Shown here in pieces: positions 1 through 20,000 of a stretch of DNA of 20,000 nucleotides. The position numbers and the translations under genes were made by a program. Location of the stretch: positions 58,470-78,469 of the IMG/VR virus record IMGVR_UViG_3300002231_000542; one strand, given 5' to 3'. Position 1 is the first letter of the stretch; every line of letters starts with the position of its first letter. This stretch comes from an uncultured virus (IMG/VR IMGVR_UViG_3300002231_000542) (lineage: Duplodnaviria > Heunggongvirae > Uroviricota > Caudoviricetes). The notes under the pieces were generated by a model, which saw nothing but the letters and a program-made list of their open reading frames with translations, made no database searches and was not told the origin of the DNA.

Positions 1-1162
1 TTAATATAGCATACCAGAAGTCAATACTATCTACATAAGTCTCATTATCTCTAGCATTACAACCTAAATAGACTGGATTATCAGTTTTAGTGTAAACTAC
101 CTCATGCGCTGTTGGTTTAGCCTGTAATGGCATTACCGTTGGTGGTGAGTTATCTACTGTAGACTCAGAGGTGTTTTTACTTCTATCGATTATACGTTTA
201 TAATTGATATTAGGTCGTCTATCACCTATTCTCATAGTTATATCAAAACCACTACTGTCTAGTGAGTAGGTTACAGATAATAATGGCATCTGTGCAAATG
301 TGCCAGAACCATCTTTAGTAAGTTTAACATAACCATCTAATTTATTAAAGAATGGTGGAGCCATCCCGTAAGTTACTTTCTTTAATCTAATGGTATAACC
401 ATCTAAAGGTTCAAGTAGCTTCAGACAGATACCATCCCACCATTCATCAACTTGAGATAACTTAATATTGTCATCATTAATTGATATTATACGTTGTTTA
501 TGTGCTGTCTGGGAAGCTGTCTCTTCTGTAGAGTACTGCGTAGAAGGATAAACAACATGATTAACTATTAATTTATTTTTGATACCTAGTAAATCACTAT
601 CCACAGCTACTAGTCCATCAGGAGCTAGATCATCACTATATGAAACGAAGTCAGTCTTAGTAGAGTAGTCACCTACATCATAAGTATCTAATATAGAAGT
701 ACTTCTCTGATTAGTGTACATAGCTTTAGCGTTATCTACACCAAATACGAACTCTTCCGCAACTGATAAATCTACATTACCATTAGCTAAGTCAATACAT
801 TCCATAATAGTTGATTCTACACCATCATATTCATACGATACATCTACCGCAAATGACGGTAAAGTATTATTACCAGCACTATAAGTGATATTGGCGCTAG
901 AAGTAATAGCGACATTATTAGGTTGGTACTTACCACTAAAAACACCTCCACTAAATACATCTGTATATACATCTTGAATAGTAGTAGTGACTGCGGTGTC
1001 AGCACCATCAGTAGAACTCTCCATTAGGTTATATTCTAAGCCAGCTATCCTAGATAACTCACCTTCACAAGATACGTGAACTCTATCCACATAGAACTGC
1101 TCATCAGAGTAGTCATTTTGTATATCAGTGATAAAACCCCACCATACTATAGTAGAAATCAA
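1..1162 (-). CDS. Minor tail protein (distal tail/hub-like), C-terminal part, runs off the window edge; absent from the ORF track
   Basis: Manual translation: frame open from 1156 (STIVWWGFITDIQNDYSDEQFYVDRVHVSCEGELSRIAG...) to base 2 with no stop. It follows the tape measure gene. Probably continuous with 1159..1380 via a frameshift; a TTG at 1162 overlapping the TGA is an alternative start. Confidence 0.7.
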   Translation of the reverse strand, partial: MISTIVWWGFITDIQNDYSDEQFYVDRVHVSCEGELSRIAGLEYNLMESSTDGADTAVTTTIQDVYTDVFSGGVFSGKYQPNNVAITSSANITYSAGNNTLPSFAVDVSYEYDGVESTIMECIDLANGNVDLSVAEEFVFGVDNAKAMYTNQRSTSILDTYDVGDYSTKTDFVSYSDDLAPDGLVAVDSDLLGIKNKLIVNHVVYPSTQYSTEETASQTAHKQRIISINDDNIKLSQVDEWWDGICLKLLEPLDGYTIRLKKVTYGMAPPFFNKLDGYVKLTKDGSGTFAQMPLLSVTYSLDSSGFDITMRIGDRRPNINYKRIIDRSKNTSESTVDNSPPTVMPLQAKPTAHEVVYTKTDNPVYLGCNARDNETYVDSIDFWYAIL

Positions 1163-1380
1163 ACTGAAATCTGAACTATGTCAGATTCAGTTGCTGTAAC
1201 TGTAGACGCAGTTTTATATAACGTAAAAGAAGCACTGTCATAGTTCTTCTTATCTATTTGAGAAAATGTTAAACCTCTAACTACCATTTCTTCATCAGCT
1301 AAATTAGCGCCTAATGTCTCTGTATATGTTTCTTGCACTGTTGTGTAAGAACTATCATATATTTTAATTTCTACAATCAT
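1159..1380 (-). CDS. N-terminal part of the same minor tail protein (frameshifted at about 1157-1163)
   Basis: 73-aa ORF coupled to the tape measure stop (TAATG overlap at 1380). Joining across GTTTGATTTCT gives DIVQISVDSTIVWWGFI, typical of tail hub N-terminal domains. Confidence 0.6.
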   Translation of the reverse strand: MIVEIKIYDSSYTTVQETYTETLGANLADEEMVVRGLTFSQIDKKNYDSASFTLYKTASTVTATESDIVQISV

Positions 1381-4148
1381 TATGATATTGTACCTCCTCC
1401 ATCTCCACCTGTAAATTTAGTCTTAGCTCCTGAATTTGAAGAGGCTGCTTTTAGTACTTCTTGTATTTGCTTTAACAAGTGATTCTGGTCAATAGATACT
1501 TTTACATTACTTAGCTGCTTCTCTATCATCTGTTTATACTCTTTCCAGACACCTTCTTGCTCTTTAATACGTTGCTTAACGTCAGTTACAGCTATTTTAG
1601 AGTCTTTAACTAAATTTAAATTACTTGCATACTCTCGTATTAAAGCCATACCGGTTCTTATACTCTCGTTTACTTCATCAGAAGCTTCACCAAGACCCTC
1701 ATACTTTTTTTTCTCATCATCTAAGACAGCTACAGCTCCTGCAATATCTTGAGCAGTTAATGCACCTCCCGCACGTTGTTTACGTGATAAATTATCCAAA
1801 GCGGTGTCTATATTAGCTATAGAATTATCTATAATTTCTTCTTTATCAGCCCAGTTGGTTTCCTCATCAGCCAGAAGAGCCCTGTTAGCAGCAATATCAG
1901 CCTCTCTGAAACGCTTAGTCAAGTCTCTGGCTGTTTGAAGATTTTGCTCTTCTAAAGCCAACTCATCTTGTAGTTGTTGCTTTTTAATAGCGTTTTTTTC
2001 TTTAGCAAAATCCTCATCTAACTTCAGTATATCCTGTAAATAGGTTCTAGTTTGTGCTAACCTATCCTCATGAGCTTTATTTAAGTCTTTAGTGTGCTTT
2101 TCTTCTTCTTTTAGCTCATTTAATTTCCACTTGTTCTGACTTTTGGAGTTGGAAGCTTGCGCTTGTTGCTCAACCTTTATAGCTTTCAACTTTTCAGCTA
2201 ACTTAGCTCGTTGAGCCTGTGCTTCTTTTTTAGTAAGCTTGGTGTCTTCAGCTAATTTTTTATTAGAAGCTTTCCTAGCTTCCTCAAGAGCCTCTTCATT
2301 TGCCTTTGCGTCAGCATCAGCAAGTTTCTTAGCGTTTAATTTAGCATTAGCTTCGAGAAGATCAGCAGCTTCCTGCTTCAGTTTAAGTCTAATATTAGTT
2401 TCCCGTTCTAATCTCTGGTCATACTTCTTAGCTTCTTCTATAAAGATTTTTGCTTTTATAGCTTCTGTTTTCTTTAAAGCTTCTGCTTCTGTTATATTAC
2501 CCTGCTCAGTAAGAATTCTTATTTTATTAATATTTTCTTTATGAGACCTAAGACGCTCATTATAAAGTTTGCGGAAGACCCCTGTGATGTCATTAACTTG
2601 TCCCTCGTACTCACTTTTTATATCACGCAGTGCTTTATTAACAATAGTTTTAGAATCATTAAAGTATTTTTCTAGTTTATCTTTTTCAGACATCGTTAAT
2701 TCATTATATTTTTTAGTAGTTTCTTCAAAACGGTCTTGCAATAATTGAAACAGTTTCGTGTTACCACCATCTGAAACGGAAATTTGGTCTTGTATTACAC
2801 GTTTCAAATCACCCAGTAATTGTTGGTTATAATCTTTCGCAGCTTGTAAATGTTTCTGATTATTAAGATAATCAACAGTTTTTTTATCTTGATGATACTT
2901 GTCAATTAATCCAATTAGTGCATGAGAAGAAATTAACTGACTCTTATCAAGTTCGGCGTTATGCTCCACTTGCTGTTTAAATAATTTATCAAGATATTCA
3001 GCTTGGGCTTGAATAGCTTTAGCTTTGTTAAGTTTGCTAAAACTATTTGATTTATCAGCTTGAGCACGCACAGCTTTACCCCACCGTCTTAACCAAGCAA
3101 TGCCTTCTTTTATTGATCTTTGTTGTGCCAGATTTTGGTCTTCAAAGTAGGTAGTCCCCGCATCTGCGGCTTTACCAAAGTACTCTACTATTCCTGTAAC
3201 CTGCTTTTTTATAAACGGCAAAAGCTCACTCTTTTTTAGATACGAGGCGGCGCTAGCAAAAGCTTCTATAAATGATGTAAACTCATCTACATAACCTTTG
3301 TATGCAGCCTTCCCATCAATAACAGAGTTAGTCCATTTAAGTAGAGTATCTGTAATATCAGACAGTAATTTATTAAATTTAAGATTATTAGTAAAAAGAC
3401 CTCCCACAGCTTTAGAAAACTCACGTAAAGAAGCTGCAACATTTTTAGAACTTTTTTCATATCCTTGGAAAGCAGCTTGGGCCTGCCCACCAAATTCTAC
3501 ATCTAATTCTCGTAAGACTTCATTAAAACCATCAGTGGCTATTTTAGCTTTGTTAAAACTAACACCAACTCTAGTGAGTGTACTTTCAATACCAACGAAT
3601 GCCTTACCTACCTGAACAGCTGTACCTCTGAGGTGACGAGACCCCATAGCAGTAGCTAAGTCCAGAACTGCTACTGTAGATTTTTTGAGGGTATCCTGAT
3701 TCATTCTACCAAAAGTCTGAAGTATTGTCATAACTTCAGTAATCTCTTCAACTGTTCTTCCAGTTTGGAATTGAAGTAATAACGCAAATTTCTTATTCTC
3801 GTCAAAAGCTTGTTTAGTAAAAGTTCCTGAAGATTTCATAGATTGTTCTAGTTTACGGAACTCCTTCTTTGCCTTACTAGCTCCATCAATAAGACCCTTA
3901 AACCACTTAATACCTTTTATAACAGCATAGTATCCGACAATACCTTTTAAAGTTCTTGTAATATCTTTGATAGACTTAACAGCTGAATTAGAGCCTTTCT
4001 TTATAGCGTTACTAGCTCCACTACTACCTTTCTTAGCATTATTTATAGAATTCTGAGCAGAACTTTTAGTTTCTTCATCTATCCCATTCATAGCTTTCTT
4101 AGCATCTGAATAGACATCTTTAAAAGTCTTGCCTGAAGCGTTAGTCAT
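1380..4148 (-). CDS. Tail tape measure protein
   Basis: 922 aa, Ala/Lys/Glu-rich and helical, with a TMP-like core (VLDLATAMG...AVQVGKA...LTRVGV...EFGGQAQA). Located between tail tube and tail genes. True start probably 4272. Confidence 0.88.
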   Translation of the reverse strand: MTNASGKTFKDVYSDAKKAMNGIDEETKSSAQNSINNAKKGSSGASNAIKKGSNSAVKSIKDITRTLKGIVGYYAVIKGIKWFKGLIDGASKAKKEFRKLEQSMKSSGTFTKQAFDENKKFALLLQFQTGRTVEEITEVMTILQTFGRMNQDTLKKSTVAVLDLATAMGSRHLRGTAVQVGKAFVGIESTLTRVGVSFNKAKIATDGFNEVLRELDVEFGGQAQAAFQGYEKSSKNVAASLREFSKAVGGLFTNNLKFNKLLSDITDTLLKWTNSVIDGKAAYKGYVDEFTSFIEAFASAASYLKKSELLPFIKKQVTGIVEYFGKAADAGTTYFEDQNLAQQRSIKEGIAWLRRWGKAVRAQADKSNSFSKLNKAKAIQAQAEYLDKLFKQQVEHNAELDKSQLISSHALIGLIDKYHQDKKTVDYLNNQKHLQAAKDYNQQLLGDLKRVIQDQISVSDGGNTKLFQLLQDRFEETTKKYNELTMSEKDKLEKYFNDSKTIVNKALRDIKSEYEGQVNDITGVFRKLYNERLRSHKENINKIRILTEQGNITEAEALKKTEAIKAKIFIEEAKKYDQRLERETNIRLKLKQEAADLLEANAKLNAKKLADADAKANEEALEEARKASNKKLAEDTKLTKKEAQAQRAKLAEKLKAIKVEQQAQASNSKSQNKWKLNELKEEEKHTKDLNKAHEDRLAQTRTYLQDILKLDEDFAKEKNAIKKQQLQDELALEEQNLQTARDLTKRFREADIAANRALLADEETNWADKEEIIDNSIANIDTALDNLSRKQRAGGALTAQDIAGAVAVLDDEKKKYEGLGEASDEVNESIRTGMALIREYASNLNLVKDSKIAVTDVKQRIKEQEGVWKEYKQMIEKQLSNVKVSIDQNHLLKQIQEVLKAASSNSGAKTKFTGGDGGGTIS

Positions 4149-4152
4149 AGCT

Positions 4153-4272
4153 TTAAATATTCCAACTGAAGTTACCCCTTAGTTGCTTTATTTCTTCTAA
4201 GACAGCTGTCATCGTAGCTTTTACTTTATTTTTAGCACGAATCAAAATTTCGACGGATTGTCGTTTAGACAT
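4153..4272 (-). CDS. Out-of-frame N-terminus of the tape measure protein (39 aa)
   Basis: MSKRQSVEILIRAKNKVKATMTAVLEEIKQL resembles a typical TMP N-terminus. Removing one base in CTAAGGGGT (4175-4180) gives ...QLGVTSVGIFKAMTNASG, in frame with 4148. Confidence 0.65.
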   Translation of the reverse strand: MSKRQSVEILIRAKNKVKATMTAVLEEIKQLRGNFSWNI

Positions 4273-4354
4273 GTTTTAAAACCCTCAGAATGGCTTTTCA
4301 GCCATTTTTATAGTAAAACCTATACTTAGGTATAGGGTAGGTGTTTTAGATAGT

Positions 4355-4381
4355 AAAAAGGGGCATTCTCAGCCCCTTTTT
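4355..4381 (-). terminator. Intrinsic terminator after the tail tube gene (potentially bidirectional)
   Basis: AAAAAGGGGC-attctca-GCCCCTTTTT hairpin with T-tracts on both strands, about 10 nt after the tail tube stop. Confidence 0.7.
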
Positions 4382-4390
4382 AGCATTCTA

Positions 4391-5377
4391 TTACAGTGTA
4401 GCATCACCGTTTATGTTGGTGATTGTTATCTGGTCGGATTGATCATCTTTACCTAAGATAAAGGTGTACTTTTCAACCCTGTCTGAAGTCTCAATTCCAG
4501 GCTCCAGGGTAACTAACTTACACTCCTTCACAGCTATAGTGGTTGTGTAGTATGTGGAGCCTGTGACTAGTACGTCAGATGTGAGTGTAAGAATAACTGA
4601 TTGCTCAGTACTATTATCAAATGCTGACTTAATAGCAGCTCTAGTAGCTTGAGATACTTCTACAGTAAAGTCACCTTGGATAGGTGTAACATCACCTGGA
4701 ACAAACTTAGTAGGTGTGTTCTGAGAGATGTCACCATACTTAGCAGCAGTTCCTCTATTACCTGTGATAGAGAATGTAGACACGGGTACTGTGACCTCTG
4801 AGGCAAGTACTCCGATTTGGAATCCAATTTGGAAGTTATCAAACATCTTAGATGTAGCAATAGGTGCGAATGTTTCACCTGAAGCAGCCTCAGTGTAGTC
4901 CTTTGCCATCCAATCGTAATTCATAGTGATAATTCCAGGAGCTTCTACTGTCAATGTAAATGAAGTGATAACTACTGAATTGAATGTAAACCATTTACCA
5001 TCACTACCAACTTCTAAAGTCAAACCTTCTTCAAAGATGTCAACTTTATCAGCAGAAGTAGATGTAAGCTTATGCAAATGAGTATTTGCACCGACAACTG
5101 GTGTGTCTGCTGTAAAAGTATAATCACCAAAGAAGTGTTTCAATAGAATATCATGTTGTGAAGCAGAAAATTCTGTTTCTAATGTACCTGAGATATGGTA
5201 AAAGCCTTTACGACTTTCATTCTCGGAAGTGTTAGGATTTACCTGTGCTGATTTAATTGGTGTATCCTCGAATTGGTATGAACCGCCAGTAACACTAATC
5301 GAAAGTGTTGGAGTAACTGGAGTCCCCCATGCTGTTTGTGCTCCTAGTAAAGCACCATCTTGAATCTTAAAACTCAT
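4391..5377 (-). CDS. Major tail (tail tube) protein
   Basis: 328 aa, Thr-rich beta-type. N-terminal GAQTAWGTPVTPT motif and ISGTLETEF are typical of siphovirus tube proteins. Strong SD (AGAGGAG); lies upstream of the tape measure gene. Confidence 0.8.
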   Translation of the reverse strand: MSFKIQDGALLGAQTAWGTPVTPTLSISVTGGSYQFEDTPIKSAQVNPNTSENESRKGFYHISGTLETEFSASQHDILLKHFFGDYTFTADTPVVGANTHLHKLTSTSADKVDIFEEGLTLEVGSDGKWFTFNSVVITSFTLTVEAPGIITMNYDWMAKDYTEAASGETFAPIATSKMFDNFQIGFQIGVLASEVTVPVSTFSITGNRGTAAKYGDISQNTPTKFVPGDVTPIQGDFTVEVSQATRAAIKSAFDNSTEQSVILTLTSDVLVTGSTYYTTTIAVKECKLVTLEPGIETSDRVEKYTFILGKDDQSDQITITNINGDATL

Positions 5378-5403
5378 TATTATTCTCCTCTATTTAAAAA
5401 TTA

Positions 5404-5850
5404 TTAAACATTTCCGTTATAGTTATAGAAAAATCTATACATAGCGTTACGTTGTCTAGTTCCACCTATATTAAATGCACCAACATCACTATCAGTTAAT
5501 ATATATCTTTCACCAACTAGAGATAATGTTGAATTAGCATCTGTATCTAATACATTTTCTATCAGCTCTAAACCATTCATTATATCCCATTTAGAACTCT
5601 GTTCGTAATCGTAATACACACCAACGTCAATAGCTACAGTATCTTTCCTGCGTTGAGCGTACCTAGCTTCCCTAACTGAAGTAACTGGAATGATATTAAT
5701 ACAAGGAAAAATAACTCCATTTAGTTCATTTTCATCATCTACATCAAGCCATTCATATATACTCTCTGAACCAAACTCAGCTAGAATATTAGCATCTGTA
5801 GAGAGGAGACGATGTATCTCATTTATAAGTGTTTCAAATCTAAAAGCCAT
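5404..5850 (-). CDS. Putative tail terminator / tail completion protein
   Basis: 148 aa, acidic, with FPCINIIP motif; immediately upstream of the tail tube gene. Confidence 0.6.
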   Translation of the reverse strand: MAFRFETLINEIHRLLSTDANILAEFGSESIYEWLDVDDENELNGVIFPCINIIPVTSVREARYAQRRKDTVAIDVGVYYDYEQSSKWDIMNGLELIENVLDTDANSTLSLVGERYILTDSDVGAFNIGGTRQRNAMYRFFYNYNGNV

Positions 5851-6272
5851 TAGTCTGCCTCACTTCCTCGGTATATCTTAGTTGTACTAGTAGTTAGAGC
5901 ATCATCCTCAGTAGCTGTAGTAGCCCCAAGAGTCATCCAACCCTTAGCTATCTTTTCTAACATATCTTTAGCATCCACATAGGCTCTATCTATATCTTCA
6001 GGAACAGATTTCCTAGCTGAAAGCCATAAATAGTACTCTGTGATAGCAGCTGCTAAATACCGAACAAAATCAGTCTGTACATCAGAAGTCAGAGGAATAG
6101 TGTACCTAGTAGCTAGATAACCATTAATAACACTCTCAGCTTGAAGCATTTTCTTTTTTAACACATCAAGATTCACAGTAGTCGCTGTTTTATCATTAGG
6201 ATTAGTTAATTTAACTAATAACTGAGTTTCAATCCCTATATCTGCTCTTCGTAAGTAGACTGGATTAGCCAT
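5850..6272 (-). CDS. Head-tail adaptor, Mu gp36 / DUF1320 family
   Basis: Signature AESVINGYLATRYTIPL...LAAAITEYYLW...YVDAKDMLEKIAKG matches the DUF1320 pattern. Confidence 0.85.
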   Translation of the reverse strand: MANPVYLRRADIGIETQLLVKLTNPNDKTATTVNLDVLKKKMLQAESVINGYLATRYTIPLTSDVQTDFVRYLAAAITEYYLWLSARKSVPEDIDRAYVDAKDMLEKIAKGWMTLGATTATEDDALTTSTTKIYRGSEAD

Positions 6273-6504
6273 TATCTTTTACCTCTTTCTTCACCTTCTT
6301 AGGTTTTGTTAAAACAGGCTTAATTTTAACTGGAGCTTCCACTTTTTCTACTTCAACTACAGTTGACTTCTTTAAAGCTAAAAAGTCTCTTTTAGTGACC
6401 GTGTACTCTCTCCATTCTTTGGTATGTTTATAGCCCTGCACAGAGAACATCCTTCGTGGACTGTCTTGTGCCTTTAATCTTGATCTAATTTTTACTAACG
6501 CCAT
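6265..6504 (-). CDS. Small head-module protein, HI1506 / Mu gp35-like
   Basis: 79 aa; RRMFSVQGYKHTKEWREY...FLALKKSTVVEVEKV resembles HI1506-type proteins, which normally precede DUF1320. Confidence 0.5.
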   Translation of the reverse strand: MALVKIRSRLKAQDSPRRMFSVQGYKHTKEWREYTVTKRDFLALKKSTVVEVEKVEAPVKIKPVLTKPKKVKKEVKDNG

Positions 6505-6513
6505 TCCAATCTC

Positions 6514-6984
6514 CTATTTAAAAACTTTCCGTAATTCCTGTGCTATTAATTGTTCAAAGTCTACTCTATCAACAGCTTTCTTCATAAAACTATGTCTACC
6601 TTCTAGTACTAAACCATATAAAGGGGCTCTAGTAGTCCAACTTTCTTTTCTATCATAAAACTCAGACACCCACGTTCTCTTTTTCTTTGATGATTCTAAT
6701 GGTCGTTTCCTAACATTGACTTGATTCCTATAAGTATTTCTAATAATACCTACCCATGCTTCAATTTCATCTTTTTTACCAATAGTTCTAGGTGATGAAG
6801 TAATCCTGTTTCCCTTTAAGTCACCTGTATCGTTCTTGAAAGCAGTTGTTCGCTTAGCAAACAACTCTGCACTTCTAACACCTTTAAGTAATGCTCTACT
6901 TATAGCTACATTCATCTTCTTCATCATTTTAGATGTAGAATCTATAGAGCTAGTTGTAACTTCGACTTTAAAATCAATTGCCAT
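6514..6984 (-). CDS. Putative neck / head-completion protein (HK97-gp10-like)
   Basis: Basic protein with AKRTTAFKNDTGDLKG...YGLVLEGRHSFMKKAV. Start placed at ATG 6984, which overlaps the methyltransferase TAA, rather than 7011. Confidence 0.6.
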   Translation of the reverse strand: MAIDFKVEVTTSSIDSTSKMMKKMNVAISRALLKGVRSAELFAKRTTAFKNDTGDLKGNRITSSPRTIGKKDEIEAWVGIIRNTYRNQVNVRKRPLESSKKKRTWVSEFYDRKESWTTRAPLYGLVLEGRHSFMKKAVDRVDFEQLIAQELRKVFK

Positions 6985-7574
6985 TACTTTTCCTTTGGAG
7001 TTGCAAAACAAATATACTTATTAGTAGAACCTTTGTCATGAACTATCTTGAAGTACTTATTAATACGTTCCTTCCATTCTTCTATTGAAAATAAACTAAG
7101 ATGTAGTGGGTCATCCCCACCTTTAAAATTATCTTTAAATAGAGCTATCTCTAAATAAACCCCACCTGTACATACCTTACATAACTCTGACAGTACCTTA
7201 TTAACTTTCTCAGGTGGAATATGCTCTAACACATCTACTGAGTAAATAAAATCAAATACTGTTCCTTCTTTAAAGGGTAACTCCCAAAGAGTACCCTGCA
7301 CTAATCTATCACCAAAATTCTCTTCAATATCCGCATCAGCTATTCCAGTAGCTATATCAATACCAGTTACATCAAAACCTTCACGTAACATGTGTACCAA
7401 TGACCTACCTGTACCATATCCTGCGTCTAGCACTGTCTTAGCTCTGATTCTCTTAGCTAACCCAGCTACTTGCTTTATTATATGTAAAGCGGGTGAAAAT
7501 ACCCTATAGGCAGGTGTTTTGTAAATGTCACTGTACTTCTTCTCTTCTTTTAATGCTAATACTTCATCATACAT
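6984..7574 (-). CDS. Class I SAM-dependent methyltransferase
   Basis: Motif I VLDAGYGTG, VTGIDI, and FDFIYSVDVLEHIP. Confidence 0.88.
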   Translation of the reverse strand: MYDEVLALKEEKKYSDIYKTPAYRVFSPALHIIKQVAGLAKRIRAKTVLDAGYGTGRSLVHMLREGFDVTGIDIATGIADADIEENFGDRLVQGTLWELPFKEGTVFDFIYSVDVLEHIPPEKVNKVLSELCKVCTGGVYLEIALFKDNFKGGDDPLHLSLFSIEEWKERINKYFKIVHDKGSTNKYICFATPKEK

Positions 7575-8318
7575 TTATAATATGTCCTTTACATTAATAT
7601 TTTTATAACCATACACTTCCAAAGGGTCAATAATAGAAATTGGAGAGCAGTTGTACAAATGAACATCTGCATCATTATCTCGTACATATCTTCCCCATCC
7701 TCTAAAACCATCTATCATATGATCTAACATATGTTCTTTTTTACCAGCGTTATCATAATAGTTATGATAATGTGTTTTGGTCTTATCTTCACTAAATCTA
7801 CAATCCATCCCAAGTAAATAAATATCTTTAAATCCCAGAGAGATTGCTATTGAGATTGCAAATGTACCACAATTATTATAAGCAAAGTATCCCTTATTTT
7901 TGAAGTCCATTGTAGGGATGTCTACTTTATTTAAAAATGTTGTAGTATCATTATGTTCTTGTTCTAAACAGGCTGAGGGGGCATAAACACCCCCTTCTCC
8001 TGTAAATCCATCTATATCTTTACTAAAACGTTCATAAAAATTGATGTCATAGTAAACCATATACGTGCAGTTAAAATCTCTAACTGCAAGATTACATCCA
8101 AAAGTTACCTCTTCTTCGAGCTTGTATTTGATAGAGCTTTCTTCGGGCGACCTGGCTTCTTCTTCGTTCTTGTAGGAACTAAGAGATGATCCACCTCCAA
8201 TGATGAAGCATCTAATTCTTTCTGCCTCGCTACCAATTCTCGATCCATTTCTTCTAATCTTGCACGTTTCTCTTCGATTGCCTTCTCCGCTTCGTCTAAT
8301 TCCTTGTTCTGAGCCCAC
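7575..8318 (-). CDS. DUF115 / Maf (MptE-like) glycosyltransferase-fold protein
   Basis: RCFIIGGGSSL...TFGCN...YYD...AISLGFKDIYLLGMD...HYH...LYNCSPIS motif series. The GTG start has an AGAGGAG SD 8 nt upstream. Confidence 0.72.
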   Translation of the reverse strand: MGSEQGIRRSGEGNRRETCKIRRNGSRIGSEAERIRCFIIGGGSSLSSYKNEEEARSPEESSIKYKLEEEVTFGCNLAVRDFNCTYMVYYDINFYERFSKDIDGFTGEGGVYAPSACLEQEHNDTTTFLNKVDIPTMDFKNKGYFAYNNCGTFAISIAISLGFKDIYLLGMDCRFSEDKTKTHYHNYYDNAGKKEHMLDHMIDGFRGWGRYVRDNDADVHLYNCSPISIIDPLEVYGYKNINVKDIL

Positions 8319-8497
8319 GTATCAATCTCCTCTGAAACACTTGATGATGCTGTAACCCAGCCCATCTTTTTATACTTCTTAATGGCTTTCTCACCGAAAG
8401 CTTCGACTTGCTGGTCTCCTTCACGGTAAATCACTGACCTATCCTTTTTAGTAGGGTTTTTTTCAAAATATTCTGCTGTTAAAAGTCTGCTTGACAT
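8105..8497 (-). CDS. Hypothetical post-capsid protein with coiled coil and basic KKPGRPKK tail
   Basis: 130 aa, SD GGAGG, directly after the capsid gene. A GRP (AT-hook-like) basic tail is common in proteins at this position. Confidence 0.7.
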   Translation of the reverse strand: MSSRLLTAEYFEKNPTKKDRSVIYREGDQQVEAFGEKAIKKYKKMGWVTASSSVSEEIDTWAQNKELDEAEKAIEEKRARLEEMDRELVARQKELDASSLEVDHLLVPTRTKKKPGRPKKALSNTSSKKR

Positions 8498-8537
8498 ACT
8501 TCCTCCATTCTTGTGGTTGTTCCTACTTTTAAAAAGA

Positions 8538-8571
8538 TGTAAGAGATGCTAGAAAACCAGCATCTCTTACA
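8538..8571 (-). terminator. Intrinsic terminator-like hairpin 2 after the capsid gene
   Basis: 13-bp inverted repeat TGTAAGAGATGCT/AGCATCTCTTACA followed by TCTTTTT on the minus strand. Confidence 0.6.
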
Positions 8572-8592
8572 CCCCCAAGTAGGAGGTTTGTA

Positions 8593-8621
8593 TATAAAAC
8601 GGTCTTGTAGACCGTTTTATA
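8593..8621 (-). terminator. Intrinsic terminator-like hairpin 1 after the capsid gene
   Basis: 13-bp inverted repeat TATAAAACGGTCT/AGACCGTTTTATA, about 10 nt after the capsid stop. Confidence 0.6.
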
Positions 8622-8631
8622 GTAGGTTAAT

Positions 8632-9537
8632 CTATGCTTCTGTTGTTGTCCTCATCTGAACTGCATGATCAGCTCTAAGTACGGCAGTACCATAGATAGT
8701 TCTGAAAGTCAGGATGTCAGCGAAGTTGTTGTGGTCTCTACTAGCTTCGGCTGTGATTCCAACCTGAGAAGCGAATGCAAAGGCTTCTTTGTGGAACATA
8801 CCACAAGCTTTGTGAGGATAAACAACTGGTGACGCTGATGATACAGATGATACGATTGCCACATCCGCTAGGTTATTTGAGACGTAGACAGGCATACCGT
8901 AAATCTTACCTAAAGAACCCGTAGGAACTGGTAAGTTAGCTGATGTTACTTTGTCAGCGTCTATGAACTTATCAATCTTCAGCATAGCTTCTTCCTGCTG
9001 AGGACTAATGACGATGTATCTATCAGTCATAGGCACATTAGCTTCATTCAGAATCCTACGAGCAGCTAAAAGTGTGTTGTCTGTGATGTCTACATACGCA
9101 CCTGATGTTACTGTACCGACGTTCTGTGTTACTGTAGTGTCGTTAAGTAACAGTGCAAGGTCTACGTCGATCTGGTTAGCTAGAGCGACACCCTGACTAA
9201 CCGCATACTCAGACACTAGGCTGATGTCAGTTTGAATCTCGGCTAAGTCCTCGATATTGATGGCGGTGTACTTATCCTTATCAATAACGATTGTAGCCAC
9301 TGTCTCAGTCTGTGTAGTAAGTACGATTGGAGTACCATCGACTTTTGTCTTAACGGTTCCAGCACCAAAGATTGGGATACGAATTGTATCACCTCGACCT
9401 TTGATTTCTTTCTCGTACCTTCGGTCTACTAAGTTACCGAAGTGTAGATTTGTGTTTCTTGCGTGTTGAACTAATGTACTCCATATTTCAGGAACAAAAG
9501 CATCAACTGTGGTTTTGGTAATATTACCTGTTGCCAT
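8632..9537 (-). CDS. Major capsid protein (HK97 fold, P22 gp5-like family)
   Basis: FVPEIWS, GDTIRIP, ALANQIDVDL, LNEANVPMTDRYIVISP, GKIYGMPVYVSNNL and IYGTAVLR motifs; strong SD; follows the scaffold gene. Confidence 0.92.
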   Translation of the reverse strand: MATGNITKTTVDAFVPEIWSTLVQHARNTNLHFGNLVDRRYEKEIKGRGDTIRIPIFGAGTVKTKVDGTPIVLTTQTETVATIVIDKDKYTAINIEDLAEIQTDISLVSEYAVSQGVALANQIDVDLALLLNDTTVTQNVGTVTSGAYVDITDNTLLAARRILNEANVPMTDRYIVISPQQEEAMLKIDKFIDADKVTSANLPVPTGSLGKIYGMPVYVSNNLADVAIVSSVSSASPVVYPHKACGMFHKEAFAFASQVGITAEASRDHNNFADILTFRTIYGTAVLRADHAVQMRTTTEA

Positions 9538-9555
9538 TGTTTTATCTCCTTTTTG

Positions 9556-10353
9556 TTATGCACCTTTACTCTGAAGGATTTTTAATCTTTCATCGAATGG
9601 AAGAGTGCTAAAGTTGGCAGGAAGTCCTGTAGAACTTACTGCTGGTGTAGGAGTTGTTTCTGAACTACCACTACCCGTAGCCATTTTTGAGGCTACAAGA
9701 TAACTATTAGCTGCTGAACCCAAGAATTCAGTAACGTAAGCACCAACCGAAGCTAGTTCTCCATTAATGAATACTGGATTACCGTTATCATCAGAAACAA
9801 TAACTCTATTTTCGTCATCTATGGAAATCTTATCCTTTAAAATAGAATATACTGTGTCTGCATTAACGGCATCACACGAATTAGCCGCTGAAATAACAGC
9901 ATCCTTAACTCTGAAATTGTAGATTGTATCTGAGTATTCCTTAAGTAACTGAGACTTAGCCGCAATTTCTTGCTCTGCATGAGTCTTAGCGGCATTAAAC
10001 TTCTGAGTCCACTCATTGTTAATTTTGTCTACCTTCTCATTCCACTGCTTCTGAGTAGTTGCTTTTACTTCTTCAACTTCTTCCGCTTGACTTGTAAACG
10101 TATTCAATGAATTCGTAAGATCATTAATTTTAGCTTCAAAGTCAGCTAGTTTAGCATCTTGCTCTCTAATGGTACTCTTTCGTTTCATTGTTTCCTGAGT
10201 AGTACTCTGTAGTTTAGATTGCAAATCCCTAATCTGAGTCTCGTACTGTTGCTTGAGCTCATCCACATTAACTATTTGAGTTGATGTAGTTTCTGCACCC
10301 TCTGTGCTTGCTTCTGGAGTACTTTCTGTACTCTGAATATCCTGTTCTGACAT
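9556..10353 (-). CDS. Capsid scaffolding protein
   Basis: Acidic N-terminus, long coiled coil and a C-terminal YLVAS...GSGS motif; located between portal and capsid genes. Confidence 0.78.
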   Translation of the reverse strand: MSEQDIQSTESTPEASTEGAETTSTQIVNVDELKQQYETQIRDLQSKLQSTTQETMKRKSTIREQDAKLADFEAKINDLTNSLNTFTSQAEEVEEVKATTQKQWNEKVDKINNEWTQKFNAAKTHAEQEIAAKSQLLKEYSDTIYNFRVKDAVISAANSCDAVNADTVYSILKDKISIDDENRVIVSDDNGNPVFINGELASVGAYVTEFLGSAANSYLVASKMATGSGSSETTPTPAVSSTGLPANFSTLPFDERLKILQSKGA

Positions 10354-10443
10354 ATTCTCTTTTAACCATCCTTTTCTTTAAACTGAATTAATAAAATTTA
10401 TAAATCTCACTATGTTGTCTTTACTACGTTAACTTTTCATCCA

Positions 10444-11964
10444 TTAAACCTCCTCATTAGTTTCACTACTTGTATCTGGTTCTGGAGTCGTAGCACTATC
10501 TAAACTAGCATTAGTACCTATAAACGTAGAACCGTCAATTGGTTTTTCATCTGTTTGAACTTCATTTACAACTTCTTCTGAGGCTTCTATCTCAGACTCT
10601 ATTATACGTTTAATATTATTATCAATCTCTGGTAATAGTAAATTAGACATCTTTCTGTAGTAATGTTTCCTAAATGTATCTGAAGGAACTTGAATAGCTA
10701 TTGTATTATAAGCTTGCTCAAGTACTGCACCAACATCTACTAACCCAAACTGGTCTGGGTATTCAATAGTAACTTCTGTTTTAATATTATCAACACTGAC
10801 TCCATTCCACAATAAAACTAACTCATGAATAAAGTACTCTGCATTAGTTAAGTTAATTGCTACTTTCTGAAGCATAGCTTCAGTTTTCTCAAATTCTATT
10901 TGAAGAGAAGCCCCACTTTTAACAGCGTTATGGTTCTCTATACCTGTATGGTTTAATTTTGCTAATCTATAAATTTCTTCTACTGTTTGTTTAATACGTT
11001 TTTCGTAAGAATCAGTAGTTGATGATGGAGGAGCTATGAATGCTGGAGCATGTTTACTTTCGGGATCAAAAGTAACAGCTAAATCAGTATCTAATCTAAT
11101 CTCTCCTGGATCACCTGGAAATGTTAATATAGCAAATGTCTGTTGTCTAAGTAAATCATCTAATTCAGAAAGGAGGTTAAATAATCTTTTACTTAAGGAT
11201 GAAACGTCCTTAATGCCTGAAATACCTAAAATTGTATGCCCATCAGCTTTCTTGTAATGTACAGGAACCACGGGTACTTTACCTAAGCCATGAGAACCAC
11301 TATCAATAACAGTTAAGTCACCTTCATCCTCTTCAATGAGTGACCACTCATCTATTGTCCATATTTTGTACCTAGTACGTTCTTCATGCTCTTCAAAAAC
11401 ATCTTCAGTGTTAGTTAGAGCTGTTTCTTTAATTTTTATCCATTGTAATATACCATACTCGTCAATAGCCCAATCTAATACATTTTTAGGGTGTACCACG
11501 TAAGCATAAGCTTTCTTATTAGCTAGACGCTCTTCTAATTTTGTAGTAACTTCTACATTAGGTGTGTCAACTACAACAAAACAGTGTCCTATAACAATAG
11601 CTGTAATAAAAGCTTGACTCATAAGCACATCTATAGAAGCATCGCCTCTAAGATTTGTTGACCTGTGGAAACTGTCTAGTATATCATTTATTGTTCTTCT
11701 ATCTGGTGATTTTTTGTAGATATGCCCCACGTAAGTATCAACTATAGCTGCTGTATAGTTAGGGTAGTACGACAGCTTTTTTCTGGATATGTATTTAGCT
11801 TCATCTTCTTTCTCATATTTGTCTAAATACGTACCATCTTCAAAACCACCAGTGCCATGATAACTATCATGAAGCATTGTCCATGTATCTATATTAGCTG
11901 TGTACTCAGCGTGTTCCTGAGCAATAGTACCTAACTCTTTTGCCCTGTCTAACGATATAGCCAT
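10444..11964 (-). CDS. Portal protein
   Basis: 506 aa downstream of terL; YPNYTAAIVDTYVGHIY, HGLGKVPVVP, KSGASLQIEF and IEYPDQF motifs. Confidence 0.9.
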   Translation of the reverse strand: MAISLDRAKELGTIAQEHAEYTANIDTWTMLHDSYHGTGGFEDGTYLDKYEKEDEAKYISRKKLSYYPNYTAAIVDTYVGHIYKKSPDRRTINDILDSFHRSTNLRGDASIDVLMSQAFITAIVIGHCFVVVDTPNVEVTTKLEERLANKKAYAYVVHPKNVLDWAIDEYGILQWIKIKETALTNTEDVFEEHEERTRYKIWTIDEWSLIEEDEGDLTVIDSGSHGLGKVPVVPVHYKKADGHTILGISGIKDVSSLSKRLFNLLSELDDLLRQQTFAILTFPGDPGEIRLDTDLAVTFDPESKHAPAFIAPPSSTTDSYEKRIKQTVEEIYRLAKLNHTGIENHNAVKSGASLQIEFEKTEAMLQKVAINLTNAEYFIHELVLLWNGVSVDNIKTEVTIEYPDQFGLVDVGAVLEQAYNTIAIQVPSDTFRKHYYRKMSNLLLPEIDNNIKRIIESEIEASEEVVNEVQTDEKPIDGSTFIGTNASLDSATTPEPDTSSETNEEV

Positions 11965-12020
11965 TAAAACTCCTATTTAAGAATACATCTATATATGTAC
12001 ATATAGATATAATTGAATAT

Positions 12021-12049
12021 ATTATACCCGATAATACTAGTGATGTCAA
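12021..12049 (-). promoter_or_regulatory. Consensus sigma-70 promoter for the portal/head genes
   Basis: TTGACA (12049-12044), 17-nt spacer, TATAAT (12026-12021). Confidence 0.8.
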
Positions 12050-12064
12050 GCAGTTTATTCTGTA

Positions 12065-12238
12065 TTACTTTATTTTATTCTTACTTTTCTTCTTTCTGGG
12101 AGTGAAGTATTCACAAATATCCATAACTTCCTGATTAATAAGTACGCAGAATAGTGGCACAGAGCCATCCTTACGCTCTAGGTAAGAACCATGACCACAA
12201 TCTAAACAGCAAATAATTTTCTTGTTTTCTTCTACCAA
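12065..12238 (-). CDS. Small Cys-rich (metal-binding) protein, 57 aa, not in the ORF track
   Basis: TTG start with a GGAGGT SD inside the terL 3' end. MVEENKKIICCLDCGHGSYLERKDGSVPLFCVLINQEVMDICEYFTPRKRKSKNKIK has a CxxC...C...CxxF pattern. Confidence 0.65.
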   Translation of the reverse strand: MVEENKKIICCLDCGHGSYLERKDGSVPLFCVLINQEVMDICEYFTPRKKKSKNKIK

Positions 12239-13620
12239 AATCTACCTCCTGATGATGGTGTAAATCCAGTTTCTCGTGAATAAATAGCATAACGTATAGC
12301 ATCCATAGCATGATCATCCATTTTCAGCGGCTCTTCTTTAACATTTTTAGTAGTAGATTTCTCGTACCTGTACGACTCAAATTCACGGATAACATTAACA
12401 CATTTATCCATAACGTATAAATGAGGTTTATGGTTACGTACTACAAGTTTTTGAGCTACTGCTTTGATACCTTCTGATATAGAATAGTTATGTTTACGGG
12501 CTTTTTTAATTTTAAAGCCGTTTTGATTAAATAAATGTATTGCTTCAGGTTTATGGTCGGCAAAGCCACTAAAAATGCCATATTTAGCCCTCAGATCGTT
12601 TAATACGCGCAGTAAATCAGTATTTGTATGCTTACGCTTGTAAAACTCATCAAACACGTAATAACGCCCATCCTCGTCAACGCCTATGCACAAAATAACT
12701 GAAGGATTCTCAAAACCAAAGTCTATAGAAAAGAATTTCTCATTAAATTCTTCTGGACGTATGTTATTAGGTAATTTCTTAATAACATGTGTCTCAGGAG
12801 TGAACTCTTTGTAAACTCTACCTTCGTACACATGAAATGAAGCTAAGTACTCTTGCGCATAGACTTCTGCCGATAGTGTGGCTTTAGCTTCAGCTAAATC
12901 TCCTGGAGAAAGGTGAGGGTTAGATGAAGAGGGTGCCTGAAAACTAGCCCAATCAACATGCTTCTCTGGTGCTCTTTTACTGAGCATAAACAGTTTATAA
13001 ATCCAGTTTCTACCTTCTGGAGTAGTTAAAAAGAGAGCATCACCTTCTTTATCAGTTAAAGTAGGTCTAAGATACTTTTGCCATATAGCTTCTTTGACTT
13101 TAGCAGCCTCATCAAATACTAAAAAATCAACACCTTCACCAAGAAGTGAATCTGGGTTCTCTGCTGATTTACCGATTATCTGAGTACCATTTTTAAGTAT
13201 GATATGACGTTCTTTAGTAGAACATTTAGCCACATCTTCACCTCTAAGAATAATCTTAAAGATTTTAACTACTTCCCTAAAAATCTTATCTGTAAGATCA
13301 TACGTAGGGGCTACTATCCATATAATTTGGTTAGGTTCACAAGCTTTATAAGAGATTTCATAAGAAGCGAGTAATGATTTACCTGTTCGTCTTCCACACA
13401 CAACTACTCTAAATCTTTTTTTACTAGAATGAATAGCTACCTGCACTGGGTGAGGTATGTATTTATCTTCCTCACGAGCTTTCGCGTTTAATCTACGAAA
13501 CCATGAATCCTTACCAAACTTATATTCCATCCCCTTAAGTTCTGCAAGATGTTGTTGCAGTTCTTCTATGGAGAGGTCTTCAATGTTCCCAAAAGTACTT
13601 AAAGTTTCTGTTAAAGACAT
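12232..13620 (-). CDS. terL: Terminase large subunit
   Basis: Walker A VVVCGRRTGKS, Walker B FLVFDEAA, coupling motif LTTPEG, nuclease motifs IDFGFENP and DDHAMDAIRY. Confidence 0.96.
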   Translation of the reverse strand: MSLTETLSTFGNIEDLSIEELQQHLAELKGMEYKFGKDSWFRRLNAKAREEDKYIPHPVQVAIHSSKKRFRVVVCGRRTGKSLLASYEISYKACEPNQIIWIVAPTYDLTDKIFREVVKIFKIILRGEDVAKCSTKERHIILKNGTQIIGKSAENPDSLLGEGVDFLVFDEAAKVKEAIWQKYLRPTLTDKEGDALFLTTPEGRNWIYKLFMLSKRAPEKHVDWASFQAPSSSNPHLSPGDLAEAKATLSAEVYAQEYLASFHVYEGRVYKEFTPETHVIKKLPNNIRPEEFNEKFFSIDFGFENPSVILCIGVDEDGRYYVFDEFYKRKHTNTDLLRVLNDLRAKYGIFSGFADHKPEAIHLFNQNGFKIKKARKHNYSISEGIKAVAQKLVVRNHKPHLYVMDKCVNVIREFESYRYEKSTTKNVKEEPLKMDDHAMDAIRYAIYSRETGFTPSSGGRFW

Positions 13621-13820
13621 AGCAAATCCTTATACGTCGCCACAAACTCATTTATCTTGTTTACGTAATGATTATAACGATTACCTTCTTCAAGAACTAG
13701 ACGACCTTCACCAGCACTTATCATAAAGTATACTAGGTACTGAAAGTCTTCATTCTCGTCATTGAGACCATACAGAGTGCCATGTTTGAAAGTTACTACA
13801 ACATTACCTGTCTTATTCAA
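13611..13820 (-). CDS. Hypothetical protein between terS and terL
   Basis: 69-aa ORF overlapping both neighbours by a few bases, consistent with translational coupling. Confidence 0.6.
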   Translation of the reverse strand: MNKTGNVVVTFKHGTLYGLNDENEDFQYLVYFMISAGEGRLVLEEGNRYNHYVNKINEFVATYKDLLCL

Positions 13821-14454
13821 TATCTACCACCTTAGCTTGTTTTTGTTTTAACTGGTCATTGACTAATCTAGTCATGATAGTTAATTGTTCTTTAAATTCG
13901 TCCTGCTCTCTGTGTTGAGTGTCTATTGCTGAAGTTATAGTAGTTCTAATATTTTCAGTAGCCTCACCTTTGAGTAACTTCTCAGTTTTGACTAAAGTAG
14001 CTAAGATTTCAGTAGCTTCCTTTAAATTCCTAATAGGCAGGCTCCGTTCATTATTAACCCACTGCATTAAAGAGTCTTTTAGTACCCTTTTCAAGCCTTT
14101 AAGTAAGAAAGCTGATTCCCGTTCTTCCCCAGATAACATTTCTATAACTTTAGCGTACTCCTCTGCTTTCTTTTCTCTATTTTTAATAGATAACTCAGCT
14201 TGCTTCATTACAGCGTTATCACTAATATCCTTTTTAAGTTTATCCCAGCGATGATAGTGGCATTTACATTGAATCTCACCACGTTTCCATTTACCCAAAG
14301 TCAAGGCAATAGGCATTCCTTGTATCTTAGCAATATTATCTACTGAAATACCATCTTGGTACCAGTACTCAAAAGCTCGTTTATGTAAAGCTGTGTCGAG
14401 TTTATTTCCTGAATTTTTTAATTTTCTTTTTCTTACTTTCTTTTTAGTAGACAT
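13813..14454 (-). CDS. terS: Putative terminase small subunit
   Basis: N-terminal HTH-like segment (AFEYWYQDGISVDNIAKIQG...TLGKWKR...WDKLK) and C-terminal EKLLKGEATENI; first gene of the packaging operon. Confidence 0.7.
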   Translation of the reverse strand: MSTKKKVRKRKLKNSGNKLDTALHKRAFEYWYQDGISVDNIAKIQGMPIALTLGKWKRGEIQCKCHYHRWDKLKKDISDNAVMKQAELSIKNREKKAEEYAKVIEMLSGEERESAFLLKGLKRVLKDSLMQWVNNERSLPIRNLKEATEILATLVKTEKLLKGEATENIRTTITSAIDTQHREQDEFKEQLTIMTRLVNDQLKQKQAKVVDIE

Positions 14455-14461
14455 ACTCTAT

Positions 14462-14490
14462 ATAATACCAGATAGTTACCTATATGTCAA
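14462..14490 (-). promoter_or_regulatory. Sigma-70 promoter for terS (probably leaderless transcript)
   Basis: TTGACA (14490-14485), 17-nt spacer, TATTAT (14467-14462) with TG extension; the ATG lies 7 nt after the -10. Confidence 0.7.
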
Positions 14491-14583
14491 GCACTTTATA
14501 TAGTATTTTTAATATATAATGATTTTTGAATACTATTTAAAATAGTTATATTAATTTATTTTATTTTATTTTGCAAATAACAC

Positions 14584-14612
14584 TTGACTTTAATTTTTAT
14601 TTATGTTAGTAT
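14584..14612 (+). promoter_or_regulatory. Sigma-70 promoter for the rightward accessory operon
   Basis: TTGACT (14584-14589), 17-nt spacer, TAGTAT (14607-14612) with TG extension and AT-rich upstream DNA. Confidence 0.65.
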
Positions 14613-14669
14613 GTTTTTACGCTTTATTAAAAAGTGATTTTTATTAATTTTTTTTAAAAGGAGAAAACA

Positions 14670-14975
14670 ATGATAACATCAGGAGAAGTCGCTGGGTTAG
14701 CACGAACACCCTCACCAATACCAAAGAAGTATTGGAAGATGATGAATTTATTAAATAGGGTCAAGACTGACACAGTTAACGCAGGTTACGACCAAATGAA
14801 ACGAATTTCAGTTAAACTGAATTCATCTGAGGACAAAGCCGCTTTCTATTGGAAGCCCAGTGCAGAGGAGGAAAGTCAGTTACTGTTTAATACTTCTATC
14901 AAAATTTGTGAAGCGATTGTCTTCACATGGGTTAAATCATTTAGAATGTTAAGAGATGATTTTAACTTAGTATAG
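14670..14975 (+). CDS. Hypothetical protein
   Basis: 101 aa, strong SD AAAGGAG, first gene after the promoter. Confidence 0.75.
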   Translation: MITSGEVAGLARTPSPIPKKYWKMMNLLNRVKTDTVNAGYDQMKRISVKLNSSEDKAAFYWKPSAEEESQLLFNTSIKICEAIVFTWVKSFRMLRDDFNLV

Positions 14976-15125
14976 TAGAAGTCGTAATTACTACTAATTA
15001 CGAGGGTTAAATATAGCGGGATATTGAACGGTAACTAGTACTAACATGTACATGGCAACGAGAAGATGCCCATATGGGCATCCTCGTAAGCCTCATGTTA
15101 GTAAAACGTAGAGGAGAGTAATGAA

Positions 15126-15341
15126 ATGATAATACCAGATGACACATGGGATGACGTAGCTGATGAAGTAGCTGATAATTTAGGTTGTAGTATAAGTGAT
15201 GTGATAACCATAGATGCTTCTCTTGAGATGATATTATTTATTCTAGGTTTAGAAGTTGAATCAAAGTATGAATGCAGTGAAAGAGCTTTACTGGATTTGG
15301 GTTTCCACCTAAATACTAACATATTCACTGTAACAAGCTAA
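15126..15341 (+). CDS. Hypothetical small protein (possible paralogue-family member)
   Basis: SD GAGGAG; 71 aa; SLEMILFILGLEV motif. Confidence 0.6.
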   Translation: MIIPDDTWDDVADEVADNLGCSISDVITIDASLEMILFILGLEVESKYECSERALLDLGFHLNTNIFTVTS

Positions 15342-15356
15342 TAAGAAGGGAAAATT

Positions 15357-15839
15357 ATGGGAAAATTATCAAATGTACTTGTGAAATGTAGAAAATTAAC
15401 TCAAGATGAGTTAAATCAAGAAATAGTTATAAATAAAATCAATGAAATACAAAAATTAGTTGAAAAAGCTTCAAAAGATACTGGAGAAAAATGGGTTTAT
15501 CCAGTAGAACTATTAAAAACAGTTCCAGAGTTCCTGGTATCACCACTGAAGCACGCAGAGTGTAATCCATTTAGTTTACTAGTTGGAATAGGTATTCCAC
15601 AAGGCTTAAAAGAGCGATTACCTAATAAACAAAGAAAACATGACTATTTTGTCTACTATAATTGGAAAGTAGCCATTCACAAGGCTCTGATTAAAGTGGG
15701 TGGTGTAAGAATAGGTAAAATGAAGGAACATGTTCCTTCATTTAAGCACTACTATTTCCAAGTTATGAAAATCTATGAGAAAGATGGCATTTACGCTAGT
15801 GCTTTCAAAGAATTACCAACAAGAATATGGAGGTTTTAA
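15357..15839 (+). CDS. Hypothetical basic protein
   Basis: 160-aa ORF with SD-like AAGGG, tightly packed in the operon. Confidence 0.75.
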   Translation: MGKLSNVLVKCRKLTQDELNQEIVINKINEIQKLVEKASKDTGEKWVYPVELLKTVPEFLVSPLKHAECNPFSLLVGIGIPQGLKERLPNKQRKHDYFVYYNWKVAIHKALIKVGGVRIGKMKEHVPSFKHYYFQVMKIYEKDGIYASAFKELPTRIWRF

Positions 15840-16088
15840 ATGACAATATCTGCTTTTTGGCGGGTAACATTAGAACTACATAAGATGCATGTAGCAGAAG
15901 ACAGAAATGTAGGTGTATCAGGCTACGGGACTAATGTGGCTGCGTTTAGTAATAGGTTGCTTGTGGAAATACTACCCTTGCTAAATTTAAATGAACTCAC
16001 CCGTTCATGGGCGGTCGAAGCTCAGCTATTAGCTGAATTAAATTTAGACAAAGAAGTATATAGAACCCATTTCTTTGAAATATACTAA
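15840..16088 (+). CDS. Hypothetical small protein (possible paralogue-family member)
   Basis: SD GGAGG; abuts the previous stop codon. Confidence 0.65.
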   Translation: MTISAFWRVTLELHKMHVAEDRNVGVSGYGTNVAAFSNRLLVEILPLLNLNELTRSWAVEAQLLAELNLDKEVYRTHFFEIY

Positions 16089-16099
16089 GGAGAATTAAT

Positions 16100-16372
16100 A
16101 TGGTAGTATTAGGAAGAATACATAATGATAATATTAATGAGCTTACTGCGCATTATCGTACTCATGATAATGAGTTTTACGAGGGCATAGATTTACCAGA
16201 AGTTGTCTTTGTAAGTGTATGGATAATCGCATCTATGTTTAATGTATGTAGTGATAAGTACATAATAACTAAATATAGAGATACAGCTATTATGTTGGGT
16301 ATAGAGGAAGAGTACTTACATCAACCAGACCACCCGATTTATGGTGATACTGGGTATATAAGTTCATTTTAG
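16100..16372 (+). CDS. Hypothetical small protein (possible paralogue-family member)
   Basis: SD AAGGAG; 90 aa. Confidence 0.7.
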   Translation: MVVLGRIHNDNINELTAHYRTHDNEFYEGIDLPEVVFVSVWIIASMFNVCSDKYIITKYRDTAIMLGIEEEYLHQPDHPIYGDTGYISSF

Positions 16373-16542
16373 GATAATACTACAACGCTAGAAGAGGCTT
16401 ACAGCCTATTACTTGACCTATGTGTGCTCACATAGCAGAAGCTAGTAAGTCTCCTTGGATTACTAGTAATAACTGGGTGATGCCTTTTCACAACAATTTA
16501 CCGTTGCTATGGTCAGAATATAGAAGACGAAGAGGAGTAGAT

Positions 16543-16801
16543 ATGTTGGATGATATGACAGTATGTAGAATAATGGAGGTAATAGCTGGTGAGCTTTAGT
16601 GGAAAGGATTATTTGGACACATCACATAGTGAGTATCTATTCATGCTATTTTCTTATGCCACTATGGCTACTTTATTAAGTATAGAGGTACCTCCAAGAT
16701 GGCATACAATGAATTATGATATTAAGTATCTAAAAGATAGATTTCCTGATAGTACGTTTAACGTGCTCAGGGACTTACTTAATTTGGAAGAGGAGCGCTA
16801 A
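16543..16801 (+). CDS. Hypothetical small protein (paralogue family), frameshifted at 16595-16597
   Basis: SD GAGGAG then ATG 16543 (MLDDMTVCRIMEVIAGEL*). Deleting one T joins it to the 16589..16801 frame (SGKDYLD...FSYATMATLLSIEV). Confidence 0.6.
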
Positions 16802-16802
16802 A

Positions 16803-17111
16803 ATGACTTATGAAGCTATTAGTGAGAGAATGGTAAGTTCGGTAGATGATGAGATAGGTCATGAGTTACACGATGAGTTATATTATAAGTCACGTGATAA
16901 GTCAAAATCTTCATATAGGGGTACTGGTTGTGTTTGGTTTAGTAGAGCTACACTATATCATCTACTTAATATAAAACCGTTTATGGAGGAAGTACAAAGG
17001 TACTCACCAGTGTATACCTCTAAGTACATTACTGTAGGTGAAGATTTTGAGGATGATTTTTACGATTTTGTTTTACTAAAAGGAGTTAAAGATGGGTATA
17101 ATTACATATGA
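16803..17111 (+). CDS. Hypothetical small protein (paralogue family)
   Basis: SD GAGGAG; 102 aa; FSRATLYHLLNI motif. Confidence 0.7.
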   Translation: MTYEAISERMVSSVDDEIGHELHDELYYKSRDKSKSSYRGTGCVWFSRATLYHLLNIKPFMEEVQRYSPVYTSKYITVGEDFEDDFYDFVLLKGVKDGYNYI

Positions 17112-17397
17112 TAATATAATTGAAATTAGAAAGACAGTTAGTCATACACTCATAGAGAGTATTGGTTATGATAGCTTCCATTATGATTGGGACAATAGCA
17201 GTACTGCTTCTTCTATAGTGTTCTCTGCTTTTAACATGTTGTTGAGGATGACTAATATAGAAGTAAAAGATAGAGTTATAGGAAACCAAATTAAGTACAC
17301 ACAATATTCAAATGGGACAACAATAGCGACTCCTTTCTTAGTCGACACTAAGCATCCCTCGAATTTTGGTTGTGATATTAGGCACACATTCATCTAG
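17092..17397 (+). CDS. Hypothetical small protein (paralogue family)
   Basis: SD AAGGAG; 101 aa; FSAFNMLLRMTNIEV motif. Confidence 0.7.
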   Translation: MGIITYDNIIEIRKTVSHTLIESIGYDSFHYDWDNSSTASSIVFSAFNMLLRMTNIEVKDRVIGNQIKYTQYSNGTTIATPFLVDTKHPSNFGCDIRHTFI

Positions 17398-17414
17398 AAT
17401 AAGGAGATAAGTAA

Positions 17415-17684
17415 ATGGATATTGATGATATAAAATTTGAAGTTCTGGATAGTATTAGCTTAGAGCTTCTTAAGAAGCAGTACATAGATAGTATGTACTC
17501 AGGGGCTGATGAGTTATTGTACGGTTTTCTGCTTTTAGTGAAGTGTTTAGGACTTAATAACTCTGAAGAAATGTATTCATTTGATGATTTTGATGATTTT
17601 AATGAAGATGTATTACGCATAATGTATGTATTAGATAAAAAACAATCAGGAATTTACTATTTCCCAGGGTATAGAGAGGAATAA
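17415..17684 (+). CDS. Hypothetical small acidic protein (paralogue family)
   Basis: SD AAGGAG; 89 aa; YGFLLLVKCLGL motif. Confidence 0.7.
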   Translation: MDIDDIKFEVLDSISLELLKKQYIDSMYSGADELLYGFLLLVKCLGLNNSEEMYSFDDFDDFNEDVLRIMYVLDKKQSGIYYFPGYREE

Positions 17685-17849
17685 AGACTACCAGAACAAT
17701 TGTACGATAATATACCGGAAAGAGTGAACAAACCCATCTACTATTAACAAAGGCTAATATAAAGACAGATGATAATTTTGACTTATTTCCAATTGACTTT
17801 GATTAAGTAAAAGTATAAGAAACAAAGGAGAAACAAAGGAGAAATTGAA

Positions 17850-19063
<1,214 letters not shown>

Positions 19064-19070
<7 letters not shown>

Positions 19071-19399
19071 AAGAAAACAGCCCATTTATAACTCATCCTA
19101 ATGAGAGATTAACAACCGTAAACTCTAAATATGGGGACATGACTATATCAGAATTTAACCTTCATATATGCGGTCATATCAGGAAAGAACTCTTTCCTGA
19201 TACCTCAGTAATTACTACGTTCATAAATGAAAATACCATAGGTTTCGCTTTCAGGTTACTAACACATGTTTTAGATTTAGATCATTTGAAAACAGATGGT
19301 TGGAGTAAGCTTCTAGAAGATATAGAGATAGATGCTAATTTTGATTTATTTACAGTCTATCCAAGCTTTACCGCCCATCTATCCGATCCCACCACTTAA
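19064..19399 (+). CDS. Hypothetical protein, clear paralogue of 17850..18161
   Basis: SD AAAGGAG; shared motifs as above. Confidence 0.78.
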
Positions 19400-19435
19400 A
19401 TCAGACCCTAACCATTACTTTTAGGCGGTATACAT

Positions 19436-19466
19436 TAGACTCTAGACTCTAGACTCTAGACTCTAG
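19436..19466. repeat. Tandem repeat, 7-bp unit TAGACTC x4.4
   Basis: Read directly from the sequence. Confidence 0.95.
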
Positions 19467-19469
19467 GTA

Positions 19470-19541
19470 CTTAATCCTCATATCCCTTAATCCTCATATC
19501 CCTTAATCCTCATATCCCTTAATCCTCATATCCCTTAATCC
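19470..19541. repeat. Tandem repeat, 16-bp unit CTTAATCCTCATATCC x4.5
   Basis: Read directly; perfect copies start at 19470, 19486, 19502 and 19518. Confidence 0.95.
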
Positions 19542-19606
19542 CTTTGACCTAGCCGCGTAGGCGCTATAGGTCATTGGAAAATGGGGATTTTTGTGTAAGG
19601 GGGACA

Positions 19607-19638
19607 GTGTCCTATATTATATCCATAATATAGGACAC
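19607..19638. repeat. Perfect 14-bp inverted repeat flanked by G- and C-runs
   Basis: GTGTCCTATATTAT-atcc-ATAATATAGGACAC. Confidence 0.9.
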
Positions 19639-19686
19639 ACCCCACCCCCCGCGTCATATGACGCACTCGTATAAATGTAGAGCCTA

Positions 19687-19960
19687 TGCAATAACTGTGC
19701 CAACATTAACGTCAATATATTGACACCTATAAATAACACGACGGTATAACATGGTAGTAATAACACGAGGTACTTACCTCATATAGTATGACTTACATGC
19801 AAGTACTATGCCAAACGTAGTTGGCACAGTTATTGCATAGCAAACTACCATGGTAAAGTAAAGTATTACATGCAAGTACTGTGCCAAACGTAGTAGGCAC
19901 AGTTATTGCATAGCAAACTACCATGGTAAAGTAAAGTATTACATGCAAGTACTGTGCCAA
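19687..19960. promoter_or_regulatory. Cluster of six sigma-54 (RpoN) -24/-12 consensus sites
   Basis: (T/A)GGCA(C/T)-N5-TTGCA at 19687-19703(-), 19798-19814(-), 19821-19837(+), 19871-19887(-), 19894-19910(+) and 19944-19960(-). Confidence 0.75.
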
Positions 19961-19961
19961 A
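19793..19961. repeat. Tandem repeat, 73-bp unit x2.3, each full unit carrying two divergent sigma-54 motifs
   Basis: Units start at 19793, 19866 and 19939; units 1 and 2 differ at only two positions. Confidence 0.92.
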
Positions 19962-20000
19962 ACAAACATGCCCTGAGGCTTACGAGGATGCGATTCTGTG

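Follow-up and report, generated by a model that had tools for sequence, protein, structure and literature searches.

The final 20 kb of a 78,469-base IMG/VR virus contig (hereafter the window; GC 36%) holds six sites of the TGGCAC-N5-TTGCA type in 274 bp of gene-free DNA, and dense arrays of such sigma-54-type sites recur in many viral contigs, with no earlier description found. Judged from their sequence, the six sites fit the -24/-12 elements of sigma-54 rather than a chance repeat, and sigma-54 holoenzyme probably binds them. Among bacterial holoenzymes, only that of sigma-54 binds DNA tightly and must then be set going by an ATP-driven activator. Should phages accumulate its sites deliberately, either part of the phage programme is tied to host physiology through host activators, or the factor is sequestered; in both cases, phage-host control would gain a new layer. 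The element is readily testable, as it consists of only ~300 bp of DNA and the reagents needed, sigma-54 holoenzyme and promiscuous activators, are standard.

Composition of the array and its fit to sigma-54 sites

The six sites had been noticed in a reading of the letters alone (the sequence-only reading), and a pattern search bore out their coordinates and strands. They are of two types, A (TTGGCACAGTTATTGCA) and B (TTGGCACAGTACTTGCA), and from left to right they lie on the strands -, -, +, -, +, -. Site 1 (19687-19703, minus; 26.2 bits in the matrix scan described below) is of the A type and is solitary, lying outside a 73-bp tandem repeat that carries sites 2-6 (19793-19961; 2.3 copies, 97% matches). 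Site 2 (19798-19814, minus; 23.5 bits) is of the B type with the TGGCAT change (TTGGCATAGTACTTGCA), and it stands back to back with site 3 (19821-19837, plus; 27.2 bits), an A-type site directed rightward to the contig end. Site 4 (19871-19887, minus; 23.7 bits) is of the B type and is oriented towards site 3, their -12 ends being 33 bp apart; it also forms a back-to-back pair with site 5 (19894-19910, plus; 18.3 bits), which is of the A type with an AGGCAC change and reads TAGGCAC. Site 6 (19944-19960, minus; 24.1 bits) is again of the B type and faces site 5 across 33 bp, and it has no dyad partner on its right, just as site 1 has none. The duplication and the back-to-back arrangement described in the sequence-only reading are both real, the 6-bp gap within the pairs 2/3 and 4/5 being the distance between the 17-mers.

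The GG-N10-GC spacing is kept in all six sites and the variation falls outside GG and GC, as had been claimed: the exact 16-mer TGGCACNNNNNTTGCA is present in four sites, and the other two have a single change outside these dinucleotides. The differences between copies lie at positions that are degenerate in sigma-54 sites, namely the C/T at position 6, the T/A before GG, and the spacer. Site 1 and the segment 19820-19840 form a 21-nt inverted match that is 100% complementary, and the similarity stops at the site edges. Because the exact A-type 17-mer of site 1 occurs in a context unrelated to the 73-bp repeat, the site itself appears to be the thing that has been kept. A minus-strand ORF that crosses the array (19793-19999) was rejected as a gene, since its translation is an implausible peptide rich in Cys, Tyr and His.

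With one mismatch allowed, TGGCACNNNNNTTGCA has 6 matches in the 20-kb window, whereas 200 dinucleotide-preserving shuffles averaged 0.17 matches and never exceeded 2. A weight matrix was built from 466 distinct sites of other viral arrays, with the contig itself left out, and it scored the six sites at 18.3-27.2 bits (training median, 24.0). Over the whole 78,469-base contig, a loose pattern with one mismatch returned the six array sites and two others, while the matrix at a threshold of ≥12 bits returned the same six and one more. This other strong site, TGGCATACCATTTGCA (contig positions 50297-50318, plus; 20.0 bits), lies antisense within a 756-residue minus-strand ORF. In a spacer scan of the contig, N5 gave 7 matches and the other spacers gave 0-1 each. 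The pattern and matrix scans saw no use of sigma-54 sites upstream of genes elsewhere in the contig.

The positions around the fixed dinucleotides point in the same direction. In the six sites, the T before TGGCA and the purine at position 8 of the extended consensus are present, and position 7 is A, which is also found in the Salmonella glnA, glnK and glmY sites given in the available part of PMC3844500. Among 79 viral loci seeded with the 17-mer, N5 accounted for 189 sites, and each other spacer from 1 to 10 for at most 8. At the positions that the pattern leaves unfixed, 80 distinct non-seed sites had T before TGGCA in 76%, and after TGGCAY they had G in 69% followed by a purine in 85%; at this G position, our own count over 29 ChIP-bound intergenic Salmonella sites in the same part of PMC3844500 was 19 G and 10 A. 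Seven homologous arrays (six distinct) from another phage family have the same alternating layout. In these, 75 of 81 core columns are invariant, compared with 60 of 96 columns in spacers and between sites (Fisher p = 2e-6, in a test that leans slightly towards this result as the sites were defined by the pattern). The consensus, matrix scores, spacer and flank preferences all support the proposed sigma-54-type -24/-12 identity.

Bacterial sigma-54 promoters such as glnA, pspA and the divergent hycA/hypA, as presented in the available part of PMC3844500, have the same -24 GG and -12 GC elements, the same exact 10-bp spacing and the same flank preferences, and the hycA/hypA example there indicates that divergent pairs also occur in bacteria. 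The difference lies in the layout. In bacteria, such promoters occur singly or in pairs ~100 bp apart and drive genes, whereas the phage array has six alternating sites in 274 bp with no visible downstream gene, recognisable enhancer or activator gene. The view of the sequence-only reading that the layout is too crowded and too two-faced for ordinary promoters is supported at the sequence level.

Genes and repeats around the array

The contig is classed as linear and without end repeats in IMG/VR, and its completeness is put at 62% by CheckV. Minus-strand genes span contig positions 1-72,923, and they include genes for a family A polymerase, clamp, clamp loader, gp32-like protein, RecA-like protein, DnaB, ribonucleotide reductase and NAMPT, together with tail, head, portal and large terminase genes. 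A putative small terminase gene is located at 13813-14454 of the window, 5.2 kb from the array. The gap between this terminase operon and the following block of small ORFs (14455-14669) is divergent and contains sigma-70-like promoters in both directions (14462-14612; minus strand, TTGACA-17-TATTAT; plus strand, TTGACT-17-TAGTAT), and a pattern scan of this gap found no site for sigma-54. The block itself (14670-19399, plus) consists of ~17 early-like ORFs, and the array lies just beyond its 3′ end.

None of the 14 small plus-strand ORFs that were sent to PHROGs matched a named family. Two of them (18193-18504 and 18605-18919) matched the 897-position phrog_28604, which is of unknown function; they are two fragments of a decayed alanyl-tRNA synthetase gene, and together they look like a pseudogene within the early-like block. 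The first fragment is 62-71% identical to the N-termini of bacterial alanyl-tRNA synthetase genes from many phyla (80 loci listed), and with this spread among the matches listed the fragment does not point to a particular host. Two other small ORFs, 17850-18161 and 19064-19399, are paralogous to each other (41% identity across 79 residues; E = 5e-14), and the second of these is the last gene before the repeat region.

About 600 gene-free bases follow the small-ORF block, with short repeats, then palindromes, then the array. The tandem repeat search found a 7-bp repeat (TAGACTC, 4.4 copies) and a 16-bp repeat (CTTAATCCTCATATCC, 4.5 copies) at 19436-19541. Three palindromes were located at 19607-19638 (14-nt arms), 19651-19664 (GCGTCATATGACGC) and 19711-19724 (GTCAATATATTGAC), which places them ~100-230 bp upstream of the two rightward sites. 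A CGTCA/TGACG half-site is common to two of the three. No DnaA, IHF or NtrC-like consensus was found, and the sequence of the palindrome at 19711-19724 does not fit a NifA-type TGT-N10-ACA element, for which it had been considered. No Rfam family reached threshold, and the sub-threshold matches were microRNA-model noise only. As single-stranded DNA, the 73-bp repeat region (19793-19961) folds far more strongly than shuffled sequence (z = -5.96).

On its right side, the contig ends 40 bp beyond site 6. The sequence-only reading had stated that no gene adjoins the array; none does within the window, although this partly reflects the proximity of the contig end. GC skew tracks gene direction and nothing in it marks the array.

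In terms of affinity, the phage has no close relative in the phages, viral_contigs or metagenome_contigs collections, in which the best terminase matches were 29-33% identical. The large terminase was closest to those of cultured phages (30-33% identity), among them T5-like Vibrio and Serratia phages, and was at most 29% identical to proteins of viral_contigs and metagenome_contigs; the best matches of the polymerase and capsid were ~30% identical. BLASTN of 19400-20000 against cultured phages gave no match. Two features elsewhere on the minus strand are recorded here. In the head module, the capsid gene is separated from the head-tail genes by a methyltransferase-like ORF and a second ORF whose PHROG match carries the annotation alpha-2,3-sialyltransferase (6984-8318), and three tRNA genes (Leu-CAA, Asn-GTT and Pro-TGG; contig positions 24203-24630) lie in the replication module.

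Similar arrays in other viral contigs and the candidate binding partner

The 79 loci mentioned above came from a scan of viral_contigs with the 17-mer. Two or more TGGCAY-N5-TTGCW sites were present within 600 bp at 30 of these loci and three or more at 18, with a maximum of 14 sites. Similar clusters are widespread in viral contigs: two tandem sites 5-35 bp apart occur at at least 125 viral loci, and three tandem sites at at least 121. The 120 triple-site loci listed have 3-10 sites each, and 50 of them have sites in both orientations. For comparison, tandem pairs were found in 3 of 401 Pseudomonadota genomes, and a third site nearby in none of them. The remark in the sequence-only reading that no phage system of this kind has been characterised agrees with our literature search, in which no account of such arrays in phages turned up. 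The closest report found concerns a single sigma-54-like promoter in Pseudomonas phage YuA (PMC10914365, available part). At least one promoter of YuA depends on the sigma-54 polymerase of its host, as would be the case in the present phage, but YuA has no array: in its 58.7-kb genome, the loose consensus had no exact match and one match with one mismatch.

Sixty-four distinct arrays had both flanking genes visible (4 further arrays that lacked one flank were left out), and they were located in divergent gaps in 32 cases, co-directional gaps in 28 and convergent gaps in 4. In the co-directional gaps, the one-way arrays pointed with the genes in 9 cases and against them in 11, and the remaining 8 arrays were mixed. 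This near-even orientation indicates that orientation-blind docking fits the arrays as well as promoters do. The tightest gaps in other arrays are 8-13 bp between tandem sites and 1-2 bp between face-to-face sites, which is too tight for holoenzyme on every site or for independent promoters.

A large-terminase gene lies within ~3 kb of the array in 12 of 45 lineages. No gene family is common to all array-bearing loci, and the most widespread one is present in 8 of 45 lineages. A GP88 (PF17338) protein of 215-236 residues, which sometimes matches DUF7227 as well, is encoded just downstream of the arrays in 7 of 45 lineages. At loci L189, L195, L197 and L229, the GP88 gene lies ~300-1100 bp downstream, and in one family there is a strong sigma-70-like promoter between the array and the gene.

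Arrays are located within 300 bp of a contig end at 17 of the 80 loci listed, compared with 4.4 expected, an excess that could reflect either assembly breaks at repeats or real termini. In a 36,563-base viral contig rated as 100% complete (G409), all 14 sites lie at the ends (8-174 and 36007-36201), and two of the sites recur at both ends.

Genes for a partner protein were sought in 38 array-bearing viral records that included the present contig, 19 of which are at least 90% complete. The sigma-54 DNA-binding domain was found in none of the 38, and none had a convincing activator domain (PF00158), the best match scoring 26 bits. In a control search, PF00158 matched all 14 reference genomes, archaea included, so the weak matches are generic AAA+ proteins. 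The present contig gave a 15.6-bit match within the clamp-loader gene and no real activator. Since the sites fit sigma-54 and neither its DNA-binding domain nor a convincing activator was found in the 38 records, the binder would most simply be the host's own sigma-54 polymerase.

Possible roles of the array

The reading that we put forward, tentatively, is that the array is a docking cluster at which host sigma-54 polymerase would be held as silent closed complexes and fired in both directions by a host activator. The six sites would be genuine binding sites for the host holoenzyme, and phage DNA, once in the cell, would load it as stable silent closed complexes. The array is situated at the far boundary of the early-like block, which would be driven by the sigma-70-like promoter. 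In the silent state, polymerase would be held at this module boundary; when the host activator is active, four sites would fire antisense into the early block and two would fire forward into the next module. It is this boundary position, with four sites pointing back and two onward, that leads us to read the array as a docking cluster gated by the state of the host. Because no activator ATPase or sigma-54 gene is present in the visible 62% of the genome, firing would need a host enhancer-binding protein. Stacked near-consensus sites would also help a single incoming genome to compete with chromosomal sites for scarce holoenzyme. Of this picture, the fit of the sequences, the spacing rule, the conservation and the lack of partner genes in the phages are observed; binding, firing and purpose are inferences.

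Parts of this reading are supported by published work. According to the available part of PMC4591121, many of the sites bound by sigma-54 holoenzyme are transcriptionally inactive. The inactive or intragenic sites of E. coli and Salmonella described in the available parts of PMC4591121 and PMC3844500 likewise serve no obvious gene, include antisense ones and are evolutionarily conserved; they differ in that they are scattered singly in chromosomal genes, whereas the phage sites are stacked in gene-free DNA. The portion of PMC3844500 at hand also reports that activators devoid of a DNA-binding domain are able to fire any closed complex, and it suggests that additional sites close by may quicken the search for promoters.

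In terms of what firing would produce, the contig runs out 40-150 bp downstream of the rightward sites, and downstream of the four leftward ones lie non-coding repeats and the 3′ end of convergent ORFs. Transcription usually starts ~12 nt past the GC element. For the facing pairs 3/4 and 5/6, the predicted starts overlap by ~12 nt: the six closed complexes could probably all be accommodated, but each member of a pair would be disturbed by the firing of the other. This interference counts against the docking cluster, as do the lack of an enhancer-like consensus, the lack of a visible gene downstream of any site, the very tight packing in other arrays, the near-even orientation of one-way arrays in co-directional gaps, and the lack of sigma-54 sites upstream of genes in the rest of the contig. 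A roadblock function, which had also been suggested, has become less likely because single intragenic sigma-54 sites in E. coli gave no roadblock effect in the available part of PMC4591121.

Another explanation is that the DNA acts as a sponge, whose sites only withdraw sigma-54 or its holoenzyme from the host, transcription being irrelevant. After replication, hundreds to thousands of high-affinity sites would outnumber the chromosomal ones and shut down the host sigma-54 regulon. The near-consensus sequences, the tight packing and the lack of a visible downstream gene are what such a sponge would show, as are the arrays of up to 14 sites within 600 bp, the near-random orientation in co-directional gaps (9 with and 11 against), the lack of a phage activator in the 38 records, and the silent DNA-bound holoenzyme described in the available part of PMC4591121. 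However, six sites on a single incoming genome would titrate little, which would confine any effect to late infection, and the benefit to a lytic phage is not evident. Half of the classified arrays (32 of 64) lie in divergent gaps, a preference for control regions that a pure sponge does not need, and face-to-face pairs separated by 1-2 bp cannot both be filled, so that some sites would be wasted. We consider the sponge unlikely for the present array. It is similarly doubtful that the arrays in general are DNA-encoded traps that soak up sigma-54 or holoenzyme as silent complexes with no phage protein involved, and thereby disarm sigma-54-dependent host responses or park polymerase for later use; if they were, the strategy would be widespread and undescribed, with the present contig as one example.

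The 17-mers and the repeats and palindromes at 19400-19960 might instead be sites for a phage protein, for example origin iterons, a packaging or partition site, or the operators of a dimeric regulator, in which case the likeness to the sigma-54 consensus would be a coincidence. Within 560 bp of gene-free DNA, the array is accompanied by two further tandem repeat families and three palindromes, the pairs 2/3 and 4/5 form 40-bp imperfect dyads, and the strong single-stranded folding (z = -5.96) would fit as well. Packaging sites are also expected near large-terminase genes and at contig ends, where arrays were found in 12 of 45 lineages and in excess (17 of 80 listed, compared with 4.4), respectively. 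The sequence-only reading had named a dimeric phage protein bound to the TGCCAA-N6-TTGGCA dyad as the alternative that could overturn it. This alternative has been weakened rather than removed, because two of the six sites stand alone and nevertheless retain the whole asymmetric 17-mer. In addition, unrelated phages with unrelated neighbouring genes share GG-N10-GC and the flank preferences of bound bacterial sites, which would be unlikely for diverse proteins, and no gene family (maximum, 8 of 45 lineages) accompanies all array loci. Recognition by a phage protein seems improbable to us.

The last explanation considered is an entry or terminal element, in which the array would be close to a physical end of the DNA and a host complex would serve as an anchor, ratchet or pause point when the DNA enters the cell. 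The analogy is with T5. The available part of a preprint (10.1101/866236) places eight DnaA boxes, sites for a host protein, in an untranslated region of repeats at the T5 injection stop, the T5 model being itself a hypothesis. That region is likewise untranslated, rich in repeats and palindromes, and located after small early genes with an array of sites for a host protein; the host factor is DnaA in T5 and would be sigma-54 here, and a distant terminase is all that the two phages have in common. No TTWTNCACA box occurs in the window and TTATCCACA has no match with one mismatch in 19400-20000. None of the T5 pre-early genes A1, A2 and dmp was found among the 14 small ORFs in PHROGs, and the contig has no end repeats. 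In Brizo and JSF10, two cultured Vibrio phages of the T5-like kind, the strong sites number two per genome and lie 3-4 kb apart, which does not make an array. We consider an entry or terminal role very unlikely: it would suit an array that lies 40 bp from the contig end, after early-like small ORFs adjoining terminase genes whose closest cultured relatives include T5-like phages, as well as the enrichment of arrays at contig ends and the position of all 14 sites in G409, but the likeness to T5 is limited to the terminase, with capsid and polymerase affinities elsewhere, no small ORF has a named phage family, DnaA boxes are absent, the T5-like Vibrio phages have only scattered sites, and contig ends may be mere assembly breaks at repeats.

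The sequence-only reading had placed the array at a phage genome end; what the sequence shows there is a contig end. The last 35 bases of the contig had no exact match in metagenome_contigs. Among sequencing runs, part of the stretch is carried by one DNA run, a low-depth microbial mat metagenome (no RNA runs were listed), and one contig of this run extends 117 bases past the end of the window.
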